Shown piece by piece: positions 1 through 64,000 of a stretch of DNA of 64,000 bases. The notes beneath the pieces were generated by a model. It saw only the letters and a list, made by a program, of their open reading frames with translations. It was not told the DNA's origin and did not search any database. The DNA is from a virus (Duplodnaviria; Caudoviricetes). The DNA lies in the IMG/VR virus record IMGVR_UViG_3300017700_000931, positions 192,001 through 256,000 of that record; one strand, written 5' to 3'. The translations under genes and the position numbers were made by a program. How positions within the stretch are numbered: position 1 is the stretch's first letter; the number at the start of each line of letters is the position of its first letter.

Positions 1-2
1 TT

Positions 3-335
3 TCTGGATTTATAGAACAATTTAGTATTACACCAGAGCAACAATTAGCCTATATGCAAAAGTATAAAGCTAATTATTACATCGCATTAGAAAATAATGT
101 ACCAGTTGGTTGGGTTGGCGTAATTGATGATGATATTAGAGTATGTACGGACCCTGAATATAAAGGTAAGGGTGTTGGTAAATTTATGATTAATGAAGTC
201 ATGAAATTGCACCCAACTGCATTCGCAAAAGTATTATTGGATAACGAGGCAAGTAAAAATTTATTTATTTCTTGTGGTTTTAAACAATTCTCAGAGGATA
301 AAAACTTTATTTATTATAGAAATTATGGAGTATAA
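3..335 (+). CDS. GNAT-family N-acetyltransferase (5'-truncated at window edge)
   Basis: Acetyl-CoA-binding motif CTDPEYKGKGVGK and NEASKNLF-x-x-CGF; frame is open from position 3 to the ATG at 54. Confidence 0.75.
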   Translation, partial: SGFIEQFSITPEQQLAYMQKYKANYYIALENNVPVGWVGVIDDDIRVCTDPEYKGKGVGKFMINEVMKLHPTAFAKVLLDNEASKNLFISCGFKQFSEDKNFIYYRNYGV

Positions 336-993
336 CAAACCAAAACACAATCCTTACAAAATAGTAAAAATGTTTGAAGAGGAAGTAGCAGAGTATACCG
401 GAGCACCTTATGCAGTATCAATTGATAGTTGCACTAATGCGTTATTCCTATGTCTTGAATATCAAAAACATTTATTAAAAGAAAAAGGTCTTTGGGATGA
501 TTTCAAAAAAGAAGTAACCCTACCATCAAAAACTTATTTATCGGTACCACAATCAATAATACATTCAGGTTTCGAACCAATTTTCGATACCACAATTAAT
601 GATTGGAAAGGTTTATATCAATTAAAACCATTTCCTATTTTCGATTCAGCCAAAAGATTTACTTCTGGAATGTATGAGGCCGGAACATTTATGTGCCTAT
701 CTTTTCACATTAAAAAACATTTAAAAATTGGTAAGGGTGGAATGATTCTTTGTGATAATTTAGATGCTGTCGAATGGTTTAAAACCGCAAGATATGAGGG
801 AAGAAGCGAAAAATTATATCATGAAGATGATATCCATATGTTAGGGTGGAACATGTATATGACACCTCAAGAGGCCGCACATGGGTTAGCATTAATGCAG
901 AATTACCCAACTAATATGCCGGACCTTGGTGAGAATAATGGTTACAGGGATTTAACTGAATTTACAGTATTTAAAGGTTACAAAAAAATATAA
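325..993 (+). CDS. DegT/DnrJ/EryC1/StrS-family PLP-dependent sugar aminotransferase
   Basis: FEEEVAEYTGAPYAVSIDSCTNAL, FDSAK, CLSFHIKKHLKIGKGGMI (PLP Lys); start reassigned to ATG 325. Confidence 0.85.
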   Translation: MEYNKPKHNPYKIVKMFEEEVAEYTGAPYAVSIDSCTNALFLCLEYQKHLLKEKGLWDDFKKEVTLPSKTYLSVPQSIIHSGFEPIFDTTINDWKGLYQLKPFPIFDSAKRFTSGMYEAGTFMCLSFHIKKHLKIGKGGMILCDNLDAVEWFKTARYEGRSEKLYHEDDIHMLGWNMYMTPQEAAHGLALMQNYPTNMPDLGENNGYRDLTEFTVFKGYKKI

Positions 994-1817
994 TGAAAAT
1001 TGCATTATGTTTATATGGTTATTATAATAACATAGCTGATAATAATGCTGGTGACAAGGGCTTTGAATATATTCAAAAGCAAATCATGAAAACATCTGGT
1101 GATATTGATGTTTTCATTCATTCTTGGGATACTAAAAACCAAGATAAAATCCTGAATAAATATTCACCTAAAAAATACTTAATTGAGCCACAAATAGATT
1201 TTCATTCATTAGCCACCAGTGCTGGTATTGATGAAGCAAAAATTAACACTGGTTTCAATAGGGATAGGACAATATACAAACAATGTACAGTTAACGCTTC
1301 ATTAAGTTTTTTTTATTCTAGGTCCAAATCAATCCAATTTGCCATAGAACATGCGAAGGAAAACAATTTTGTTTATGATTGCGTAATATCATGTCGATTT
1401 GATTTAGGTCAAAGAAGTGGATGGCACACCGGATATAATGTCTCTTTAATGGAATTCGACCCAAATCTTGATATGAATTGTGTTTATTCAGCTATGTGGA
1501 AACAATTAAATGCTGGATATGCTGACCAATGGTTTTTTTCAAATCAATCAAACATGGAAAAATTGAGTACCATGTTTGATTGTACTTTAAAAGATTATTT
1601 TATTATTGGTGGGGAGTATAATAGAACATTACTTAATGGTTGGCCAGATAGTAACGTTTCAAATGAGTTTTCAAATGAAATATTAAATAAAACTGAAGCA
1701 CAACCAATCAAATACCCACAATGGCAAATGATTAATAATCATTTATTACATAAATGGCATTTTATCAAAACTGGGTTATATAACGACTCTAAATTTATTG
1801 GGGAATTAAAATTATGA
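993..1817 (+). CDS. Glycosyltransferase-like protein (MKIALCLxG family)
   Basis: MKIALCLYG start, DVFIHSWD, YDCVISCRFD motifs; coupled within sugar cluster. Confidence 0.5.
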   Translation: MKIALCLYGYYNNIADNNAGDKGFEYIQKQIMKTSGDIDVFIHSWDTKNQDKILNKYSPKKYLIEPQIDFHSLATSAGIDEAKINTGFNRDRTIYKQCTVNASLSFFYSRSKSIQFAIEHAKENNFVYDCVISCRFDLGQRSGWHTGYNVSLMEFDPNLDMNCVYSAMWKQLNAGYADQWFFSNQSNMEKLSTMFDCTLKDYFIIGGEYNRTLLNGWPDSNVSNEFSNEILNKTEAQPIKYPQWQMINNHLLHKWHFIKTGLYNDSKFIGELKL

Positions 1818-2395
1818 CAACATTTAGTACACAAAATTATTGGGAAAGTAGATATAAAAATGGTGGGAATTCTGGATGGGGTAGCCATAATGAATCATCA
1901 GTAATATTTAAAAAAGATTATGTAAACAATTTAATACTTGAGTCAGGTGTAAAAACTATGGTGGAATTAGGTTGTGGGGATGGTAATCAATTATCTTATT
2001 TTGAAAATTATGAATCTTATATTGGTTATGACATAAGCAATGATATTATAACTAAATGTGTTAAAAAATTTAGTGGGGATAATACAAAATCGTTTACTAG
2101 TGATATTACTAGCCTAACCAAAAATGTTGATAAATATGATATTGCATTAAGTTTAGATGTCGTTTATCATTTAGTAGAGGATGATGTTTATGAGTCCTAT
2201 ATGCATGTATTATTTGGGTTATCTGACAATATTTGTATTTTTGGTACGGATAATGAAAATGTGGTTTCAGCTACGCATGTTAAAAATAGAAAAATTAGTG
2301 AATTTATTACTAAATACTACCCAAATTATAAACTATGTGATACCAAACCATTTAATGAGAACGTTGGTTTTTATTTTTATAAAAAAGATGTATGA
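1814..2395 (+). CDS. Class I SAM-dependent methyltransferase
   Basis: YWESRYKNGGNSGWGS; VELGCGDGNQ motif I; YIGYDIS; LSLDVVYHL. Confidence 0.85.
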   Translation: MTTFSTQNYWESRYKNGGNSGWGSHNESSVIFKKDYVNNLILESGVKTMVELGCGDGNQLSYFENYESYIGYDISNDIITKCVKKFSGDNTKSFTSDITSLTKNVDKYDIALSLDVVYHLVEDDVYESYMHVLFGLSDNICIFGTDNENVVSATHVKNRKISEFITKYYPNYKLCDTKPFNENVGFYFYKKDV

Positions 2396-3108
2396 AACCA
2401 GCAATAATCGTATACACCCATACAGATGTTTCGGATGTATGGTCCCCATTTTTCGGTCAAACGTCTGAGTATTTAAGTGACTTTAAAAAGTATATTTTCA
2501 TTAATAGTAATTCTGATTTAATACCGAATGATTATATTACGTGTGTGTATGATGATAATGAGGTATATCGAAAAAGATTTCTATCTTGTTTGAGGCAAAT
2601 AGATGATGAATATGTCATCATCCATCATGAGGATATGTTTTTGTACGATAAGCCAGATATCGATAGATTAATTAATTATAAAAATAGATTGACAAATCAA
2701 TATTCATTCATTAAATTAATAAGGGGTGGAAATGGTGAAGGACAATCAGATGAAGTTTATCCTGAATTGAAAAAAATTGATAAATCATTTGATTACATAT
2801 TTGCCATACAACCCACTATTTGGAAAACTGATAAACTCATCGAATTACTTGAATATAGTGGTGGTGATTCTATTTGGGAATTCGAAATAGCAGCACAGAA
2901 GACTTGTAAAGATAGAAATATTTTAGGATATTATGTTGATGATGGTGGCATTAAACGTGGTAGATTACATTGGGATTCTAAAGTTTATCCATACATAGCT
3001 ACGGCTGTGGTTAAAGGTAAATGGAATACCAAAGAATACAAAATAGAGCTTGAAAAAATCAGTCAGAAGTATAATATTGATTTTAAGATAAGAGGAACAA
3101 ATGATTAA
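2392..3108 (+). CDS. Glycosyltransferase-like (GT-A) protein
   Basis: YVIIHHEDMFL DxD-like region, QPTIWK, SIWEFE, VVKGKW; cluster context. Confidence 0.45.
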   Translation: MKPAIIVYTHTDVSDVWSPFFGQTSEYLSDFKKYIFINSNSDLIPNDYITCVYDDNEVYRKRFLSCLRQIDDEYVIIHHEDMFLYDKPDIDRLINYKNRLTNQYSFIKLIRGGNGEGQSDEVYPELKKIDKSFDYIFAIQPTIWKTDKLIELLEYSGGDSIWEFEIAAQKTCKDRNILGYYVDDGGIKRGRLHWDSKVYPYIATAVVKGKWNTKEYKIELEKISQKYNIDFKIRGTND

Positions 3109-4471
3109 ATTAATCGTATTCGATTTAGATGGGGTGTTAGTTGATGCAAAAGAAATACATTATGAATCACTTAACATGGCTTTAAGTGAAATGAATCCCA
3201 ATTACGTTATTTCTAGAGAAGACCATATTACAAAATATGACGGATTACCCACCAATGTAAAATTAAATTTACTGTCTGACGATAAAGGATTACCAAGAAA
3301 TTCACATGCTGATATATGGCGACGTAAACAAGAGTTAACCTCATCAGTAATCAAAGATAAATTACATTATGATGAAAGATTGAGAGGTGTATTAAAACAT
3401 CTCAAAGATGATGGTTTCAAAATCTATGTGTGCTCAAATTCAATTCGTGAAAGTCTTAAATTAATGCTCTATAAAACCGGATTAATGGAGTTTGTGGATT
3501 ATTTTATTGCTAACGATGACGTAAAACAACCAAAACCTAGTCCTGAAATATATTTGAAAGCAATTATTCATGCCGGAGTTAAACCTAGTGAAACATTAAT
3601 CGTTGAAGACAGTTACCATGGCCGTCAAGCAGCAATTGATTCTGGTGGTAATTTATTTGGTGTTGAATCACCAAATGACGTTACATATGAATCATTAAAA
3701 AATCAAATAAACAAGGTTAGTGATGGTTTAGTTAGTGGAGCCAAATGGTCCGGTGATGATTTTAATATCCTAATACCAATGGCTGGTGCTGGGTCAAGGT
3801 TTGCAAATGCTGGATACACATTCCCAAAACCACTAATTGAAGTTGGTCATAAACCAATGATACAAGTGGTTGTTGAAAATTTAAACATAAATGCCAACTA
3901 CATTTATTTGGTTCAGAAAGAACATTATGAAAAGTATAATTTAAAATATTTGCTAAACCTTATTACACCAAACTGTAAAATAGTGCAGGTTGATGGTGTT
4001 ACTGAAGGGGCTGCATGTACAACATTATTAGCGAAAGAATTTATCGACAATGATAAGCATTTATTAATTGCTAATTCGGACCAATTTGTTGAATGGGATA
4101 GTAATAATTTTTATTATTCAACTGTTGGGGATAAGATAGATGGCTCTATTTTAACCTTCGAATCCACTCACCCAAAATGGAGTTTTGTGAGATTAAATGA
4201 AGAAGGTAATGTTATTGAATTAGCCGAAAAAAAACCAATAAGTAATATTGCAACAGTTGGTATATATTGCTGGACTAAGGGTTCTGATTACGTAAAATAC
4301 GCTGAACAGATGATAGAAAAAAATATTAGAGTTAATAATGAATTCTATGTTGCTCCGGTTTATAATGAAGCAATCGCTGACGGTAAAAAAATAAAAACAT
4401 ATAATATTGAAAAAATGTGGGGCTTAGGAACACCGGAGGATTTAAACCATTTTATTGAAAATTTTAAATAA
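3101..4471 (+). CDS. HAD phosphatase fused to sugar nucleotidyltransferase
   Basis: N-term FDLDGVLVD, KPSPEIY, VEDS; C-term IPMAGAGSRF..PKPLI, ANSDQ, LAEKKPIS, WGLGTPEDL. Confidence 0.85.
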   Translation: MIKLIVFDLDGVLVDAKEIHYESLNMALSEMNPNYVISREDHITKYDGLPTNVKLNLLSDDKGLPRNSHADIWRRKQELTSSVIKDKLHYDERLRGVLKHLKDDGFKIYVCSNSIRESLKLMLYKTGLMEFVDYFIANDDVKQPKPSPEIYLKAIIHAGVKPSETLIVEDSYHGRQAAIDSGGNLFGVESPNDVTYESLKNQINKVSDGLVSGAKWSGDDFNILIPMAGAGSRFANAGYTFPKPLIEVGHKPMIQVVVENLNINANYIYLVQKEHYEKYNLKYLLNLITPNCKIVQVDGVTEGAACTTLLAKEFIDNDKHLLIANSDQFVEWDSNNFYYSTVGDKIDGSILTFESTHPKWSFVRLNEEGNVIELAEKKPISNIATVGIYCWTKGSDYVKYAEQMIEKNIRVNNEFYVAPVYNEAIADGKKIKTYNIEKMWGLGTPEDLNHFIENFK

Positions 4472-5148
4472 TGGATAAGAATAACAAATATACACGAATG
4501 CAAGAATCATTTTATTCAACTGGAACATCGAACCATGCTGAACATAATGACAATAAAGACTATTGGGATATTCTTCTCGGTGGATTAAATAATCTTGATT
4601 TGACTAATTCAGTTGCCTTGGATTTTGGATGTGGAAAAGGTAGAAATATTACGAATTTAATCAATACAACAAATTTCAAAAGGGTTGATGGGGTTGATGT
4701 TAGTCAAGCTAATATTTCACACTGTAATACCATATTGAAAGATTCTAAATTATACAAAAATAATGGTGTTGATTTATCAGGAATAGAATCAGATGTTTAT
4801 GATTTCGTAATGTCCACAATAGTTCTACAACACATCCCTGTATATGATATTAGGTTTTCAATATTAAAAGAAATATACCGAGTGATGAAGGCTGGTGGTG
4901 AATTTAGATTTCAAATGGGGTATGGTGATGACTTAATCAACCCAAACGGTAACAATCGGATTCCATACCACGACAATCATTATGATGCAAAAGGCACCAA
5001 CGGTGTCTTGGATGTTAGAATTACTAACGTTGATGACATAAAAAATGATTTGGAAAAAATTGGTTTTCAAATTAAAACTATTGATATCAAAGAATCATTC
5101 TCAGATAAAGGCCATCCAAAATGGATTTACATAACTTGCTTAAAATGA
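4471..5148 (+). CDS. Class I SAM-dependent methyltransferase
   Basis: ALDFGCGKGRN, DGVDVS, YDFVMSTIVLQHI, EIYRVMKAGG. Confidence 0.85.
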   Translation: MDKNNKYTRMQESFYSTGTSNHAEHNDNKDYWDILLGGLNNLDLTNSVALDFGCGKGRNITNLINTTNFKRVDGVDVSQANISHCNTILKDSKLYKNNGVDLSGIESDVYDFVMSTIVLQHIPVYDIRFSILKEIYRVMKAGGEFRFQMGYGDDLINPNGNNRIPYHDNHYDAKGTNGVLDVRITNVDDIKNDLEKIGFQIKTIDIKESFSDKGHPKWIYITCLK

Positions 5149-5462
5149 AAAAAAATATAAAGGATTTTATTAAGGGTTGGTTTATTGGTGATTTCGAACC
5201 AACGATATTAAAAACAAAGGATTTTGAAGTTGGTATCAAAGAATACGATGCCGGAACCATAGAGGAAAAACATTTCCATAAAGAAGCGGTGGAGTTTACC
5301 ATCGTATTAGATGGTATTATCAGAATGAATGGTATTGAATATTATCGTAACGATATTATTCAGGTTGATAAAAATGAAATTAATCAATTTGAATCAATAA
5401 CCACTTCTAGATTACTAGTGATAAAAACACCCTCAGTAAATAATGACAAATATATCGTATGA
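5145..5462 (+). CDS. Cupin-fold protein
   Basis: KGWFIGDFEP, HFHKEAVEFTIV cupin motif; ATGA-coupled start at 5145. Confidence 0.7.
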   Translation: MKKNIKDFIKGWFIGDFEPTILKTKDFEVGIKEYDAGTIEEKHFHKEAVEFTIVLDGIIRMNGIEYYRNDIIQVDKNEINQFESITTSRLLVIKTPSVNNDKYIV

Positions 5463-5911
5463 AATTAATATCACATAGAGGCAATATTTCTGGTAAGATT
5501 GAATCGTTAGAAAATAATCCTGATTATATCGATAAAGCAATTGAAAACGGTTATGATGTTGAGATTGATATATGGTGCATCAATAATGTTTTATATTTGG
5601 GTCATGACAAAGCACAATATGAAATAACAATAGAATGGGTTCGATATAGAATTACTAAATTATGGATTCATTGTAAAAATATTGATGCATTATTATACCT
5701 ACAAAATCATGAAGATGTTGGTCAATACACTAATTACTTTTGGCATCAAAACGATGATATTACATTAACATCTTTTAATATCATCTGGACCTACCCTAAT
5801 AAACAACTATCAAATAATTCAGTTTGTGTACTTCCAGAGTTATACAACCAAGAAGTACCAAATTTCGTTTATGGGGTATGCAGCGATTACATAGCAAATT
5901 ATAAATTATGA
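5459..5911 (+). CDS. Glycerophosphodiester phosphodiesterase-like (PLC-like) protein
   Basis: ISHRGN, EN, GYDVEIDIW, LYLGHD, WIHCKN, GVCSDY. Confidence 0.75.
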   Translation: MKLISHRGNISGKIESLENNPDYIDKAIENGYDVEIDIWCINNVLYLGHDKAQYEITIEWVRYRITKLWIHCKNIDALLYLQNHEDVGQYTNYFWHQNDDITLTSFNIIWTYPNKQLSNNSVCVLPELYNQEVPNFVYGVCSDYIANYKL

Positions 5912-6912
5912 TACTATTAACATACGGAACTAGACCGGAGTACATTAAAATTAAACCATTAATCGATGAAATGTCATTGAGAAATATGAAATTTAAAACA
6001 TTATTCACTGGACAACATAAAGATATTGTGAATAAAAACGCTGACTTCAATTTAAATGTTATTGATTACGATGGTAATAGATTAGATTCAATATTAAAAA
6101 ATTGCTTGAGTATTCCAGAAGATTGGTTTAATGGTATCACTTATATTCTGGTTCAAGGTGACACAACATCTGTGGTTGGTTTGTCACTGGCTGCATTACA
6201 TAGAAAGATAAAAATAATTCATTTAGAAGCTGGTTTGAGGTCCGGTGATGTTGAGAACCCATTTCCAGAAGAAAATAATCGTAAAATAGTTTCTAGTATC
6301 GCATCCATCCACCTGTGCCCAACTGAAAATAATTTAACTAACTTAACACTTGAAAATATTTTTGATGGTGTCCATGTGGTTGGTAATACAGTGTTGGACA
6401 ATTTAAAAGATTATAAAAAATATTGTGAATATACAAATAGTGTTTTAATCACTATGCACCGAAGGGAGAATCATGAATTGATGGGTCAATGGTTTGAAAA
6501 AATCAATGACTTAGCAATTAAATACCCGGACTTAGAATTCATTTTACCAATTCATCCAAATCCAAACGTAAATAAACACAAAGATAGACTGACAAACGTT
6601 AATGTTATAGAACCATTATCACATGAAACCTTGATTAATTCATTAATTAAAAGTAAATTGGTAATTACTGATAGCGGTGGTATTCAAGAAGAGTGTTCTT
6701 TCTTTAATAAAAAAGCACTGGTTTGTAGGAAAGTTACTGAAAGACCAGAGTCGGTTGGGTTGAGTAGTTTCTTGGTTGATACTCCAGATAATTTAATTAG
6801 TATTTTTGACCAACACATAAATGATTATGCAATAGATATTGTATCACCATACGGTGATGGTATGGCAGCTAATCACATTTGCAATATTTTTGAAACATAT
6901 GGAATTTATTAA
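5908..6912 (+). CDS. wecB: UDP-N-acetylglucosamine 2-epimerase (non-hydrolysing)
   Basis: GTRPEYIK, TGQH, QGDTTS, HLEAGLRS, PFPEENNR, HRREN, TDSGGIQEE, TERPE, PYGDG. Confidence 0.92.
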   Translation: MILLTYGTRPEYIKIKPLIDEMSLRNMKFKTLFTGQHKDIVNKNADFNLNVIDYDGNRLDSILKNCLSIPEDWFNGITYILVQGDTTSVVGLSLAALHRKIKIIHLEAGLRSGDVENPFPEENNRKIVSSIASIHLCPTENNLTNLTLENIFDGVHVVGNTVLDNLKDYKKYCEYTNSVLITMHRRENHELMGQWFEKINDLAIKYPDLEFILPIHPNPNVNKHKDRLTNVNVIEPLSHETLINSLIKSKLVITDSGGIQEECSFFNKKALVCRKVTERPESVGLSSFLVDTPDNLISIFDQHINDYAIDIVSPYGDGMAANHICNIFETYGIY

Positions 6913-7750
6913 TTGGGTTAAAAGAAAGATGGCACAATTCGCATTGGCCACGGCCACTGTTGAAAAACAATCATTCACTCAGAACAAAGAAGATTCATTA
7001 CCATCTATCGGTCAAATCCAGAGCCATAAACAAGGTATGTTATCCGATGCGCTTATGCGTGGTGAATTGACCCAAGAAGTCAAAGACTTGAGATGGAGAA
7101 CTTATAAGATTATGAATGCTAGTTCTAATCTTAAACTAGTCTTTGATGGTTATGATGAAAATGGAGAAATGATAAACCCAAGAGCTCAGCGTAAATCTAT
7201 TAATCTAAATGAGGTTAATTTAGATACCCACGATAACTATGAACCACTTTTGGTATTATATAATCAAGAAAGCACTGTTAGTATTGTTGAAGCGGTAGAT
7301 ACCCCTGAATTTATTAAACCCGAAAAACCATTAAATGTTATTAGAGACATAAGGCCAAGATTAGAAATAGAAGAATACACAAAAAAAATGGCTGTCAGAA
7401 AAATTGATGATAATAATGTTCTTTTAGAATTTTATATTTCAAAATATCCAGACGTAGAAAATAAAAAAAGTGTATTTTTGTTAAGTGAATTGAAAAAATC
7501 GGTAGCTAATCCTAAAAGCAGTGATTTATTAGATATTAAAGGGGTGAGTTTCACTAGTTTAAATACTATTGGTGTTGACGATTATGGATTATATCATTAT
7601 GATATAACTGGCTTTGACAAAATTGTTGAACATAAACAATATTATGTAGTCAAATTTAAGGCTAGTGTAGTTATTGGTGGTGAAAATATTTTTGATAAAT
7701 TCAGAGAAACCGATTTGGATGAAAAATATAAAAATAAGGAGAGAAAATAA
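6899..7750 (+). CDS. Hypothetical phage protein
   Basis: Long ORF coupled to neighbours; start ATG 6899 preferred over 6839. Confidence 0.7.
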   Translation: MEFINWVKRKMAQFALATATVEKQSFTQNKEDSLPSIGQIQSHKQGMLSDALMRGELTQEVKDLRWRTYKIMNASSNLKLVFDGYDENGEMINPRAQRKSINLNEVNLDTHDNYEPLLVLYNQESTVSIVEAVDTPEFIKPEKPLNVIRDIRPRLEIEEYTKKMAVRKIDDNNVLLEFYISKYPDVENKKSVFLLSELKKSVANPKSSDLLDIKGVSFTSLNTIGVDDYGLYHYDITGFDKIVEHKQYYVVKFKASVVIGGENIFDKFRETDLDEKYKNKERK

Positions 7751-8118
7751 TGGGAAAGATTAAACAAGTATTGATAGTTAGAAAAGATTTGAACATGAGA
7801 CGTGGTAAAGAAGATGCCCAATGTTCTCATGCATCACAAGCATTTATGGTTCCAGTATATTTAAATGGTGGAAAACCTACTAAGGATGCCGTAGAGTGGT
7901 TTAATTCTGGCCAAACAAAAATAACTGTTTCGGTAGATTCAGAAGAAAAATTATTGGATATTTTTAAACAAGCCAAATCCATGGGTCTTGAGACTCATAT
8001 AATTACGGATGCCGGACATACAGAATTCAATGGAGTACCAACCAAAACAGTCGTAGCGATAGGGCCAAATGATGCCTCAAAAATTGACACCATAACTGGT
8101 GGTTTACCACTTAGGTAA
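7750..8118 (+). CDS. pth2: Peptidyl-tRNA hydrolase, Pth2 type
   Basis: KQVLIVRKDLNM, GKxxAQCSHAS, WFNSGQTKITV, ITDAGHTEF, TVVAIGP, IDTITGGLPL. Confidence 0.9.
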   Translation: MGKIKQVLIVRKDLNMRRGKEDAQCSHASQAFMVPVYLNGGKPTKDAVEWFNSGQTKITVSVDSEEKLLDIFKQAKSMGLETHIITDAGHTEFNGVPTKTVVAIGPNDASKIDTITGGLPLR

Positions 8119-8141
8119 GATATTTATATGTAAAAACATAT

Positions 8142-8975
8142 ATGGCTAAAAGGCAAGAAAGACAAGTAATAAAAAAACCAGAAACTAATACAGTTGAAAA
8201 TATATTACCAGTCAAATATCGGTTAAAATGTAAAAATCATAACCAAAAAGATTTCGCCAATCTAATTGCAGAAAAAGAAATAGTCATTGCTTCCGGCCCA
8301 GCTGGTGTCGGTAAATCTTATGTAGCTGTGGCTGTCGCCATAGAACTATTGCAAGACAAAACAAATTCATATAAAAAAATTCTAATATCAACTCCGGCAG
8401 AAGAGGCTGGGGAAAGTCTTGGTTACCTTCCGGGTAACCTACGTGAAAAAATGGAACCATATTTGGCATCCACTTTAAGTATTTTTGACAAAATCATTGG
8501 AAAAAATAAAAGATTATTATTAGAAGAATCAGAAATCATTCAAATCCAACCATTAGGTTTTATTAGGGGTGAATCTATCGATAATACCATATTTTTGATG
8601 GAGGAAGCTCAAAATATGACCCCTGCCCAAATGAAAACTCTACTTACTAGGATTGGGGAGAATTCTAAATTTATAATCTCTGGGGACCTTGACCAATCAG
8701 ATAGATTTAAACGAATTGAACAAACCGGATTATACGATGCGCTTAACCGACATAAAAATGTTGAGGCAATCGGTTTCATAGAATTTAGCACAAAAGATAT
8801 TGTAAGGAATCCATTAATTTCAAAAATCCTTGACAATTACAAAAACGATGATACAATTGGTAAAGTAAATGTTACCAAAGATTTTTCGAAAGCTAAATCA
8901 ATAGTGAAAGAAGAGCCAAAATCTAATACTTTTAATAAGGTTAAAACTTGGTTTGTAAAAAACTTTAAATGGTAG
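8142..8975 (+). CDS. phoH: PhoH-family ATPase
   Basis: GPAGVGKS, GYLPG, IRGESI, EEAQN, LLTRIGENSK, GDLDQSD, DIVRNPLI. Confidence 0.92.
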   Translation: MAKRQERQVIKKPETNTVENILPVKYRLKCKNHNQKDFANLIAEKEIVIASGPAGVGKSYVAVAVAIELLQDKTNSYKKILISTPAEEAGESLGYLPGNLREKMEPYLASTLSIFDKIIGKNKRLLLEESEIIQIQPLGFIRGESIDNTIFLMEEAQNMTPAQMKTLLTRIGENSKFIISGDLDQSDRFKRIEQTGLYDALNRHKNVEAIGFIEFSTKDIVRNPLISKILDNYKNDDTIGKVNVTKDFSKAKSIVKEEPKSNTFNKVKTWFVKNFKW

Positions 8976-9012
8976 CATTTACTTTAAACACGTTTTAAAG
9001 TAAATATGCACT

Positions 9013-9618
9013 ATGAAGATTGGAATTACATTAAATGAAGTCTTAAGAGACTTCATTGGTCAATTATCGTACACTTACGATAAATACATTGAGGTTACTG
9101 GTATTAAAGAAGATGATGTCAAAACTTTTGATTTGATTAAATATTTTCCATTTGATACCACAGATGACTTAAATAATTTTCTTTATTCAGAATCCGCTTT
9201 AGAAATATTTGGTCATGCTGACCAAATGCATGAAAACACCATGAGTATTTTTAATGCATTTTTAATGGATATTGAGGACGAAGAAGAACACGAAATTATT
9301 CTAACTAGTCGTGAAGCCATCAAAAGTATCCCAGCAACAAATTTCTTTTTATCAAAATTAGGTTGTAGAGCGAAACACTGTAAGTGGGTTTCTAATTACG
9401 AGGATAAGTGGGAGTTGGTTGATGTATTAATCACTGCTAATCCAAAGGCTTTAGAATCAAAACCAGTCGGTAAAATTTCAGTAAAAGTTAATGCTTCTTA
9501 CAATAAAGAAGTTAAAGCTGATTATGAAATTGATAGTATTATGGATTTCATAAAAAACGAAGATTTAAGAAATAAAATTTTGAATACTAAAATAACAAAT
9601 TACGAAGAAATTAAATAA
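9013..9618 (+). CDS. 5'(3')-deoxyribonucleotidase-like HAD protein (divergent)
   Basis: KIGITLNEVLRD (degenerate DxD), C-terminal SYNKEV; overall NT5C-like layout. Confidence 0.45.
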   Translation: MKIGITLNEVLRDFIGQLSYTYDKYIEVTGIKEDDVKTFDLIKYFPFDTTDDLNNFLYSESALEIFGHADQMHENTMSIFNAFLMDIEDEEEHEIILTSREAIKSIPATNFFLSKLGCRAKHCKWVSNYEDKWELVDVLITANPKALESKPVGKISVKVNASYNKEVKADYEIDSIMDFIKNEDLRNKILNTKITNYEEIK

Positions 9619-9619
9619 T

Positions 9620-9976
9620 ATGATTAAAATTGGAGGAGTGTCTTTCTACATAAATTTTGAAGGATTAGATGCATTAATATCATCAGATAAAAGTTTAGAA
9701 GCACAAGAAGTGTCTGAAACATCAACCAAAGAGTTGTTCGATGAATCAGGAAAGACTGTAAACAAAGAAATTACAGTACGAAAGTATCCTAAAGGTAAAG
9801 AAATTGATGGGGCTAGGTATGATTGTTTAGGTTCTTTATTAGAAATTATTCTAAATGGAGAAGCAGAAATTGATGATAGCCTTGGTATTGATAGAGCATT
9901 AAATGCGATGCCTTTAAACTGGAAAATCGCTTTCAACACATTAACAAAATACGAGATATTAAAATCCGTAAAATAA
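9620..9976 (+). CDS. Hypothetical protein
   Basis: ORF in operon. Confidence 0.65.
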   Translation: MIKIGGVSFYINFEGLDALISSDKSLEAQEVSETSTKELFDESGKTVNKEITVRKYPKGKEIDGARYDCLGSLLEIILNGEAEIDDSLGIDRALNAMPLNWKIAFNTLTKYEILKSVK

Positions 9977-9995
9977 TAAAATAAATAGTTTCAAA

Positions 9996-11093
9996 ATGGA
10001 AGAAAAAACAAAACAAATTACAGATGCAATTGAACGTTTAGACAATAAAAAATTTGGTCTATATTTCTTTGCACTAGACACTAAAGGCAACCCAACCGCA
10101 GGTATTGCCAATATTTACGAACATGTTAAGGTTCTTAATGAATTAGGTTTCATGGCAACAATTTTACATGAGAAAAATGACTACCATGGTGTTCAAGATT
10201 GGTTAGGTGAGGAATACGCTAAGTTACCACACATTTCTATCGAATCACAAAACCTAAATATCACTGGGACTGATTTCATTATCGTACCAGAAATATTTGC
10301 TAATGTGATGGACCAAATAAAAGGATTCCCGTGTAAGAAGATTGTATTTTCACAATCATATTTCTATGCATTAGAATTATTACCAATCGGAAAAAGATGG
10401 GGTGATTATGGCTTCTCAGATGTAATTACAACTTCTCAAAAACAAGCAACATATTTGAGTCATTTATTCCCTCAAATTAATACACACATTATACCAGTTG
10501 GTATTCCTAGCTATTTTAAGCCAACCAAACAAAAAAAACAACCAGTTGTTACAATTGTTTCCAGAGACCAATCTGATGCGCTTAAAATCGTTAAATCATT
10601 TTACCTTCAATTCCCAACATACAAATGGGTTACTTTTAAAGACCTTAGAGGTCTTCCAAGAAAAACATTTGCTGAAGAATTAGGTAAAGCATGTTTGGCC
10701 ATTTGGGTTGATGATGTATCCGGTTTCGGAACATTCCCAATTGAAGCTATTGAGTGTGATACTCCAGTGATTGGTAAAATACCAACGCTTGTACCAGAAT
10801 GGATGGAAGAACCTAATGATAAAATTGGTGAAATAACTATTACCAACAATGGTGTTTGGACAAACAACTTCCTTAATATTCCAGAATTAATTGCCACCTA
10901 TATGAAGGTATGGTTAGAGGATTCAGTTCCAACTGACTTACTTGATGGGATGGCTAAAACTAAGGGTAGATATTCTGAAGAAAATCAAAAAATTAAAATC
11001 GAAGAAGTGTATACCACTTTAGTGGCAAATAGAAGAGCTGAATTCGAAAAAATGTTAGAATCACAAAAAGAAAAAACTGATAGCAATGAGTAA
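9996..11093 (+). CDS. GT-B fold glycosyltransferase
   Basis: GIANIYEHVKVL, DFIIVPE, EGFG-like DVSGFGTFPIEAIECDTPVIG. Confidence 0.7.
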   Translation: MEEKTKQITDAIERLDNKKFGLYFFALDTKGNPTAGIANIYEHVKVLNELGFMATILHEKNDYHGVQDWLGEEYAKLPHISIESQNLNITGTDFIIVPEIFANVMDQIKGFPCKKIVFSQSYFYALELLPIGKRWGDYGFSDVITTSQKQATYLSHLFPQINTHIIPVGIPSYFKPTKQKKQPVVTIVSRDQSDALKIVKSFYLQFPTYKWVTFKDLRGLPRKTFAEELGKACLAIWVDDVSGFGTFPIEAIECDTPVIGKIPTLVPEWMEEPNDKIGEITITNNGVWTNNFLNIPELIATYMKVWLEDSVPTDLLDGMAKTKGRYSEENQKIKIEEVYTTLVANRRAEFEKMLESQKEKTDSNE

Positions 11094-11880
11094 TAAGAAA
11101 ACCGATATAACAGTAATTATTCCTGTTCATGAAATAACTGAGGTAACTGAGAAGTTATTCTCTAATGCGATTAAAAGCGTTGCTGACCAATTTGTTAGAC
11201 CTGACGCAGTAATTATCGTAGCTCCAACTAATTTAATTGAATTTATGTCAACATTTAATTTTGGTGAGATTAAAGATATTGTAACCATTGTTGAAAACAA
11301 AGGTCTTACTGATTTTGCATCTCAAATTAATCTAGGTGTTTCTGAAGTTAAAACAACATGGTTTAGCTTACTAGAATATGATGATGAATTCTCTAAGATT
11401 TGGATTAAAAATGCTGATGAATATAAAGACATTTATACTGATGTTAATATGTTTTTACCAATCATTGTTGATGTTGACGATAAAGGTGGTTTCTTGGGAT
11501 TAACAAATGAGGCGGTTTGGGCTGCGGAATTCTCTGATGAAATGGGTATTTTAGATAACTCAGCACTTTTAGCTTATCAAAACTTCAATTTTGATGGTAT
11601 GGTTATGAAAAAAGAAACCTATGAAGAGATGGGTGGAATCAAAGCTAGTATGAAACTTACATTCATTTATGAATTCTTATTGAGATTAACATACTTCTCA
11701 ACTAGGATTATGATTATCCCTAGATTCGGTTACAAACATGTTAATCAAAGAAACGGGTCTTTATTTAAAAATTATAGAACTGAATTAACGCCGGACGAAG
11801 CTAGATGGTGGATGTCGTTAGCTAAAAAAGAATATTTTCATCAAGACGATAGGAAAATAACATACGATAAAGCACAATAA
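11086..11880 (+). CDS. GT2-like glycosyltransferase
   Basis: DITVIIPV, SQINLGV, LLEYDD DxD-like motif, YEFLLRL. Confidence 0.7.
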   Translation: MSNKKTDITVIIPVHEITEVTEKLFSNAIKSVADQFVRPDAVIIVAPTNLIEFMSTFNFGEIKDIVTIVENKGLTDFASQINLGVSEVKTTWFSLLEYDDEFSKIWIKNADEYKDIYTDVNMFLPIIVDVDDKGGFLGLTNEAVWAAEFSDEMGILDNSALLAYQNFNFDGMVMKKETYEEMGGIKASMKLTFIYEFLLRLTYFSTRIMIIPRFGYKHVNQRNGSLFKNYRTELTPDEARWWMSLAKKEYFHQDDRKITYDKAQ

Positions 11881-11881
11881 A

Positions 11882-12622
11882 ATGGCTAGCAAAAGAGGAC
11901 GTAAAAGGAAAAACGATTTGTACTTTGGTCCAGATGAAGAGAAAGCCGTTGTTGAGTTTTTAGCATGTGATGATTCGATTGAAAGAAATAAAATTTATAA
12001 TGAATGGTTGAGAGCACCATTCGATAAAATGATAGAATCAATTATTAGAAGATACAAACTTTATAGAAAAGCATATTCATTTGAAGACCTACACAGTGAT
12101 ACACTTTCATTTTTAATAACCAAGGCTGATAAATTTGACCATACTCAGAATAACAGAGCTTATTCTTATTATGGTACTATCTGTAAAAACTATATTCTAA
12201 TGTTATTGATTAAAGATGACAAAGGAATAAAAACCAATGCTTCATTTGAGGATACCTTTGAAAGTATCCAACATCGAGAGGACTTAACATATTATTTGAC
12301 TGATACTGATTATGGGTTAACTGAATTCATACAAACAATTTCAGAAGAAATTAAAAGTGAGTTGGCTTGTATTGATGAACCCAAAAAGAAAATCACTGAA
12401 AACGAAAGGAAAGTCGGTGAGGCATTGATTGAAATTCTAGAAAATTATTCTGGGATATTTGAAAATATGGAAGGTGGGTCAAAATACAATAAAAATATTG
12501 TATTAGCCACTATCAGGGATTATACGAATCTAAGTACAAAGGATATTAGAGTAGCCATGCGTAGGTTCAAAAAACTTTATTATCTTATTAAAGATGATAA
12601 AACGGATGAGGGTTATTTGTAA
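11882..12622 (+). CDS. Phage RNA polymerase sigma factor (gp55-like late sigma)
   Basis: Sigma region-2-like EDLHSDTLSFLITKADKFD...RAYSYYGTICKNY; located just upstream of late virion genes. Confidence 0.65.
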   Translation: MASKRGRKRKNDLYFGPDEEKAVVEFLACDDSIERNKIYNEWLRAPFDKMIESIIRRYKLYRKAYSFEDLHSDTLSFLITKADKFDHTQNNRAYSYYGTICKNYILMLLIKDDKGIKTNASFEDTFESIQHREDLTYYLTDTDYGLTEFIQTISEEIKSELACIDEPKKKITENERKVGEALIEILENYSGIFENMEGGSKYNKNIVLATIRDYTNLSTKDIRVAMRRFKKLYYLIKDDKTDEGYL

Positions 12623-12661
12623 AAAACCACATTATTAGGTATTTATAATTAAACGTGAGCC

Positions 12662-13051
12662 ATGCCTAGAAAGAGAAAACAACACATTAAAGTAAATAAC
12701 ACTTCAAGCCTTGAAGGTTTAATGCAAGAAGTCTATAATGACGCTTGTACACAAATCAATGATGCCCAAAGAATAATTAATGAATTAAATAATTCAACAA
12801 CCGCTGAGGACGTTGATGATGCAACAAAAATAGCTAGAGAAAAATCAAATGCTCAGAAAATAAAAGATTCTGGAATCAAGATTAAACTAGAGGTAGCTAA
12901 ATTGCAATCAGATATCATCAAACACAATGGAAATCTAGAAGATGTTAATAAAGATAGAACAGCATCCGGTGCACCATCATTAGACGATTTCAAACAAATA
13001 AGAAACTACGTTAAAAATGGTGGAGATTTAGATAACGAAACAGAAGATTAA
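12662..13051 (+). CDS. Hypothetical late protein
   Basis: ORF preceded by TATTTATA motif at 12640. Confidence 0.65.
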   Translation: MPRKRKQHIKVNNTSSLEGLMQEVYNDACTQINDAQRIINELNNSTTAEDVDDATKIAREKSNAQKIKDSGIKIKLEVAKLQSDIIKHNGNLEDVNKDRTASGAPSLDDFKQIRNYVKNGGDLDNETED

Positions 13052-13062
13052 TATTTTATTGT

Positions 13063-14505
13063 ATGTCAATCATAGACAAAAAAAGAGAAATATATGGTCA
13101 AATTGCTGCGTTACGAACATCTTGTGAGGGGTTTCCTAAGTTCGAATTGAACTCATCAATGTGTTCCATTGATAACACAAGTAATAGTTTAGATTTTCTA
13201 ATCGATTTATTAAAGGTGACCGTTGGTTTCGAAACATTAAATGTAATTCTAACAAATACGCTTACTTTTAAATTAGATTCCATTGAAATTGAAATCAAAA
13301 AAGCACTAAAACGAGAATTAAAAAAATTGGTAAGCTGTGGTGTAAATCCATCAATACCAGACTTTTTTAAACATCAAAACGTATACCCATTATCGACTGG
13401 GGTTGATTTAGACTTAAGAAAAATTGATTACTTAGGGGTTATGCTAGTCGACCCAAACACATCCGGCGGTTTTCTAACTTATGAGGATACCTCTGGTGGA
13501 TTAACTAGTACTGATTTTCACACTTATTTATTTGAAACAATTCAATTAGATGGAACACAAACAGATTGGGGTTCCTCTACTATGAGTTCAGATATCCTAT
13601 CATTTGAATTTAATTCTGTTGGACCACCCAATAATTACTTAAATATTAAAGCAAGTGAATATTACAGCGACCCAATCAATGGTAAGAAGTTAACTGATTT
13701 GAATAATGATTTCATTGATAGCGTTAGTTTATTTGGTTCTGGAGTAATGATAAATGCATTAGTCGATAGTTTATTCGGTTCAGTTAGTCTTGAGGTTGGT
13801 AAAACAAAAGAACAAATCAAAAAAGAAATTGAAATTGAACAAATAATAGAATGCTTTTTAAATTCAGATGATAGTGAGATTATTGATGATTCATATTTCA
13901 CATTCTCAAATGAATCTATCAGAGCCCAAGAAGAAGAAGCTAGCAATAGAGAAAGGGGTATAAGGTCCCTTAAAACTTGTGGTAATGTTGCAACTAGTAT
14001 TGCCCCTCAAACACTAACGGGTATTACAAATAATATTATGACGGCAACCACAATGACAAGTGTTGCAGAAGCAATTGCTTCTGGTATGTCAGCAATTGCT
14101 GACGAGGCTTCATCAGCTGTTGGTGATGTTAATAAAATCACTGCCAAATTAGAATTTATTGATGGTGCAATAAAAAAATTGATGATTAAAATGGCTAATG
14201 TTATTTTATCACCAAAGATTATTACAATTTTTGCCATAAATCACCACATAATTTATGGTACTAATATTGAGAGTCCAATAGAATGGATGAAAAAAAATAA
14301 AATTTTAATGGCCTCAATCGTCAGAGCAATTAGAGAAACTATTATTAAGATTTTATTGGAAGAAGCGATTAAAAATATAAAGAATATTGTAAAATGTGCG
14401 GCCCAACAAGTTGCAATTGAATACGCAAAATCAAAGGTAGCTCAATTAGCTAGTCTTGCTGGTATCCCCCAACACGTTTTACGAATGATACAAGGTTTAG
14501 GATAA
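13063..14505 (+). CDS. Putative virion structural protein
   Basis: 480-aa ORF in late operon upstream of baseplate hub. Confidence 0.5.
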   Translation: MSIIDKKREIYGQIAALRTSCEGFPKFELNSSMCSIDNTSNSLDFLIDLLKVTVGFETLNVILTNTLTFKLDSIEIEIKKALKRELKKLVSCGVNPSIPDFFKHQNVYPLSTGVDLDLRKIDYLGVMLVDPNTSGGFLTYEDTSGGLTSTDFHTYLFETIQLDGTQTDWGSSTMSSDILSFEFNSVGPPNNYLNIKASEYYSDPINGKKLTDLNNDFIDSVSLFGSGVMINALVDSLFGSVSLEVGKTKEQIKKEIEIEQIIECFLNSDDSEIIDDSYFTFSNESIRAQEEEASNRERGIRSLKTCGNVATSIAPQTLTGITNNIMTATTMTSVAEAIASGMSAIADEASSAVGDVNKITAKLEFIDGAIKKLMIKMANVILSPKIITIFAINHHIIYGTNIESPIEWMKKNKILMASIVRAIRETIIKILLEEAIKNIKNIVKCAAQQVAIEYAKSKVAQLASLAGIPQHVLRMIQGLG

Positions 14506-14509
14506 AGTT

Positions 14510-14974
14510 ATGGCATGTGAAGATGGTGGAATTGGTTGTAAAGGAACCAAAAAAGGACAAAGTAATGGGTTTAATTTAAGCTCAATAACTAGTGTATTGA
14601 GTATACTAGCGGCAGCATTTAAATTGCAAAGTGCACCAGTTACCCCAATTCCACCTCCATTATTATTAATTGGAGCTAAATTGAGACCCGGACTATCTGC
14701 ACGTAATATTGCATCTAGAGTTATTTCGAGACAATCGGAAGCTGGTGCACCAGCTGGTGATATCTTCTCCGAAGATAATAATATTGCTGAGGCTATGGAA
14801 ACTATTAGAGCTCAAGAATACATCAATGCAATATTAACTGAAAGTAAAGTGGAAATCGCTTTGCCTCCGGGAGCGATTCAAACAATTTCAATAGGTGTTG
14901 GTAATTTAGGTGCACCAATCACATCGAATGGAACTAATATTAACATCGTTAGCGGTGATGGGATAATCAGATAA
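14510..14974 (+). CDS. Putative baseplate/spike-associated protein
   Basis: Pro/Gly-rich PIPPPLLLIGAKLRPGLS; adjacent to gp5-like gene. Confidence 0.4.
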   Translation: MACEDGGIGCKGTKKGQSNGFNLSSITSVLSILAAAFKLQSAPVTPIPPPLLLIGAKLRPGLSARNIASRVISRQSEAGAPAGDIFSEDNNIAEAMETIRAQEYINAILTESKVEIALPPGAIQTISIGVGNLGAPITSNGTNINIVSGDGIIR

Positions 14975-14976
14975 GT

Positions 14977-15165
14977 ATGATAGATTTTAAAAATATGAGT
15001 AATAATCAAATTCTCACTGAGATTTATGCATTGAAATCAGAACATGAAGCTATTAAGATTAGAATGAATAAAGACTTGGATGAATTGGAGCGAGTTGAAA
15101 AGGAATTCAACGAAGCTAATAAAATATTAAGTGAAAGAATAAAGGGTCAAAGAAATGAGCAATAA
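14977..15165 (+). CDS. Small coiled-coil hypothetical protein
   Basis: Coupled ORF, heptad-like sequence. Confidence 0.55.
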   Translation: MIDFKNMSNNQILTEIYALKSEHEAIKIRMNKDLDELERVEKEFNEANKILSERIKGQRNEQ

Positions 15166-16105
15166 ACACGCATTTGGTAATAGTAAGAATATGTTTAATA
15201 AGGGTGAGAACTCTGTTAACGTATTTTATTTTGCTAAGGTTGAAAGTAATCAAGATGATTACGATGGTGGAACAATTAGGGCTAGGATTAAAGGTATTGA
15301 TGACCATATTGCGGCCATTGATTTACCAACAGCATTCCCAATGGTTTCTAAGGTATTCCAAGTGGTTCCTAAAGCTGGTGAAACTGTATTGATTTTTGTT
15401 CCAAATGCATCCAATCCATTTATGGATAGAATCTATACTGGCCCATTAATTTCACAACCACAATTTTTAGAAAAAGATTTACATTTATATACTTCAAGGT
15501 CCATGATGGACAGTGGGATAACCGAACCAAAAGAAGCCCCTAGTCGAATACCAGAAAACAAAGGTGTTGAGCCATTTAAAGAAGATGTATCATTGCAGGG
15601 TAGAAAAAATACTGACATTACATTAAAACCAAATGAAATTTGGATAAGAGCTGGTAAATTCGTTACTACTGATACCAAAGATGAAACTAAAATTTTCAAT
15701 AAAGAAAATCCGGCGTACATACAACTTAAACATGATGTTGTTTTAAAGAAACCAACAACCGGAACCATGCAAAATGGTAAGCCAGAACTTGGTTCCGTAA
15801 CAAATATTGTTGCATCCAAAATTAATCTATTAACCCATAAAGATGGGCAACCACGATTTACATTAAACAATCAGGATTCGTTGATTAGCGAAGAACAAAT
15901 GTTGGAAATCTTATCCAAAGCCCATCCATTAGTGTTTGGTGATTTATTAGTGGAATATTTAAAATTACAAAGAAACGCATTTATAAATCACGTACATCCA
16001 TACCATGGTAAAAAGCCTCAAGACCTTTCTGGTTCAGAGGATATTGACAAATATTTAGAATTTGATTTGAATCGCTTATTATCCAAAAACATCCGTATTA
16101 ATTAG
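15155..16105 (+). CDS. Baseplate hub/central spike (gp5/gpV-like OB-fold)
   Basis: FAKVESNQDD..GTIRARIKG..VVPKAGETVLIF OB-fold pattern; C-terminal HVH metal-binding spike motif. Confidence 0.65.
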   Translation: MSNKHAFGNSKNMFNKGENSVNVFYFAKVESNQDDYDGGTIRARIKGIDDHIAAIDLPTAFPMVSKVFQVVPKAGETVLIFVPNASNPFMDRIYTGPLISQPQFLEKDLHLYTSRSMMDSGITEPKEAPSRIPENKGVEPFKEDVSLQGRKNTDITLKPNEIWIRAGKFVTTDTKDETKIFNKENPAYIQLKHDVVLKKPTTGTMQNGKPELGSVTNIVASKINLLTHKDGQPRFTLNNQDSLISEEQMLEILSKAHPLVFGDLLVEYLKLQRNAFINHVHPYHGKKPQDLSGSEDIDKYLEFDLNRLLSKNIRIN

Positions 16106-16136
16106 TATCAGTTGATATTTATTATAAAAAGATAAC

Positions 16137-17552
16137 ATGGTAATACGCACATTTTTTGATAGAAACAATACTATTGTTTATAACGATTTAATCAATACTG
16201 GTAGAAACCCAGTTGCTGAACTATTTTATGGTGGTTCAGTTGGTGAAGAATCATATAGTAGATTTATATTTCATTTTGATGAAACTAGATTAAATGAGAT
16301 TCATAGTTGTGGTGGTTTTGGTGATTTAACTAATGTCAGACATACCCTTAGAATGACCAATACTGGAGCCTTTGACGCTGCTTTATTAGGTAAAACCACT
16401 TGTAGTGGTAAAGATAGAGCATCATCATTCGATTTAATAGTATTCAGGTTAGAACAACCTTGGGATGAGGGTAATGGTTATGACTATAATCACAATAATT
16501 TTTTAATCCAAGGTAATAGTGCCATAGTTATAAACTCACCATCTAATTGGGTTGAAGCCCAAACAAACGTATCTTGGTCCGGTGGGAATGGAACATATAG
16601 TGGTTCATCATCCGGCGTAACAATTGCGACACAACATTTTGAACAAGGTAATGAAAATCTTGAAATAGATATTACCGATTATGTTAATGGTATATTAACA
16701 GGTGATACTAATTATGGTTTGGGTATCGCATTCCCGTCATCATTCGAAGCCACCCCAACCGACAACTTAAAATATGTAGGATTTTTTACCAGACACACTC
16801 AAACATTTTATGAACCACATGTCGAAACAATTTACAATAATCCTATAATGGATGATAGGGCTAATTTTTATTTGGATAAAGTAAATAAATTGTATTTGTA
16901 TTCTAATGTTGGAGGTGTACCAACTTCATTGGATAATTTACCTACAGTAACAATTTTGGACCCATCTGGTGCAGTATTTTCAGCAATAACATCTGGTGTA
17001 ACACAAGTATCGTGCGGTGTTTATTCTGTTGAAGTATTCGTTCCAACGTATTCAGCTTATACCGATTGTATGCAATTTGAAGATATCTGGAGCAACATTT
17101 CTATTAATGGTATAAGTAGACCGGATATTGAGTTAGATTTTATAATTCAAGATTCATCTAAGTATTATAATATTGGTCAAAATATTGAATTACCAAAAAA
17201 ATATGGCTTTACTGTAACTGGTATCAAAAGAGATGAAAGAATTAAACGTGGAGATATTAGAAGAGTTAACGTGGTGGCCAGAATACCATACACAATAAAC
17301 CAAACTGAAGTAATCGATAGACTACAATATAGATTGTACGTTAAAGAGGGTAGAAATGAATATACTGTAATCGATTTTCAAGATGTTAATAGAGCTTTCA
17401 ATGGTAATTATTTTTTATTAGATACTGCTAGCTTGATACCAAATACTTATTATTTGGATGTTCAAGTAGAATCTAATTATGAAATTACCACAATAACAGA
17501 TGTCCTGAGTTTTGATATTGTTAGTCAATCAGAATTAAGGGATAGTCAATAA
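16137..17552 (+). CDS. Putative virion structural protein
   Basis: Beta-rich 471-aa ORF, own ATATTTAT motif at 16115. Confidence 0.5.
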   Translation: MVIRTFFDRNNTIVYNDLINTGRNPVAELFYGGSVGEESYSRFIFHFDETRLNEIHSCGGFGDLTNVRHTLRMTNTGAFDAALLGKTTCSGKDRASSFDLIVFRLEQPWDEGNGYDYNHNNFLIQGNSAIVINSPSNWVEAQTNVSWSGGNGTYSGSSSGVTIATQHFEQGNENLEIDITDYVNGILTGDTNYGLGIAFPSSFEATPTDNLKYVGFFTRHTQTFYEPHVETIYNNPIMDDRANFYLDKVNKLYLYSNVGGVPTSLDNLPTVTILDPSGAVFSAITSGVTQVSCGVYSVEVFVPTYSAYTDCMQFEDIWSNISINGISRPDIELDFIIQDSSKYYNIGQNIELPKKYGFTVTGIKRDERIKRGDIRRVNVVARIPYTINQTEVIDRLQYRLYVKEGRNEYTVIDFQDVNRAFNGNYFLLDTASLIPNTYYLDVQVESNYEITTITDVLSFDIVSQSELRDSQ

Positions 17553-17575
17553 CGATAAATGTAAATTAAAAAATC

Positions 17576-17683
17576 ATGGACGAAGAAAAAGAATGCACTT
17601 GCAAAGATTGTAACCCTAATGGACAATGTGAGTGCACTGGTGAATGTGAAGAAACATGCACTTGTGGATGTTGTAAAAAATAA
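17576..17683 (+). CDS. Metallothionein-like Cys-rich peptide (35 aa; not in ORF track)
   Basis: MDEEKECTCKDCNPNGQCECTGECEETCTCGCCKK: 10 Cys in CxC/CC clusters, A-rich start context, terminator follows. Confidence 0.7.
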   Translation: MDEEKECTCKDCNPNGQCECTGECEETCTCGCCKK

Positions 17684-17700
17684 ATTTAAGAAAATTATTA

Positions 17701-17727
17701 AAACCACTTGACTAAAGTGGTTTTTTT
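17701..17727 (+). terminator. Intrinsic terminator overlapping next promoter
   Basis: AAACCACTT-GACTA-AAGTGGTTT followed by T-run. Confidence 0.7.
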
Positions 17728-17846
17728 ATTATACTTATCAAATCGTGATTGATACACGTATTGGTCTTGAGTCATTTTGGCTTTAGAGTTTTCTAGGAAA
17801 CAAAAAGATTAGTACATAATAACAAATGTTTATTAAAAATTAAATT

Positions 17847-18722
17847 ATGAAACAAGTAAAGCAATCAATGCCTACTGCTAACATCGCAATTAACAAAAGC
17901 AGACTTAAGGTATATCAAAACAATGGCGATGTTCCGACCTATTATTTACAAAAAGGTCAAGAGTTCCAAATCGAACTTTTCAATCCAACTAACAAAAAAA
18001 TCTTAGCTAAGATTTCATTAAACAATATGCTTATCACACAAGGTGGTTTAGTATTGAATCCGGGACAACGTGTGTTCTTGGACCGTTATATTGATGTAGC
18101 TAAGAAATTTAGATTTGATACTTATGAGGTATCAAATACTGCTGAAGTAAAAGAAGCGATTCGTGATAATGGTGATTTTAAAGTTCAATTCTTTAGAGAG
18201 GAAGAACCTAAACCATATTATGGTAATTTGCGCTCAATCCAAGATTATTGGCATAATGGTCCAATATACGGTGGAACTGGTGGTGGTTACAGTGGTTCCG
18301 GTGGTTATGTATTTAATTCACCATCAAACATGAATGGTTCAATTGGTTTAACGAGCTTAACAAGCCACAATTCAACTACTTTAAATGTTAGTAATGCATC
18401 TTATACAAGTGATGTAACATTAGATTCACTAAACTCAATGAATTCATTGAGTAGTGAATTGAAAAAAAGTAGTCCAGTAAGGTCTAAAAAATCCATTGAA
18501 ACTGGTAGAGTTGAAGCTGGGTCAGCTTCAGACCAAAAGCTTGAAACTGTCAATTATAATTTTGAAAGTTGGGCGTTCCATACCATAACATATAAAATGT
18601 TACCAGTATCACAAAAAGTTAATACAGTACAAGATATTCAAGTTAAAAAATATTGTACTGAATGTGGTGCTAAACAAAAACCGACAAATAAATTTTGCCC
18701 TAGCTGCGGAGCTAAGGTTTAA
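17847..18722 (+). CDS. Hypothetical protein with C-terminal double zinc ribbon
   Basis: C-terminal CTECGAKQKPTNKFCPSCG; Gly/Ser-rich linker. Confidence 0.75.
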   Translation: MKQVKQSMPTANIAINKSRLKVYQNNGDVPTYYLQKGQEFQIELFNPTNKKILAKISLNNMLITQGGLVLNPGQRVFLDRYIDVAKKFRFDTYEVSNTAEVKEAIRDNGDFKVQFFREEEPKPYYGNLRSIQDYWHNGPIYGGTGGGYSGSGGYVFNSPSNMNGSIGLTSLTSHNSTTLNVSNASYTSDVTLDSLNSMNSLSSELKKSSPVRSKKSIETGRVEAGSASDQKLETVNYNFESWAFHTITYKMLPVSQKVNTVQDIQVKKYCTECGAKQKPTNKFCPSCGAKV

Positions 18723-18745
18723 TTAAATAATTCAATCACGATATT

Positions 18746-18774
18746 AAAAAGGGTCCACAATGTGGACCCTTTTT
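18746..18774. terminator. Bidirectional intrinsic terminator
   Basis: AAAAAGGGTCCAC-AAT-GTGGACCCTTTTT between convergent genes. Confidence 0.85.
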
Positions 18775-18777
18775 GTT

Positions 18778-19350
18778 TTACGATAATCTAATTGGTTTTA
18801 AATTATTAAAAATATTACCATCACCATTCCTATCAGCAATTAGTAATTCCATCCCTTCTAAGGTCATCTGATTCCAAACGAAGTACATAATAATATCTCT
18901 CATATCACTTGATGCATGTTCGAATGTATCCATATCAACACCAAGACTAACTAAATCATCATCATCAATACTAACATTATCCATATCGGCATATGCATAC
19001 GTTGCAATGAAGTCTAACGGAACATTAACTCTATATAAGACTGGTCTATCAGAAGAAACATAATCAGACTTCCCAATTTGGAAATAAATAATATCTTCAT
19101 TAGAAAATGAAGTATAATTTTTACCATCAGTTAATTTAAAACCCTCAACATCAATTAACTTTGCCGTTTCTTCACTAGTCGCATGAAATAATGGTACAGT
19201 ATTACCATACTTTAGGCTTAATGCTGTGATGAAATCATCAATATCTGACCCATTTAAAATTATATTTTTGATTTTTAAATTGACATTTGATTTTGAATTC
19301 TCATTCAAAATTGTCTTAACTTTATTGGTTATAAATCTTTTTAAATCCAT
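18778..19350 (-). CDS. Putative internal head protein with ADP-ribosyltransferase-like motif
   Basis: Leader MDLKRFITNKVKTILNE; LFHATS..AKLI..EGF..IYFQ..VLYRVNV resembles the PARP/ART-fold pattern. Confidence 0.4.
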   Translation of the reverse strand: MDLKRFITNKVKTILNENSKSNVNLKIKNIILNGSDIDDFITALSLKYGNTVPLFHATSEETAKLIDVEGFKLTDGKNYTSFSNEDIIYFQIGKSDYVSSDRPVLYRVNVPLDFIATYAYADMDNVSIDDDDLVSLGVDMDTFEHASSDMRDIIMYFVWNQMTLEGMELLIADRNGDGNIFNNLKPIRLS

Positions 19351-19419
19351 TCTTTTAATTTTTAAAATATCACTTGATACATTAGATAAATATCATATAT
19401 TTATACTAAAAAACAAGAT

Positions 19420-19731
19420 ATGCGTATATTAAGTGACGATGAATTTAAATCTGAAATAGCATCACATGCTTTTGATGGTGGATTACCAACTCTAATGGAG
19501 TTAACTGATAATGATTCTGAAATGGCATCAGAATTAGCGGAAGGTGGCTGGTCATCAGTCTATGAATATGTTTCTGACATTCATATTGACACCTTAAATG
19601 AAAAATATGATTTCTTACTTGAGGAAGAAAATTATGAATCAACTTCAATTGTTTATGAAAATGATTATGATGACGACGAAGATGAAGACACATTCGATTA
19701 TGACGAAGATAACGATGACTATGATTATTAA
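19420..19731 (+). CDS. Highly acidic small protein
   Basis: 36 D/E versus 3 K/R in 103 aa; own promoter motif and terminator. Confidence 0.65.
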   Translation: MRILSDDEFKSEIASHAFDGGLPTLMELTDNDSEMASELAEGGWSSVYEYVSDIHIDTLNEKYDFLLEEENYESTSIVYENDYDDDEDEDTFDYDEDNDDYDY

Positions 19732-19732
19732 C

Positions 19733-19765
19733 AAAAAAGGCTTGAATTAATTCAAGCCTTTTTTT
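19733..19765. terminator. Bidirectional intrinsic terminator
   Basis: AAAAAAGGCTTGAA-TTAA-TTCAAGCCTTTTTTT. Confidence 0.85.
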
Positions 19766-20688
19766 ATTCTATCAAATACACATCTGTGAAAATCATCATA
19801 ACCCAACTTACCACCTAACTTAATGATTGGGTTCTGTTTTATCGTTAATGATACATTGAGCGGTTTTTTCAAAATCATTGCTGCATAATACCTATGGTGC
19901 CCATCATCTATATAGAAATTATTTTTCTCGTAGACTACATCAATTGGCTCAGATAAATTGATTTTTTTTGCATATTCAAGTTTAGATAAACCACTTTTTT
20001 CTTGCTCAAATTTAACATTTTCTAAATCATCTTTCCATTTAATTTTCAATTGTTTCGGATTAATGGTTTTGATATCATCAACAGTAAAACCAAATGCAGC
20101 CCTATCTAACGTATCAATTGAAAAACCACCGGACCTTAAAAACTCCTCTGAAGTATTATACGGTTTAACTTCTGCAACCATGTCTTGACTTATAGGAATA
20201 TTATTGCACAAATCATTTATTTTATTTTTTGATTCACCAAATAAAGCTTTTCTTTTTGCCCATAATTTTTTTACTTCTGATGATTGGGTTTCTGCTGGTA
20301 TTATTTTAATATTAGCTATGTTCTCAGCAAAATCATACATGGCCATTGCAATACCTTTCCTTCTGTACTCCGGGTTAACAAATATTGCATCTGATTTACC
20401 TGCGATAGGTGTATATGTTTTACCATCTTCGTTTTGATGTAAAAATAAACTACCAATTGGTATCAACCCATTTGGTGTGGAATCATATACACGAAAGTAC
20501 ATGTGTGATGTTTTATCGTCTTGTGTAATGTAATAAACTTTATTATCAGACCCTTTAAATTCAGCAAATCTATCAATTGAAGCCATTGATTTTTGTCTAT
20601 TGAATCTATTCAATAATAATTCATCACTAATGCTATGAAATTTAACATTTTCATTCAATAAACTATTATATATGGTCAACAATTTCAT
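19747..20688 (-). CDS. GNAT acetyltransferase fused to ParB/Srx-like domain
   Basis: IFVNPEYRRKGIAMAMY (GNAT motif A); EPIDVV..FYIDDGHHRYYAA (ParB N-term); start MKLLTIY at 20688. Confidence 0.65.
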   Translation of the reverse strand: MKLLTIYNSLLNENVKFHSISDELLLNRFNRQKSMASIDRFAEFKGSDNKVYYITQDDKTSHMYFRVYDSTPNGLIPIGSLFLHQNEDGKTYTPIAGKSDAIFVNPEYRRKGIAMAMYDFAENIANIKIIPAETQSSEVKKLWAKRKALFGESKNKINDLCNNIPISQDMVAEVKPYNTSEEFLRSGGFSIDTLDRAAFGFTVDDIKTINPKQLKIKWKDDLENVKFEQEKSGLSKLEYAKKINLSEPIDVVYEKNNFYIDDGHHRYYAAMILKKPLNVSLTIKQNPIIKLGGKLGYDDFHRCVFDRIKKGLN

Positions 20689-20712
20689 ATTAATAAATAT
20701 CATTATAAAAAC

Positions 20713-20742
20713 AAAAAAGGCTAACCGAATGGTTAGCCTTTT
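20713..20742 (-). terminator. Terminator downstream of major capsid gene
   Basis: AAAAAAGGCTAACC-GAAT-GGTTAGCCTTTT. Confidence 0.85.
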
Positions 20743-20763
20743 AAGTTTATATTTTAGAAAAGA

Positions 20764-22563
20764 TTATCTCAATTCTGCAATGTTGAATGTTGGAATTCCA
20801 TCAACTCTAACATGTCCGTAGAACCTGTTATTTACCACTTTCTTAGCGTATCTAGTCATGATACCTTTTACTGGTGCGAAGTTGAATGGGTTATACATTG
20901 TAGGTGTAAGTTGCATTGGCACGTATGGTGCGTAGATGTAACCAGTGTCTAACAATGATTTTCCTTTATGTCCAATAATCATTGAGTTAGCTGGAGCATA
21001 AGGGTCACGATACACTTGGTATCTACCGCTTAATGAACCGATTCTCTCAATCCCCATGTTATATTGGTCTTGCTCTGGTGAAGCATCACTTACGTGGAAG
21101 TACTCAAGGTCATCCATAACAGCTGAGATTTCAGAAGAAACCACGATGAAGTTAGCACCACCTCTAAGAGTTGATTTATGGATTTGAGCAGAAACTTGGT
21201 TTACTTTAGTAATCAAAGTTTGGTTCCAATCCTTTTGAGTGTATGGGCTTGCAGCTGAAGAAGCTTTTCTCCATCCGTTATAATCCCATCTCAATTGCCA
21301 AGCAGCAGCTTTTCTCAAATCTCTCAAGATTTCTCTATCGATTTCAGCAGCAACTTGCTCAGAAAGCATAGCTGTTAATTCAGCCTCAGCATCAATGTTG
21401 TGGAATGCACTAACATCTTGCGCTAATTCTGGTGACCAAGTAGCTCTAAGTTTTCTTTCTTCAACAGAAACAACAACTTCATCAAGTCTAAATGAAACTT
21501 CACCAAGTTCTGTTTCAAGCTCAAGAGATGCATATTCTGCCCAAGATACGATAAAATCAGCACTTGTATAAGCAGTTAAGAATGCTGTAGAAGCAGTAGC
21601 ACCGATGTAACCATCGTATGTTTCAGTTCCGTTCAATCCAACTGGGTGAGACAAATCAGCTTCCAAATAAATGTTACCTAATGAGTCACAGATATCATCG
21701 TATTCTACGATACCTTTACCATATTTTTGTGTTACCAATCTGAAAGGTATTTCAGCGTTTGCAGCGATGATAGTATTACCATCTTGGTCAAGGAATGCAG
21801 TAGCACCGTTAACAATCTTAAGTGAAGCCAAGAATGATTCAGTGTCCATGTTATGACCATCCGGTCCTGTTAACCTACCTTTGTCTGTACCAGCTCCACC
21901 AGTGAAACCAGATACTCTCAACATAATGTTTCTCAATGAACCATCAGTTGCTAAAGCAGAGTTAGTTGCGTTTGTTTGGTCAGTAAATGTACCATTAGTT
22001 CCTAATGTTACGATTTTTACTGTACCAGCAACGATTGTGATTTCACCTTTAGATGCATCGAACAAACCGTCATTGTAGTAAATATCATAAAGGTTTTTAG
22101 CCTCAAATACTGTCAAGTTACATCCAACACCTTGTACACAATCTGGCAATTGGTCAGCCATTGATGTGTGTGCAGAATATTGAGCACTTACATGTGGGTT
22201 ACCAGCAGTTCCAGAAGCGTTAACTCTAGATGATGTTTGTGGTACGAAGAAGAACAATTTACCAATTGGCATGTTCATAGCTTGTACTGATACGATATCG
22301 TTCGCCAATAATTTAGAGAATACTCTCCTTACGATTGGGAATACTACAGTTTCGAATGACCCTGAAGAGTCAGCTGTAGTTGATTCGTTTAATAAATGAG
22401 AAGCCTCATTCTCATATAACTGAGCGATGTTCTCTTTTACGTGGCCTTTAAGACCTTCTAGAAATCCTAAACCTTCCCATTTTGCTTGGGTTTGTCTACG
22501 AACTTCTTTCATGTGGTTAAGTCCGATATTTCCGACTACCCCAGAGGTTAATAAATGTGACAT
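20764..22563 (-). CDS. Major capsid protein (T4 gp23-like)
   Basis: LNE-ST maturation site, VRRVF..LLANDIVSVQAM, RKLRATWSPELAQD..H.IDAEAELT, GYIYAPYVP, NFAPVKGIMTRY. Confidence 0.95.
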   Translation of the reverse strand: MSHLLTSGVVGNIGLNHMKEVRRQTQAKWEGLGFLEGLKGHVKENIAQLYENEASHLLNESTTADSSGSFETVVFPIVRRVFSKLLANDIVSVQAMNMPIGKLFFFVPQTSSRVNASGTAGNPHVSAQYSAHTSMADQLPDCVQGVGCNLTVFEAKNLYDIYYNDGLFDASKGEITIVAGTVKIVTLGTNGTFTDQTNATNSALATDGSLRNIMLRVSGFTGGAGTDKGRLTGPDGHNMDTESFLASLKIVNGATAFLDQDGNTIIAANAEIPFRLVTQKYGKGIVEYDDICDSLGNIYLEADLSHPVGLNGTETYDGYIGATASTAFLTAYTSADFIVSWAEYASLELETELGEVSFRLDEVVVSVEERKLRATWSPELAQDVSAFHNIDAEAELTAMLSEQVAAEIDREILRDLRKAAAWQLRWDYNGWRKASSAASPYTQKDWNQTLITKVNQVSAQIHKSTLRGGANFIVVSSEISAVMDDLEYFHVSDASPEQDQYNMGIERIGSLSGRYQVYRDPYAPANSMIIGHKGKSLLDTGYIYAPYVPMQLTPTMYNPFNFAPVKGIMTRYAKKVVNNRFYGHVRVDGIPTFNIAELR

Positions 22564-22596
22564 AATTTTTCTTTTTTTTGTTTAATTATTTTTGAA

Positions 22597-24147
22597 TTAG
22601 TTTCTAGGTTTCTCAACTCTATTAATCAAATCCATTATTCTCTTTGTTGAAGAATCAACATAGGCAGTATTCTCGTTTAATTGTTTTGAATTACTACTTG
22701 TTGCTTCTTTAATTATTTTACTCTCAATTGATTCAGCGATTGGTTTTTTAGAAGCCAATTCATTCACAATTGTTTTATATAACCTTTTAGATTCTTTGAT
22801 TGTTGTTACTTCTTCATCAAATCTTGCTATGATTGCTTCCTTCTCTTCTCTAGTAGTAGAGTGTTCAGTGAACAATCTTGTAACATTGGTTAAATTAGTA
22901 TTAAAAACTACTGTTTCTCCTAGCATTGTTCTAAATTTCTTAAGAGCACTTCTGAATTCATCATTTTGCTTTTTAAGTTCTCTAGCCTCAGCTAAAAGTC
23001 TATTATATTTTGCAACAGATTCAGCGGTAACATTACCGTCTTTAACATTGTTAGCTTTAGCACCAGCACCTTCAATTGAAGTTTTCTTGTTAGTTACATT
23101 TCTGCCTTTACCAACTTGAATTTTTTCGTCAATTGCTTCCTCACCTTCAACAACATCTTCCTCAGAAAGTTCTGATTCCATTACGTGTTCACCGTGATTA
23201 TCTCCAGCCGGAGCTCCATCGTCATCAAATCCACCTTCTAGATTATCTCCAGATGTATCTTTGTCAACAGGAGCTTTTTGTCCTTCAATATTACCTGAGT
23301 TACCACCTTTTGAGTTTTTACCCATAGTAACATCACTTGTTGCTGTTCTAACTTTGTCTTCTGTTATTTCTTCATTTTCAGAAACTTCTTCTTCGTCAAG
23401 TGCTATTTCATAAACAACACCTTCTTCGATACCTTCTTCTGTGGCCTCGGTATCAGAAGTATCCATGTACTCATCTTCAGCACCCAAATCCATTTCGGAA
23501 TCATCTTCCATTTCACCACCTAAGTCGGAACCCAAACTGCTATCCATTTCTGAATCATCGTCTGAATCTAATCCTAAACCTAAATCTAATCCGGTTGCGC
23601 CTCCTAATGCAGCTTCTTTTTTCCCACCCATTTTAACGTGGTACTCACTTCCGCTCACTGGGTCTTTAATGTGTACTTCATTATCAGAAACTACTTCAAT
23701 TTCATCATCTCCTGACAATTTCTTGTAAACAGAAATTACGTCTTCGTCAGATGCACCAGTCATGTCCAATTCATAATCTTCTTCAGATTCTTCTTCTCCA
23801 CCGTAGTTAATTTCACTACCTTGCGTGTCGTCCATTCCAGCCTCGTCATAGTCATCAGATGCATCATCTAATCCTAAATCTTCACCAGCTTCTTCTCCAG
23901 CTTCATCATCACCAGTAACATCGTCACCAGTTTCAGAATCAGCAGCAGCTAAATCTAATGTGTCTTCAGAATCATCAACATCTTCTTCTTCATAGTCATC
24001 CTCATTCAAGGATTCTTTCACCAAACCATCAATTTCTTCTCTCGCAACGGAACGAAGTATTTCTTTAGTATTGGAATTTAAAGCTTCTTGGATTCTTTTA
24101 GCATCCAAAAGTGCTTCTTCAATTATTGACTTTTTCTTTTCGGCCAT
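22597..24147 (-). CDS. Prohead core scaffold protein (gp22-like)
   Basis: Very acidic, coiled-coil C-term, many LxE sites, located between protease and capsid genes. Confidence 0.75.
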   Translation of the reverse strand: MAEKKKSIIEEALLDAKRIQEALNSNTKEILRSVAREEIDGLVKESLNEDDYEEEDVDDSEDTLDLAAADSETGDDVTGDDEAGEEAGEDLGLDDASDDYDEAGMDDTQGSEINYGGEEESEEDYELDMTGASDEDVISVYKKLSGDDEIEVVSDNEVHIKDPVSGSEYHVKMGGKKEAALGGATGLDLGLGLDSDDDSEMDSSLGSDLGGEMEDDSEMDLGAEDEYMDTSDTEATEEGIEEGVVYEIALDEEEVSENEEITEDKVRTATSDVTMGKNSKGGNSGNIEGQKAPVDKDTSGDNLEGGFDDDGAPAGDNHGEHVMESELSEEDVVEGEEAIDEKIQVGKGRNVTNKKTSIEGAGAKANNVKDGNVTAESVAKYNRLLAEARELKKQNDEFRSALKKFRTMLGETVVFNTNLTNVTRLFTEHSTTREEKEAIIARFDEEVTTIKESKRLYKTIVNELASKKPIAESIESKIIKEATSSNSKQLNENTAYVDSSTKRIMDLINRVEKPRN

Positions 24148-24273
24148 TTTTTTTTCTCTTTTAATAGAAAATTATCTAGTTGGGTTTTATCCCATCTTGT
24201 TTATAAATATGTTTCAAAAATCAAAAAATTCAGTTTTCATTAAAAAAACTAACATAATGAAAACTTTTTTTTC

Positions 24274-24969
24274 TTAACCCAGTAAAAATTTATTTAATTT
24301 ATCAACCAATAATGGTTTATCTTTTTTAGCTGATTCCACGAATGGCCTAGCTTCTTGAGTGTTGTTGAACATATATGCTCCCGGAGTACTAGGACTAGTT
24401 ACGATGTCCCAACAAATTAATTCAAAATCATCTTGAACAATATGTTTTCCATCAATTTCTTGTAGTGAACCAACACCTCTTGATGATACACCAACTCTAA
24501 TTCCTCTTCTCAACATATTAGCAACTCTATCACCTTCACAAGATATAATACCTTGTGTGATGAATCCGGGTGACATTAGTATTTCTATTTCACCAACAAG
24601 TGTTTTCCCTTCCCACCAAATTTTAGTAATTTCATGTGATACTCTATCGTTAGAAATGATAGAAGATTCAGGGTGGTCCGATTCACCAATAGCAGACCTA
24701 TTATTAATTAATTCTTGATAAGCCTCAGCTTGTTTTCTCAATAAATTTTCTGGATAAATTCTACCGTTTCTATTAACTACACCATATTTTTGTAGGATAA
24801 CAAATAACTTAAGTGGTTCAACCATTATAACAGAACCCTTCTCTAATTTTTTAACCTCAGTAATGAATGGTTGATTGCGGATATCGTTTGGAGCTATATA
24901 TCCGGCATCACTTTCAATCATAAGACCGAATCCAGTCTTACCAGCTTTTAATAATTTTATATCAGACAT
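24274..24969 (-). CDS. Prohead protease (T4 gp21-like)
   Basis: NRNGRIYP, AIGESDHPES, GVSSRGVGS, WDIVTSPSTPGA. Confidence 0.93.
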   Translation of the reverse strand: MSDIKLLKAGKTGFGLMIESDAGYIAPNDIRNQPFITEVKKLEKGSVIMVEPLKLFVILQKYGVVNRNGRIYPENLLRKQAEAYQELINNRSAIGESDHPESSIISNDRVSHEITKIWWEGKTLVGEIEILMSPGFITQGIISCEGDRVANMLRRGIRVGVSSRGVGSLQEIDGKHIVQDDFELICWDIVTSPSTPGAYMFNNTQEARPFVESAKKDKPLLVDKLNKFLLG

Positions 24970-25005
24970 ATTTGATTGCTTTCACTATAAATATATGCCA
25001 TAAAT

Positions 25006-25039
25006 AAAAAAACCCTTAACTATCATAGTTAAGGGTTTT
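25006..25039 (-). terminator. Intrinsic terminator
   Basis: AAAACCCTTAACTAT-C-ATAGTTAAGGGTTTT hairpin flanked by an A-run. Confidence 0.8.
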
Positions 25040-25057
25040 CAATTAAATTATTTTGTA

Positions 25058-25534
25058 TTAATTTTTCTTCTTGTCGAAATCAAAATGCTCAAAGCTTTCT
25101 AAACAGCTAACAGCTTCATTGATTATTCCATTTAAGATTTCTGATATTTGCCCATCATTTATGGAACCATTGGATTCTTTATTAATTTTTTGAAATAATG
25201 TCATCTCACAATTCATGAAACTACGCTTACCAACCTTAATCCCTGACTCTCGCATATCTAAATCTACAATGGTCCTATCAGCATAAAAGGTATCTGAATG
25301 ATTTTTAAATAAATAATTATAGGTTGATTGTTTAACGCACTTATTTAATTTACTGATGATTCTACCATAATCTAAATCATCGGCAGTATTGGGCTCACCC
25401 CAAGCGGATATATTGATGTAAACAGCCTTTGCGTTCTTATTGTCAACAGTACCACAAACAATATTATAATTTTGATGTGTGGCGATTTTAATTTCTTTTC
25501 CTCTTTTGCTCATACCTGGTTTTTTATATACCAA
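25058..25534 (-). CDS. Hypothetical protein
   Basis: ORF with host-type promoter variant TTTG-N20-TATACTTG at 25563-25532. Confidence 0.65.
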   Translation of the reverse strand: MVYKKPGMSKRGKEIKIATHQNYNIVCGTVDNKNAKAVYINISAWGEPNTADDLDYGRIISKLNKCVKQSTYNYLFKNHSDTFYADRTIVDLDMRESGIKVGKRSFMNCEMTLFQKINKESNGSINDGQISEILNGIINEAVSCLESFEHFDFDKKKN

Positions 25535-25567
25535 GTATACTCATAAAATTTGGATTAGTCAAATCTA

Positions 25568-25963
25568 TTAACCCCTGAAGATATCATCCCAAAAAACAGC
25601 TAACGCCATCAATCCTTGGACGATTATCCAAATCATCATTGCTTGTGTTTTAAATGTCTTGAAACTCTCGTGTTCACTAATGTGTTGTGATAATTGTGAT
25701 ACTGACATTTGTTCCTCCATTTTACCCTTCCATTCCTTTAGCTCTTTAAGCTCTGATGTAGAGATTGTTTCTTGAATTTTTTCCTTCCATTCTTTGATAT
25801 TATCAACGGTATGTTCTATCGTCTTAATCTTAGTTAATTGAAGGGTTAATTCTTCTTGTTTTCTTGAGATATCATCAACCTTTTTGTTGAACTCATCTTG
25901 TTTTCTTGAAATCTCATCTAGTCGGTGTAATATCAATTCAATATTTACTTTATCCATATCCAT
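25568..25963 (-). CDS. Coiled-coil protein with single C-terminal TM helix (holin-like candidate)
   Basis: Heptad N-term, hydrophobic AMMIWIIVQGLMALAVFW. Confidence 0.4.
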   Translation of the reverse strand: MDMDKVNIELILHRLDEISRKQDEFNKKVDDISRKQEELTLQLTKIKTIEHTVDNIKEWKEKIQETISTSELKELKEWKGKMEEQMSVSQLSQHISEHESFKTFKTQAMMIWIIVQGLMALAVFWDDIFRG

Positions 25964-25980
25964 AATTTTATAACAATTTT

Positions 25981-26763
25981 TTATTCGCTTAAATCGCTTT
26001 TTAATTCAATTAACTTACTGATATCAGTAATAAAACTATCGTTGGTATATTCTAATCTGAGAATTCTGTCTTTAACTTGTAATAACTTTTCTTTCGCTTC
26101 AATATCTGATTCCATTAAGTTAGCATCTATTAAATCAATACATTCCCTCGATAGGTTTTTTAAAACGACCTTTTTACCATCTTCATCTGATTCTAGTATT
26201 GTTTTGAAAACACTTTTTTCACTTTCAGACATGTCTGAATATTTTTCGTTGAATTTATCTACAGCAATGTTAGATAATACACTATTAGGTAGTCCACCGG
26301 ACTTATTATCCTCGGTAACTTGTGTTGTATTTTCTTTGATATAAGAAACAATACCAATTAAAGATTCAACTACTGAATCAACTGTATTTGCATTTTTATT
26401 GGTGAAAATTAATGTTGTAATATCTTCATGTAACTGAGCAAATTTAACATCTGAAAATTCAGGAAGTTTTTGTTCAGAAAGAAGTGGTTTAGCTAGTAGT
26501 TTATTAGCCTCCAATATTTGTTCGGTAGTATACTTTCTTAGCACATCAATATTAGCTTTAACGAACTCAGTTGCCTTATGTTCATTAGTCTCTACTTTCT
26601 TTTCGATGTTATTATAAACTAAGAATTGTGCTCTAAGAATTTCGTTATTTTTGATAGTCTTAACATACTCCTTGAATAACTTTTTCTTATTAACATCCTT
26701 TGTAGCAATAGCTTCAACTAATAGTGTATTGAAAATATTTTTAATCTTACCAAAATTTTGCAT
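25981..26763 (-). CDS. Hypothetical head-module protein
   Basis: Late motif at 26780; adjacent to portal. Confidence 0.6.
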   Translation of the reverse strand: MQNFGKIKNIFNTLLVEAIATKDVNKKKLFKEYVKTIKNNEILRAQFLVYNNIEKKVETNEHKATEFVKANIDVLRKYTTEQILEANKLLAKPLLSEQKLPEFSDVKFAQLHEDITTLIFTNKNANTVDSVVESLIGIVSYIKENTTQVTEDNKSGGLPNSVLSNIAVDKFNEKYSDMSESEKSVFKTILESDEDGKKVVLKNLSRECIDLIDANLMESDIEAKEKLLQVKDRILRLEYTNDSFITDISKLIELKSDLSE

Positions 26764-26810
26764 AACCTTTGTATTTAATTATAAATATTACGGGTTACCC
26801 AAAACGAAGC

Positions 26811-28907
26811 TTAAGCATTCAATTTATCATCAATTTCATCAATCATAGAATTGATATCATCATTTATTTTCAAATTCTTGTTTATCATTTTGGTCTTCAT
26901 CTCAATGTTTTCCTTAACTGGGATGATTGATTCAGTTAATTTATTCAAATAATTACCAGTGTGTTTTTGTATTTTAACTTTACGTTCTGCTACTAATTTT
27001 TTTCGTTGTTCGGTTAAAAGATTTTGAGCTCGTTTAATTGACTCGGCAGCAGCTTTTGGTGTAGTATCACTACCACCTGCATCATCAGCGGCTCCACCAG
27101 CATCACCAAAATCCATATCAGCACCTCCGGCATCAGCCCCACCGAAATCAATATCTTCAGCCCCAGCAGCACCTTCTTCACCTAAGTCCTCATCAGTTTC
27201 ATCTCCGAAGTCCAAGTCTTCACCACCTAGGCCGCCTCCACCTCCGAAACCACCACCGGATGAACCAGCTCCACCTTCTTCACCGCCATCTTCAGCACCT
27301 CCACCACCTTCCATGGCAGCTTCCATATCACCATAAAGCTTATCGACTTTATCGAATAATCCAGTGTGTTTAATAACGTTAGAAGTATTTTCTAATTCAG
27401 CAGCAGCTGCTTTTTCCATACGTTGTTCAAGTAAATCTTGTTTAATTTCATCATCTGACCAACCTAAAATTTCTCTTTTGGCTTTTGTCATACTCATTAA
27501 TCCAAAACCATTACCAGCATCACTAACAGCATCTTTATACGCAGTTATCTTTTGTTGTAAGTGTTCTATCTTAAGCATCTCAGCTTGTGTAGATGGATTA
27601 TTAAGTGTTAGTGTAAAATTATCTAAGTCCTCATCGAAGCCTAACAAATATAAATGGATGATAGCAATTTTATTCATCTCCATAATCATGGCTTGTTGTA
27701 TTCTATTTACTGTTCTTGAAAATCTAATGTCTTGTAAAGCCAAATTTTTACCCTCACCAACAGCTTCCTCGAAACCTAAAAATGATTTTGGTACTCTTAA
27801 TGCTGTGAATAATTTCCTTTGCAAGTATTCAATATCGGCAATCTGGTCTAAGTTCTGTGCTCCGGGTAGTGTATCAATCGGATTTGGTGCATCCTCACTC
27901 CTAACTGGAATAAAAATATCTTGGTCCATACCAAGTTGATTCATTCTTAAATCTACTTGACCTGTTTGTCCATCAACTATTGGATTACGTTTAAATCTAT
28001 TCGCAATTTCATTTACATACGCTGGAACATCTTCGTTATCAATGTTACCAACAAATACCTTATAAACTCTTCTTTCTGGAGCCCTTGTAACCCTGTACAC
28101 TAACATGGCATCCTCAGATAACACTAATTGTTTCCAGATTCTTCTAGCCTTTTCTAATACTGAAGTTCCATATGGAAGTCTTCTATCATCCCCAAGTAAT
28201 CTAAAGTGTGCAATTTGCCAAGAATTAAATTCGATATCCTTAGTCTTCCAGTAAAATTTAATTCTATTATCGTGTTCGCTTGGATTTCCGTTTGCTGAAA
28301 CCATGCCCCTACGTGAGTGAGAACTAATAGAATTATAAAGGTCACCCTCTCTTCTTTCCATTTCAAAATTAGGTAATTGTTTGGCACCTAAAATACCAGC
28401 TTTGTCGTCAATGTTCAAATGGATAAAATTATCACCATATTTACAAACATTTCTAGTCCACATAGGTAATGATGTGTGGATATCCAATCTATTTTTAAAC
28501 AAATCTTCTAGGATAGCTTTAACCCTCTTAGAATCTGAATAAATATTAATTACTTGGCCCTTATCATTAGGGGTTGTAGCCTCTTCCATCATGATATCTA
28601 AAGCCGCTGAAATTTCTGGATAAAATTCCATAGCTTCAAAGTCAGCATAAGAACCAATACGAGTGGTTTCATAATGAATAGCTTTTTGAGTTAACTCATC
28701 ATCAACCCTAGACCACATACCACTAAGGTATTTGTTTTGTTGTGCTTGTAGCTTGGCTGCTTGGAATTCTTCTTTCGATTGTGTCCTAAGTAATTCTTGA
28801 TTACCTAACGAATAACGATTTGTTTGACTCCTAGGCACATTTACACCATCAGGGCCAAGGATATTATTTAACCTTTGAAATATTGTTAATTTTTTCTTAT
28901 TTGCCAT
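26811..28907 (-). CDS. Portal protein (T4 gp20-like)
   Basis: YPEISAALDI, CKYGDNF, IAHFRL, PYGTSVLEKARRIWKQL.L.EDAML.YR.TRAPERRVY, TLPGAQNL.QIADIEY. Confidence 0.95.
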   Translation of the reverse strand: MANKKKLTIFQRLNNILGPDGVNVPRSQTNRYSLGNQELLRTQSKEEFQAAKLQAQQNKYLSGMWSRVDDELTQKAIHYETTRIGSYADFEAMEFYPEISAALDIMMEEATTPNDKGQVINIYSDSKRVKAILEDLFKNRLDIHTSLPMWTRNVCKYGDNFIHLNIDDKAGILGAKQLPNFEMERREGDLYNSISSHSRRGMVSANGNPSEHDNRIKFYWKTKDIEFNSWQIAHFRLLGDDRRLPYGTSVLEKARRIWKQLVLSEDAMLVYRVTRAPERRVYKVFVGNIDNEDVPAYVNEIANRFKRNPIVDGQTGQVDLRMNQLGMDQDIFIPVRSEDAPNPIDTLPGAQNLDQIADIEYLQRKLFTALRVPKSFLGFEEAVGEGKNLALQDIRFSRTVNRIQQAMIMEMNKIAIIHLYLLGFDEDLDNFTLTLNNPSTQAEMLKIEHLQQKITAYKDAVSDAGNGFGLMSMTKAKREILGWSDDEIKQDLLEQRMEKAAAAELENTSNVIKHTGLFDKVDKLYGDMEAAMEGGGGAEDGGEEGGAGSSGGGFGGGGGLGGEDLDFGDETDEDLGEEGAAGAEDIDFGGADAGGADMDFGDAGGAADDAGGSDTTPKAAAESIKRAQNLLTEQRKKLVAERKVKIQKHTGNYLNKLTESIIPVKENIEMKTKMINKNLKINDDINSMIDEIDDKLNA

Positions 28908-28953
28908 TACTTAAATTTTTACTATAATAAGCCACTTTTTTTAAAATTAAAGC

Positions 28954-29232
28954 TTATCTTACATAATCACATGCGACATAGGCGAATCTATGTTGCACAC
29001 CGTCAGAGCTGGTTAATTCATAAACATAACTAACCACCCAATCCTCACCCTGTGTTCTAGGTAAAGCATCACAATAGAATTTAACGTTCTGTTGTTGCTT
29101 TTTTATTTTTTTATCATCGCATGGTGGAGACCATTTATACAATTGCTTGTCATATGGTTTTCTCACAAATACTCTACTACAATTCTTCTCTAGTCCCATG
29201 ATTTTAATTATTTCATTCCACTGAATAACCAC
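28954..29232 (-). CDS. Hypothetical protein between terminase and portal
   Basis: Cys-containing small ORF; start uncertain. Confidence 0.5.
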   Translation of the reverse strand: MVIQWNEIIKIMGLEKNCSRVFVRKPYDKQLYKWSPPCDDKKIKKQQQNVKFYCDALPRTQGEDWVVSYVYELTSSDGVQHRFAYVACDYVR

Positions 29233-31010
29233 ATATAATCACCATTAGGGTCTTGCATATTTCGCCTAACCTCACTAGTGAATTTTGGTTTTGGTATTGA
29301 TTCCTTATTTTTTTTATCTTTAGGAACAAAATTGTTACCTTGATAATTGATATCCTTCGCTCCATCACCAGTCATAACCCAACTAGCCAACATTGCTTTG
29401 GTTTGTTTTTCTAATTTTTCTAATTTTTTAAATGAGTGTTCCAAAACCCATAATGCCATACCTAATGCCATTAATAAGTCATCATGTTTTCCTTCCATGT
29501 GGTCCGGTCTACCATTACGATAAACAAATGTTTTCATTTCAGAAGTCATTCTTCTAGACCTAATTTTTATTTGATTCGTTCTAATCATAAATTCAAGATT
29601 AGCAATCATAGGAAGTCTAACACCATTAGCATTGAAGCCCGGAACGTTATTTCCATCACTACTGTAAGCATCTAAATCTTTTTTCCTAGCCAATACCTTA
29701 CTCCTGTCATCATAATGTAAATTAGTGTAATTTATTTCTAGTAATTTTAATACTGTCGTCACACCCATACCACCAGTAATATCTACTACAGCATAAGCAT
29801 TATAAAGTGACCCATATTCTTCAACAATTTGCGCTAATAAATCCGGTTGTATCATACCCTGATATTCCATGACTTGTTCCATCGTAGTAAAATCAATGAT
29901 AACAATTGTGGATGCATCCTCACTATCACCCCTAGAAACATCGACACCCATAATATATTGGTGCCCTTCAACAGGCTTTTCCCAAATCCAAAATTCACCA
30001 TTATTACCTGATATCCATTTAGGGTCTTTTACATTGTTTTTTTCATGGAAAGAAATCCATTCATCAGAAATAACGTTACCACCGGAACCTAAGAACGATA
30101 CGTCAAGCTCTTGAGAAATCATACGAGCATCGTTATTCATACCCCTACACATTTCGTCATACCAGAATGACCTAGGTTTCCATCCGTCAGCAATTCTTTC
30201 TTGATAAGATGCCTTAGTAAATGCGACTTCATATTCCATAGTCTCATCTTCACTACCATCAATTCTTTTATACCATCTTAAATCTTTATTGTACCTTGGG
30301 TCTTCATACCAGTATAATTCTATAATATTAAAACCATTTCGTTTAAGCTTAGCTTGTTCGTAAGTTTCATAGTATAATGCATCCATACCATTGGGTGTGG
30401 AAATCAATGTTGCTCTACCACCAGTACCTAAAGCTGTTAAGGCAGCACCAAATACAATAGCACCGTTATCAATAAATGCTGCTTCATCCATTACTAAATG
30501 TGTTGGAGCATAACCCCTTAAAGCATCTTTTGATGTCGCAACCGCCTTAACTCTAGAATTGTTAGGTAACTTAAGTTCTTTTTTTGATTCAGTAAGGAAT
30601 ATTGTTTTAGCTTCCTTTTCTGGACTACCATAATACTCGGAACCCCAAACCCATCTTGGTAATTGACTTAAAAAATCCTTAACCTTAGCTAAGAATTCTT
30701 GCGCCATATCTTGCTTATTCGCAAGAATAAGAATCGCTTCAGGGTTATCTTTATCAGCAAAGGCTACTTGAATTGATAAATAAGCCGCCGTGGTGGTTGA
30801 TACCCCAGCTTGCCTAGGTTTTGCGATGATATTAAATCTATGCTCTCGATAGGCAGCAATGATTTCTCTTTGTTTTGGGAATAGCTTAAATGGAACGAAA
30901 CCCTCTTGTGTTTTGTCGAAGGTTTCTAAGAAACTTTCAACAGCATATACTGGGTCCATCAGACACTTAGTATATTCTTTTAATATTTCTCCAGATGTTA
31001 ATACTTGCAT
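29208..31010 (-). CDS. terL: Terminase large subunit (T4 gp17-like)
   Basis: KPRQAGVSTT Walker A, MDEAAFI Walker B, ISTPNG, MGVDVSRG nuclease, HDDLLMAL. Confidence 0.95.
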   Translation of the reverse strand: MQVLTSGEILKEYTKCLMDPVYAVESFLETFDKTQEGFVPFKLFPKQREIIAAYREHRFNIIAKPRQAGVSTTTAAYLSIQVAFADKDNPEAILILANKQDMAQEFLAKVKDFLSQLPRWVWGSEYYGSPEKEAKTIFLTESKKELKLPNNSRVKAVATSKDALRGYAPTHLVMDEAAFIDNGAIVFGAALTALGTGGRATLISTPNGMDALYYETYEQAKLKRNGFNIIELYWYEDPRYNKDLRWYKRIDGSEDETMEYEVAFTKASYQERIADGWKPRSFWYDEMCRGMNNDARMISQELDVSFLGSGGNVISDEWISFHEKNNVKDPKWISGNNGEFWIWEKPVEGHQYIMGVDVSRGDSEDASTIVIIDFTTMEQVMEYQGMIQPDLLAQIVEEYGSLYNAYAVVDITGGMGVTTVLKLLEINYTNLHYDDRSKVLARKKDLDAYSSDGNNVPGFNANGVRLPMIANLEFMIRTNQIKIRSRRMTSEMKTFVYRNGRPDHMEGKHDDLLMALGMALWVLEHSFKKLEKLEKQTKAMLASWVMTGDGAKDINYQGNNFVPKDKKNKESIPKPKFTSEVRRNMQDPNGDYMWLFSGMK

Positions 31011-31050
31011 ATCTTTTTTATAATAAATATGCTAAAACACCCTAAAAACA

Positions 31051-31080
31051 GAAAAGACCAACGAATTCGTTGGTCTTTTC
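31051..31080 (-). terminator. Intrinsic terminator
   Basis: GAAAAGACCAACG-AATT-CGTTGGTCTTTTC. Confidence 0.8.
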
Positions 31081-31098
31081 ACTTATAATCATTTGGTT

Positions 31099-32319
31099 TT
31101 AAAACAAACCGGATAGGTCAATATCATCTAGGTCATTATAACCATATGAATCATCTGAACTATTCATTTCTTTAATAGAATTCTCGTAATCATCTCGTTT
31201 CATATCAGCATCAATGTTGCTTACAATTTCACGAATCTTTTCTTTACCCTCCTTAGAACCCAACATAATTTCTCTCATTGTATGATTAAATTCTTCAGTC
31301 GGTAATGCAACAAGGTCAGCATAGATATGATGTTTCTTATCAAAATCTTTCGGGTCAATACAATCAGTAAAACGTTCCCAAATTGGTGCCCCTAATCTCA
31401 TATCCCAAGGTTCGGCATTCATAAAATCTGCTTTACCCATAACATACTCAGTCAATTTTTCATCTTGAGGTAATCCATTTGCTGATAGTATTTCCATCAC
31501 ACCTTTAACCAATTCATGGATTAGAACCGGAAAGACAAATGCTTGAGCATGAATTACTGGTTTACCATCAACATACTCTACTCTAACAACACCACCAGCT
31601 TGTTTAGGCATACTATCGTCCATAGTAAGGTACCCATAATCAGCTGCGGCCATCATTTTAGCGTATTTATTCGGTAAGGTAGGGTTCATGTTGGTTAAAT
31701 CATTTTCAGCCATGTGAAACATATGGTGACCCTTTTTAGATGCACCTTGAATCATACTGTTAATGAATCTTCTTTTATAAACTTCAGCATTTGCTGATTT
31801 AACACTATCATGGTTTTCAAATTCCATGTTCTCAATTCTAATTGGAGATGGATTTTTTTGAATACTATCGATATTAATATCTTGAGTTAATTCAGCGATA
31901 ATTTCCACATCATCTTCGCCCATATCATACTCTTTTCTAATCATAGAGATAGCTAATTCTTGCAATTTTTCTCTGTGTTTAGTTTCAAGTTTCATACACT
32001 CTTGAACTATTGGAATCATATTTCTAACCGCTTCCATAGGTTCGGCGGTTTCTGAATCAAATTGTTTCTTATAATTTTTAAGAACGTCACCAAATCTTTT
32101 CGACATGATTTTTTCTTCAAAATGAGATTCATCACTCTCAGGAAAAATAGGGTGATTACCTAGACTATGATTTCTGTCTCTCAGTTGTTTAACTAAAATT
32201 GAATTCATTTTTTCAGGATGACCATCTTCATAAACAATTCTACTTTCGTTGATTGGTTTATTAGTACTGGCCAATGCCTTTTCTAATGCTCTTTTTCTTA
32301 TTTCGTCTAATCTACTCAT
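31099..32319 (-). CDS. Hypothetical head-module protein
   Basis: 406-aa ORF, HELVKG motif (HExxK; possible degenerate metalloprotease). Confidence 0.6.
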   Translation of the reverse strand: MSRLDEIRKRALEKALASTNKPINESRIVYEDGHPEKMNSILVKQLRDRNHSLGNHPIFPESDESHFEEKIMSKRFGDVLKNYKKQFDSETAEPMEAVRNMIPIVQECMKLETKHREKLQELAISMIRKEYDMGEDDVEIIAELTQDINIDSIQKNPSPIRIENMEFENHDSVKSANAEVYKRRFINSMIQGASKKGHHMFHMAENDLTNMNPTLPNKYAKMMAAADYGYLTMDDSMPKQAGGVVRVEYVDGKPVIHAQAFVFPVLIHELVKGVMEILSANGLPQDEKLTEYVMGKADFMNAEPWDMRLGAPIWERFTDCIDPKDFDKKHHIYADLVALPTEEFNHTMREIMLGSKEGKEKIREIVSNIDADMKRDDYENSIKEMNSSDDSYGYNDLDDIDLSGLF

Positions 32320-33074
32320 TATTTTTTTGTTTTTAGTATGTGTTCAACCAAATCAGATTTCTTCATCCTTGGGTTAACGTTTTCTGATACGGATTTTAAT
32401 GATTGTAATATCATTGGTAATTTTGCTCTAGGAATTCCGATTCTCTCACCGAACGCTGCAATTATTTCAGCTTGCTCAATGGGTTTATCTATCTTAGCAA
32501 ATAAAGCTTCAAACTGACCTAGATTTAATTTATCCATAAATTTTTGTACGTCGGATTTTAATTTAACTTGGTCAACAGGAATGGTTTCTAAATTTTCTTC
32601 AGTAAGTCCATTATTTTTTTTCTTCAACGCTTTAACGTATTGTTTTTTAATATTTAACAATGTTGGTATACCGTCAAATTCCATATTTCTTTTTAGAATT
32701 ACTTCAGTGTTAGGTTTCCCACCAGTATCATACACACTTCTAGAAGTTATTTTTAACACACCATTTTTATAAATAATTGGAGTGTAAACCATAGGCTCTT
32801 CCCAAGTACCTGTAGTATCAATTACACCTATCGGGTCACCGTCAGTATCGATTGCATCAGTAATCATTTGATTAATTAGATTAACCAATTTCTCTACTTT
32901 AGGTTCATTACGATTAGTACCAGCATTATCGGCCTCATCAACAATCTTCACAACAGTATCGTCTGGTAATTCATCAACACTATCTTGATATTGTTGCAAA
33001 TTCATAACAACTTTCTTTTGTTCAGCTTCAACAACCTTATGAAGTTCACCAGTGATTTTATTTTTTAAGTTCAT
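32319..33074 (-). CDS. Hypothetical protein
   Basis: Coupled ORF in late operon. Confidence 0.6.
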   Translation of the reverse strand: MNLKNKITGELHKVVEAEQKKVVMNLQQYQDSVDELPDDTVVKIVDEADNAGTNRNEPKVEKLVNLINQMITDAIDTDGDPIGVIDTTGTWEEPMVYTPIIYKNGVLKITSRSVYDTGGKPNTEVILKRNMEFDGIPTLLNIKKQYVKALKKKNNGLTEENLETIPVDQVKLKSDVQKFMDKLNLGQFEALFAKIDKPIEQAEIIAAFGERIGIPRAKLPMILQSLKSVSENVNPRMKKSDLVEHILKTKK

Positions 33075-33477
33075 TTTTTTTGACTTTATATTCTAGTACG
33101 AAATCTTTCTCGTACAAAGAGTCTTCAACAGACTTTATTGTTTGTCCAAATTTAAACCTAAGTCTAGAATTTGGGTATTCTTCATAATCAGAAATATCTT
33201 CCCAAGCTAATGCTATGATATCATCAACAGCATCCCAAACAGCAAAGGTGTCGCTATTTTGTACTGTTTCAAGCTTTAATTTTGAAGTCAATACACCAAC
33301 AGCCTTAACCAAATCTTTTCTAGGTGGGCTAGGTTGTCCCGATGCCGGATACAAGTCCCAATCTTCACCATCAATATTTTCTTTAGTATCTGAAAAAATG
33401 AATTCATAAATGTTCTCATTCTCCCAATCACTACCTAAAACATTTACATAAATCAAAAACAATCCGTCTTTATTCAT
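33058..33477 (-). CDS. Hypothetical protein
   Basis: Coupled ORF in late operon. Confidence 0.6.
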   Translation of the reverse strand: MNKDGLFLIYVNVLGSDWENENIYEFIFSDTKENIDGEDWDLYPASGQPSPPRKDLVKAVGVLTSKLKLETVQNSDTFAVWDAVDDIIALAWEDISDYEEYPNSRLRFKFGQTIKSVEDSLYEKDFVLEYKVKKNELKK

Positions 33478-34565
33478 TATTTTTTCTCTTCAATATAATC
33501 ATCAGCAACACCTGAAACATCCAAATTTGTTTCTGGATTACCATTAAATTCTACCTTCACAGTATAATTTTTCTCATCCGGTGCATCAACTGATTTATAA
33601 ATATAAAGCCATGGCTCATCGCTGTTAGTTGGCTTTTCAGTGTATTCACCTGAATTTTCAAACTTCATATCAATCTCATTGTCATCTAAACTAACTTTAA
33701 GAATTGCTATTTTGCTATCTAAAAATTTAACATCAATGATTTTACCACTAGCACCATTACCTTCAGATAATACATCAGATGCTTTAGGATTTGTTTTAGG
33801 TTGAATACTTGGCCTCCAAGGTTTTTGTCTTCTAGATGGTTTAACATCCGGTGTACTAGGTTTGATTGTTGGTTTAACAATCGGTTCTACTTCAGACATC
33901 TCATTTAACTTGCTCATAATTTTAGCTTTAGTCACAAAGTTACGCTTTTTTTCTGAATCTACCAACGATTTAGTCGGTGTTTTTCCCTCACCTAATTTAA
34001 AATTTTCTTCGGCAACATCTTCTCCACCTAAATCCGGTGCATCATTACCACCATCTCCATTGGTTGTATCAACATTAGCATCAGTATTATCTGAATTAGT
34101 ATCAACATCGACATTAACGTCTACATTATTTTTATCGTTACCAGCTGATTTAACCTTGTCAATGATATCCTTTTGGTCAGAATCATCCATTTGGCCTGTG
34201 TGAGTAGCTGAAAGAACTGAATTAACAGCAAATTTTTCTAAATCAAAATCAGGATTACCTTGTTGTCCACTATATGACCTCAATGATTGACCTAATTTAC
34301 CAGCTAATTGTTGTATGAATGTTTTTGGGTCTGATTCTTCATCAGCTTCAACACCAGCATCGAATGGTTCATCATCAAAAGGTTTATCATCAACTGGTGC
34401 ATCACCACCCATATCCTCTAAACTTCCTAAATCACCACCCATGTCTTCCAATCCATCCAATGAATTAGCATCAGGTGCTGGGGCTTGAGCCCCCAACTTT
34501 AATTTGAATTTTGTTTCATCGATATTATATCCATTTTCCTCATCAGAGAAAAGGCCAGTGGACAT
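33477..34565 (-). CDS. Acidic core-like protein; probable -1 frameshift extension of 34586..35419
   Basis: Its frame is open upstream through the slippery site at 34592-34604. Confidence 0.65.
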   Translation of the reverse strand: MSTGLFSDEENGYNIDETKFKLKLGAQAPAPDANSLDGLEDMGGDLGSLEDMGGDAPVDDKPFDDEPFDAGVEADEESDPKTFIQQLAGKLGQSLRSYSGQQGNPDFDLEKFAVNSVLSATHTGQMDDSDQKDIIDKVKSAGNDKNNVDVNVDVDTNSDNTDANVDTTNGDGGNDAPDLGGEDVAEENFKLGEGKTPTKSLVDSEKKRNFVTKAKIMSKLNEMSEVEPIVKPTIKPSTPDVKPSRRQKPWRPSIQPKTNPKASDVLSEGNGASGKIIDVKFLDSKIAILKVSLDDNEIDMKFENSGEYTEKPTNSDEPWLYIYKSVDAPDEKNYTVKVEFNGNPETNLDVSGVADDYIEEKK

Positions 34566-34569
34566 ACCA

Positions 34570-34604
34570 TCTAACTTAGTTTCAGTTAGACTTTTTTTTT
34601 TAAA
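34570..34604 (-). promoter_or_regulatory. Candidate -1 programmed ribosomal frameshift signal
   Basis: U UUA AAA heptamer within TTT-A10 run, followed about 7 nt later by stem TCTAACT/AGTTAGA. Confidence 0.65.
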
Positions 34605-35419
34605 GCTTCAGAAAGAGCTTTAATTTCTTGTGGAGTTAGGCTATTAAGCATTTTATTCAATCTATCTTCGTTTTCACCGATAGAAATTGCTTTACCTATT
34701 TTAAGTCTTTTGTTCACAAGGTAATCATCTGATTCATCAGAGTCACCATCGTTATCAACATCAGAATCTTCTTTACCAACTGCATCCAATGATTCACCAG
34801 TAATCATTTTATCAATTGCTTCTTCATCTTCAGTCAATTCAACATCGTCTTCTTTTATAATTTCAGTATCATGGCCAGCACCTCTTGCTTTACCAGTATT
34901 TTTTGAGCTAGCTTTTGGTTTTTCTTTAAAATCACCTTCTAGATTATCTCCAGATGTATCTTTGTCAACCGGAGCGGCATCACCATTCATGTCCTCTATT
35001 TCACCAACAAATCCCCAAGAACCACCAGCAATGGCATTATCTTCTTTAAGTAATCTATCGTTCTCAAATACATTAACTCTTTCACCACCAAATGATTCAT
35101 TGATGCTTAAGAATTTAAGATTTAATTGCTTAATAGCTTTTGCGTATGTTGGGTAAGCTTCAGCTTTTTTATTTTGAAGTCCACCAATATATTTAAAATC
35201 TTCAGTAACAAGATTAGATTTTTTATCAGATATCTTGATATAATATTCATGATTTTCTCTAACGATTCCGTAGACAACACCATTAGGCCCAACTTTTGTC
35301 AACTCAACAACAGAATTATTTGTAGATTCATTAACGAATGTACCCATCAATTGTCTGATACGGTCCAATTCTTGATTTCCTTTTAGACCTGTTGGTTTAA
35401 TTGTATTAATTTTCTTCAT
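34586..35419 (-). CDS. Putative prohead core/internal protein (short form, ends ALKKKV)
   Basis: Late motif at 35436; several LxE sites; shares 37 bp with scaffold gene. Confidence 0.6.
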   Translation of the reverse strand: MKKINTIKPTGLKGNQELDRIRQLMGTFVNESTNNSVVELTKVGPNGVVYGIVRENHEYYIKISDKKSNLVTEDFKYIGGLQNKKAEAYPTYAKAIKQLNLKFLSINESFGGERVNVFENDRLLKEDNAIAGGSWGFVGEIEDMNGDAAPVDKDTSGDNLEGDFKEKPKASSKNTGKARGAGHDTEIIKEDDVELTEDEEAIDKMITGESLDAVGKEDSDVDNDGDSDESDDYLVNKRLKIGKAISIGENEDRLNKMLNSLTPQEIKALSEALKKKV

Positions 35420-35455
35420 CTTAATATGATTTTATAATAAATATCTTTTTATTGT

Positions 35456-35707
35456 TTAAAGTACCTGACTACCAAGATTTGTATTTTGGTACAGAGTATT
35501 CATAGGTGAACCTATAACGTATACGTTAGCTGTCGAGCTAATTGATTTAACTCTAATATCTAGTACAGTCCCAGCTGCCATCACAACACTCGTACCATTG
35601 ATGGTAGGTGTAGCATTTGCCCCAGCATAAACTTGAGTATAAGTAAATGCGCTCAAATTTGCAGATGATGATAGGTGAATTATTGAATTATCTTTTAGAA
35701 GTCCCAT
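35456..35707 (-). CDS. Small beta-rich putative virion protein
   Basis: Late motif at 35725. Confidence 0.5.
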   Translation of the reverse strand: MGLLKDNSIIHLSSSANLSAFTYTQVYAGANATPTINGTSVVMAAGTVLDIRVKSISSTANVYVIGSPMNTLYQNTNLGSQVL

Positions 35708-35744
35708 ACTTACAATTATTTAATTATAAATATATCCATGGAAT

Positions 35745-35770
35745 AAAAAAAGTCCCCGAAGGGACTTTTT
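35745..35770 (-). terminator. Intrinsic terminator of thyA operon
   Basis: AAAAAAAGTCCC-CGAA-GGGACTTTTT (UUCG loop on minus strand). Confidence 0.85.
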
Positions 35771-35930
35771 ATTGGCATTTAACGCAACCACTTATTGAGT
35801 TGAAAGATTCTAACGTAAGAAATCTGATTTTACGTTTATGTTTTCGCAACCTCTCTAACCTCTCGTATACTTCTTGATGTCTAATTTTTACTTGCAGCAC
35901 TGGTGTTTCCACCTCATTTATTGTATTCAT
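35769..35930 (-). CDS. Small hypothetical protein (53 aa; not in ORF track)
   Basis: MNTINEVETPVLQVKIRHQEVYERLERLRKHKRKIRF..GCVKCQ between thyA and terminator. Confidence 0.45.
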   Translation of the reverse strand: MNTINEVETPVLQVKIRHQEVYERLERLRKHKRKIRFLTLESFNSISGCVKCQ

Positions 35931-35958
35931 TTTTCCTCTTTAATATTAAATAGATTAC

Positions 35959-37074
35959 TTAGTTAGAAAGTTTTGCAATTATAGCCGGATGTGGGTCATA
36001 ATTTGAAATCTTAACGTTCTCATAACAATAAGTAAAAAGATTATCTGCTTTTTCTAGATTTAATTTGGGTAATTCTCTAGGCTCCCTAGATAATAATTCA
36101 TTTACTTGGTCAATATGATTCTTGTAAATATGCACATCACCTAACGACCCAATCAATTCATCTGGTACCATATTAACTTCCTTCGCAATCATATGTAATA
36201 GAAGTGCATATGATGCAATGTTAAATGGTAACCCCAAGAATGTATCAACTGAACGTTGAATCCATTTTAATGAAATAGCCCTAGTTGGTATATTAAATGA
36301 ATCAAAATATTCATGAGATTCTTTACTTCGTTCTAGAACTTCCGGTTTAGTCAAGCGATTAAAATATTCATCTCTACGTTCCTCTAAATCCAACACCCTT
36401 GTATTTAGTTCAAAACCATAGTGACACGGCGGCAATACCATATCTTTAATTTCACCAACATTCCACGCATTAACAATAAGCCTTCTAGAATCAGGATTAT
36501 TTTTCAATTCATTAATTAAATTTGCAATTTGATTTATACCTTTGAAATGAACACCCATATTACCAGCTCTATCAGCATGGCCAGCGGAGAAATAACCACC
36601 CCAGTTTACCCACTGCTTACCATAGATAGGTCCTAAATCACCCCATTTTTTTGCAAATGATTCAGACCCATATTCATGACAATTTTTTATCATATCTATA
36701 AAGTCTGCTTCGGATAAAATAATATCCTTGTTTTCACCATTCAATTTTTTAACCATCTGAGTTGTACCAGAAGCATTCCCTTTTTCAAATTCACTTTTAT
36801 AATGTTTATAAGCATCACCATTCCAAATGTGAACTCCATTATCTACAAGATATTTTATGTTCGTATCACCATTCAAAAACCATAGAAGTTCATGAACAAT
36901 ACCCTTCATATACATTTTCTTTGTGGTTAACAATGGAAATCCGTCTGACATTTTAAATCTAACATCTCTGGAAAAAACAGAAATGGTACCAGTTCCAGTT
37001 CTATCACTTTTACTAGTACCATTTTCTAAAATGTCTTTCAATAGTTTTTGGTAAACTACATCTACTTTATCCAT
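35959..37074 (-). CDS. thyA: Thymidylate synthase
   Basis: DRTGTGT, FPLLTTKK, ELLWFLNG, LGPIYGKQW, NPDSRRL, LPPCH, QRSVDTFLGLPFNIASY, HIYKNH. Confidence 0.97.
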   Translation of the reverse strand: MDKVDVVYQKLLKDILENGTSKSDRTGTGTISVFSRDVRFKMSDGFPLLTTKKMYMKGIVHELLWFLNGDTNIKYLVDNGVHIWNGDAYKHYKSEFEKGNASGTTQMVKKLNGENKDIILSEADFIDMIKNCHEYGSESFAKKWGDLGPIYGKQWVNWGGYFSAGHADRAGNMGVHFKGINQIANLINELKNNPDSRRLIVNAWNVGEIKDMVLPPCHYGFELNTRVLDLEERRDEYFNRLTKPEVLERSKESHEYFDSFNIPTRAISLKWIQRSVDTFLGLPFNIASYALLLHMIAKEVNMVPDELIGSLGDVHIYKNHIDQVNELLSREPRELPKLNLEKADNLFTYCYENVKISNYDPHPAIIAKLSN

Positions 37075-37498
37075 TCTTTTCGTTGTTTAATTTGGAAATT
37101 AAATATTGAATTTTAGTTAACAATGCTGCATCCATAACAGATTTGCTAGCATAGGTACTAATTGTTTTATCCATAGCTTTAATCAAATCACCCTCAATCA
37201 TTTTGATTTCATTTTCTTGATGTTTTTCAACTTCCTCAATGATTTTGCTTGGGTCTATTGCTTCACCTTGAGTGAATGGATACTTCTTAATCACTTCATT
37301 CAATACTTTACCTTGTGATTCAGCAATTTCAAATCTAGTGTAATCCGTAACCGGAACACCAGTATAAGTATAGTTGGTACCCTTAGCGAAAGTTATTGTC
37401 AAGGCTCCATTGGCTTTATCGTATTTTGAAGCTAATACGTTAGAAGATTTGTAAATCGATTTTACAATTCCATCTTTTTCTACTCTTTTTAAAATCAT
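37067..37498 (-). CDS. KTSC domain protein
   Basis: SSNV..SKYD...LTITF.KG..YTYTGVP..Y..F..AESQGK..N..IK. Confidence 0.85.
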   Translation of the reverse strand: MILKRVEKDGIVKSIYKSSNVLASKYDKANGALTITFAKGTNYTYTGVPVTDYTRFEIAESQGKVLNEVIKKYPFTQGEAIDPSKIIEEVEKHQENEIKMIEGDLIKAMDKTISTYASKSVMDAALLTKIQYLISKLNNEKNG

Positions 37499-37507
37499 TA
37501 ATTAAAT

Positions 37508-37717
37508 TTATTTTGCTTTATATGTTATGTATTTTTTCATGTTGGATAATTCAAATACTTGACCCTCAGTTTTTTGTGACCCGCTGATGCTATCCAATTT
37601 ATCACTAATGACAATAATTTTGTCAGCGGTTAGAATCATTCCACAATCTTTAAAATCTGTCATGGTATCATCTCGCCAATATAATTCTATTGTTTCGTAT
37701 TTTGGGGCTCCTTGCAT
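37508..37717 (-). CDS. Small hypothetical protein
   Basis: First ORF downstream of minus-strand host-type promoter. Confidence 0.55.
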   Translation of the reverse strand: MQGAPKYETIELYWRDDTMTDFKDCGMILTADKIIVISDKLDSISGSQKTEGQVFELSNMKKYITYKAK

Positions 37718-37748
37718 TTGATTATTTTTATGCTTTTGTTATCTGATA

Positions 37749-37810
37749 CAAAGATACTGGATTTTTTTATAAAATCAACCTTGTTTTTTAAAAAATAAAC
37801 CATATATTTG
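37749..37810. promoter_or_regulatory. Divergent pair of Bacteroidota-type sigma promoters
   Basis: Minus: TTG(37778-37776)..TATCTTTG(37756-37749); plus: TTG(37781)-N19-TATATTTG(37803-37810). Confidence 0.7.
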
Positions 37811-37830
37811 CAGTAAAGTTAGTTTGATTA

Positions 37831-40347
37831 ATGAAGAAGGATGTTCTACCGAAGGTAAAAATTGTTATGAAGAATGCCTTCGAAGAAGCGAAGGCTTTTA
37901 GTGATATTAAACTAAGACCGGAGCATATAATGATGTCAATGATTACTGATGATGACAACAAATGTGTTGATATCCTAAAAGAATTAAAGGTTGACTTAAG
38001 TGAATTATATGATAGATTGAGTAGATATTTGATTGAAAGTGATTTGATACCAAGAATTACTACTTCAGCAAATGTTGATTTACCACCAAGTGAACTAACA
38101 ACTAAAATTTTTAAAACAATTGATAACGAATGCGACGAATTAGGTGATGCCGCAATAGATTTAACACATATAATGTTAGCTATCTTAAATCAAGATTCAC
38201 CAACAACTAGTATCCTACTTGAAATGGGAGTAAACTATAAAAATTTCAAAAACCTTATTATGAATAAAAACGAAGAAACAAAAGGTTCATACGATGAATC
38301 AGATGAAATGAATGAAGGTTCTAAATCAATCAACAATAAGAAAAAAAACACGACAACGAAAACACCAGTTTTAGATAACTTCTGTAGGGACGTTAGTAAG
38401 GCTGCTGAAGATGGTTTAATTGACCCAGTAGTTGGTAGACATAATGAAATCAAACGTGTTTCAACAATCCTATCTAGAAGAAAGAAAAACAATCCAGTTT
38501 TAATTGGAGAACCCGGAGTTGGTAAAACTTCTATTGTAGAAGGATTAGCCCAACTTATCAAAGATAAAAAAGCACCAAGATGCCTTTTAGAAAAAAGAAT
38601 TTATTCATTGGACCTTGCTTCAATTGTTGCTGGTACAAAGTATCGTGGACAATTTGAAGAAAGAATGAAAGCGATTCTTGAAGAATTGAAAGAGAACCCA
38701 AATGTAGTATTGTTTATTGATGAGTTACATACCATCGTAGGTGCTGGTAATGCTAGTGGTTCGTTGGATGCATCCAATATCTTTAAACCAGCATTGGCTC
38801 GTGGTGAGATACAAGTAATTGGTGCTACAACACTTGATGAGTTCCGTGAAAACATCGAAAAAGATGGTGCATTAACTCGTAGATTCCAACAAGTTTTAAT
38901 TGAGGAACCGACTAACGAAGAAACTGTCACAATCCTTATGAATATTAAGGATAAATACGAAAATCACCACAAGGTTAAGTATACACGAGAAGCAATTGAA
39001 GAATGTGTTAAGATGGCTGATAGATATATCTCTGATAGAGCTATGCCAGACAAAGCAATCGATATTCTAGATGAAGCTGGAGCTATTACTAATGTTGACA
39101 TTGAAGTTCCAGATAATATTAAAAAATTAGAAATCAAAAAGGTTGAAATTGAAGCTAAAAAAGTTGCTGTTGTTGCAAAACAACAATATGAAGAAGCTGC
39201 TAAATTGAGAGATGACGAAAAGAAAGTTGAGGAAGATATTGAAAAAGCTAAAAAAGAATGGATTGAAAGTTTAGATAAAGAACGAACAATCATTACTGTT
39301 GAATTGGTTGCCGAAGTAGTTTCCAATATGACTGGTATTCCACTTAGTAAAGTTTCAACTGAAGACACTAAACAATTGGCTCAAATGGAAGCTAATCTTT
39401 CTGGAGCTGTAATCGGACAAGATGAGGCTGTTATTAAGGTTTCTAAAGCAATCAAAAGAAGTAGATTGGGGATTAGAAAAGGTGGTAAACCAATCGGTTC
39501 ATTTATTTTCTTAGGACCAACTGGTGTAGGTAAAACTTATCTGGCCAAATTACTCGCCGAATATGTTTTTGGTGATAAAGATGCGTTGGTTCGTATTGAT
39601 ATGAGTGAATACATGGAGAAATTCTCTACATCCAGATTAATCGGGGCACCTCCGGGGTATGTCGGATATGAAGAAGGTGGTAAATTGACTGAAGCAATTC
39701 GTCGTAAACCTTACTCAGTCGTATTGTTTGATGAAATTGAAAAAGCACATCCTGATGTCTTCAATCTATTATTACAATTACTAGATGAAGGACAACTTAC
39801 TGATTCACTTGGACGTAAAATCGATTTCAAAAATACTATGGTAATCATGACATCAAATATTGGTGTTAAAGAATTGAATAGTTTTGGAACTGCGGTTGGA
39901 TTTGCTACTGGTGATACTATCGTAAAAGAAGAAAAAAGAGCTCACGATATTATCGAAAAAGCACTAAAGAAAAAATTCCCACCAGAATTTCTTAATCGTT
40001 TGGATGATACAATCATCTTCAATTCATTGAAAGAAGAAGACATTCATAAAATCATTAAAATTGAAATTAAAGATGTCGAAAGTAGAATGGCCGAACTTGG
40101 TTATAAAATTAAGTTAGACAAAAAAGGGATGGAATATATTGCCAAACAAGGTTACGACCAAGAATTTGGTGCCAGACCATTAAGTCGTGCAATTCAAAGA
40201 TACATCGAAGATACAATTGCCGATGAAGTGATTAATGGGAATGTCCAACAAGGGGATACCATCAAAATTAGTTACAATAAAACTAAGGATGAAATGGTCA
40301 TCAGCACGGAAAAATCTTCCAAGGAAGAAACTACCGATGAAGAGTAA
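37831..40347 (+). CDS. clpC: ATP-dependent Clp protease ATP-binding subunit, ClpC type
   Basis: Clp N-domain, GEPGVGKT/IDELH (D1), UVR-like QQYEEAAKLRD, GPTGVGKT/FDEIEKAHPDV (D2), AVGF ClpP-docking loop, GARPL. Confidence 0.93.
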   Translation: MKKDVLPKVKIVMKNAFEEAKAFSDIKLRPEHIMMSMITDDDNKCVDILKELKVDLSELYDRLSRYLIESDLIPRITTSANVDLPPSELTTKIFKTIDNECDELGDAAIDLTHIMLAILNQDSPTTSILLEMGVNYKNFKNLIMNKNEETKGSYDESDEMNEGSKSINNKKKNTTTKTPVLDNFCRDVSKAAEDGLIDPVVGRHNEIKRVSTILSRRKKNNPVLIGEPGVGKTSIVEGLAQLIKDKKAPRCLLEKRIYSLDLASIVAGTKYRGQFEERMKAILEELKENPNVVLFIDELHTIVGAGNASGSLDASNIFKPALARGEIQVIGATTLDEFRENIEKDGALTRRFQQVLIEEPTNEETVTILMNIKDKYENHHKVKYTREAIEECVKMADRYISDRAMPDKAIDILDEAGAITNVDIEVPDNIKKLEIKKVEIEAKKVAVVAKQQYEEAAKLRDDEKKVEEDIEKAKKEWIESLDKERTIITVELVAEVVSNMTGIPLSKVSTEDTKQLAQMEANLSGAVIGQDEAVIKVSKAIKRSRLGIRKGGKPIGSFIFLGPTGVGKTYLAKLLAEYVFGDKDALVRIDMSEYMEKFSTSRLIGAPPGYVGYEEGGKLTEAIRRKPYSVVLFDEIEKAHPDVFNLLLQLLDEGQLTDSLGRKIDFKNTMVIMTSNIGVKELNSFGTAVGFATGDTIVKEEKRAHDIIEKALKKKFPPEFLNRLDDTIIFNSLKEEDIHKIIKIEIKDVESRMAELGYKIKLDKKGMEYIAKQGYDQEFGARPLSRAIQRYIEDTIADEVINGNVQQGDTIKISYNKTKDEMVISTEKSSKEETTDEE

Positions 40348-40365
40348 TTCATAATATTTTTAAAT

Positions 40366-40393
40366 AAAACCCAGCCTTAAGCTGGGTTTTTTT
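40366..40393 (+). terminator. Intrinsic terminator of clpC
   Basis: AAAACCCAGC-CTTAA-GCTGGGTTTTTTT. Confidence 0.85.
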
Positions 40394-40405
40394 ATATTTA
40401 TAAGT

Positions 40406-41020
40406 ATGAAATCGGAAAAAATTAAGGGCGGATTAGCGGATAAAATGACAGCAAAGGACCTTGCAGAAAAACATGGTGTATCATTAAAACAGATAAATCG
40501 TGAGATTGAAATGGGTATAAAGGTTGAATTAGAGCACGTTGACGATAAAGTACTAGCTAAAGAAATTGCTATGGACCACTTATTTGAAATCCCAGATTAT
40601 TATACTAGATTGAAAAAGATGGAAACTGAAGCCAAAAAAGAATTGAAGATTAAAGAATCACTACAAAAAGAACTGATTAAAAAATTAATCAGAGAAAATA
40701 TTGAATTGATTATTGCCGATAAAACATCAACCACAAATCAATTCGACATTTACTATAAAAAAAGGTTAGCCGGAAAACTGACCCTTGGGACAGCACCTTC
40801 AGCATTAGGACCTGACACACTTGAAATCATTGATTTGTATTTGGATGATGAATATACAAATCTTAATGTGGCAAATCAAGCAATAAAATCTTTATGGGTG
40901 GCATTACCAGACACCAATAGATTCGTGGTAAACGTTCCAAAACCTAGCGAACAATTTTGGAACAAATTAGGATTCCAAAGACTTAATGATTATTATCATA
41001 TGATAATGAGAGGTCATTAA
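40406..41020 (+). CDS. DUF5661-like N-terminal domain plus GNAT-like C-terminal domain
   Basis: GIKVELEH..AKEIAMDHL.E.PDYYTRL; C-term AGKL..LEIIDLYL..FWNKLGF. Confidence 0.55.
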   Translation: MKSEKIKGGLADKMTAKDLAEKHGVSLKQINREIEMGIKVELEHVDDKVLAKEIAMDHLFEIPDYYTRLKKMETEAKKELKIKESLQKELIKKLIRENIELIIADKTSTTNQFDIYYKKRLAGKLTLGTAPSALGPDTLEIIDLYLDDEYTNLNVANQAIKSLWVALPDTNRFVVNVPKPSEQFWNKLGFQRLNDYYHMIMRGH

Positions 41021-41790
41021 TAAGGTCCAACCTTAGTTAATTTAGATTCAATACCTCTGATATATGAGTGGTTATGTAAATTACCTCCATTATTTACATA
41101 GGCAAGCATAGAATTGGTTCCAGAATTATAACCAACCAACGCTCTTAAATGTCCGCCATCTTTATCAATTTTTATCCTCATAATGACTGCCCAGAGTATT
41201 ATATTATTTGTTTCATCGGTGAGCCACTTTGTGGTTTGACTAAGTTTATTCGTTTGTCCAATAGATTCATCATACGCAAAACTGAAATCACTAGCACCTA
41301 ATAAATGCATGGTTTCAACCATACTAGAATCAATTCTTTTTCTGAAATAACCAAGAGCGGTTGTAGGAATTATTTGACAGAATCCAATCGCACCATTAGG
41401 GCTTTTAACTAATTGCCCAGCCTTTGGGTGTCCTGTCTGATAGTATTGTTTTGCACCGGATTCAAGTATTACTTGTCCAACACTCCATTTAAACATTTGT
41501 TCCGTAGAATCTAATCTAAAATGATTAACGACTTCTAAAAATGTTACGACGGTACAGGAATCAATATCATTATTAAATCTTTTAAATGCATTAAAGGTAT
41601 AATTGAATTTCTTCACGTTTTCTTCAGTTGAAACAACCAAGTCGAAAAACACTCCGTTTATTTTTGCATCAGTTTGGGTGTTAGATTCTACCCCTAGATT
41701 TTTTATTTCATTAACTTCACTGGTTAATGAAATGATACCAATTAAATTAATTATCACTCCACCTATTAACATTATTCTCAAATTTTTCAT
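41017..41790 (-). CDS. Lytic transglycosylase (SLT domain) with N-terminal hydrophobic anchor
   Basis: QVILESG (catalytic Glu), SPNGAIGFCQIIPTTA, ALVGYNSG. Confidence 0.75.
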   Translation of the reverse strand: MKNLRIMLIGGVIINLIGIISLTSEVNEIKNLGVESNTQTDAKINGVFFDLVVSTEENVKKFNYTFNAFKRFNNDIDSCTVVTFLEVVNHFRLDSTEQMFKWSVGQVILESGAKQYYQTGHPKAGQLVKSPNGAIGFCQIIPTTALGYFRKRIDSSMVETMHLLGASDFSFAYDESIGQTNKLSQTTKWLTDETNNIILWAVIMRIKIDKDGGHLRALVGYNSGTNSMLAYVNNGGNLHNHSYIRGIESKLTKVGPY

Positions 41791-41834
41791 AAATTCGTTT
41801 TAGTTCAATTACAAATATACCAATAATAAATCAT

Positions 41835-42257
41835 TTATGCAACTTTTTCACCTATAAATTCATAACTAAAGCAGACCCTTTTATTGTCAACATAGTGATT
41901 CTTAAATAGATTGGTGTGATTCACATCGATTCTTAGCTTCTTATTTTTAGTGGTCGGTTTCCATAATGGAGAATGTTGCATATAATATCCCATTCTGGGG
42001 TGGGCCGCTCTAGAAAAGAACCTCTTACCTTCGTCAAGGTGTAATTGAGCACAAGCGTTAATAAACCTAACCCCGATACCCAAGCCTTGATAATCAGGTA
42101 ATATGACAACCCTATGGCCACGCCACGCATTTTTAACATATCCAGTTGGCATTGCAATACTGGCTAAAAAACCAACCACATTACCGTTCCATGTGGCAAC
42201 ATAACATCTGGTCGCAACATGTAAGTCATCATTTAAATAATGATGCTCTTTAAACAT
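41835..42257 (-). CDS. GNAT-like acetyltransferase (C-terminal half of ATPase-GNAT)
   Basis: W.MFKEHHYL, RGHRVVILPDYQGLGIG, HPRMG. Confidence 0.8.
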   Translation of the reverse strand: MFKEHHYLNDDLHVATRCYVATWNGNVVGFLASIAMPTGYVKNAWRGHRVVILPDYQGLGIGVRFINACAQLHLDEGKRFFSRAAHPRMGYYMQHSPLWKPTTKNKKLRIDVNHTNLFKNHYVDNKRVCFSYEFIGEKVA

Positions 42258-42922
42258 GGGCCAGATACTGCGATTTGCTCTATGTATTTGGAGATTGATT
42301 TCTGGTCGGACAAAAAAAAACCATCGTAGATTTCTCCATTATTAGCATTTATTACCCAGTCCGGTTCTAACCAATCAATCACATCATCATGACAAGTAGC
42401 AATAACCACGTTTTTTATATTATTTTTTTTAATGTATTTTGAAAGAGATACTGATGCAGCCTTCGCTACATTTCTATCTACAACCGACGTGAATTCATCC
42501 AATACTGCATTGTCTTTAATTTTTCTGGCTAAATCGGCCCTAAATTTTTCACCATTGGATAACACATGGTATGGTTTATACCAACTTGGGATAGTATTCA
42601 ATCCAACGGCACCTAATTTATTTATAGCTTCATCTGGCGTATCAAAATGAGACATGATGGATTTATTTATTTCCCAGCTAGGTTGTAATTCTTGACCAAA
42701 TTCATTCAATAGGGTACTTTTTCCAGAACCACTGGAGCCATAAATAACGCCAATATTAAATTCAGATGGTAATAGTTTTGGTTTTTCCCATGGGAAGAAT
42801 CTTGAGGTTCCGTCAAAAGTACAATCAAATGCTTTCTCACTAGCCATGATAAACTCATCCTTTTCAACGGACGAAGTTAGTGGTATTAGTTGTTTTGATA
42901 ATTGTTCTATGATATTCCTCAT
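42233..42922 (-). CDS. ABC-type ATPase (N-terminal half of ATPase-GNAT)
   Basis: GSSGSGKST, LSNGEKFRA signature, LDEFTSVVDR, ATCHDDVIDWLEPDW. Confidence 0.88.
   Translation of the reverse strand: MRNIIEQLSKQLIPLTSSVEKDEFIMASEKAFDCTFDGTSRFFPWEKPKLLPSEFNIGVIYGSSGSGKSTLLNEFGQELQPSWEINKSIMSHFDTPDEAINKLGAVGLNTIPSWYKPYHVLSNGEKFRADLARKIKDNAVLDEFTSVVDRNVAKAASVSLSKYIKKNNIKNVVIATCHDDVIDWLEPDWVINANNGEIYDGFFLSDQKSISKYIEQIAVSGPCLKSIII
42312..42322 (-). promoter_or_regulatory. Candidate -1 frameshift slippery run GG-U9-G
   Basis: -1 frame reads FFFVRPEINLQIHRANRSIWPMFKEHHYL, in frame with the GNAT ORF. Confidence 0.65.
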
Positions 42923-43040
42923 AGAACAATTCTATTATTTATTGTTCGAAAATCAATAGATAGACTAGAACTTTTTAAACATAAGAATAGCCAGACAACT
43001 TAATGCCTAGCTATTTATTTTTTACTTAATTGCTTCTAAA

Positions 43041-43250
43041 TTACTTAGTTGCAGCTTTTGAATCCGTTAAAAGAGCGATTTTTTTCTCAAGGCTTTTAAT
43101 TCTAGTTTCAAGAATATTATTACCTTTAGATGCGTTTTCAGCAATCCATTCTTTTTTCTTTAATTCTACGGCCTCAGTTACGATACCATCAATTAATTCA
43201 ACTAGTTTGCTTTCAGTGAATCTTACAACTTTTACTTTTTTTCCAGACAT
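43041..43250 (-). CDS. Small late protein
   Basis: Late motif at 43286; FTESKLVELIDGIVTE leader-like sequence. Confidence 0.55.
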   Translation of the reverse strand: MSGKKVKVVRFTESKLVELIDGIVTEAVELKKKEWIAENASKGNNILETRIKSLEKKIALLTDSKAATK

Positions 43251-43334
43251 GGTTTAACCTTTTAAATATACTTGTTAGTCTACTTAATAAATATAGATTA
43301 AATCCTGAAAGTTAAATAAATTTTTATTTTTATC

Positions 43335-43487
43335 TTAAGATACTTTCTCAACAATGAAAATGCTGACCAATAAATCCTCAGTCAGCATTTTCATCTTAGC
43401 AAAATAACTTATAGCGTCTGACCTATCATTGGCTGTAATCTTTTTAATCACATCACCATTTGTGGTCCTTAATTCATACTCTCCCAT
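43335..43487 (-). CDS. Small hypothetical protein (50 aa; not in ORF track)
   Basis: MGEYELRTTNGDVIKKITANDRSDAISYFAKMKML..; host-type promoter at 43495-43524. Confidence 0.55.
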   Translation of the reverse strand: MGEYELRTTNGDVIKKITANDRSDAISYFAKMKMLTEDLLVSIFIVEKVS

Positions 43488-43537
43488 ACTATCACAAATA
43501 TATGATAAATATTGAAAATCACAAGTAAAAATTAGAA

Positions 43538-44131
43538 TTATTTACATATTTTATCAGCCCCCTTTGAAGCAGCATAAGCATCCGGTTTAATTTTGCTCTC
43601 CCAACCCATACCAATGATATAACCAATCGCATCACCTAATGCAACATGTGATTCATATCTTGGGTCTGGATTAATATCAGCATGTATTTCCATAGTGATA
43701 CCATATAAATCAAGTAATGGCCAAACCTCCAAACCAACTTCGATAGATGAACTAACTTCCCTCAACATCCGTTGATTGATTATTTCAATCTCTCTATGTT
43801 TTTTCTTATTGGTTGTCGCTCTCATTTCTTCCCAGAAAGTTGCACCAATGACCATTGCACCCCTACCGGAGTAGATAGGAACTTTAGTTTTTGTCCCATC
43901 CCAGTTTTTCTTATACTCAAAACCCATATGCTCTCTAGTCTCAACAACTATAGCAGTAGCGAATTTATATCCCTTACCAGCTTTTTGTGAGTCAGTACCA
44001 ATACATACTTTAAGTTCAAAACCCTTTTCAAGTTCTGCTTCAAAAAGTCTTTCTAAATAATCAACTAATGGTTCTTCAATAGGACCATGGTTTACTCGTT
44101 TCCATTTCATAATATGTTTTGTTTTAAGCAC
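43538..44131 (-). CDS. RNase H-like YkuK-family protein
   Basis: CIGTDSQ, FATAIVV, LREVSSSIE, EIHADIN, KIKPDAYAASKGAD. Confidence 0.8.
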   Translation of the reverse strand: MLKTKHIMKWKRVNHGPIEEPLVDYLERLFEAELEKGFELKVCIGTDSQKAGKGYKFATAIVVETREHMGFEYKKNWDGTKTKVPIYSGRGAMVIGATFWEEMRATTNKKKHREIEIINQRMLREVSSSIEVGLEVWPLLDLYGITMEIHADINPDPRYESHVALGDAIGYIIGMGWESKIKPDAYAASKGADKICK

Positions 44132-44164
44132 GAAAACCTCTCCTTTTTTTAAGAAGAGGTTTTC
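44132..44164 (-). terminator. Intrinsic terminator-like hairpin
   Basis: GAAAACCTCT..AGAGGTTTTC. Confidence 0.6.
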
Positions 44165-44187
44165 ATAATTTATTAAAAATTTTTCAT

Positions 44188-45645
44188 CTACGCTTCAACT
44201 ATATCTGACAACATAGCTGATGGTAAAAGTCTTTTTAATTTTTTATAATTCTTCTCTCCAATTTCAGCCTCTCTAACTGAAATTCTATAAAGTTTTCCAC
44301 CTCTACTCATATCCAACTGCCCAATTTCTTCTGGAATATCAGTAATCTTGTTACCAACAAGATTTAGGAATATCAAACTTTTACAATCACCAATTTCTTT
44401 TGGTATTGACGTTAATTTGTTTTTGGGAACTGACAATACTTCTAACTTAGGTAAGCTAAACATACTCGGATTTAATTCCCTCAGAGATGTCTCCCCCAAG
44501 TAAATGGTTTCAACGTTTTTAAATCTAGACAAATCAGGTAATTTTGGTATCTCTCTCTTTTTAAATCTTATTGTTGGTTGGTCCACATCTTGAATATCAA
44601 ATAAAATATCCGTAAAACCAAACGAAATTAAATAATCAATGTAAAAATTCTCATTTAAATTTCCATTAAATGCTTTCGCTAATGGCGTTAGTTCTTCGTA
44701 GAAGAAATTTGATAATGCTTCACTCTTCGAAAGAATCGAATCATAAATATTCTTATTGGCACCATTACTTCTATCTCTCAACTGTTTGCTTTCAAAATGG
44801 ATTTGATACATCATATCGTTCGGAATAGAACTTGTATCAAATTCACCATTTAAAAATCTGTTATCTATGATAATATATATTCTAGATTTATTTGAAATTG
44901 GTGTTTTATAATTAGTGTAACTATCAAACATACCATTACCTTGTTTAGTCGTACACCAACTAGCAAACCCATCAAACAAAACATTAGCATCCCTAGTTAA
45001 TGGAATAAATAATGTGAAATTTCTATCTCTAACTGGCATCAAAGCATGTCCGGCATCAACAAAACGCTTCATAGCTCTTTCAAAATCTGATGCATCTCGC
45101 TCAATAAACGGGTCAACCGAATCAAAGAGTTGTGCTAGGTTTTGATATTGATTGATATTTGTGGTATCAGTCATATTTTTAAGAGCGTAGTTTGATTCTG
45201 TTAATTCTTTGAACAGACGTTTACGTTTGTTGCTATCAAACAACTCTAGATACTCATTAGCTTGCGGTAAATCTTCAGCACCAAATCTAATTGCGTCATC
45301 AATCTTACCATCCTTAATCAATCTAGTGAAAACAGTTAACATCCACTGTAAGTAGATTTTATTAGGCGTTGGGTCAGCCGCAATCATTGCGGCAAAAATG
45401 TCCTCATGGATTCTTACAGTTTTTCTAACCCTAGATTTATCCTCATTAGTAATGATTGTATCAAGGATAGCAAGTGTTTTCTTGGTCATAACACCCATAT
45501 GAGTGTCAGTGTGGTCAGCTACTTCAATTTTAGTAATCTCACGACCTTCATTAGTTAATGATTCAACAATACCATTCATTTCTTCTTCCATGAATACATT
45601 GTATTTATCAGCCAAAAATTCTATCCTCTTTTCAATCTTTACCAT
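44188..45645 (-). CDS. Protein with C-terminal leucine-rich repeats
   Basis: LxxLxLxxNxL-type repeats (LEVLSVPKNKLTSIPKEIG, LIFLNLVGNKITDIPEEIG); N-term ADPTPNK.YLQW and SWCT motifs; start MVKIEK at 45645. Confidence 0.75.
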   Translation of the reverse strand: MVKIEKRIEFLADKYNVFMEEEMNGIVESLTNEGREITKIEVADHTDTHMGVMTKKTLAILDTIITNEDKSRVRKTVRIHEDIFAAMIAADPTPNKIYLQWMLTVFTRLIKDGKIDDAIRFGAEDLPQANEYLELFDSNKRKRLFKELTESNYALKNMTDTTNINQYQNLAQLFDSVDPFIERDASDFERAMKRFVDAGHALMPVRDRNFTLFIPLTRDANVLFDGFASWCTTKQGNGMFDSYTNYKTPISNKSRIYIIIDNRFLNGEFDTSSIPNDMMYQIHFESKQLRDRSNGANKNIYDSILSKSEALSNFFYEELTPLAKAFNGNLNENFYIDYLISFGFTDILFDIQDVDQPTIRFKKREIPKLPDLSRFKNVETIYLGETSLRELNPSMFSLPKLEVLSVPKNKLTSIPKEIGDCKSLIFLNLVGNKITDIPEEIGQLDMSRGGKLYRISVREAEIGEKNYKKLKRLLPSAMLSDIVEA

Positions 45646-45698
45646 AACAATCTTTTTGCAAATATACAAAGAATTATTTAAATAATCAATATAATGAC

Positions 45699-45730
45699 AA
45701 AAAAAAGGTGCAACCATGGTTGCACCTTTT
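45699..45730 (-). terminator. Intrinsic terminator
   Basis: A8-GGTGCAACC-AT-GGTTGCACC-TTTT. Confidence 0.75.
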
Positions 45731-45733
45731 AAG

Positions 45734-46072
45734 TTATTTATAGAATCGCCTCAATAAATCAAGGTTTTCATAATCTCTAATTTTCAATATGTGGGCCCAG
45801 AGATATTTTTTAATTTCATTGTCTCTATCAATGATATCTGAAATAATATCATTCGGATTCTCCCCACCAGTTAATCGATATTTTATTTCATCAAAATAAT
45901 CAGCCCTATCCAATCTTACCAGTTCTGCTATTATTGATTCATAAGTGTGCCATCTTTCTTTCGTTTCTTCGTTGGTATTTCTTAAGTAGTTTTTAATAAA
46001 TCTGTTATACATTTTATCTAGCGTATTGTACGTGCCAGACCCCGCCCTGATAGTAATTTTAGAAGTCTCCAT
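45734..46072 (-). CDS. Hypothetical protein (paralog of 46490..46840)
   Basis: W.TY..II.E..YRLT..E.P motif; late motif at 46103. Confidence 0.6.
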   Translation of the reverse strand: METSKITIRAGSGTYNTLDKMYNRFIKNYLRNTNEETKERWHTYESIIAELVRLDRADYFDEIKYRLTGGENPNDIISDIIDRDNEIKKYLWAHILKIRDYENLDLLRRFYK

Positions 46073-46202
46073 GTTACTATAAATTTAACATTGTTATTTG
46101 ATAATAAATATCATTTCGAACAACAATGTCGGGGTGTTTTGAATATAAAAAAGATTAACCTTTGATAGGATTAAATTAGGCCGGATTTAATATATAAAAA
46201 AA

Positions 46203-46490
46203 TTATTCATATAAATCCGCAATGAATTTTTCTACTTTATCATCAATCATTTTGGTAATGTTTTCATCGTTTGGGTCATCCCTTAAAATGTTGAATTCAT
46301 TATCCAACCCCTCAAAAATTTCTGATTTAATATTACCATCCATGAAATGTTCTATTTTGATGATGAACTCAGGATTTAAGATATAATGTTTGTCAACATA
46401 CTTAGAAAGAATCCTAACTCTTTGTTTATTGAAAATTTCTTCAACCTCTTCTTGGGTATAGACTTTCCCATTAATTCTAATTTTCGACAT
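46203..46490 (-). CDS. Hypothetical protein
   Basis: Coupled ORF. Confidence 0.55.
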   Translation of the reverse strand: MSKIRINGKVYTQEEVEEIFNKQRVRILSKYVDKHYILNPEFIIKIEHFMDGNIKSEIFEGLDNEFNILRDDPNDENITKMIDDKVEKFIADLYE

Positions 46491-46840
46491 TATCCAAATT
46501 TTATTATTTTTTTGTACAATCGCTCCAACTCAGATGAACGCTCTTTTACTTCACTTATTACTTCAATGCAAACATTTTTCGGGTCCTCAACATCGGTTAG
46601 CCTATATTGTAATTCTTTAACCCTAACCATGTCTTTCAGATTATTTTTGAATTCGATAATAACCTGATTGTAGGTGGCCCAAGCTCTTTTAATACTCAAC
46701 GCCTCAGATGTTAGCCTTTTATTTAAATGCTCTTCATAAAGTTTTTCAACGATAGTTTCTTCATACTTGTGTTCTAAATAAGTTTCAAAGTTACCATACG
46801 ATTCTCTAAGCTCTTTTTTTATCTTATCCCTTAAGTCCAT
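46490..46840 (-). CDS. Hypothetical protein (paralog of 45734..46072)
   Basis: Start MDLRDKIKKELRE at 46840; shared motif. Confidence 0.6.
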   Translation of the reverse strand: MDLRDKIKKELRESYGNFETYLEHKYEETIVEKLYEEHLNKRLTSEALSIKRAWATYNQVIIEFKNNLKDMVRVKELQYRLTDVEDPKNVCIEVISEVKERSSELERLYKKIIKFG

Positions 46841-46844
46841 CGCA

Positions 46845-47105
46845 CTAAGTTTGAATATGAATATTTTTAAGATGCTGAAACACTTCATCACTATCAATAC
46901 CAAGTTCTACACTCAATTTTTCCGACATCATCTCGAATAAATCTATAACCCCATCAAAAATCTTTTGTTGATGAATAAATTCTAAATCAGTTTTGTCACC
47001 TTTTAATCTTGAATGATAATAATTAACCATACTTCTCTCAATGAGTTTGTTTTCATTGACATAATGTTTTTTTGTATAGGCTAATATTTTATCAGCATTT
47101 GTCAT
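46845..47105 (-). CDS. Hypothetical protein
   Basis: Coupled ORF. Confidence 0.55.
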   Translation of the reverse strand: MTNADKILAYTKKHYVNENKLIERSMVNYYHSRLKGDKTDLEFIHQQKIFDGVIDLFEMMSEKLSVELGIDSDEVFQHLKNIHIQT

Positions 47106-47443
47106 GCAATAGGTGTGTTTTTTGACAGAGTACCAGTCTTATCTAAATTACCTTTAAACCAATCAGTAATAACTTGCTTAACAAAAGTCGCACCAAGTTT
47201 ATACTTATACATCATGTAATCAAATAAAGACTTTGGAGTCATTAACTCTTGATTGACCTTATTGAGCACCATAGGTTGTTCATGAAACTCACCACCCTTT
47301 TTATAGGTTCCTTTTGATGGTTCATAATTCAAATCCAAATCTGCCGCAATACGTCTAACTAATATCTCATGATTATTTGATTCATAGATATAGTCCCTCA
47401 GCACCAATAGCTGACTTTCCGATATTAATACTCTTTTTGCCAT
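47102..47443 (-). CDS. Hypothetical late protein
   Basis: MAKRVLISESQL leader; late motif 3 nt upstream of ATG. Confidence 0.6.
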   Translation of the reverse strand: MAKRVLISESQLLVLRDYIYESNNHEILVRRIAADLDLNYEPSKGTYKKGGEFHEQPMVLNKVNQELMTPKSLFDYMMYKYKLGATFVKQVITDWFKGNLDKTGTLSKNTPIA

Positions 47444-47486
47444 ACTAATAAATATTTGGCAAATATGAAATATAGTCCTAGTGGGA

Positions 47487-47795
47487 CTACTTTAAAGCAT
47501 TAATTTTATTTTGGTAAGCTGATTTTGGGTTGGCCCCCAATAATCTATCAACCACAACACCATTTTTTATAAAAAGAATCGCCGGAATACTTCTAATACC
47601 GTAGTTAGTAGCACTAACCGGATTCTCATCCACGTTTATTTTACCAACCATAATATCTGGGTTGTCATTTGCTAGTTCATCAATCACCGGACCTACCATT
47701 CGACAAGGTCCACACCAAGCCGCCCAAAAATCAATTACTACTAATTCTGAATTTAAAACCTCACCAATATTTGAATCTGTTATCTCTAAAGCCAT
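47487..47795 (-). CDS. trxA: Thioredoxin
   Basis: IDFWAAWCGPCRM, GIRSIP; start MALEIT at 47795. Confidence 0.95.
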   Translation of the reverse strand: MALEITDSNIGEVLNSELVVIDFWAAWCGPCRMVGPVIDELANDNPDIMVGKINVDENPVSATNYGIRSIPAILFIKNGVVVDRLLGANPKSAYQNKINALK

Positions 47796-47855
47796 TTCAC
47801 ATTTTTTTATCATTCGTTATATTATACAAATATATCTATTTATTATTAAAAATCA

Positions 47856-48128
47856 ATGTCTAAAACAACATTTATTTGGCGATATTTCTTTACGAAAATT
47901 ATTACCCAGTCACACCCAGCAGTGTATCAGTACATTAAGGGTGGTGTTAGGAGTAAGGAAACTGCTATTAGTAGAGTTACAGAAGAAATGTATGATTGGT
48001 GTAACCCCTATTGGTTAGATGATGAAGATATTGACATCATTTTTATCCGAGGGATATCCAGACAATACCTAAAAAGTATGGAAGAACAATGGAAAGCTGG
48101 AAAAATTAAGATACGAGAAATATATTAA
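47856..48128 (+). CDS. Hypothetical protein
   Basis: ORF divergent from thioredoxin. Confidence 0.45.
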   Translation: MSKTTFIWRYFFTKIITQSHPAVYQYIKGGVRSKETAISRVTEEMYDWCNPYWLDDEDIDIIFIRGISRQYLKSMEEQWKAGKIKIREIY

Positions 48129-48423
48129 ACTGATTTCTTATTTGATTAATCGGGTCATAATAAATTTCCCACTTCTTTTCTTTAAAATACTTGGCAACAT
48201 ACATTGCCGCCTCTCTCGGAGGTAAGCCCATAATTTCAGACAATTCTAAAACTATCGGCGTAAGGTATTGTTCAATAGCATTGAAATTTTTTGCTTGAAT
48301 ACTATTAAATATGAATTCACCAAACAACCGATATGTGGTGAATTGAGTTTTTTTCTTACTAATGACAATAGAGGCATCAGTAATTACCAAATGAATATGA
48401 TGTTCAAACAATTTTTTGCTCAT
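48106..48423 (-). CDS. Hypothetical protein
   Basis: TTTG-N20-TAAATTTG promoter ends 4 nt before ATG. Confidence 0.55.
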   Translation of the reverse strand: MSKKLFEHHIHLVITDASIVISKKKTQFTTYRLFGEFIFNSIQAKNFNAIEQYLTPIVLELSEIMGLPPREAAMYVAKYFKEKKWEIYYDPINQIRNQFNIFLVS

Positions 48424-48575
48424 TATGCAAATTTAGGCTTTTTAGATGACATCCGCAAATATTTATTACTAAATTTAATATAATGGATGAAATAGAAGAT
48501 TGGGGAGATTTTGGTGACCATAGTATCACCTCGTTTTGACTTGACTAGTCAAAATATTTTTAGTAGATTTAATCT

Positions 48576-49109
48576 ATGAAAAAAACTATTGATAAAAAAC
48601 TTGAGAAAATTATAATTAAGACAATCAAGACCCAATACATCGTAAATGATTCCAAAGAATTAATATCTATTGATGATAACCTAATTAATTCACCCAAAAA
48701 TCTATCTGATTTTATTATTGAAATGTTTGATATTCGAAATGACTTGGCTGATTTAATTACGTACAATTGGCTATTCAAAAATGGTTATGAAAATATCCTA
48801 GCTAGTTGGGACGTAATATTCTTACAGTATCGTGATTATGACCCATACGTACCCGGAGGATATGGAATTCATATAACCAGCTCTGCCTCAACAACCACTA
48901 GTGATTTATTCATATCTACTGATGTAATTAGACCGAGTTTCGACTATTCAAGTCTACCAACATTACAAGTGGATGATTGTTCCTTTTCTGCATCATCTAG
49001 TGTAAACTATATTATTGGGTGTGATACAGCCGCCGCATCACCATTAGTATCGTACTCAACTGTAACCCTTCGACAACTGAATGGTACTAACACACTTGAA
49101 TACACATAA
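48576..49109 (+). CDS. Hypothetical protein
   Basis: TTG-N20-TAGATTTA ends 4 nt before ATG. Confidence 0.5.
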   Translation: MKKTIDKKLEKIIIKTIKTQYIVNDSKELISIDDNLINSPKNLSDFIIEMFDIRNDLADLITYNWLFKNGYENILASWDVIFLQYRDYDPYVPGGYGIHITSSASTTTSDLFISTDVIRPSFDYSSLPTLQVDDCSFSASSSVNYIIGCDTAAASPLVSYSTVTLRQLNGTNTLEYT

Positions 49110-49141
49110 GGCTTTATTTTAGCTCACTTCATAATATATTT

Positions 49142-49420
49142 ATGAAGATGAAAGAACTAGACCAATACTCACAAGACATTATGCTGAAATTTCTTCAGGC
49201 ATACTTTCCAGTGAAAAAATTGAAAGATGGTAGACGATTTAAACGTGGTATAATTATTGAGCCCGGATTCTCGGTTGGCCCAACTAGAAAAATATACCTT
49301 AAACCACAAAGTGAATTACATGCTTTATTTGTAATTCTCTATTCTATTCTAGAGGATGTTTTTGATTTTTCAAAACTAGAAATCAATATGGTACTCCTTA
49401 AGTACCTTAATGTTATTTAA
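49142..49420 (+). CDS. Hypothetical protein
   Basis: YFPVKKLK..RFKRGIII motif. Confidence 0.55.
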   Translation: MKMKELDQYSQDIMLKFLQAYFPVKKLKDGRRFKRGIIIEPGFSVGPTRKIYLKPQSELHALFVILYSILEDVFDFSKLEINMVLLKYLNVI

Positions 49421-49512
49421 TTTTTCTTAGGGAATCTTCTTCCCAATTTGAATCCAACAATAAACACAGCTATTAAAGCAATGATTGTTATAATGTTTCC
49501 GAATATTAACAT
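49417..49512 (-). CDS. Small single-TM peptide (31 aa; not in ORF track)
   Basis: MLIFGNIITIIALIAVFIVGFKLGRRFPKKN, starts 3 nt after upstream stop. Confidence 0.5.
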   Translation of the reverse strand: MLIFGNIITIIALIAVFIVGFKLGRRFPKKN

Positions 49513-49515
49513 AAT

Positions 49516-49776
49516 TTATCTTTTGTTTTTTTTCTTTAAAAATTCCATGTATTGAGTGGTGGACATACCAGCGGCTTCAGCTTCTTTCTCAATTTTATTA
49601 ATCGTAGCTAATTTCAATCCAAAATAAAGTATGAAAAATAAATAAATAAAAAACCACCCATCATGTAATATGAATAATGAACGACATAGTTGAACTAGTA
49701 AGCCAATACTAACAATATGTAAGAACCATTTATATATTTTAACCCCGTTTTCTTTGGCCGCAGTATCTTTATCCAT
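49516..49776 (-). CDS. Small two-TM membrane protein
   Basis: Two hydrophobic segments, basic C-term. Confidence 0.55.
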   Translation of the reverse strand: MDKDTAAKENGVKIYKWFLHIVSIGLLVQLCRSLFILHDGWFFIYLFFILYFGLKLATINKIEKEAEAAGMSTTQYMEFLKKKNKR

Positions 49777-49784
49777 AGAATAAT

Positions 49785-50333
49785 TTATTGTTTGACAAAG
49801 GTTAACTCAGAAAAGTATTTATAATTAACACCACCAATACTCTCATACGTTTCTTGGACATAAAAGTTAACTGAATTCTCCGAGTAATCAGACAAATAAG
49901 CCGACAGAGGTCTGCTAGACCCACCTAATTGTGTTGGTCCGGTACTCCATTCAACAATACTCATATTAGAAGTGGTTAAATTGAACCCATATGGGTTTAA
50001 ACTATCGTAATTTAGCCAAAATTCACCCATGTTTGGTATATGGTCGGGTGAAATGAAAGACCAAACAGTGCTATCCACGACAATTCTTTCAAATTCAAAC
50101 ATTTGTCCCTCATATCTTAAGCTAGAAACCGTTTTTGTATCATCAAAATGTTCATAAACAGTCTTCTCACCCGTCTCCAAGTTCTCCATGTACATCTTAC
50201 CATCAACTAAAAGCCAATCCCCAAAGACTGAAATGGCTTCAACTGGTGGAATTGGGTCCTCAACTGGTGGTGGCAATTCTTTTTCACATGAAAAAAATAT
50301 AATTGAAACAAATAATAGGATTAAATTTTTCAT
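49785..50333 (-). CDS. Lipoprotein (Bacteroidota-type signal peptide)
   Basis: MKNLILLFVSIIFFS-C-EKE lipobox. Confidence 0.7.
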   Translation of the reverse strand: MKNLILLFVSIIFFSCEKELPPPVEDPIPPVEAISVFGDWLLVDGKMYMENLETGEKTVYEHFDDTKTVSSLRYEGQMFEFERIVVDSTVWSFISPDHIPNMGEFWLNYDSLNPYGFNLTTSNMSIVEWSTGPTQLGGSSRPLSAYLSDYSENSVNFYVQETYESIGGVNYKYFSELTFVKQ

Positions 50334-50363
50334 AATTATAGGTTTTAATGATTAATGATATGC

Positions 50364-50395
50364 CAAAGATAAGCATAATTATTTAATCTACCAAA
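50364..50395 (-). promoter_or_regulatory. Bacteroidota-type promoter
   Basis: TTTGGTAGATT..N20 spacer..TATCTTTG. Confidence 0.7.
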
Positions 50396-50396
50396 T

Positions 50397-50561
50397 TTAA
50401 TTGTGAATATTTTTATTTCTGGGTATTCTAACGCTATGAATAAAGTTATTACAAGCTAACTTAGTACCAGTAAATAGAACATCATCAGTAACCAAAACTT
50501 CAGATGGTGTTTTGGTTGTCATGAAACCATAATTTGTAATAACGACTTTGTAATCTTCCAT
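50397..50561 (-). CDS. Small hypothetical protein (54 aa; not in ORF track)
   Basis: MEDYKVVITNYGFMTTKTPSEVLV..; promoter TATCTTTG at 50570-50577. Confidence 0.45.
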   Translation of the reverse strand: MEDYKVVITNYGFMTTKTPSEVLVTDDVLFTGTKLACNNFIHSVRIPRNKNIHN

Positions 50562-50593
50562 AAATAATGCAAAGATACAAATATTTTAATAAT

Positions 50594-51031
50594 TTACAAG
50601 TCGATTTTTTTAATATCCTTAAAATTATTATCAATATTAGCCTCAGCAAATTTGTTTAATTCCTCGATAAGGTCTTCTAAAACATCAATTTTATGGTATA
50701 CAACTTCTTGGAAGATATCATCGCACTTCGTATCAGCTTCCTCCCATTTAGTTTCAAACTCTTCATCTGGTAATCCCTTAAAAAAAGATTCTACTTTGTT
50801 TTTATGAGTGTACATTACGGTTCTCAATTGCTCTAGCTTACGAAGCATAATACTTAAATCACTATTACCATCTATGATTTCAGCTAATGTAGTAAAGGTC
50901 AATTGGCTATACATTCTATTAACCACTTCCTTTGTTTCATCACCCTTTGTTATAAAGGTATCAATAATTTCACGACCCTCAGTAATGAGCCTAGCTTTAT
51001 TTAATTGTGATTCCCTTAATTTGACTTTCAT
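50594..51031 (-). CDS. Hypothetical late protein
   Basis: MKVKLRESQLNKARLITE leader; late motif 3 nt upstream. Confidence 0.6.
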   Translation of the reverse strand: MKVKLRESQLNKARLITEGREIIDTFITKGDETKEVVNRMYSQLTFTTLAEIIDGNSDLSIMLRKLEQLRTVMYTHKNKVESFFKGLPDEEFETKWEEADTKCDDIFQEVVYHKIDVLEDLIEELNKFAEANIDNNFKDIKKIDL

Positions 51032-51077
51032 AGTAATAAATATCTGTACTTTTTATAAAAATAACCTATATTTAATC

Positions 51078-51557
51078 ATGGCAAACTACGATTTTACCAA
51101 AGATATACATACTGGCGAAGCCGGAGAGAAAATTGTTGTAATGGACCTAGAAACGCTTGGTCTTAAATTATTATCAGATAATAAAACCAATACCTATGAT
51201 TTATTAATGGATAAAGATGGTAGAGAAATTACCTATGAGGTCAAAACCGATGTACTAATTAGACCAGAAAGTGATACTGGAAATATGTTCATAGAATTTG
51301 AATCAAGATATAATCCATCTGGTATCAGCACATCAAAAGCAGAATGGTTTGTAACCTTCTTCCAACATCTAAGAGAAATCTGGTACATCCGAACCACGGA
51401 CCTTATCCAATTATTGGCCGAAATTGAATGTCCTATTACCGAATCAGCTGGTGACATAGATAGTAATACCAAGGGATATTTATTGAATAGATACAAATAC
51501 CAAAATAAATTTATAGTAAGACGAGTACCAAAATCATGGCTAAACCCCCAAAATTAA
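51078..51557 (+). CDS. PD-(D/E)xK nuclease-like protein
   Basis: YDLL..TYEVKTD..TGNMFIEF..SGISTSKA; start MANYD at 51078. Confidence 0.6.
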   Translation: MANYDFTKDIHTGEAGEKIVVMDLETLGLKLLSDNKTNTYDLLMDKDGREITYEVKTDVLIRPESDTGNMFIEFESRYNPSGISTSKAEWFVTFFQHLREIWYIRTTDLIQLLAEIECPITESAGDIDSNTKGYLLNRYKYQNKFIVRRVPKSWLNPQN

Positions 51558-52012
51558 CAATCGAATTAGTTCCATCAACATGTTGGTTCTCTAATGTAAG
51601 GAGCCAACTTCCAACGAAAGAATGGGATAGGCTTAGAAAAGAATCATATGCTAAGGCAAATCATAAATGTGAAATTTGTAATGGCTCCGGCTTAGAACAA
51701 GGCTATAAGCATCCGGTGGAGTGTCACGAAATATGGTCCTATGATGATGAAAAGAAAATTCAAAAACTTGAGGGTCTAATTTCATTATGCCCACAATGTC
51801 ACCAAGTGAAACATATTGGAAGAACTACTATTATCGGAAAACAACCAGAAGCATTTAAGCAATTAGAAGACGTTAACGGATGGAACCATAAAGAAGTGGT
51901 TGAATATGTTGCTGAGTCTTTTTTATTACACAGATGGCGTTCCAATTTTGATTGGACCCTAGACATTGGGATTCTAACCGAATCTTATGGCGTGGATAAA
52001 AAATTCTTGTAA
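51536..52012 (+). CDS. HNH endonuclease-like protein
   Basis: CEIC..VECHEIW..LISLCPQCHQVKHIG. Confidence 0.75.
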   Translation: MAKPPKLTIELVPSTCWFSNVRSQLPTKEWDRLRKESYAKANHKCEICNGSGLEQGYKHPVECHEIWSYDDEKKIQKLEGLISLCPQCHQVKHIGRTTIIGKQPEAFKQLEDVNGWNHKEVVEYVAESFLLHRWRSNFDWTLDIGILTESYGVDKKFL

Positions 52013-52158
52013 TCAATTTTTCTTTTGAAGTAACGATTGTATTTGTTCATCCTTAGATAAATTGAACATTATTTCAGCCTCGTTATCTGTTATTGCAGCT
52101 TCATCGAGTTCCATTAACAAAACATACAACTTACGTTTTGCTTCTAAAATCTCTTCTT

Positions 52159-52371
52159 TCACGTTAATGCTTTTAATGGTTTGTGCTCACCAGTTAAATT
52201 GTTTACACTGCCATTATCAGTTATGCTAACATAAGTACTCCGGTCATACGTAAAACTAGGATTAACTGTGAATAACGCCGATTGATTTGTGTTCAACCAT
52301 TTCTTATACAAGAGATGGCCGTTCATCCAAACATAAACTTCCTTACCAATTATTTCTGAATGTGCTGCCAT
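52159..52371 (-). CDS. Hypothetical protein
   Basis: Coupled ORF. Confidence 0.5.
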   Translation of the reverse strand: MAAHSEIIGKEVYVWMNGHLLYKKWLNTNQSALFTVNPSFTYDRSTYVSITDNGSVNNLTGEHKPLKALT

Positions 52372-52775
52372 TATTCTTCCTCCTCTTTATCGTTATAATA
52401 ATTACCATACTTTTCTGGATAGTTATCCATCATGCTTTTAATAATACCCTCGAACTTAACTAAGGTCTCATAATCCAACGCAGAAATCGCATTGTGTGAC
52501 CTTAAATCAATCAAAGATATCATAGGGCCAGTATTGGTTTCTTTCTGATTCCTACGTTTAACAGAAATCATCTCTTTTTTTGGTGGTTCAACATTTGGAA
52601 CCACTCCGGCTAATTGACCATATAATTCACTAATAGGAATTGAAACAATACCAGTTTTCATTCCTTTAAGTTTCATAGAGACACCCTGACTTTCAGTCAT
52701 TGTAATAATGATTTCTCTATCGTTAACCTTAATACTTGATTCCCTAGTAATGTCTTTCTCTAATTTAGTCGCCAT
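52371..52775 (-). CDS. Hypothetical protein
   Basis: Coupled ORF. Confidence 0.55.
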   Translation of the reverse strand: MATKLEKDITRESSIKVNDREIIITMTESQGVSMKLKGMKTGIVSIPISELYGQLAGVVPNVEPPKKEMISVKRRNQKETNTGPMISLIDLRSHNAISALDYETLVKFEGIIKSMMDNYPEKYGNYYNDKEEEE

Positions 52776-52778
52776 AGT

Positions 52779-53387
52779 TTAAGCTCTAAGTTTAGTTAGT
52801 AGTTCATCAAATATTGGGTAGTAATCCCTTGTGTCAAAATCATCTGGGTCAATCGCTTTGAATTTAAAATACAATTCATTACATGCACCAAAATCTACAA
52901 TCTTTTGATGTTTCTTTAATTGTAATCCGAATTCTAGAATCCTCAATGCATGGAACATACCTTTCTTGGCTCTATCCGCATAACCACTCTTAGCTTGTTG
53001 GTCAGCAATGTGACGACTGGCAGAAGCTTTCTGAATAATCTTTTTCACCATTTGTTTTTCATCCCAGCTACCAATCTTAAATGGCCATTTTTTCAAGATG
53101 ACATCATCCGGTGCTAATGAAAGACACTCTAAAGCACCAATCTCATAATTGTTGATTGCGTCAATGAATCCACCTCTAGAATAAACCACGCCTTGAATTT
53201 TCCAATCCTTACTGGTGATAGCGTTGTTTTTAAATGCTCCACTATCAAGCATGGCATTCTTCATTACAATAATATAATCGTAATCAGACTTTTCATCGGC
53301 GGTTCCGTAAACACGGCTACCGTAAGGGAAGATACCAATTACCTCACCTTCAATTCCTAACTCACTTAATATTTTTTCTGTGTTCAT
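52779..53387 (-). CDS. DNA-polymerase-beta-like nucleotidyltransferase
   Basis: YGSRVYG...SDYDY signature; C-terminal KGMFHALRIL helix. Confidence 0.75.
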   Translation of the reverse strand: MNTEKILSELGIEGEVIGIFPYGSRVYGTADEKSDYDYIIVMKNAMLDSGAFKNNAITSKDWKIQGVVYSRGGFIDAINNYEIGALECLSLAPDDVILKKWPFKIGSWDEKQMVKKIIQKASASRHIADQQAKSGYADRAKKGMFHALRILEFGLQLKKHQKIVDFGACNELYFKFKAIDPDDFDTRDYYPIFDELLTKLRA

Positions 53388-54237
53388 CAGTATAAGATTT
53401 TATTATGTCATAAGATATCCCAGTCCCCTCAACTACTTTATCATCAATTATATCCAAAGCAGCTAATTTATCTTCTTTGGTTTCTAAACGGGATAAAATA
53501 TTTCTTATTCTAGTATTGATGATAATATCTTTTTCTGTCTCACTATCTTCTTCTCGTTTTCTTTTTAATTCACCAAGACTCATTAGGAAAAATAGAACAG
53601 AGATTATCATCCCAGTAATACTCCAAAATGTAATTGACCACCAAAATAAAGCAACGCAAAATATTTGTGTCACAATGATTGAGATTTGAAATCCCTTCTT
53701 AATATTAAAATGTTCAAACATGTGTCTTAAAAATAAACCACCATCCATTGGATAGATAGGCAAGAGATTAAAAACGAACATCAATGCATTCATCACTAAT
53801 CCGGTTAACACAAGATTCTGGCCAACACTCATATTTTCCAAAGCCTTTATTGAACCACCTTCAAAATCTTGAAAAGCAAAGAACCCAAGACCGATGAATA
53901 AAATAAACATTATCAAATTAGTGAGCGGCCCAGCAAAAGCAATCCACATGATTTGTTTTGGTTTTAGTTTTTCCATATCACCATCAACCAATGCAACCCC
54001 ACCGAGAAAAGATAATACAACCGTTGGTGTATTCACACCATATTTCCTAGCTGCAAAGATGTGGCCGAATTCATGAACCAATACAAAGGCATAAATCATT
54101 AAGATTGTAAGTGAACTTAACAACATCTTAGATACCGGACCAGTGAAATCAATCACAAATAAAAAGACCAATAACAATGACCAATGTATTTTTACATCAA
54201 CCGAAAACAAATTAAATAATTTAAAACTCTTTAGCAT
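53362..54237 (-). CDS. Site-2 protease (M50 family intramembrane zinc metalloprotease)
   Basis: HEFGH, FLGGVA, IAFAGPLTN, FNLLPIYPMDGG, multiple TM helices. Confidence 0.92.
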   Translation of the reverse strand: MLKSFKLFNLFSVDVKIHWSLLLVFLFVIDFTGPVSKMLLSSLTILMIYAFVLVHEFGHIFAARKYGVNTPTVVLSFLGGVALVDGDMEKLKPKQIMWIAFAGPLTNLIMFILFIGLGFFAFQDFEGGSIKALENMSVGQNLVLTGLVMNALMFVFNLLPIYPMDGGLFLRHMFEHFNIKKGFQISIIVTQIFCVALFWWSITFWSITGMIISVLFFLMSLGELKRKREEDSETEKDIIINTRIRNILSRLETKEDKLAALDIIDDKVVEGTGISYDIIKSYTDEHRKNIK

Positions 54238-54246
54238 AATTTTTTT

Positions 54247-54540
54247 TTAAAAGGGTAAATCGTTGTTTATATAACCATAACCCAATATCGAGTCATCCGG
54301 TTTCACATAATCTGGGTTATCAATCTTATCTACTACGATGGTATTATTTATCGGGTAGAAAGAAATCGCATCATATGGTTCATACCTATTAAGTGGGGGC
54401 TCATTTTCCACTGAAAATACATATGCAATACCATTAATTTGCATGATATCAGCAAATACTTCCTTCTGAATCACTGATAAACCACATAAAATCTCTAATT
54501 TAAAGATAAATCTAGGGTGTCTAACCTCATTTTTCTTCAT
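54247..54540 (-). CDS. Hypothetical protein
   Basis: Coupled ORF. Confidence 0.5.
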   Translation of the reverse strand: MKKNEVRHPRFIFKLEILCGLSVIQKEVFADIMQINGIAYVFSVENEPPLNRYEPYDAISFYPINNTIVVDKIDNPDYVKPDDSILGYGYINNDLPF

Positions 54541-54844
54541 TTTTAATCGTTAATAACTCTTTTTCGTTATTTTTTACCACCTCAGAGTACTTATCGTGGT
54601 ACATATTCTCCCCATTTACACGCTTCATGAACTTAATTCGAGCATAAAAAGCTGAAAATACGAAGAAAATGATGTTTGTTAGGAACAATTTCCCTACAAT
54701 ATCTGGAAAATCAAGCCAAATTCCCAAAATTAATGTCCCAAAAAAGCTAAAAAAGCAAATACTGACCGCTTTATTGACCATATGGTCGATAAAAGTGAAG
54801 TTTCGCTTGTCCAATTTCCTGTTATTATACCTATATTCACCCAT
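54527..54844 (-). CDS. Two-TM membrane protein
   Basis: Two hydrophobic segments. Confidence 0.55.
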   Translation of the reverse strand: MGEYRYNNRKLDKRNFTFIDHMVNKAVSICFFSFFGTLILGIWLDFPDIVGKLFLTNIIFFVFSAFYARIKFMKRVNGENMYHDKYSEVVKNNEKELLTIKNEEK

Positions 54845-54845
54845 A

Positions 54846-54967
54846 TTTTATGTGTTAAATTGACTCAAAATCAACGATTTAAGCCTTATTTTATGCTAAA
54901 AACACCCCTTTTTGACCATTTTTAGGCCCAAAAACAGCATTTTTACCCCTTTTTATCCAGTTTTTTC
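54846..54967. other. Helically phased A/T-tract array (bent DNA candidate)
   Basis: 12 tracts starting at about 54846, 54857, 54867, 54877, 54888, 54898, 54909, 54918, 54930, 54939, 54950, 54961. Confidence 0.6.
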
Positions 54968-55692
54968 TGGTATTTACCCTGTACTACCTCTATAACAAGC
55001 ATAATAAAGATGATAAAGTAGAAAGTAGTACTACTCATAGGGGTAATATGCTCCCCAAATAGCTCCATATGGGCCAAATGACCCCCTTCTGTCACCAACA
55101 TTATACCCACTACAAACAAAACAAACAGTCCTAATACCTCATACATCCGGTTTCTATTGATAAAATCTGATACCCTATTAGACATCCATATCATTATTAC
55201 ACCAGAAACGACCACAGCTGCCGCCATTAATACAAACGAATCACTTAATGCTATTGCCGCTAACGTACTATCGAAGGAAAACACTAGATTCATCAATAAA
55301 ATCATTACGATTATCTTAAATGTGGATGATTTTTTCTTGGTTTCTTCCCCATGGTCCTCTTTAAGCATATGAATGATTTCTTTCATGGCCGTATAGATGA
55401 TGAAAATCCCACCCAATAATACGATTAGACTATGAACATTAAATTCACCACCAATAACAAAGTTACAAACTTCAAATAATGGCTCCTGAAAATCCTTAAT
55501 CAAATGAACTAACAAAAATAATAATACAACCCTGAGCACTATCGCCAAACCAAGAGCCCAACGTCTAACCATGACCTCCTTATCCTTGGGTGCTCTTTTA
55601 GCTTCAATAGAAATGTATAATAGGTTATCAAAACCTAAAACCAATTGCAATAAAACCAGCATCAAAAATGTTAATGTATACTCTGCCCACAT
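54943..55692 (-). CDS. terC: TerC/Alx-family integral membrane protein
   Basis: LQLVLGFDNLLYISI, GLAIVLRVVLL, MNLVFSFDS..AAIALS, LFVLFVVGIMLVTEG. Confidence 0.9.
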   Translation of the reverse strand: MWAEYTLTFLMLVLLQLVLGFDNLLYISIEAKRAPKDKEVMVRRWALGLAIVLRVVLLFLLVHLIKDFQEPLFEVCNFVIGGEFNVHSLIVLLGGIFIIYTAMKEIIHMLKEDHGEETKKKSSTFKIIVMILLMNLVFSFDSTLAAIALSDSFVLMAAAVVVSGVIMIWMSNRVSDFINRNRMYEVLGLFVLFVVGIMLVTEGGHLAHMELFGEHITPMSSTTFYFIIFIMLVIEVVQGKYQKKLDKKG

Positions 55693-55695
55693 AAA

Positions 55696-56109
55696 TTACC
55701 AATCGTATGTAAAACTATTAATATTATTATTCATGAATTCTTCAAAGATTGGTTGATATTCCTTTTTCAACAAATCTATCGCTTCTGGAGAATGTGTAAG
55801 CGTATAACACTCTGGGTCCAGAAATAAACTTAATTGTTCTTCAAATAAATTTTCTAGTTCATATGTTCTATGCCTATCAAATTCAAATCGTTTTTCTTTT
55901 GCCCATTTCGTAAAGTTAGGAAATTTACCACCAATTGATGGTGCATAACCTAAATTCCTACCACCAGAACCATAATACCATGTACTAAACCTAATTGCGA
56001 AATCTGCTGAACTATTAATAATTTCTTTTTGTAGTTCATTCCGCCTTTGTGTTAAAACACTAATTTGCTTATCCACCGAATCAAGTTCAGCCATTAAATT
56101 CTCAATCAT
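55696..56109 (-). CDS. Hypothetical protein
   Basis: Coupled ORF. Confidence 0.5.
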   Translation of the reverse strand: MIENLMAELDSVDKQISVLTQRRNELQKEIINSSADFAIRFSTWYYGSGGRNLGYAPSIGGKFPNFTKWAKEKRFEFDRHRTYELENLFEEQLSLFLDPECYTLTHSPEAIDLLKKEYQPIFEEFMNNNINSFTYDW

Positions 56110-56666
56110 TCTACATCCAAGTTTAAAGTCGCAAAGGTTTTAACCTCATAGTGACTAATGAATTTTGTGAATTCAATTTTTTGCCCACCAACCAATTTAT
56201 AGTTGGGCTTAAAATTAATAACACCTAAGTTAATATTAACTGAACCAATGGTCGCATCATCAGACAACATAATTCCTCTATGAGCCGGAGAACAATGCCA
56301 AGAATAAACAACATATAGTAACATGTATTTAATCACATCAGCAGTATCCTTAGTAGAAGCTGGGTCAACATAAGCCATGTTGAAATATCTCATCAGAAAA
56401 GTCTCGAACCCAATTTTAATGTCATTGGTAGGAGCCAGTGTGTATTCCATCATAACACATTCGTAAGTGTCATTACCAGAATGTAACAATGTATCACCCT
56501 CTAGCATTTTATTTGTGTTGGCCTTAGCAGCAAAATACAAATCATTATCCCAACGTAATGTACTAACACCATTAGCTTTACGGTATGTATTAACATATCC
56601 GAATAGCTCAGAATCTTGTCCGAAAACAATGCTGGTTAAAAATAATATTGGGAATAATAATTTCAT
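56106..56666 (-). CDS. CAP/SCP domain secreted protein
   Basis: Signal peptide MKLLFPILFLTSIVFG; VNTYRKANGV..L.WD..L; WHCSPAHRGIML. Confidence 0.8.
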   Translation of the reverse strand: MKLLFPILFLTSIVFGQDSELFGYVNTYRKANGVSTLRWDNDLYFAAKANTNKMLEGDTLLHSGNDTYECVMMEYTLAPTNDIKIGFETFLMRYFNMAYVDPASTKDTADVIKYMLLYVVYSWHCSPAHRGIMLSDDATIGSVNINLGVINFKPNYKLVGGQKIEFTKFISHYEVKTFATLNLDVE

Positions 56667-56686
56667 AGTGGTTGGTTTCAATACAT

Positions 56687-56718
56687 CAAAGATAAACATA
56701 ATATTTTAATCCACCAAA
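56687..56718 (-). promoter_or_regulatory. Bacteroidota-type promoter
   Basis: TTTGGTGGATT..N20 spacer..TATCTTTG. Confidence 0.7.
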
Positions 56719-56739
56719 TAATTTTGAAACAATTTTTAA

Positions 56740-57039
56740 TTAAAATGTAATCTTCTCAACGCTACGAACACTCGAATCATCATCTTTTTGACATAGTCTA
56801 ACATAAGACATCACCTCGGATTGAATATGTTTTTTAGCAATATCTTCAGTTAAAAATTTCTTTGGAACTATAGCCCCAAGTTGATAATCAGTAACATCAC
56901 ACCAATAAAAAAATATCGATTTGTATTGCACGTTAAAATAAACATCACCACCAACTAATTTATATTTTAGAATTCGCCAGTTCTTTGGTAATGAGCGTTT
57001 CCTATTAATTTTTCTCTCAATTATTCCTGTCCAACTCAT
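56740..57039 (-). CDS. Hypothetical protein
   Basis: ORF. Confidence 0.5.
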   Translation of the reverse strand: MSWTGIIERKINRKRSLPKNWRILKYKLVGGDVYFNVQYKSIFFYWCDVTDYQLGAIVPKKFLTEDIAKKHIQSEVMSYVRLCQKDDDSSVRSVEKITF

Positions 57040-57259
57040 CCTTTAAATACTTTTCAAATTTAACTATCGTAGCAATCTTATGATGACTGCTATCACTCCA
57101 AACCAATGCTTTACCTTCTAATGAAATAACAATCAATTTATCATATTCCATTACATCAAAACCTAATTCACGATAAGATGTAAATTTGTCCCTAACAAAA
57201 ATATCACGTTCCTCAGATGTCATCTGATTCCAGTTAGAAACAATTTTACAATGTACCAT
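57017..57259 (-). CDS. Hypothetical protein
   Basis: ORF. Confidence 0.5.
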   Translation of the reverse strand: MVHCKIVSNWNQMTSEERDIFVRDKFTSYRELGFDVMEYDKLIVISLEGKALVWSDSSHHKIATIVKFEKYLKDELDRNN

Positions 57260-57533
57260 ATTACTAAACGTTTTTAATTCATTAGGGAAGAAGGGGGCTG
57301 GGGGATGATGGGTCGGGTTTAGCGACCTAACGCTAAAAAACGGCCTTTTTAGCCCAAAAACCCAGTTTTAGTCTACTTTCTTAAAGTTAACCTTACCGTG
57401 CTTAAAAACCCTCTCAAGTTTTGCTGTAACCGGATTAGAATCCCTTTTAGTTTTTACCTTTAGGATAATATTATCCTTACCAGTAAATCTTACTTCCTTA
57501 TTTAATGCTTCAATGAAATCCTTCATATCTTAT

Positions 57534-57905
57534 TTAATTTGCACCTATGCGCTCAATTTCTTCTGTTAAAATCTTCTTAGTCTCAATGCTAACACACTCC
57601 TCAACCTGAGCCTTCGCTTTTTCTTTTCTTAAAAAAGCAAATCTACTCTCATGAGCCCAATGTATATCCTTACCTTGAATTTGTTTTCCCCCACATGGAA
57701 CACAAACTGTATACCGATGATGAAATGGGTCTAATGTTAAACCAATATCATAACACCAAACTCGACAACAAGTGGTTTTTGTCCTATTAAGTATTTTATA
57801 TTCTTGACCAAATTTAATTGTATGCTCTCGGTCATCAATACACTTTACGATATCACCAACTTCAAATTTTGGTTTCTTACTAAATAATCTGCTTAACCAA
57901 CTCAT
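57534..57905 (-). CDS. Hypothetical Cys-containing protein
   Basis: KFEVGDIVKC start motif; promoter TTTG-N20-TATCTTTG at 57955-57924. Confidence 0.55.
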   Translation of the reverse strand: MSWLSRLFSKKPKFEVGDIVKCIDDREHTIKFGQEYKILNRTKTTCCRVWCYDIGLTLDPFHHRYTVCVPCGGKQIQGKDIHWAHESRFAFLRKEKAKAQVEECVSIETKKILTEEIERIGAN

Positions 57906-57968
57906 ACCAAATCCAATTTTTTACAAAGATACAATTTATTACCTAAGAATCCAAATATTTATAATTAA

Positions 57969-58652
57969 ATGATGAAAAATTTTATAGGATATAGACTTAA
58001 ACAATTACTTGAAGGTAGATTAGCTTCTCACTCACCTAGTAATCCTGTAGGAAAGGACCCTAAGTTATCGAGCGATAACGATATTGCCAGAACTACCCAT
58101 AAGATTATAACCCTAAATGATAAATACGGAGATGACCCATACTTCCAAAATGCCCACGAGGGTGATGGAATCTATATGGCAACCATCCATACGAATGGAA
58201 GCGTTAGCATTAAAACACCTAACACTAAAAATAGGATTTCAGATTCTGACATAGGTATGCTATCCACCGGAACGGGTGGAAATAAACACGTATTTATTAA
58301 AGCTTATCGTGGAATCGAACACCCAGAATTTAAGGATAGAAAGGGTAATGTCAGAACTTCATCACCAGCTAATGATGCTGCAATAAAAACATATCTTCTA
58401 TTCGGTAAAGATATCCTAGACTTTGTGAAACAAAACCAACATGGAGAAAATCAATATACTTCCGATGAAAAAGATTTCAAATCACAAACCCCTGATAAAT
58501 GGCAATATAAATACGCCAAGCTCGATAAGGAAAAAAATCAATCTAAAAGTAAAATCACCATGGACCCAGATAAAGCGTCTGAAATGGAATTAAAACAAAA
58601 AGAACTTCAAGATAAAATCGCTAAGCTTAAACTAAGAAGAGGTCTATCCTAA
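57969..58652 (+). CDS. Hypothetical late protein (candidate internal head protein)
   Basis: ATATTTATA at 57955, 5 nt before ATG; leader FIGYRLKQLLE. Confidence 0.6.
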   Translation: MMKNFIGYRLKQLLEGRLASHSPSNPVGKDPKLSSDNDIARTTHKIITLNDKYGDDPYFQNAHEGDGIYMATIHTNGSVSIKTPNTKNRISDSDIGMLSTGTGGNKHVFIKAYRGIEHPEFKDRKGNVRTSSPANDAAIKTYLLFGKDILDFVKQNQHGENQYTSDEKDFKSQTPDKWQYKYAKLDKEKNQSKSKITMDPDKASEMELKQKELQDKIAKLKLRRGLS

Positions 58653-59107
58653 TCTTTATCATGAACAGCTTTGTTCATTTTCTTTAAATTCGTAAGCGTC
58701 TTTGATTGAATCTCAGCTTCCAGCTCTAAAGCAATCTTATTTAACTTTCGATTGAATAATCTAGTTAAAAAAGCATCCTGTTTTTCAGTTAACGCAAATG
58801 AATCGGCATGATGACCATCCTGAATCGTTATCACCTTATAATCAATAATCACAAAGAAATTATCGTTATGAATAAACATCTTCTTTGTAATCGGTGCAAC
58901 AAATAAAATACTATCCTTTTTATTTATTAATCCAGTTGCAAGACTTATGGCCTCACGCTGCATCGCAGTCATTTGTAAATCTCTACGTTTACCAGCAATT
59001 CGCAGCTTTAATTTTTTCATCTTGAATCTCCAACCAAGCCTAATACGCTCCAATCCCAATATGAGATTAGCCAAGTCAAATCTATGGTTAAATAATATAG
59101 CCTTCAT
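58649..59107 (-). CDS. Hypothetical protein (start uncertain, possibly 59020)
   Basis: ORF. Confidence 0.5.
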   Translation of the reverse strand: MKAILFNHRFDLANLILGLERIRLGWRFKMKKLKLRIAGKRRDLQMTAMQREAISLATGLINKKDSILFVAPITKKMFIHNDNFFVIIDYKVITIQDGHHADSFALTEKQDAFLTRLFNRKLNKIALELEAEIQSKTLTNLKKMNKAVHDKD

Positions 59108-59244
59108 CTTTTAATTTGATTTTAAATTCATTGTATTTTTTCAGGCTCTTACACTCAATTAAGCTTAATAGCTTACGCAATGTTAGAGCCTCAAGTTCCT
59201 CTTTAGTGTGTTTGTATAAACCCTTAACACACTCTCGCATTTCT

Positions 59245-59682
59245 TCAATCACCATCAGTTATTACTATTAAAGTGGTTAAATTAAATTCGGTTTTTAAAC
59301 GTTCAACCCATTCCTTAGCCTCAGAAGTGTATTTAAATTCTTTTCTGATTATTTCACAACCAAGAAGATTCATTTCAACAGACGCTCGGTGAGCCCAAAA
59401 ACCATCTGAAGTTATTTCATCAGATGCATTACCATCCTTATCTAAGAATACATAACCGGATTTTTTAATATAATCAGGTTCTAATGTTAAATCCTCAAAC
59501 AAAGAATACCAACCAGCTGGAGTGTAATTTCTAATAATAGATTTTTTACCCCAGAAATTTGTTTTACTTATTTCAGCAAGTTCATTTTTCCACCCGAATT
59601 GTTTTGTCCTTTTATTTGGGAAAATTTTAATGGTTTGGATATTACCAAGATTGAAATGCGTTTCTATACCTGTTGTTTCCAT
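59245..59682 (-). CDS. Hypothetical protein
   Basis: ORF. Confidence 0.55.
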   Translation of the reverse strand: METTGIETHFNLGNIQTIKIFPNKRTKQFGWKNELAEISKTNFWGKKSIIRNYTPAGWYSLFEDLTLEPDYIKKSGYVFLDKDGNASDEITSDGFWAHRASVEMNLLGCEIIRKEFKYTSEAKEWVERLKTEFNLTTLIVITDGD

Positions 59683-59685
59683 GAT

Positions 59686-60021
59686 TTATGCTTTTAAATA
59701 CCAATCACGTTTCTTACTTAATATAAGCATAAACATCTCCTCATTGCCGATTGGGGTCTCTTCTGAGCCATGTGATTTATACTTTTCCTTATAATCACCT
59801 TGAATTATTAGTTGATACTTCTTTGTATTGTTAACCGTAAACGTAAGTAATAACGTAAATGGATTAATAAAGTTGCAACTAGGGTTAGAAATTGTCGTCA
59901 TATTGCCCTTAGCAATAAACTTGCTTCCTCGACCAATATACCAGTTGCCAATCTTAGTTAGTAGGTTACCATACCATATGGCCGTTTTACTCCCTCCGAA
60001 TTTCCTTGTGGTTTCTTCCAT
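59686..60021 (-). CDS. Hypothetical protein
   Basis: TTTG-N20-TAAATTTG promoter (60057-60026) ends 4 nt before ATG. Confidence 0.55.
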   Translation of the reverse strand: MEETTRKFGGSKTAIWYGNLLTKIGNWYIGRGSKFIAKGNMTTISNPSCNFINPFTLLLTFTVNNTKKYQLIIQGDYKEKYKSHGSEETPIGNEEMFMLILSKKRDWYLKA

Positions 60022-60073
60022 GATGCAAATTTAGACATTTAATTTGAATCTACCAAACTATTTTTAATAATAA

Positions 60074-60622
60074 TTAACAACTAGCAGACTTTATCTTTAA
60101 ACCTAATTCCTCTAAACCCTTATCATGACAGTCCCTAACACTAGCCATCCCATGCTTAGTAGCAATCTTTTGAAGTATCTTTGCATGGTAGGATTCTTCT
60201 GGCTCTATAATAGCAAACATATCCCGTAGGTCATCCGGTGTGTTTTCATCATTTATTATAACACGCATTCTACGTAAGGATAATCCTTCAGCATAGGCAC
60301 CGATGGCCGCAGCTGTTTGCATGTCACAGACGCAAGGTAATGCGTTTTTCCAGTACCTTCCATCCTTAGTTGATTTGGAATATAATTCGATTCCACGAGC
60401 ACGTAGGATATTATCAACTAATATGGCGTGATTGTGTTCTTGCTGAGCAATCTCAATGAAAATATCGTAGGCTTCTTTATCCTCTAGACAATATGTATTA
60501 GCGAAGTCTATAAAACGCTCTTCAGCATCCTTTTCATTATTATATAGGCCGACTAACCAGTGTTGCAGTTTTTCTGGATTATTTATACACTCGGTCCACC
60601 AAGCTTCAGTGATTTTATTCAT
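60074..60622 (-). CDS. Ferritin-like diiron protein
   Basis: Paired ExxH motifs QQEHNH and EESYH plus NEKDA and AEGL helices. Confidence 0.75.
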   Translation of the reverse strand: MNKITEAWWTECINNPEKLQHWLVGLYNNEKDAEERFIDFANTYCLEDKEAYDIFIEIAQQEHNHAILVDNILRARGIELYSKSTKDGRYWKNALPCVCDMQTAAAIGAYAEGLSLRRMRVIINDENTPDDLRDMFAIIEPEESYHAKILQKIATKHGMASVRDCHDKGLEELGLKIKSASC

Positions 60623-60745
60623 AGGGGTTTAAAATATTTGGCCAAAATTTTCTGGGAAATTTTTTTTTGAAATAGGCATAGGTCACTTTTTACTTCGAAA
60701 AATTTCTGGAAAAAATTTGTTTGTCACTCCATATGCCCTATTAAG

Positions 60746-60822
60746 CACCCCCACACAGGGGGGGTGTAAGAGGGTTTACGGGGGGAGGGGTACGTAGGGG
60801 GTGTTACCCACCCCTCCCCCCG
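60746..60822. repeat. GC-rich hairpins and G-tracts
   Basis: CACCCCC/GGGGGTG stem; perfect 13-bp inverted repeat CGGGGGGAGGGGT (60779-60791)/ACCCCTCCCCCCG (60810-60822). Confidence 0.85.
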
Positions 60823-60833
60823 CTAACAAAGGG

Positions 60834-61367
60834 TTAGGAGAACATCAATGTATCTCCTTTCATGGTCACCTTTGCCATGTTCGTAAGGTTGTAGTTTCGG
60901 TATTGCGTTGACTTCATCTCTTTGCGTATGTCATCTTTCGCAATGGTAAGTGGTTTTCTGGTATCTTCTTTATAGTCACCACTCACTAGCACTTCTTTTT
61001 TTACTTTCATTCCCACCACGTACAATTCGTTGGTTTCGTTGTGAATTTTTAATCCATTTGTCAGGTAAGTATAGGCATTTGTTTGACCTTCACTCATTGC
61101 TTTGCTAGGGCTAATTAGCGCACCTAACAGGGCTTTACGTGCCTCTTCTAATAATGCAGTACCCTGAGTACTTTTAATGGTTTTAACATCGAGGTTTTTA
61201 AGGTATTCAATATCCTTCAGTTTTGCATTCTCATAAGAGACACCGACGTTAATGAGTGTTTTTTGTGTTTCATTTGCTTCGTTTGTGTACACAATTGAAA
61301 CGAATGAGCAACCTGTAATGTTTTTCAGGTTTCCGAATAGTGTTGTAAGTGCTTGTAGAATTTTCAT
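60834..61367 (-). CDS. Hypothetical early-type protein
   Basis: Promoter TTTG-N20-TATATTTG at 61419-61388. Confidence 0.65.
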   Translation of the reverse strand: MKILQALTTLFGNLKNITGCSFVSIVYTNEANETQKTLINVGVSYENAKLKDIEYLKNLDVKTIKSTQGTALLEEARKALLGALISPSKAMSEGQTNAYTYLTNGLKIHNETNELYVVGMKVKKEVLVSGDYKEDTRKPLTIAKDDIRKEMKSTQYRNYNLTNMAKVTMKGDTLMFS

Positions 61368-61449
61368 ACCTTAGTTGTTTGACAATACAAATATACGAAC
61401 AAAGTTTGAATCCACCAAATAATTAATGAATTATATTTTTATAAAGTTA

Positions 61450-62085
61450 TTAACCATTCTTTCTTAATTCTTTTGCAATGGCTTTGAGTTGAATCATTTC
61501 AGTTGTATTCACAATACCATCACCAATATTAGTAGTGAACACCTCCAAGCCACCTTGGTTATTAGGGTTTGAGAATGTCCAACGGTGGTTTTTCGTTTCA
61601 ATAATATACAAGGTACTTGTCTTTGTTTTTTCCATTCGGCATCTACCAGTAATAACGTTTTTTATTCTGCTTTTATTTGGCTTTGCTTTAAACTTAGGGT
61701 TGAACCAAAATTCATTAATATAATCCTGTGTTTCTCTATCTACCATATAGGCTGTAAAGTTCCAACGAAAGTGACCTTTATGAATGGTTTCAAAACTTCT
61801 ATTCATTTGTGTAACGTGCATCCCTCTGAGTTGTACACCTCGTGTAAATCGTTCATTAGACTTCACCTTAGAGTAATCACCCCAACGCTTTATTGTGCCT
61901 TTAGAAATGCTCTTTAACATTCCTTCAATAGACGAAGGTGAACCAATGTTAAAAGCCATGTGGTTCATTTTGTCAGCTAAGGCAGAAATAACGTGCGGTT
62001 GTAATCCTGAATAGCACATTACGAATCTTTCAATTTCCTTTAAGAAATTTTGTTTGAAGTTGGTTACAATTTCTAGTGGTGTCAT
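61450..62085 (-). CDS. Hypothetical protein
   Basis: ORF. Confidence 0.55.
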   Translation of the reverse strand: MTPLEIVTNFKQNFLKEIERFVMCYSGLQPHVISALADKMNHMAFNIGSPSSIEGMLKSISKGTIKRWGDYSKVKSNERFTRGVQLRGMHVTQMNRSFETIHKGHFRWNFTAYMVDRETQDYINEFWFNPKFKAKPNKSRIKNVITGRCRMEKTKTSTLYIIETKNHRWTFSNPNNQGGLEVFTTNIGDGIVNTTEMIQLKAIAKELRKNG

Positions 62086-62091
62086 AGTGGT

Positions 62092-62511
62092 TTATTGGTT
62101 ATTTAAAAATGTGTTTAGTTCTTCTTTATTGTTTGCGTATTGGGCTTCAATCGGGTTATCGTTTGTATCCCATTCAATTCTATTTCCGTCTGAGTCAATC
62201 GGGTAAATAACCCAGAGTTTTTGTATTCTATCGTAGAAGTATTCAAAGCCTTTTTTCTGGTAGGTTTTCATTTCTTTCATGGCTATTTTTTTCAATTGTA
62301 TTTTACCCCATTTATTAGCAATATCAAAACGAACTTCTTTTTCAATATCACCAAATTGAAGTGTTAACACCTCTCCAATCCCACCAACAATTAACGCAGA
62401 GGTAATTTCTTTATTTGTTTCATTTTTAGCAACTAAAAATTTGCGACCTTCAACCTCAACAATTTTAATATTGTTATCAAGGTATTGTATTATTTTACCT
62501 TCAATTTTCAT
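62092..62511 (-). CDS. Hypothetical protein (possible internal start at 62280)
   Basis: ORF; duplicated 17-nt start context. Confidence 0.5.
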   Translation of the reverse strand: MKIEGKIIQYLDNNIKIVEVEGRKFLVAKNETNKEITSALIVGGIGEVLTLQFGDIEKEVRFDIANKWGKIQLKKIAMKEMKTYQKKGFEYFYDRIQKLWVIYPIDSDGNRIEWDTNDNPIEAQYANNKEELNTFLNNQ

Positions 62512-62513
62512 GG

Positions 62514-62672
62514 CTATTTTTTAAGTTGAATTTGTTCACGAATACATTTTGCCATTCGTTCGAGGTGGTCTGCTTTATCCTCATCGGAGCGGTTTTGTTT
62601 GTAGGTATCGAATAAGCGTTTTTCTTCTTTCTTCAATTCCTCTAGCCGGAGTGCTTTATTGTTTCCTTTCAT
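62514..62672 (-). CDS. Small charged protein (52 aa; not in ORF track)
   Basis: MKGNNKALRLEELKKEEKRLFDTYKQNRSDEDKADHLERMAKCIREQIQLKK. Confidence 0.55.
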   Translation of the reverse strand: MKGNNKALRLEELKKEEKRLFDTYKQNRSDEDKADHLERMAKCIREQIQLKK

Positions 62673-62688
62673 TTGGGTAGTTAATTTG

Positions 62689-62868
62689 TTACCAAGCCAT
62701 TACGCTATATGGGTTATAGCCTTGTGTACGTAATTCATCTCTTAGTTTAATGAATTTTTTTTCACTTACTTTAAAAACTGAGGTGTTGGTACTGGCTTCA
62801 ATGAATGTTACCTTTGGTAATATTTTTTTGAATATTGGTTCGTTTTGTTTTGCGATTAATACGTTCAT
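62689..62868 (-). CDS. Small hypothetical protein
   Basis: Start MNVLIAK at 62868, downstream of TATATTTG at 62903-62896. Confidence 0.55.
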   Translation of the reverse strand: MNVLIAKQNEPIFKKILPKVTFIEASTNTSVFKVSEKKFIKLRDELRTQGYNPYSVMAW

Positions 62869-62949
62869 GTGGTTTAGTTTATTAGTTTGACAGGACAAAT
62901 ATAAAACAATATTTGATATAAACCTAATTTTTTATGAATTATTTTTGAA

Positions 62950-63004
62950 TAAAAAAAGAAAAGTCCCTAGTGTAGTTTTGGTTAGCTACGATACTAGGGA
63001 CTTT
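62950..63004 (-). terminator. Long terminator hairpin
   Basis: AAAGTCCCTAGT..ACTAGGGACTTT 12-bp stem with inner GTAG/CTAC; T-rich tail on minus strand. Confidence 0.75.
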
Positions 63005-63252
63005 ATAACCAATAAACATGAAGTAACCAGCTGCATGTATCTTTTTGCGTTGTTACGCAAATGGGAGGGGACACAAATGATAAACTACATACGTCTCATC
63101 TATCAATTGTTAATAAGTTCCGTTGTCGTACTAACAACTTCTTTATTAAGTCCCCATGTATCTTAAAACACTATCAAAGTCCCATAATTAATGACCTTTG
63201 GGTATTAGTAGACGGAACGGTCATGCGCCCTACTTTGGTAATGTTAATTTAG

Positions 63253-63323
63253 CGCACGAGGTGGGACTCGAACCCACAACTATCCGTTGAAAAGACGGTG
63301 CTTTACCAGTTAAGCTACTGTGC
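63253..63323 (-). tRNA. Degenerate tRNA (Lys UUU-like anticodon; pseudo-tRNA)
   Basis: D arm GCTT-AACTGGTA-AAGC, T arm GTGGG-TTCGAGT-CCCAC; acceptor GCAC-AG/CTCGTGC lacks one nt; anticodon stem only 4 bp CCGT/ACGG with loop CTTTTCA; no CCA. Confidence 0.7.
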
Positions 63324-63627
63324 TGGGGTTTCCCCCATTTTAGGTGTGCACACCTACTAAGGCCGTACCTTGCCTTAGTGCTACGTTTGGTCAGACGGCC
63401 ATCCAACCTAAAGGGGTGTTTGCTTGCCCACTTTTGCTATTCGGCAACCTCTGTCAACCGCCTTGTTGGGAGGTTGTACACATTATGCCGATACTAGCTT
63501 CTTTCAACCGCTTGGTACACACCGGAGCGAACTCCGAAAACCTAAGCGGTTATCATATCTATTGTTGTCACTTTATCGGGTTTGCTGGTCTTGGTAGGAC
63601 AACTCACCTTAACACCCAACTGAGGAA

Positions 63628-63659
63628 CAAAGATAAAACAAATATTTCATTCCACCAAA
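63628..63659 (-). promoter_or_regulatory. Bacteroidota-type promoter driving the ncRNA
   Basis: TTTGGTGGAAT..N20 spacer..TATCTTTG. Confidence 0.7.
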
Positions 63660-63665
63660 TTATTT

Positions 63666-63857
63666 TTAATCTTTTTTAAAAATAATGAAGAACATATTTA
63701 CAAACGCCCCAACAATTCCACCAATCAACGGAATTAAAAAATTCCAGTTTGCTGGGTCATGGTTAATAATGTAATCTGCACCCTCAACAATTCCCCAAAT
63801 TGCACCTGAAATATATGCAATTGCACAAAGGAAGTGAATCAAAATGTTCATAGCCAT
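63666..63857 (-). CDS. Small two-TM membrane protein
   Basis: Two hydrophobic helices. Confidence 0.6.
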   Translation of the reverse strand: MAMNILIHFLCAIAYISGAIWGIVEGADYIINHDPANWNFLIPLIGGIVGAFVNMFFIIFKKD

Positions 63858-63882
63858 ACGGTTACTTTTTTATGTTTTGATG

Positions 63883-63965
63883 ATAACATTAGGTAGTGAC
63901 CTCGTGCCGTTGATAAGAATTACGCTTTCGCCACCTCAACGTGTGTATCCTCTACCTAGTGTTAT
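63883..63965 (-). ncRNA. Candidate structured 5'-leader RNA
   Basis: Closing stem ATAACACTAGGTAG/CTACCTAATGTTAT (13 of 14 paired), inner CGTTGA/TCAACG stem, GC-GAAA-GC loop. Confidence 0.45.
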
Positions 63966-64000
63966 TGTTTTAGATTACTTTTTCATAACGGGGCGTGTTT

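Follow-up and report, generated by a model that had tools for sequence, protein, structure and literature searches.

A conserved run of ten adenines joins two reading frames in a T4-related phage and may act as a transcriptional slippage site

The analysed stretch of DNA (64 kb, here called the window) belongs to an uncultivated, T4-related phage with a complete genome of 362,532 bp. On its minus strand, ORF1 ends with GCT TTA AAA AAA AAA GTC TAA, as read from the sequence, and the ten adenines within this end (A10) lie where ORF1 overlaps a second ORF in the -1 frame (ORF2). The features of the junction are:

34586..35419, minus strand: ORF1, 277 aa, zero frame (sequence; AF2 model; 71-sequence alignment)
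34608..34610, minus strand: TGA that closes the -1 frame just 5' of the run
33477..34607, minus strand: -1 frame ORF, 376 codons including the overlap with ORF1, encoding the C-terminal 371 residues of the predicted fusion
34604-34598, minus strand: T TTA AAA heptamer (sequence)
34592..34601, minus strand: A10 homopolymer, the conserved candidate slip signal (sequence; run lengths in 97 relatives)
34586..34588, minus strand: TAA that ends ORF1, 3 nt (one codon) past the run
34585-34583, minus strand: TGA stop, met immediately in the +1 frame
34569..34591, minus strand: hairpin of 8 bp including a G-U pair, with a 7-nt loop, directly past the run (RNAfold; specific to the window, not conserved)
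34563..34565, minus strand: ATG of ORF2 in a program-made ORF list (362-aa ORF), an internal Met of the predicted fusion
34494..34523, minus strand: near-invariant N-terminal motif of ORF2, I-D-E-T-K-F-K-L-K-L, in general form [LIV]-x-E-(T)-K-[YF]-K-L-K (alignment of relatives)

The original prediction placed a programmed -1 frameshift at this site, on a U UUA AAA heptamer followed by a stem-loop, and the elements that it described (the end of ORF1, the TGA in the -1 frame, the A-run and the heptamer at 34604-34598) are all present. Because the TGA at 34610-34608 closes the -1 frame upstream, the shift window spans 34607-34589 (minus strand). Downstream of this TGA the -1 frame reads SFKKKSLTETKLDGMSTGLF... 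and contains no stop until 33477. The predicted fusion consists of 276 + 371 = 647 aa, with the junction ...ALKKK / SLTETK.... The A10 at 34601-34592 is the only homopolymer of ten in the 64-kb window, and the 362,532-bp genome contains one further run that reaches ten, an A12 in a region lacking long ORFs. The broader statement that coding sequence carries runs of nine or more at junctions and nowhere else is true for the 64-kb window, and was rejected since it fails genome-wide and in some relatives.

A search of 50,697 GenBank phage records returned no DNA or protein match for ORF1 or ORF2 and no annotated or cultured relative; the comparison was made with 99 non-redundant junctions from IMG/VR (42-74% identity). 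In 97 of these 99 relatives, an uninterrupted run of 9-12 A's connects ORF1 to ORF2 in the -1 frame, with A9 in nine, A10 in 84 (87% with exactly ten), A11 in three and A12 in one, and with nine as the minimum length. The overlap between the two ORFs stays within 10-67 nt in the same 97 relatives, despite ORF1 lengths of 182 to 569 aa. In a scan of JGI metagenomes, all seven true relatives (7/7) displayed the A10 and the -1 arrangement. Alignments of the relatives show that both ORFs are conserved as proteins.

KKK triplets elsewhere in the same genes are written with nine A's in only 4 of 73 cases, with AAA accounting for 79% of lysine codons, as against an unbroken run at 97 of 97 junctions; the run is evidently kept by nucleotide-level selection, beyond coding need. 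Its first base falls at any of the three codon positions among the 97 relatives, and the conserved item is therefore the run rather than a phased heptamer. ORF2 of some relatives contains in-frame A9-A10 runs (11 cases), and such runs are therefore tolerated elsewhere.

Many relatives have no start codon for ORF2. The ATG at 34565 sits 21 nt past the ORF1 stop and is kept only in the window's subclade, and the -1-frame residues encoded 5' of it (S-L-x-E-T-K-x-D-G) are conserved in the relatives. ATG, GTG and TTG are all absent between the -1-frame stop and the ORF2 motif in at least 43 of 97 relatives, a count obtained with a strict motif pattern that matched 61 of the 97; by eye, about three quarters of the relatives lack an ORF2 start codon. 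The motif begins 3-10 residues past the run in many relatives. The products of 277 and 647 aa expected in the original prediction agree with this comparison: the two ORFs are one recoded gene with a -1 shift here, and the arrangement recurs in 97 of 99 relatives, many of them without an ORF2 start. Programmed recoding at the ORF1/ORF2 junction, whether transcriptional or ribosomal, is thus very probable.

The stem-loop of the original prediction (TCTAACT/AGTTAGA) exists in the window, where 34590-34584 pairs with 34576-34570 and, in the RNAfold prediction, a G-U pair between 34591 and 34569 closes the stem. Its folding energy is -7.9 kcal/mol (z = -3.9), and none of 200 shuffled sequences folds as well, although only two of the eight pairs are G-C and the stem is weak. 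As a functional signal, neither the heptamer nor the stem-loop withstood comparison. Only 29 of 97 relatives have U UUA AAA in phase, the codon 5' of the run being TTA, GTA, TCA, GGA, CCA, GGT, AGT or others, and the pairing across 16 close relatives (45.3% of cells) equals the shuffled value (44.5%), so that the hairpin was rejected as a conserved stimulator. The expectation that related phages would keep both the phase of the A-run and the hairpin was realised for the run and its -1 offset; the phase varies and the hairpin is not kept. Over 98 junctions (97 relatives and the window) the downstream fold has a mean z of -0.47, an upstream nascent-RNA hairpin that might stimulate slippage gave no signal (mean z -0.52), and no conserved upstream SD-like element was seen in the relatives by eye, uncounted. 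On these comparisons, the conserved signal is an unbroken run of at least nine A's, not a heptamer with a hairpin.

A few relatives encode the fusion in one frame. The L137 clade does so without the run or KKK, L240 and L242 carry an A11 that is read straight through with the KKKS junction that the recoding predicts, and L241 and L291 have in-frame A10 alleles in phase 0. An uninterrupted fusion, or 11 A's, had been named in advance as evidence against a frameshift. Both occur only as rare exceptions (the L137 clade, L240 and L242), with 97 of 99 relatives remaining split, and these exceptions are evidence of a functional fusion protein and not of an error in the split. A marine lineage has its A10 junction at another module boundary. 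There the first A10 is read in frame, and a second run (TTA AAA AAA AAA G..) at the end of the gene opens, in the -1 frame, onto a module with 59% identity (E 4e-26) to a segment from within the ORF2 of another relative. The relocation of this junction suggests that the putative slip cassette is portable.

A similar junction is found at a second gene of the window:

42312..42320, minus strand: second homopolymer junction, GGT TTT TTT TTG, joining an ATPase-like ORF (42922..42233) to a GNAT-like ORF in the -1 frame (..41835)

The -1 arrangement at this U9 junction is kept in 50 of 59 relatives, about 45 of which have exactly T9; two have T10 in frame, and distant ones are fused without a run.

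Transcriptional slippage on the A10 may well be what makes the ORF1-ORF2 fusion. Standard decoding would yield the 277-aa ORF1 protein, and a fixed minority of expression would enter the -1 frame inside the A10 and yield the 647-aa fusion. The shift would be made mainly at transcription, with the host RNA polymerase slipping on the run, so that some of the mRNAs carry an extra A and are then translated normally; mRNAs with other run lengths would be terminated within 1-3 codons and produce short proteins resembling ORF1. Such a slip would depend on no particular codon upstream and on no structure downstream, and the run length would match the RNA-DNA hybrid of the polymerase. Bacterial RNA polymerase slips efficiently on nine A's or T's and holds a hybrid of 9-10 bp (PMC5009743), and slippage by the E. 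coli enzyme is described in PMC6260861 as needing at least seven T's and more A's, which fits the U9 and A10 found here. The complete genome gave no match to an RNA polymerase beta-prime domain; a search for a T7-type polymerase had no match here and none in control genomes either, and is therefore uninformative.

The same protein and comparative data also fit a -1 slip by the ribosome, since any A-run of at least seven always holds an in-phase A AAA AAA, and run length, an indirect criterion, is the sole discriminator between the two. The ribosome would slip in tandem on A AAA AAA, which is in phase in every relative, or slide along AAA codons, with or without a hairpin, on an mRNA that keeps A10; the U UUA AAA and stem-loop model is a special case of this reading. 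E. coli ribosomes are reported to slide on homopolymeric A stretches (PMC4363877), the ORF1 stop lies 3 nt past the run in 49 of the 97 relatives, and in the window U UUA AAA is followed after 7 nt by the hairpin, which is locally significant and could give this particular phage some ribosomal slippage as well. However, seven A's would suffice for the ribosome, yet no relative has fewer than nine and most have exactly ten. The scattered phasing of U UUA AAA, the loss of the hairpin even in the closest relatives, the weakness of a stem that begins directly past the run and hence too close for the last heptamer, and the absence of a visible SD-like element also count against the ribosome, which is accordingly a possible but rather doubtful agent. 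An unbroken run of at least nine A's as the conserved item speaks for slippage by the polymerase no less than for ribosomal -1 PRF of the classic type, and RNA-polymerase slippage is favoured over ribosomal slippage.

Two further explanations dispense with slippage during expression of the gene. Replication slippage could interconvert A10 (split) and A11 (fused) in the phage population, with some genomes making the long protein, as the in-frame A11 alleles of L240 and L242, the phase 0 A10 of L241 and L291 and the in-frame T10 of two relatives at the second site might indicate. Such phase variation is very improbable: the out-of-frame length occurs in 97 of 99 IMG/VR relatives and in all seven metagenome assemblies, and rare variants could not hold ORF2 under purifying selection across 40-70% divergence. 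Long-read assemblies are prone to homopolymer errors, and the 352-kb contig in which L240 was found has a name (contig_31977) that resembles those of a long-read assembler, so that it may be such an assembly. Least probable is that there is no recoding at all and that the split reflects an assembly or homopolymer error, a decaying pseudogene, or separate genes with ORF2 starting from the ATG at 34565, whose position shortly past the ORF1 stop and retention in the window's subclade would suit the last of these. The comparative data already argue against this explanation, as the same run and frame offset recur in about 100 independent assemblies, ORF1 and ORF2 are both conserved as proteins, conservation extends to -1-frame residues 5' of the ATG, many relatives have no ORF2 start codon, and natural one-frame fusions exist.

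Several known systems resemble the junction in part. In E. coli dnaX and the IS3-family transposases, -1 PRF takes place on A AAA AAG, accompanied by an SD upstream and a stem-loop downstream. The junction shares with them a -1 shift on A-rich lysine codons and two products in a set ratio, which we infer here; in contrast to their 7-nt heptamer and conserved stimulators, its run is at least 9 nt long, of variable phase and without a conserved stimulator. In Thermus thermophilus dnaX, tau and gamma arise via transcriptional slippage on a run of nine (Atkins et al. 2016, PMC5009743). Both that gene and this one have a coding homopolymer of 9-10 nt without a conserved flanking stimulator, a common N-terminus and near stops in the non-continuing frames. 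However, the proteins are unrelated, the gene described here belongs to a phage, and the long product of dnaX is in frame and truncated by slippage, whereas here the DNA encodes the short product and putative slippage at the RNA level would extend it. The in-frame alleles of L241 and L286-L291 are closer to T. thermophilus dnaX in this respect.

Capsid proteins of T7 (10A/10B) are extended by a -1 frameshift. The same is recorded for the major head protein of Lactobacillus phage A2 (cited in PMC10885494). Like these, the present gene is a phage late-region gene with predicted short and C-terminally extended forms; unlike them, it has no match to a capsid-fold family or fold, and its extension is longer than the base protein. 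For lambda gpG/gpGT and the counterparts of these tail chaperones, a conserved -1 frameshift is cited in PMC5009743. There, too, a two-ORF -1 arrangement persists across very divergent phages, with a second ORF that has no start of its own and is made only as a fusion, but the gene described here is located between thymidylate synthase and terminase, has no sequence similarity to them and carries a homopolymer slip signal.

Transcriptional slippage on A/T runs rescues or regulates Shigella mxiE and spa13. Slippage on such a run is also described for Citrobacter rodentium tssM (PMC4256274). These loci likewise have a run of about nine or more A/T at a frame junction and two length variants per locus; in contrast to their single-species or narrow occurrence, the present arrangement is kept in some 100 divergent phage lineages and recurs at a second gene of the same genome. 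The literature searched contained no account of tailed phages that regularly use programmed transcriptional slippage to express their genes.

Tentatively, the bare A10 and U9 runs might serve this clade of giant phages as portable, structure-independent transcriptional-slippage cassettes at the module boundaries of several genes, with run lengths tuned to host polymerase thresholds that differ between A and U. If so, one gene would give rise to nested proteins in fixed ratios, and single-base changes in evolution would relocate the junction or switch it from 'extend' to 'truncate' and back. A transcriptional slip would bring structural-region genes of tailed phages into the range of programmed transcriptional slippage and provide a search rule, an unbroken A or T run of at least nine at a -1 junction. 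The site is a natural test case for polymerase versus ribosomal slip, combining a bare A10 and no conserved helper with about 100 lineages, a U9 twin, and in-frame and relocated variants as controls. Gene callers split the locus into two 'hypothetical proteins', with a false ORF2 start in many relatives, and a large modular phage protein family is therefore mis-annotated in public viral catalogues.

ORF1 has a folded N-terminal domain (residues ~35-110), followed by an acidic, mostly disordered half that ends L-K-K-K-V-stop. AF2 was confident only for residues 35-110 of ORF1 and, in the ORF2 frame, for helices at 94-156 and a beta domain at 286-375. Pfam contains no family for ORF1 or ORF2, PHROGs matched ORF1 (C-terminal half) only to families of unknown function and ORF2 not at all, and no informative match was obtained for either from PDB profile searches, Foldseek against the PDB or the ESM Atlas, or for the ORF2 model from VIA-align wide. 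A search of genome contigs as a guide to the host gave two matches only, in a MAG labelled Methanobacterium and a Prochlorococcus single-cell assembly, which are too thin for naming a host.

The original prediction had labelled the two ORFs as prohead core proteins, with an LTE protease-type site at the new junction. Sequence and fold searches detected no similarity to gp22, gp67, gp68, internal proteins or any other known head-core family, and the head-core role is hypothetical. In 52 of 61 scored relatives the conserved TKYKLK motif has [LIV]-x-E ahead of it; this tripeptide is unspecific, with 19 copies in the fusion, and LTE was rejected as a specific protease site. ORF1 also contains a short repeat of another gene in the window:

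34933..34969, minus strand: 37-bp stretch of ORF1, identical to 23232-23268 in a 516-aa gene at the scaffold position

This identity lies within a local similarity of 63 residues (E 1e-8) between ORF1 and the 516-aa gene, which lies between the protease and major capsid genes; the gp21-like protease gene is at 24274-24969 (phrog_207). ORF1 and ORF2 do not occupy the tail-chaperone position, between the tail tube and tape-measure genes. Their upstream neighbours are thymidylate synthase and a KTSC protein, and downstream are three unknown ORFs followed by TerL and a T4-type portal, a gene order that is the same in L240-L242.

The window corresponds to bases 192001-256000 of its source record, which is complete, with a length of 362,532 bp, direct terminal repeats and 33% G+C. 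The junction between ORF1 and the downstream -1-frame ORF (ORF2) was examined, and the run, frames and stem-loop described in the original prediction were confirmed in every detail:

35419..34586, minus strand: ORF1, 277 aa, ending GCT TTA AAA AAA AAA GTC TAA
34610-34608, minus strand: TGA closing the -1 frame
34601-34592, minus strand: A-run of ten bases (A10)
to 33477, minus strand: -1 frame, open for 376 codons after the TGA
34565, minus strand: ATG inside the -1 frame, the ORF finder's start for a 362-aa ORF
34591-34584 paired with 34576-34569, minus strand: stem-loop, -7.9 kcal/mol, z = -3.9

The computed product of a shift within A10 has 647 residues (276 + 371).

GenBank phage records contain no sequence similar to either ORF; many relatives were found in IMG/VR, several on contigs of 200-360 kb. 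Both ORFs were placed by tblastn in 159 IMG/VR loci, which yielded 99 different junction sequences. ORF2 is in the -1 frame with respect to ORF1 in 97 of these, with an overlap of 10-67 nt; the two exceptions are L137, a single continuous frame, and L067 (A9), with a +1 offset. Identity to the window's ORF1 is 42-74% among these relatives, and ORF1 length varies from 182 to 569 aa; the frame relation has therefore withstood many indels. In JGI metagenome contigs, a pattern scan picked up another seven true relatives, each of which has A10 and the -1 arrangement. A homopolymer error in a single assembly is thus excluded by the arrangement shared among the 97 IMG/VR junctions and the seven JGI relatives. 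Two more relatives of the gene are L292, with A9 and the -1 arrangement, on a 103-kb contig assigned to a Methanobacterium MAG, and L293, with both parts in one frame, on a 64-kb contig from a single-cell assembly of Prochlorococcus. These are probably phage contigs, and provide a weak hint to hosts.

The heptamer U UUA AAA, originally proposed as the slip signal, is in phase in just 29 of 97 relatives. An unbroken A-run, in contrast, is present at all 97 junctions (A9 in 9, A10 in 84, A11 in three and A12 in one), with a minimum of nine. The first A of the run falls at codon position 3 in 76 relatives, at position 1 in 15 and at position 2 in six; the preceding codon is TTA (49), GTA (13), or else TCA, GGA, CCA, CAA, GGT, AGT or another. 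Elsewhere in the same genes, AAA accounts for 79% of lysine codons, yet only 4 of 73 KKK triplets consist of nine A's; therefore, long runs are generally avoided and strictly kept at the junction. The stem-loop is present in the window, but is not conserved: when it was superimposed on 16 close relatives, 45.3% of cells were paired, compared with 44.5% in shuffled sequences. Its 3' arm differs in the closest relatives (L240, L283 and L001), and folding of the 45 nt downstream or upstream of the run was no better than that of shuffles (mean z of -0.47 and -0.52, respectively). As judged from these comparisons, the hairpin is particular to this genome, and the slip signal is clearly to be redefined as the A-run, in place of the heptamer and hairpin.

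In many relatives, a conserved N-terminal ORF2 motif, [LIV]-x-E-(T)-K-[YF]-K-L-K, starts 3-10 residues past the run. No ATG, GTG or TTG occurs between the -1-frame stop and this motif in 43 of the 61 relatives with a strict-pattern match, and inspection of the rest by eye put the start-codon-less share of the 97 at about three quarters. The subclade of the window contains an extra segment between run and motif (S-L-x-E-T-K-x-D-G-M-S-T-G-L-F...), which is conserved both upstream and downstream of the ATG. On this sequence evidence, ORF2 is probably produced solely as part of the fusion. The L137 clade carries the ORF1 N-domain and ORF2 core in one frame, with neither a run nor KKK. In L240 (352-kb contig) and L242, which have A11, the frame runs on without a break across exactly the ...KKKS... 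junction that was predicted; the same is true of L241 and L291, with A10 in another phase. These one-frame relatives indicate that the fusion is a functional protein and that the common state is its split form with a slip-prone run. An in-frame A9 is also found near the ORF2 C-terminus, ~60 residues before the end, in L007, L009, L079 and L158, in the recurring context ..C AAA AAA AAA TG. TAT.., where both alternative frames are short.

Other homopolymer junctions are present in this genome and its relatives:

42320-42312, minus strand: nine-base run (U9; T9 in DNA) of a second -1 junction, GGT TTT TTT TTG, with ORFs at 41835-42922
L287:1893-1902 and L287:1890-2411: example locations of the second-run junction in a marine relative

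The U9 junction couples an ABC-ATPase-like ORF to a -1-frame GNAT-like ORF, and both halves match phrog_11143. The -1 arrangement is kept in 50 of 59 relatives, with exactly T9 in about 45; two relatives carrying T10 read through in frame, and in more distant ones the two parts are fused and the run is missing. Immediately after U9, the -1 frame (V-R-P-E-I-x-L-x-I) is homologous to these run-less fusions. L165, L217 and L224 have a -1 offset at this locus without any T-run, and no shift route is apparent. In the marine lineage (L286-L290, represented by at least five independent assemblies), the first of two A10 runs lies in frame. The gene closes with the second, TTA AAA AAA AAA GAG AAG TAA, beyond which the -1 frame stays open for over 170 codons. 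This continuation matches residues 505-585 in the ORF2 of another relative, with 59% identity (E 4e-26); thus, the same bare cassette works at a different module boundary. The module (K..V.V...G...FG...RH.C...YW.C) is absent from the window's ORF2, and as an internal part of ORF2 elsewhere it weakly matches DUF5754. Outside the window, A9 runs at G000:C1 94424-94432, 135321-135329 and 84717-84725 (read on the minus strand) are in frame within long ORFs (~440, 208 and 243 codons) whose alternative frames are short; these may be dnaX-type sites at which slippage truncates the product, or runs that are simply tolerated.

Programmed recoding at the A-run, by polymerase or ribosome, is very probable, and we lean towards RNA polymerase slipping on the run. 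The minimum of nine and mode of ten correspond to the 9-10-bp hybrid of bacterial polymerase, which slips efficiently at such lengths (PMC5009743); for a tandem slip by the ribosome, seven would be enough. Polymerase slippage is also favored by the lack of a conserved stimulator, and by a U site of nine versus an A site of ten, in line with E. coli polymerase, which is reported to need fewer T's than A's (PMC6260861). Since the zero and +1 frames both stop within 1-3 codons after the run, mRNAs of every other run length would give an ORF1-like short protein. A serious rival, to be entertained tentatively, is -1 slippage by the ribosome, either on A AAA AAA or by sliding along iterated AAA codons (PMC4363877); it would yield the same protein, and the hairpin found locally in the window could contribute there. 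DNA-level phase variation of the run is very improbable, and sequence error, or ORF1 and ORF2 as separate genes, still more so: all are contradicted by the uniform out-of-frame run length across assemblies and the missing ORF2 start codons.

If polymerase slippage is correct, the A10 site is alike in mechanism to bacterial A/T-run slippage cases and to Thermus dnaX, where other run lengths also give the short product. The gene architecture resembles lambda G/GT, with a second ORF lacking a start. The protein belongs to neither the dnaX nor the G/GT family. In the literature searched, neither this gene family nor programmed homopolymer slippage in such phages was described. The nearest case is a Campylobacter phage methyltransferase with a poly-A frameshift, for which bypass by transcriptional slippage has been raised as a possibility (PMC2853527).

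Downstream on the same strand are three unknown ORFs, TerL, a T4-type portal, a gp21-like protease, a 516-aa gene in scaffold position and the major capsid gene. ORF1 and the 516-aa gene share a 63-residue similarity (E 1e-8) that includes an EEAID motif and the following repeat:

34933-34969 (ORF1) and 23232-23268 (scaffold-position gene): exact 37-bp repeat encoding APVDKDTSGDNLEG

Gene conversion between the two late genes, or a module that they have in common, is suggested by this similarity and repeat. Both parts of the fusion are acidic (about 20% D+E) and, in predicted models, largely disordered with small folded modules. Judged from this context, a putative role in head assembly or as an internal protein is plausible. 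The [LIV]-x-E preceding the ORF2 motif fits a gp21-type cleavage site, but the tripeptide is too common to serve as evidence. Acidic D-x-D/N-x-D-G loops, which we take to be putative EF-hand-type calcium-binding loops, are found in ORF1 (DVDNDGDSDESD; window 34730-34770, residues about 217-232) and in the L137 ORF (DLNKDGKLSDYE; about 425-436); the ORF1 loop region is the part matching PHROGs 4359, 38880 and 3326. The window also encodes a full-length ClpB/ClpA-like double AAA+ ATPase of 838 aa (37831-40347, plus strand) and a KTSC-domain protein (37067-37498, minus strand) adjoining thymidylate synthase. KTSC, thymidylate synthase and the recoded gene occur in the same order in the distant relatives L241 and L242.

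Follow-up and report, generated by a model that had tools for sequence, protein, structure and literature searches.

Programmed frameshifts in phages are best known from tail chaperones and dnaX-like genes. In dnaX, which yields the tau and gamma proteins, Escherichia coli uses a -1 frameshift at A_AAA_AAG with a hairpin, and Thermus thermophilus uses transcriptional slippage at A9. The G/GT -1 frameshift of tail assembly chaperones in tailed phages was reportedly described by Xu et al. in 2004. In the mxiE gene of Shigella flexneri, Penno et al. are said to have found that RNA polymerase adds one U at a T9 run, fusing two overlapping ORFs, and transcript heterogeneity was reportedly shown. 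Cardioviruses and arteriviruses have the slip site G_GUU_UUU, which is stimulated by protein binding to the downstream RNA.

The ABC-ATPase-GNAT family (phrog_11143) carries the JGI label 'ABC-type ATPase with predicted acetyltransferase domain', and DNA-base acylation was predicted for it by Iyer, Aravind and co-workers, as cited in section 3.4.7 of PMC7824862. The family is also found in jumbo phages, for example Tenacibaculum phage pT24. No mention of recoding in this family was found in the searchable literature.

Here we describe a gene, on the minus strand of a 64-kb stretch of phage DNA (the window), that is very probably a recoded member of this family, judging from its sequence. Both domains are present in the same order, the profile matches are collinear across the joint and all ABC and GNAT motifs are conserved; unlike in the family, the two domains lie in different frames and a -1 shift is needed to join them. 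As in dnaX, a single gene would encode a full-length protein and a truncated one, both with the ATPase but only the former with the C-terminal domain(s), and at this one place some lineages appear to rely on the ribosome and others on transcription. In dnaX the shift produces the shorter protein, whereas here it would produce the long fusion; the ATPases are of different classes (AAA+ clamp loader and ABC), and the biology differs as well. With mxiE the gene shares nine T's, the need for a net +1 nucleotide, the apparent lack of a stimulatory RNA structure and the fusion of two overlapping frames; mxiE, however, is a bacterial regulator gene, not a phage enzyme gene, and transcript heterogeneity was reportedly shown for it. 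The tail chaperones resemble it in that highly diverged phages share a -1 recoding event that makes a short protein and a version of it extended at the C terminus, a fixed ratio of the two being a feature of the chaperone, but they are structural-assembly proteins with mostly canonical heptamers rather than an enzyme fusion.

Results

The ABC-type ATPase is encoded in the 0 frame by an ORF of 229 aa (42233..42922, minus strand), the last 25 codons of which (42236..42310) form an alternative-frame tail after L204 that overlaps the start of the GNAT frame. The junction codons on the minus strand are GAT GGT TTT TTT TTG TCC. The slip region GG-T9-G spans 42322..42311, with GG at 42322-42321, the nine T's (U9 once transcribed) at 42320..42312 and the closing G at 42311. 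In the -1 frame a TAA lies at 42341-42339, six codons upstream of the first TTT, after which the frame is open from 42338 for 167 codons plus stop (41835..42338); its translation, W R N L R W F F F V R P E I N L Q I H R A N R S I W P M F K E H H Y L, runs onward until it meets the stop codon 41837-41835. The two frames are joined at T9 by a -1 slip of the ribosome or by an additional U, and the predicted fusion of 203 + 159 = 362 aa has the same length as a single-ORF T10 relative (362 aa). The preliminary description had read the ATPase frame as GGT TTT TTT TTG with a short tail ending at 42233, and had placed a GNAT domain in the -1 frame of a fusion of about 362 aa; the minus-strand reading, the ORF limits and the Pfam matches given below bear out both.

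A homopolymer A/T run of about nine or more is thus present in the coding strand as T9, and the overlap holds a slippery heptamer of the form X_XXY_YYZ in 0-frame phase, GG[U UUU UUU] UUG. Two in-phase heptamers lie within the tract, U_UUU_UUU (42320..42314) and U_UUU_UUG (42317..42311). At a GC content of 33%, the window contains five distinct T/A runs of at least nine (six overlapping 9-base matches in 64 kb) compared with 16 matches expected. A T9 run by itself is thus unremarkable here, and its significance comes from its conservation among relatives and not from the chance statistics of one sequence.

Domain analysis placed the two halves of the gene in one protein family. In Pfam searches ABC_tran scored above its cut-off in the first ORF, and Acetyltransf_1 and Acetyltransf_7 scored above theirs in the -1 frame; NCBIfam ABC ATP-binding models also matched the ATPase ORF, whose fold matches were ABC nucleotide-binding domains. 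The ATPase has Walker A (GSSGSGKST), signature (LSNGE), Walker B (LDEF) and H-loop (CHDD) motifs, and in the alignment S64, G65, G67, K68, S122, G124, D142 and E143 were invariant and H178 nearly so. In the GNAT domain, placed in the fusion from V205 to A362 (41838..42311), HHYL and QGLGIG were invariant motifs of the domain alignment, the latter providing the acyl-CoA-binding Q/RxxGxG/A motif with Q75 and G76 invariant and G78 and G80 nearly invariant. The ATPase ORF matched positions 37-195 and the -1 frame positions 200-353 of the 357 profile positions of the single-chain family phrog_11143, the two abutting only after a -1 shift. The domains are thus not in one polypeptide in the DNA as it stands (frames 0 and -1), and they are in T10 relatives. 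A family search returned 597 clusters at E<=1e-30, mostly single chains of 350-400 aa. An AF2 model of the GNAT domain (pLDDT 91.8) had a strand at residues 8-12 and a methionine at residue 19, and that of an in-frame relative (pLDDT 94.3, pTM 0.89) was a single compact two-domain protein with a structured linker.

Fold and sequence searches with the whole fusion and with the GNAT alone gave generic ABC domains and GNATs, with no characterised close relative. The preliminary description had linked ABC-ATPase-GNAT fusions, called Mom-like, to phage DNA base modification. A published prediction to this effect does exist, as cited in the PMC7824862 section; no Mom-specific signal appeared in these searches, with Pfam returning only Acetyltransf_1, _7 and _10 at E<=1 and the PDB sequence and fold matches being generic GNATs. 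NAT10 gave a weak match in the GNAT motif (E 0.015). As a working analogy we propose the RNA cytidine acetyltransferases TmcA and NAT10, in which a P-loop ATPase and a GNAT acylate a nucleobase; their ATPase, however, is helicase-like and not of the ABC type, there is no significant overall homology and the phage gene is not a member of that group.

We then compared the junction among relatives, as the preliminary description had proposed. The same 0/-1 layout was present in 63 of 80 related IMG/VR viral loci (51-80% aa identity), with overlaps of 91-178 nt. GG-T9 stood at the identical position in 58 of the 63 split loci while the adjoining codons varied, and 58 of the 59 split loci with a T run had exactly nine T's, the exception being a single T8 locus. 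The T10 relatives were fused as single in-frame ORFs reading GFFFVRP or GFFFKRP; they formed two lineages (three loci) nested separately inside T9 clades of the ATPase tree, and T9 accounted for 58 of the 61 loci with a T9 or T10 run. More distant homologs were plain in-frame fusions. The 120 closest proteins in a set of 5.8 billion, from independent assemblies and with 67-100% identity, were 225-248 aa long, and none had the form of about 362 aa, lengths up to 401 being covered. Both frames were free of stops over the overlap in 50 of 50 sequences, and in all 49 distinct relatives the 0 frame reached the same stop; with constraint on the -1 protein alone, about 23% would be expected to do so. 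Counts of synonymous and non-synonymous changes did not tell which frame is coding (-1 frame 0.19, 0 frame 0.21, control 0.12). Collectively, this comparative pattern indicates that selection keeps the interruption in place and that the fusion frame carries on the functional protein.

The few split loci without T9 kept the same phase as T9. They carried an A_AAU_UUU heptamer (three loci with two distinct sequences, L061 and L068/L069), T8 (L055) or G_GAU_UUU (L009), and in all of them a hairpin of 10-13 bp followed after about 6 nt, with an MFE of -14 to -24 kcal/mol. The T9 sequences (n=46) had a mean local MFE of -5.6 kcal/mol and were mostly without a hairpin. At the corresponding position in the present gene (42259..42307), where the Pro CCA arm pairs with the Trp UGG arm in relatives, 8 of the 13 pairs can form, with a local MFE of -5.5 kcal/mol. 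Slip-site quality and hairpin strength thus varied inversely among the split relatives. RNAalifold found no consensus structure in 47 T9 junctions, and MFE z-scores for structure downstream of T9 averaged 0 (mean z 0.02), which together ruled out a strong conserved stimulator for the T9 type. Covariation in the hairpin across 50 junctions did not exceed that in shuffles, since most of its pairs never vary and are coding in both frames. With the canonical spacing of 6 nt, a residual, interrupted stem paired in 64% of cells compared with 20-39% in slid controls. The ribosomal signal of the T9 type is therefore incomplete, with no significant downstream structure and no covariation beyond shuffles.

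A -1 split at the same domain joint was also found in Streptococcus, Lactococcus and Oenococcus phages and, separately, in Thomasclavelia phages. The Streptococcus and Lactococcus homologs have G_GUU_UUU in phase with a hairpin of -15 to -22 kcal/mol 5-6 nt downstream; in one locus (L182) the 3' arm of this hairpin type lies at a shifted position. This is the same non-canonical site as in cardioviruses and arteriviruses, unlike which the phage sites have an ordinary hairpin. The slip site of the Oenococcus phage is A_AAG_GGC, and the Thomasclavelia phages have a G5 run at the split. The split lineages were interspersed with in-frame forms in different regions of the ATPase tree, and the -1 split at the ATPase/GNAT joint has apparently arisen at least three times in unrelated phages.

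Other homologs are interrupted in different ways. Two short representatives of 50% clusters (P0160 and P0206) were considered as further junction splits and rejected, being singletons broken elsewhere inside the GNAT. Loci L169 and L170 represent such singletons broken at other places in the GNAT, and the pT24 homolog has an in-frame TGA.

Discussion

The core idea of the preliminary description, that recoding at T9 gives a free ATPase plus an ATPase-GNAT fusion, is strongly supported by the conserved site, the layout and the independent splits, and we regard programmed recoding at T9 in this gene as well supported and highly probable. Standard decoding of the T9 mRNA would give an ABC ATPase of 229 aa that ends in 25 aa read from the alternative frame, and a net -1 shift at T9 would give the 362-aa ATPase-GNAT, so that one gene would make two proteins sharing the ATPase.

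Three explanations would dispense with recoding, and the comparisons above make each of them improbable. Homopolymers are error-prone, and T9 might be a sequencing or assembly error for a T10 fusion, or the gene a decaying one with a dead GNAT, for which the homologs broken elsewhere inside the GNAT and the in-frame TGA of pT24 offer some precedent. The same T9, however, is seen in dozens of independent assemblies at 65-98% identity, the overlap is open in both frames throughout, the catalytic and CoA-binding motifs of the GNAT are invariant and hairpin strength is inverse to slip-site quality; T9 is genuine, and an error or pseudogene is extremely unlikely. Two separate genes, an ATPase alone and a GNAT started independently at the internal ATG (42255..42257, first base 42257, Met19 of the domain), would match the calls made by annotators of the Streptococcus and Lactococcus phages, and a methionine at this position is common in the family. 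But the sequence upstream of the ATG encodes the GNAT's first beta strand and some of its helix 1, in-frame homologs retain this segment (RPxIxxxI...W) at the protein level, several of these homologs have Y or I in place of the methionine, and conserved slip sites and hairpins would serve no purpose. Translation of the GNAT from this ATG only, the outcome named in advance as fatal to the fusion, is very unlikely. Phase variation by replication slippage, toggling between T9 with the GNAT off and T10 with it on and needing no RNA or ribosomal recoding, draws on the two separately nested T10 lineages, which indicate that DNA-level length changes do occur. It is nevertheless a poor prospect, since T9 is the consensus among the T9/T10 loci, the closest proteins include no fused form, and relatives lacking a homopolymer keep the 0/-1 layout with a heptamer and hairpin, being unable to phase-vary.

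Within recoding, the question is which machine slips. The phase does not separate ribosomal from polymerase slippage, because any T9 contains an in-phase heptamer, and a T9 tract lacking a stimulatory hairpin is as compatible with RNA polymerase adding one U as with a ribosomal slip. Purely ribosomal -1 frameshifting on U_UUU_UUU or U_UUU_UUG, a hairpin-independent tandem slippage with no transcriptional part, is a serious contender that we rate a little below an even chance. Besides the heptamer in phase, canonical heptamers with hairpins occupy the same codon positions in sister lineages and in two further phage clades, which suggests that ribosomal -1 frameshifting is a habit of the gene family, and the residual stem favours the 6-nt spacing. 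Seven U's would suffice for this, yet nine are kept in all but one of the T-run loci, and the lone T8 locus has gained a strong hairpin; the T9 loci give no energetic signal of structure, and the A9-A11 runs of a second gene (see below) are in variable phase. We lean to RNA polymerase slippage for the T9 type, with about an even chance of being right, because the T9 loci have no stimulatory hairpin, their runs hold strictly to nine T's and the sole T8 variant has gained a strong hairpin. RNA polymerase would then insert one U on a 9-bp rU:dA hybrid, on the model of T9 in Shigella mxiE or A9 in Thermus dnaX. For the sister lineages without a long T run, the heptamer and hairpin point to ribosomal -1 frameshifting of the classical kind. 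Polymerase and ribosome slippage may both contribute.

ABC ATPases act as nucleotide-sandwich dimers. Short and long forms together could then build dimers carrying no GNAT domain, one or two, which would adjust dosage much as dnaX tau/gamma does, and by this analogy the mixture could set dimer stoichiometry. The predicted activity would couple ATP binding or hydrolysis to acyl-CoA-dependent transfer to a nucleobase, the substrate chemistry being nucleobase acylation as predicted in the literature. Our most specific proposal combines recoding that evolved at least three times at the same linker, with a trade-off between slip site and hairpin, with a pure homopolymer standing in for heptamer and hairpin in Bacteroidota jumbo phages (T9 here, A10 in the second gene) and working mainly through polymerase slippage, and with the short ATPase as a required partner that sets the number of GNAT domains per ABC dimer. 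We offer this combination tentatively, as a conjecture more apt to fail than to hold.

Recoding here affects an enzyme family, and the repeated independent -1 split at one joint implies that having the ATPase with and without the acyltransferase may itself be selected. The split gives a concrete handle on the workings of an uncharacterised and widespread family, with members in Streptococcus, Lactococcus and Oenococcus phages that can be cultivated. With T9 lacking a hairpin, T8 and A_AAU_UUU having one and T10 being in frame, the relatives form a natural series in which to see how slip-site length and RNA structure stand in for one another, and to set ribosome against polymerase. Annotation pipelines label such genes 'ABC transporter ATP-binding protein' and 'hypothetical protein', and the fusion is missed.

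A second slippage site, A10 at 34592-34601 of the window, is conserved in another gene. There, 60 of 62 relatives had an A9-A11 run with the same -1 relation; its phase varied, and no hairpin was conserved. If homopolymers do work mainly through RNA polymerase, polymerase slippage would be a general expression device of Bacteroidota jumbo phages.

In the present phage genome no modification partner, ASCH or other, adjoins the recoded gene, and ASCH is absent from the genome. In Streptococcus phages a gene of the ASCH (N4-acylcytosine amidohydrolase) family adjoins the homologous gene, which we note as a lead rather than as evidence.

An ABC-ATPase frame and a GNAT frame meet at a T9 run

The ATPase ORF extends on the minus strand from ATG 42922 to a stop at 42235–42233 (229 aa), and a T9 run (42320..42312, minus strand) lies within its codons 201–204, GGT TTT TTT TTG. 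The -1 frame of the same strand, closed on its upstream side by a TAA at 42341–42339, reads the T run as FFF, continues as VRPEINLQIHR and is open on to the stop at 41837–41835. Pfam analysis assigned ABC_tran to the first ORF and Acetyltransf_1/_7 to the -1 frame. Furthermore, phrog_11143, the PHROG profile of the single-chain ABC-ATPase-GNAT fusion family (357 profile positions), matched the ATPase ORF at positions 37–195 and the -1 frame at 200–353, indicating that the pieces meet precisely at the T run. A -1 shift would yield a product of 203 + 159 = 362 aa, and the frames, T run and fusion given in the preliminary description were accurate. The window covers bases 192001–256000 of a complete IMG/VR virus record (362,532 bp, direct terminal repeats).

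The junction had been put forward as a candidate -1 frameshift, and comparison of the slip site across homologs supported recoding at this site. Among 80 related IMG/VR loci (51–80% aa identity), 63 carry the GNAT in the -1 frame with a frame overlap of 91–178 nt, and the stop of the ATPase (0) frame is the same codon in all -1-split loci whose alignment begins at residue 1. GG-T9 occupies the identical position in 58 of the 63 split loci, with the codons on either side varying freely. The 120 closest proteins, drawn from JGI, ENA, NCBI and Logan assemblies, were 225–248 aa long at 67–100% identity, and none of them was a fusion of ~362 aa in a search that allowed lengths up to 401. In more distant homologs the T run is missing and the two domains are simply fused in frame (352–383 aa); an exhaustive HMMER search at E<=1e-30 yielded 597 clusters (50% identity), and most of these are single chains 350–400 aa long. 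T10 was found in three loci (two distinct sequences); each is a single ORF, with GFFFVRP or GFFFKRP across the run, and they nest separately inside T9 clades of the ATPase tree. The predominance of T9 and the scattered nesting of T10 indicate that T9 is the maintained state, from which T10 was derived sporadically, as a variant or an error. A homopolymer error in a gene that truly has T10 is very unlikely as the source of T9, since it would predict the opposite proportions of the two.

It had also been considered that the GNAT is translated only from ATG 42257. The AF2 model of the window GNAT (pLDDT 91.8) placed the first beta strand at residues 8–12 and this Met at residue 19, so that translation from there would leave out strand 1 and some of helix 1. 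In-frame homologs conserve the protein motif RPxIxxxI...W, 5' of this Met, and several of them have Y or I in place of the Met itself; the model of an in-frame relative (pLDDT 94.3, pTM 0.89) showed both domains packed into a single compact protein and joined by a structured linker. These results make an independent start of the GNAT unlikely.

Split loci without T9 among the related viruses have a strong predicted hairpin

Five split loci lack T9. In the loci L061 and L068/L069 the junction is GGA AAT TTT, giving a canonical A_AAU_UUU in phase, and the -1 frame opens just two codons 5' of this heptamer; L055 has T8 followed by C, with U_UUU_UUU kept, and L009 has G_GAU_UUU. We found that all four distinct non-T9 sequences contain a contiguous 10–13 bp hairpin ~6 nt past the heptamer, with local hairpin-region MFE values of -24.0 (L061), -17.7 (L068/L069), -18.6 (L055) and -14.3 (L009). 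The mean of the 46 distinct T9 sequences was -5.6 kcal/mol (window, -5.5), and only one of these, L004, was as low as -14.4. The arms of the hairpin derive from the conserved Pro (CCA) and Trp (UGG) codons of the GNAT N-terminus. T9 sequences keep a broken hairpin, in which 64% of cells pair compared to 20–39% in slid controls; at T9 junctions there was no hairpin covariation beyond shuffles, no thermodynamic signal of structure (mean z 0.02) and no structure found by RNAalifold. A shorter or weaker slip site thus accompanies a strong stimulator and T9 accompanies none, an inverse relation for which selection on the shift itself is the most ready explanation.

The short ATPase ends in an alternative-frame tail of 25 codons (42236–42310, minus strand), whose stop is made by the invariant HHYL codons. 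All 49 distinct relatives keep this 0-frame tail open as far as the same stop, compared to ~23% expected when codons are resampled from family usage with constraint on the -1 protein alone. Because the sequences compared are related, this is just a hint that the tail (double coding) or the distance to the stop may matter.

How the frame may be shifted at T9

Read from sequence, the two frames of the locus overlap, the slip tract is conserved and the fusion frame is the homologous continuation, and classical -1 frameshift signals are present in sister and unrelated lineages; what we infer is the step producing the shift at T9. We give an even chance to RNA polymerase slippage, which would insert one extra U. 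Nine U's are kept although seven would suffice for the ribosome, and nine matches the length of the RNA–DNA hybrid; the sole T8 variant has gained a hairpin, T9 loci are without a stimulator, and a second gene in the window, with an A10 run, behaves alike. Slippage of the ribosome itself is a tentative but substantial possibility, as U_UUU_UUU and U_UUU_UUG are both in phase and ribosomal -1 frameshifting is a habit of the ABC-ATPase-GNAT family. Other explanations of the shift are improbable. The T9 of Shigella mxiE provides a precedent, as does dnaX, which relies on A_AAA_AAG with a hairpin in E. coli and on polymerase slippage at an A9 run in Thermus.

ORF 35419..34586 (277 aa, phrog_4359) has the A10 run (34601..34592, minus strand) two codons ahead of its stop, and the -1 frame opens at 34607 and enters ORF 34565..33477 (362 aa). 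A run of A9–A11, in any of the three phases, occurs 1–9 codons before the stop in 60 of 62 distinct relatives, and the -1 frame past it continues for 194–507 codons in every case; no downstream structure at these junctions was conserved among the relatives. The comparison points to A10 as a second conserved homopolymer recoding site in the window. Runs of >=9 gave 6 matches in the window versus 16 from shuffles, fewer than predicted, and only two lie inside coding sequence, both at 0/-1 frame junctions. The other T/A nine-runs (24147–24155, 54240–54248 and 60660–60668) are outside long ORFs, one being an A9 immediately 5' of an ATG.

Split frames in cultured phages

Computing the frames of both domains in a cultured-phage collection revealed several unrelated groups with ATPase and GNAT split into 0/-1 frames at this joint: Streptococcus prophages (315.4, phiNIH1.1, the Javan series and MismyG), Lactococcus phage P335, Oenococcus phages, and Thomasclavelia phages TR-TP1 and TR-TP2. 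In the Streptococcus/Lactococcus group an in-phase CA[G GUU UUU] (A_GUU_UUU in locus L184) is followed 5–6 nt later by a stem of -15 to -22 kcal/mol. The stem varies in length (CCCCAC/GUGGGG, CCCCCAC/GUGGGGG, AAUUUCCCCAC/GUGGGGAAAUU), and locus L182 uses another 3' arm, so that GCCCACGGC pairs with GCUGUGGGC. Oenococcus phage Vinitor-27 has a canonical A_AAG_GGC. The Thomasclavelia phages have only a G5 run; in TR-TP2 (L002; PQ571310.1, 17945–19341) the transition occurs near CTG GGG GAG, and neither a canonical heptamer nor a clear hairpin was seen at the junction. This split may therefore reflect a plain frameshift mutation, or else slippage at a P-site slip site. The Streptococcus, Lactococcus and Oenococcus members (L084, L085, L087, L088 and L171–L184) are cultivable temperate phages, and their split genes are annotated as an ABC transporter and a hypothetical protein.

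On the ATPase tree the jumbo-phage clade (FastTree support 0.88), the Firmicutes-phage clade (0.89–0.94) and TR-TP2 (0.67) stand apart, each among in-frame relatives, from which we read at least three origins of the split. Two singleton short homologs were broken elsewhere inside the GNAT. Tenacibaculum phage pT24 (L086; NC_049383.1, ~32066–33238) is in-frame across the joint; its GNAT holds an in-frame TGA (NGVPV*INVISPLPS), for which read-through, a pseudogene and an error are all candidate explanations, and the annotation lists two 'ABC transporter ATP-binding' genes here. The two singletons and this TGA form a background of ordinary damage, in contrast to the junction splits.

Programmed -1 recoding is well known as a class, and the protein family has already been described by prediction. 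Our literature search turned up no account of recoding in the ABC-ATPase-GNAT family, of its recurrent origin at the same linker, or of a trade-off between slip-site type and hairpin strength within one clade, and as far as searched these are new.

Predicted function and genomic neighbours

Walker A, the signature, Walker B-Glu and the H-loop of the ATPase, and QGLGIG (the acyl-CoA motif) and HHYL of the GNAT, are invariant or nearly so, suggesting that both domains should be active. Sequence and fold searches returned generic ABC nucleotide-binding domains and generic GNATs, and no solved or characterised close relative. The role in DNA base modification that the preliminary description mentioned does exist in print, as a prediction: PMC7824862 predicts, for a GNAT coupled to an ABC ATPase, a so far uncharacterised acylation of a DNA base, and places this pair in jumbo phages, Tenacibaculum phage pT24 among them. 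This was the sole published statement on function found in the literature.

In Streptococcus phages the gene is near the terminase, with a ParB-N protein gene 5' and an ASCH protein gene 3', and in an Oenococcus phage it comes after an adenine methyltransferase. The ASCH proteins count N4-acylcytosine amidohydrolases and erasers of ac4C among their members (PMC6972931; a 2026 preprint). An ASCH gene is absent from the genome of the window phage, and these neighbours are leads only. TmcA/NAT10, which make ac4C, pair an ATPase with a GNAT, as does the window fusion. By this analogy, the ATPase-GNAT protein might perform ATP-coupled acylation of a nucleobase, and the short ATPase could tune the number of GNAT domains per ABC dimer.

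The window gene is neighboured by genes for a thymidylate synthase homolog, a ClpB-like ATPase and a DUF5661 protein, and further by those for an SLT-like protein, a PF04308 RNaseH-like protein and an LRR protein. The thymidylate synthase homolog (35959–37074, minus strand) is 371 aa long and matches the 266-position Pfam profile end to end, indicating ~100 extra residues inside the domain.

Follow-up and report, generated by a model that had tools for sequence, protein, structure and literature searches.

An early-promoter non-coding RNA candidate with a defective tRNA-Lys-like module in a Bacteroidota jumbo phage

A minus-strand unit of about 670 nt in a jumbo-phage genome combines a Bacteroidota-type early promoter, an exceptionally stable 5' domain, a defective tRNA-Lys(UUU)-like cloverleaf and a strong intrinsic terminator, and it has no credible coding capacity. 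With a probability of roughly 0.5, we take the unit to be a genuine early non-coding RNA gene in which the 5' 300 nt would act as the effector and the tRNA-like module as a processing handle or a mimic, not as a decoder. The stretch of DNA analysed (the window, 64,000 nt) comprises bases 192001-256000 of a phage record of 362,532 bp that has direct terminal repeats, and it encodes the portal protein, the large terminase subunit and the major head protein; positions refer to the window unless they are given as genome positions. The source virus is a 362-kb jumbo phage with an uncultured Bacteroidota host. Its genome has a GC content of 32.7% and contains 57 tRNA genes identified by ARAGORN, nearly all of them within islands at 9-73 kb. 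Two genes for tRNA-Lys(UUU) and one for tRNA-Lys(CUU) are present elsewhere in the genome. The phage also encodes a protein of the CCA-adding-enzyme family; no RtcB was found in its genome.

The promoters of this phage follow the Bacteroidota pattern (TTTG, 19-21 nt, TAnnTTTG). It occurs at 69 sites in the genome and at 9 in the window, where 2.4 are expected, and most of the window sites are minus-strand members of an extended TTTGGTGGA...TATCTTTG class. The initial annotation had placed a host-type promoter and a long terminator around a region devoid of credible open reading frames, and all three features are borne out. The promoter (63659-63628, minus strand) belongs to the phage's early TTTGGTGGA... 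class and reads TTTG-N20-TATCTTTG, with the -33 TTTG at 63659-63656, a 20-nt spacer and the -7 element TATCTTTG at 63635-63628; it contains every element of a Bacteroidota sigma-A promoter (-33 TTTG, spacer of 19-21 nt, -7 TAnnTTTG). The same 30-35 nt are found again at other places in the genome and in related phages, and only a few TTTGGT-type promoters in the genome lack, as this one does, an ORF downstream. With a start inferred some 6-8 nt past the -7 box, the predicted non-coding transcript (63622-62950, minus strand) would span about 665-673 nt, with a minimum free energy (MFE) of -220.9 kcal/mol and a z-score of -8.3. It would end at a strong intrinsic terminator (63004-62950, minus strand), also detected as an inverted repeat, in which stems of 12 bp (63004-62993/62971-62960) and 4 bp (62989-62986/62975-62972) are followed by the U-tract UCUUUUUUU that runs to 62950.

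The longest sense ORF in the unit encodes 58 aa (63406-63230, minus strand), and an antisense ORF encodes 111 aa (63344-63679, plus strand). ORFs of both strands gave no match in Pfam or PHROGs, and the 111-aa antisense frame, used as a protein query, found no homologue among 5.8 billion proteins, not even as a called copy of itself. The unit had been described as GC-elevated and ornate over its entire 670 nt; this holds for about 370 nt, in which GC is 0.49-0.50 (63622-63252), and fails for the 3' part (63251-63005), where GC drops to 0.36 and the fold z-score is -1.7. Most ORF-free islands of at least 45% GC in this genome coincide with tRNA arrays or tRNA-like elements, which argues that such composition is kept by selection on RNA.

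Folding was predicted from this one sequence, and z-scores were calculated against dinucleotide shuffles; 62 random 300-nt windows of the same genome served as background (mean -0.41, s.d. 1.14, minimum -2.98). The fold of the 5' domain (63622-63324, minus strand; 299 nt, GC 0.49) is exceptional, with a z-score of -4.3 that places it 3.4 s.d. below the genome background, in which none of the 62 windows falls below -3. Neither the tRNA-like element (z -0.8) nor the 3' part (247 nt, weakly structured overall) reaches such values, and the fold of the 3' part is not exceptional. The antisense strand folds about equally well (z -4.1), and the strand was therefore assigned from the promoter, the terminator and the orientation of the tRNA. 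Within the 5' domain, pair probabilities of 0.91-1.0 define a composite hairpin whose inner stem is capped by UUCG (63552-63505), a branched domain (63498-63436) and five hairpins (63434-63410, 63408-63389, 63379-63356, 63355-63342 and 63337-63324), the last of which abuts the 5' end of the tRNA-like element. The 3' part contains a three-way junction closed by GGGGAC/GUCCCC (63155-63067, minus strand) and a UUGCGU/ACGCAA hairpin (63060-63045, minus strand). Direct reading shows self-complementary tetranucleotides (GGCC, GUAC and UGCA) in the loops of several hairpins.

Most of the helices listed by eye in the initial annotation reappear in the computed ensemble with pair probabilities of 0.92-0.98, namely AACCGCTT/AAGCGGTT, GGAG-UUCG-CUCC, ACTAAGGC/GCCTTAGT, AGGTG/CACCT, TGGGG/CCCCA, GTTGT(T)/(G)ACAAC and TTGCGT/ACGCAA. 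Three others are not confirmed. The proposed long-range GGGTGTT/AACACCC helix is complementary as sequence, but forcing it costs +13 kcal/mol, and for CAACCT/AGGTTG and ATGACC/GGTCAT the ensemble favours competing alternative pairings. A predicted 17-bp long-range helix absent from that list joins 63571-63553 with 63021-63005 (minus strand; P 0.93-0.98). Its duplex energy of -22.2 kcal/mol is equalled by about 1% of shuffles or genome segments, a modest distinction given the multiple windows. Such a helix would link the 5' domain with the terminal portion of the 3' part and close the whole body, an arrangement that is no more than suggestive.

Between the two parts lies the tRNA-like element (63323-63252/63253, minus strand), which scores 41 bits with the Rfam tRNA model (RF00005; threshold 29), is called Lys(UUU) by ARAGORN and constitutes the sole above-threshold Rfam match in the window. 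In the cmscan alignment, the D arm, the T arm and the variable loop are canonical, and the element includes U33 and a UUU anticodon. Its acceptor stem comprises 6 bp and a bulged C (7 bp in a functional decoder), and the anticodon stem has 4 bp (5 bp in a functional decoder). The anticodon loop, CUUUUCA, places C at position 37, at which 55 of the 57 phage tRNAs carry a purine. The discriminator is G73, whereas both tRNA-Lys(UUU) genes of the phage have A73, and no CCA is encoded. The element had been described as a degenerate tRNA relaxed into a structural or decoy role; the term degenerate is accurate, and the alignment defects together with the comparison at positions 37 and 73 support the view that it is no longer a normal decoder. 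Identity is at best 81% to another phage tRNA and 71% to tRNA-Lys(UUU), and the element is not a recent copy of the tRNA-Lys(UUU) genes. It stands near the bottom of the genome's above-threshold tRNA-model matches and 185 kb from the tRNA islands. As an isolated 72-nt RNA, it has its cloverleaf close to the MFE (-18.5 versus -19.0 kcal/mol). In the full transcript, the cloverleaf is less stable than the MFE fold by 4.3 kcal/mol, since GGCGCAUGA (63229-63221) is available as an alternative partner of the 3' acceptor strand; the ensemble prefers this partner, and the pair probability of the acceptor stem is about 0.

Only 4 of the 69 tRNA-model matches in the genome lie outside the tRNA islands: the element at 63323-63253 of the window, an isolated canonical tRNA-Met at genome position 296163, a weak match at genome position 290084 and a 58-nt tRNA-like element at genome positions 311813-311870. 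The last has acceptor, D and T arms and no anticodon arm; it is flanked by two 78-aa ORFs and follows an early promoter. A further tRNA-like element, within the 9-73 kb zone (genome positions 67523-67588), has intact acceptor and T arms and degenerate D and anticodon arms; upstream of it lie a promoter of the early type and a structured leader (about 140 nt), and directly downstream lies a PTH2-like ORF. Non-decoding tRNA-shaped modules thus recur inside predicted early transcripts of this phage, and what they have in common is the part of a tRNA that RNase P, RNase Z and CCA-adding enzymes recognise. ORF-free zones rich in tRNA fragments also occur at genome positions 24.7-26.0 kb and 289.7-290.4 kb.

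The unit had been proposed to be of the GOLLD type, a claim that the family models do not sustain. The GOLLD model (RF02032, covering the conserved 3' domain) and the ROOL model (RF03087) are both silent over the whole 362-kb genome at E<=10; for ROOL, the control genomes likewise gave no match, so that this result counts as a model search alone. A permissive scan of 62500-64000 at E<=10 with all 4227 Rfam families returned tRNA only. The likeness to GOLLD is one of layout: the unit has a 5' domain, a tRNA-like element and a 3' part, and GOLLD RNAs have 5' and 3' regions, of which the 3' region is the conserved one, joined by a linker that sometimes holds tRNAs, with many members exceeding 800 nt (bioRxiv 10.1101/2024.12.08.627333). 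Judged by these models, the RNA belongs to no described family. The accompanying suggestion of a new giant RNA is possible, with only the 5' 300 nt standing out statistically. Other candidates were rejected as well. ARAGORN in tmRNA mode found no tmRNA in the genome, nor in the unit at relaxed thresholds, and Rfam gave no tmRNA match; nor was there an Rfam signal for RNase P RNA, 6S RNA, SRP RNA, group I or II introns, small ribozymes, or HEARO and similar guide RNAs. The locus contains no repeat arrays of the kind expected for a replication origin with iterons, and the unit contains no complement through which it could pair to the early-gene leader TCAAACTAA. A tRNA fragment of the attP type is disfavoured, with no integrase seen adjoining the unit and a cloverleaf that is complete rather than a 3' fragment.

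Collecting homologues for covariation analysis, as had been suggested, yielded none in any collection searched. Neither blastn in distant mode against 50,697 phage records nor BLAST within the phage's own genome matched the unit, and in 20 related IMG/VR records, whose large terminase subunit is about 70% identical, BLAST recovered the promoter and the T arm and nothing else. A single-sequence covariance model of the 5' core retrieved only itself among 21 records and 21 loci. A degenerate tRNA-signature pattern had no match in IMG/VR and two chance matches without a tRNA in GTDB representative genomes; two mixed exact/R-Y patterns had no matches. We also fetched syntenic loci from metagenomes via homologues of the neighbouring 211-aa protein (L106-L115 and L122-L131). 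The gene for this protein is conserved in these loci, and the non-coding gaps are unrelated in sequence. Three of the loci resemble the window in having a long non-coding gap a few small genes upstream of the 211-aa homologue: one contains an early-type promoter and a terminator around some 600 ORF-free nt (L115:1198-1892), another a tRNA-Phe (4362-4435), also with C37, plus a GC-rich 3' extension (L109:4302-4866), and the third about 300 GC-rich nt (L106:3812-4390). None of the three can be aligned to the unit, and they fold less well (z-scores of -1.2 to -2.5). Because the syntenic gaps of distant relatives hold unrelated non-coding sequence, the locus seems to be a site at which non-coding cassettes turn over rapidly. 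The unit is a well-bounded candidate non-coding RNA, apparently new in sequence and a singleton, rather than a demonstrated new RNA class.

Several other explanations of the unit can be weighed against these data. A protein-coding gene missed on either strand is scarcely credible: the 111-aa antisense and 58-aa sense frames are there, but a GC-rich patch in an AT-rich genome is expected to contain long ORFs, and neither frame has a match in Pfam or PHROGs. The antisense frame, moreover, opposes every neighbouring gene and crosses the promoter, the sense frame overlaps the tRNA-like element, and direct reading shows no TCAAACTAA leader in the unit, although one stands before the next gene (the genome has 20 copies on its minus strand and 3 on its plus strand). 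Membership of GOLLD or ROOL is rejected, and a divergent member or self-assembling analogue with the tRNA in its linker is very unlikely. Self-complementary loops could in principle form symmetric loop-loop contacts, and the layout within a phage is suggestive; the models are nevertheless silent, the unit is shorter than many GOLLD members, its 3' part is weak where the conserved region of GOLLD is 3', the locus is remote from the tRNA islands, and no homologues were found that would show a conserved ornate architecture. An assembly of the GOLLD kind is only remotely conceivable. It is also quite unlikely that the element is an ordinary decoding tRNA-Lys(UUU) gene, with leader and trailer as precursor sequence to be degraded. 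The score above threshold, the intact D and T arms, U33 and the anticodon would suit such a gene, as would the phage's own CCA-adding-enzyme family gene and the canonical state of the other isolated tRNA, the tRNA-Met. Against it stand the near-bottom rank, the defects of the acceptor stem, anticodon stem, position 37 and discriminator, and the three tRNA-Lys genes that the phage already has, and if the leader were disposable, one would not expect it to have the most stable fold of any 300-nt stretch sampled in the genome.

Two further readings are also improbable. By analogy with the T5 tRNA-Lys that acts against PARIS, the element might plausibly serve as a tRNA-Lys decoy or cleavage-resistant substitute against a host anticodon nuclease that targets tRNA-Lys (of the PrrC, RloC or PARIS AriB type), with the flanks only stabilising it. 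Predicted early expression from a host-type promoter is compatible with such a role, and the Lys(UUU) identity and the concentration of changes in the anticodon stem-loop parallel the T5 tRNA-Lys (PMC11464382); the tRNA-Phe in a distant relative's syntenic gap shares C37. The acceptor, discriminator and position 37 defects, however, argue against replacement of tRNA-Lys in translation, so that only a sponge version would fit, and for this version we found no precedent; nor does the tRNA signature recur in IMG/VR or GTDB representative genomes. Alternatively, the unit could be a decaying, functionless relic, either a cassette that has lost its gene or a displaced piece of a tRNA island, with promoter and terminator remaining. 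The degenerate tRNA, the lack of homologues found, the unrelated sequence in the equivalent gap of relatives and the existence of other ORF-free zones full of tRNA fragments would all suit a relic. A neutral relic in a genome of about 33% GC should, however, drift AT-ward and lose its pairing, yet 370 nt remain at 50% GC, the 5' domain is far more stable than the background and both promoter and terminator are intact and of consensus quality. The covariance model, furthermore, sees no tRNA remnants in the 5' domain. We regard a relic as less likely than an early non-coding RNA gene.

The analysis shows the anatomy of a transcription unit, its lack of coding capacity, the tRNA defects and the exceptional fold of the 5' domain; that the unit is transcribed and processed, and that it has a target, belongs to the scheme that we infer. 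Host RNA polymerase would start at the Bacteroidota sigma-A-type promoter and stop at the intrinsic terminator. The transcript would consist of a compact GC-rich 5' RNA of about 300 nt, the tRNA-Lys(UUU)-like cloverleaf and a looser tail of 250 nt. The tRNA-like module keeps determinants for RNase P, RNase Z and CCA-adding enzymes, namely the D/T elbow and the greater part of the acceptor stem, and has lost features needed for normal decoding and charging. It would most likely act as a processing and stabilising handle: RNase P would cut on its 5' side and a 3' tRNA-processing nuclease such as RNase Z on its 3' side, which would free a hairpin-ended 5' RNA as the effector. Alternatively or additionally, the module might act as a tRNA-Lys mimic that occupies tRNA-directed host factors; phage tRNA-Lys variants whose altered anticodon stem-loops counter a defence system have a precedent in the T5 tRNA-Lys, which acts against PARIS (PMC11464382). 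The bulged acceptor stem or the abutting 5' hairpin could hinder RNase P, and the pairing of the 3' acceptor strand with its downstream partner in the predicted ensemble speaks against a handle. A bolder proposal, which we advance only tentatively, is that the unit is the first representative of a new class of large RNAs of Bacteroidota jumbo phages that couple a highly folded effector to a non-decoding tRNA mimic. More broadly, the phage may use tRNA-shaped modules (63323-63253 in the window, 311813-311870 and 67523-67588 in the genome) as punctuation or handles in early transcripts, recruiting host tRNA-processing enzymes to mature or stabilise early RNAs.

Few RNA classes are as poorly understood as the large structured RNAs of phages, GOLLD and ROOL among them, and to our knowledge none has been established for Bacteroidota phages. 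If expressed and processed as proposed, the unit would be a compact and testable case of a tRNA mimic serving as a functional module of a phage RNA. With the two other non-decoding elements added, it would point to tRNA-shaped processing signals in the early transcripts of a jumbo phage.

The unit is best classed among the tRNA-associated structured RNAs of phages, and several known systems share parts of its anatomy. tRNA-like processing handles are familiar from mitochondrial tRNA punctuation, from the mascRNA of MALAT1 and from the maturation of phage P1/P7 C4 RNA by RNase P. As in these systems, a non-decoding tRNA-shaped module that retains RNase P/Z determinants is located in a longer predicted transcript; unlike them, the acceptor stem here is bulged and abutted by a hairpin, and cleavage is our proposal. 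Phage T4 produces stable RNAs (species 1 and 2) of about 140 nt from within a tRNA cluster, co-transcribed with tRNAs. These are likewise structured phage RNAs that share a precursor with tRNA-shaped modules, but they are much shorter than the unit and belong to a tRNA cluster, and no sequence relation is expected. GOLLD, which occurs in phages or prophages and often near tRNA islands, resembles the unit as a large phage non-coding RNA that in some linkers has a tRNA between its 5' and 3' parts, whereas the unit has no model match, is shorter, adjoins no tRNA island and comes from a phage of a Bacteroidota host; in addition, the conserved part of GOLLD is the 3' region and the well-folded part of the unit is the 5' domain. 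ROOL is comparably phage-borne, highly structured, about 600 nt long and free of ORFs, but the unit has neither a match to its model nor the tRNA-island context. The tRNA-Lys of phage T5 has an altered anticodon stem-loop that blocks cleavage by PARIS AriB at positions 40/41 (PMC11464382). Like the element described here, it is a phage-encoded tRNA of the Lys(UUU) type with changes in the anticodon stem-loop; the T5 molecule, however, is a working tRNA, whereas the present element adds defects of the acceptor stem, the discriminator and position 37 and forms part of a 670-nt unit.

Outside the window, the phage's own genome carries a 58-nt tRNA-like element on the plus strand (genome 311813-311870, corresponding to L120:614-671 in one of the fetched genomic stretches; 37.7 bits), which comprises acceptor, D and T arms but has its anticodon arm replaced by only 3 nt. 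The element is flanked by two 78-aa ORFs, with an early-type promoter upstream; it is a candidate for an RNase P/Z punctuation site inside an mRNA. On the minus strand, a second element (genome 67523-67588, L137:1024-1089; 23.7 bits) is degenerate, yet retains intact acceptor and T arms. At this locus, an early-type promoter is followed by a structured leader of ~140 nt, the tRNA-like element and an ORF of the PTH2 family of peptidyl-tRNA hydrolases (L137:655-990, minus strand; 29.9 bits, above the cut-off of 23), which has no ATG, GTG or TTG directly after the preceding in-frame stop. A minus-strand ORF of 388 aa matching the CCA-adding enzyme/poly(A) polymerase family (genome 59889-60254; PF01743, 129 bits) adjoins the tRNA islands, a placement that fits with tRNA genes lacking an encoded CCA.

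A GC island of ~600 nt without an ORF (genome about 289.8-290.45 kb, L116:800-1450) contains minus-strand T-arm and acceptor-like fragments of the GGGGGTTCGAATCCC type; apart from one 14.8-bit tRNA match, these were called by neither ARAGORN nor Rfam. Further non-coding units are possible beyond the window, where plus-strand early promoters of the TTTGGT type (genome 264923 and 266240/266459) adjoin GC islands at 265108-265421 and 266837-267040. Within 200 nt downstream of these promoters no ORF begins with ATG and reaches 40 aa, and the candidate units returned zero Rfam matches. A sequence resembling the small SRP RNA of Bacteroidales (genome 24793-24898, L117:94-199, minus strand) scored 52.1 bits, slightly below the threshold of 55.2. 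The surrounding 1.3-kb zone is free of ORFs and additionally contains tRNA fragments and an aberrant tRNA with an unreadable anticodon and C37.

In metagenomic relatives, long non-coding gaps (L115:1198-1892, L109:4302-4866 and L106:3812-4390) occupy the same placement as in the window: each lies upstream of the gene for the neighbouring 211-aa protein's homologue, separated from it by a few small genes. Their sequences are unrelated. The L115 gap has ~600 ORF-free nt bracketed by a promoter and a terminator, and the L109 gap contains a tRNA-Phe, likewise with C at position 37.

Within the 5' domain of the candidate ncRNA, three hairpin loops display self-complementary tetranucleotides: UGCA (window 63355-63342), GGCC (63408-63389) and GUAC, the last being part of AAGGUACG (63379-63356). 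These tetranucleotides may reflect chance or be a by-product of palindromic DNA. Loops of this kind, however, are the ones through which oligomeric RNAs make symmetric kissing contacts.
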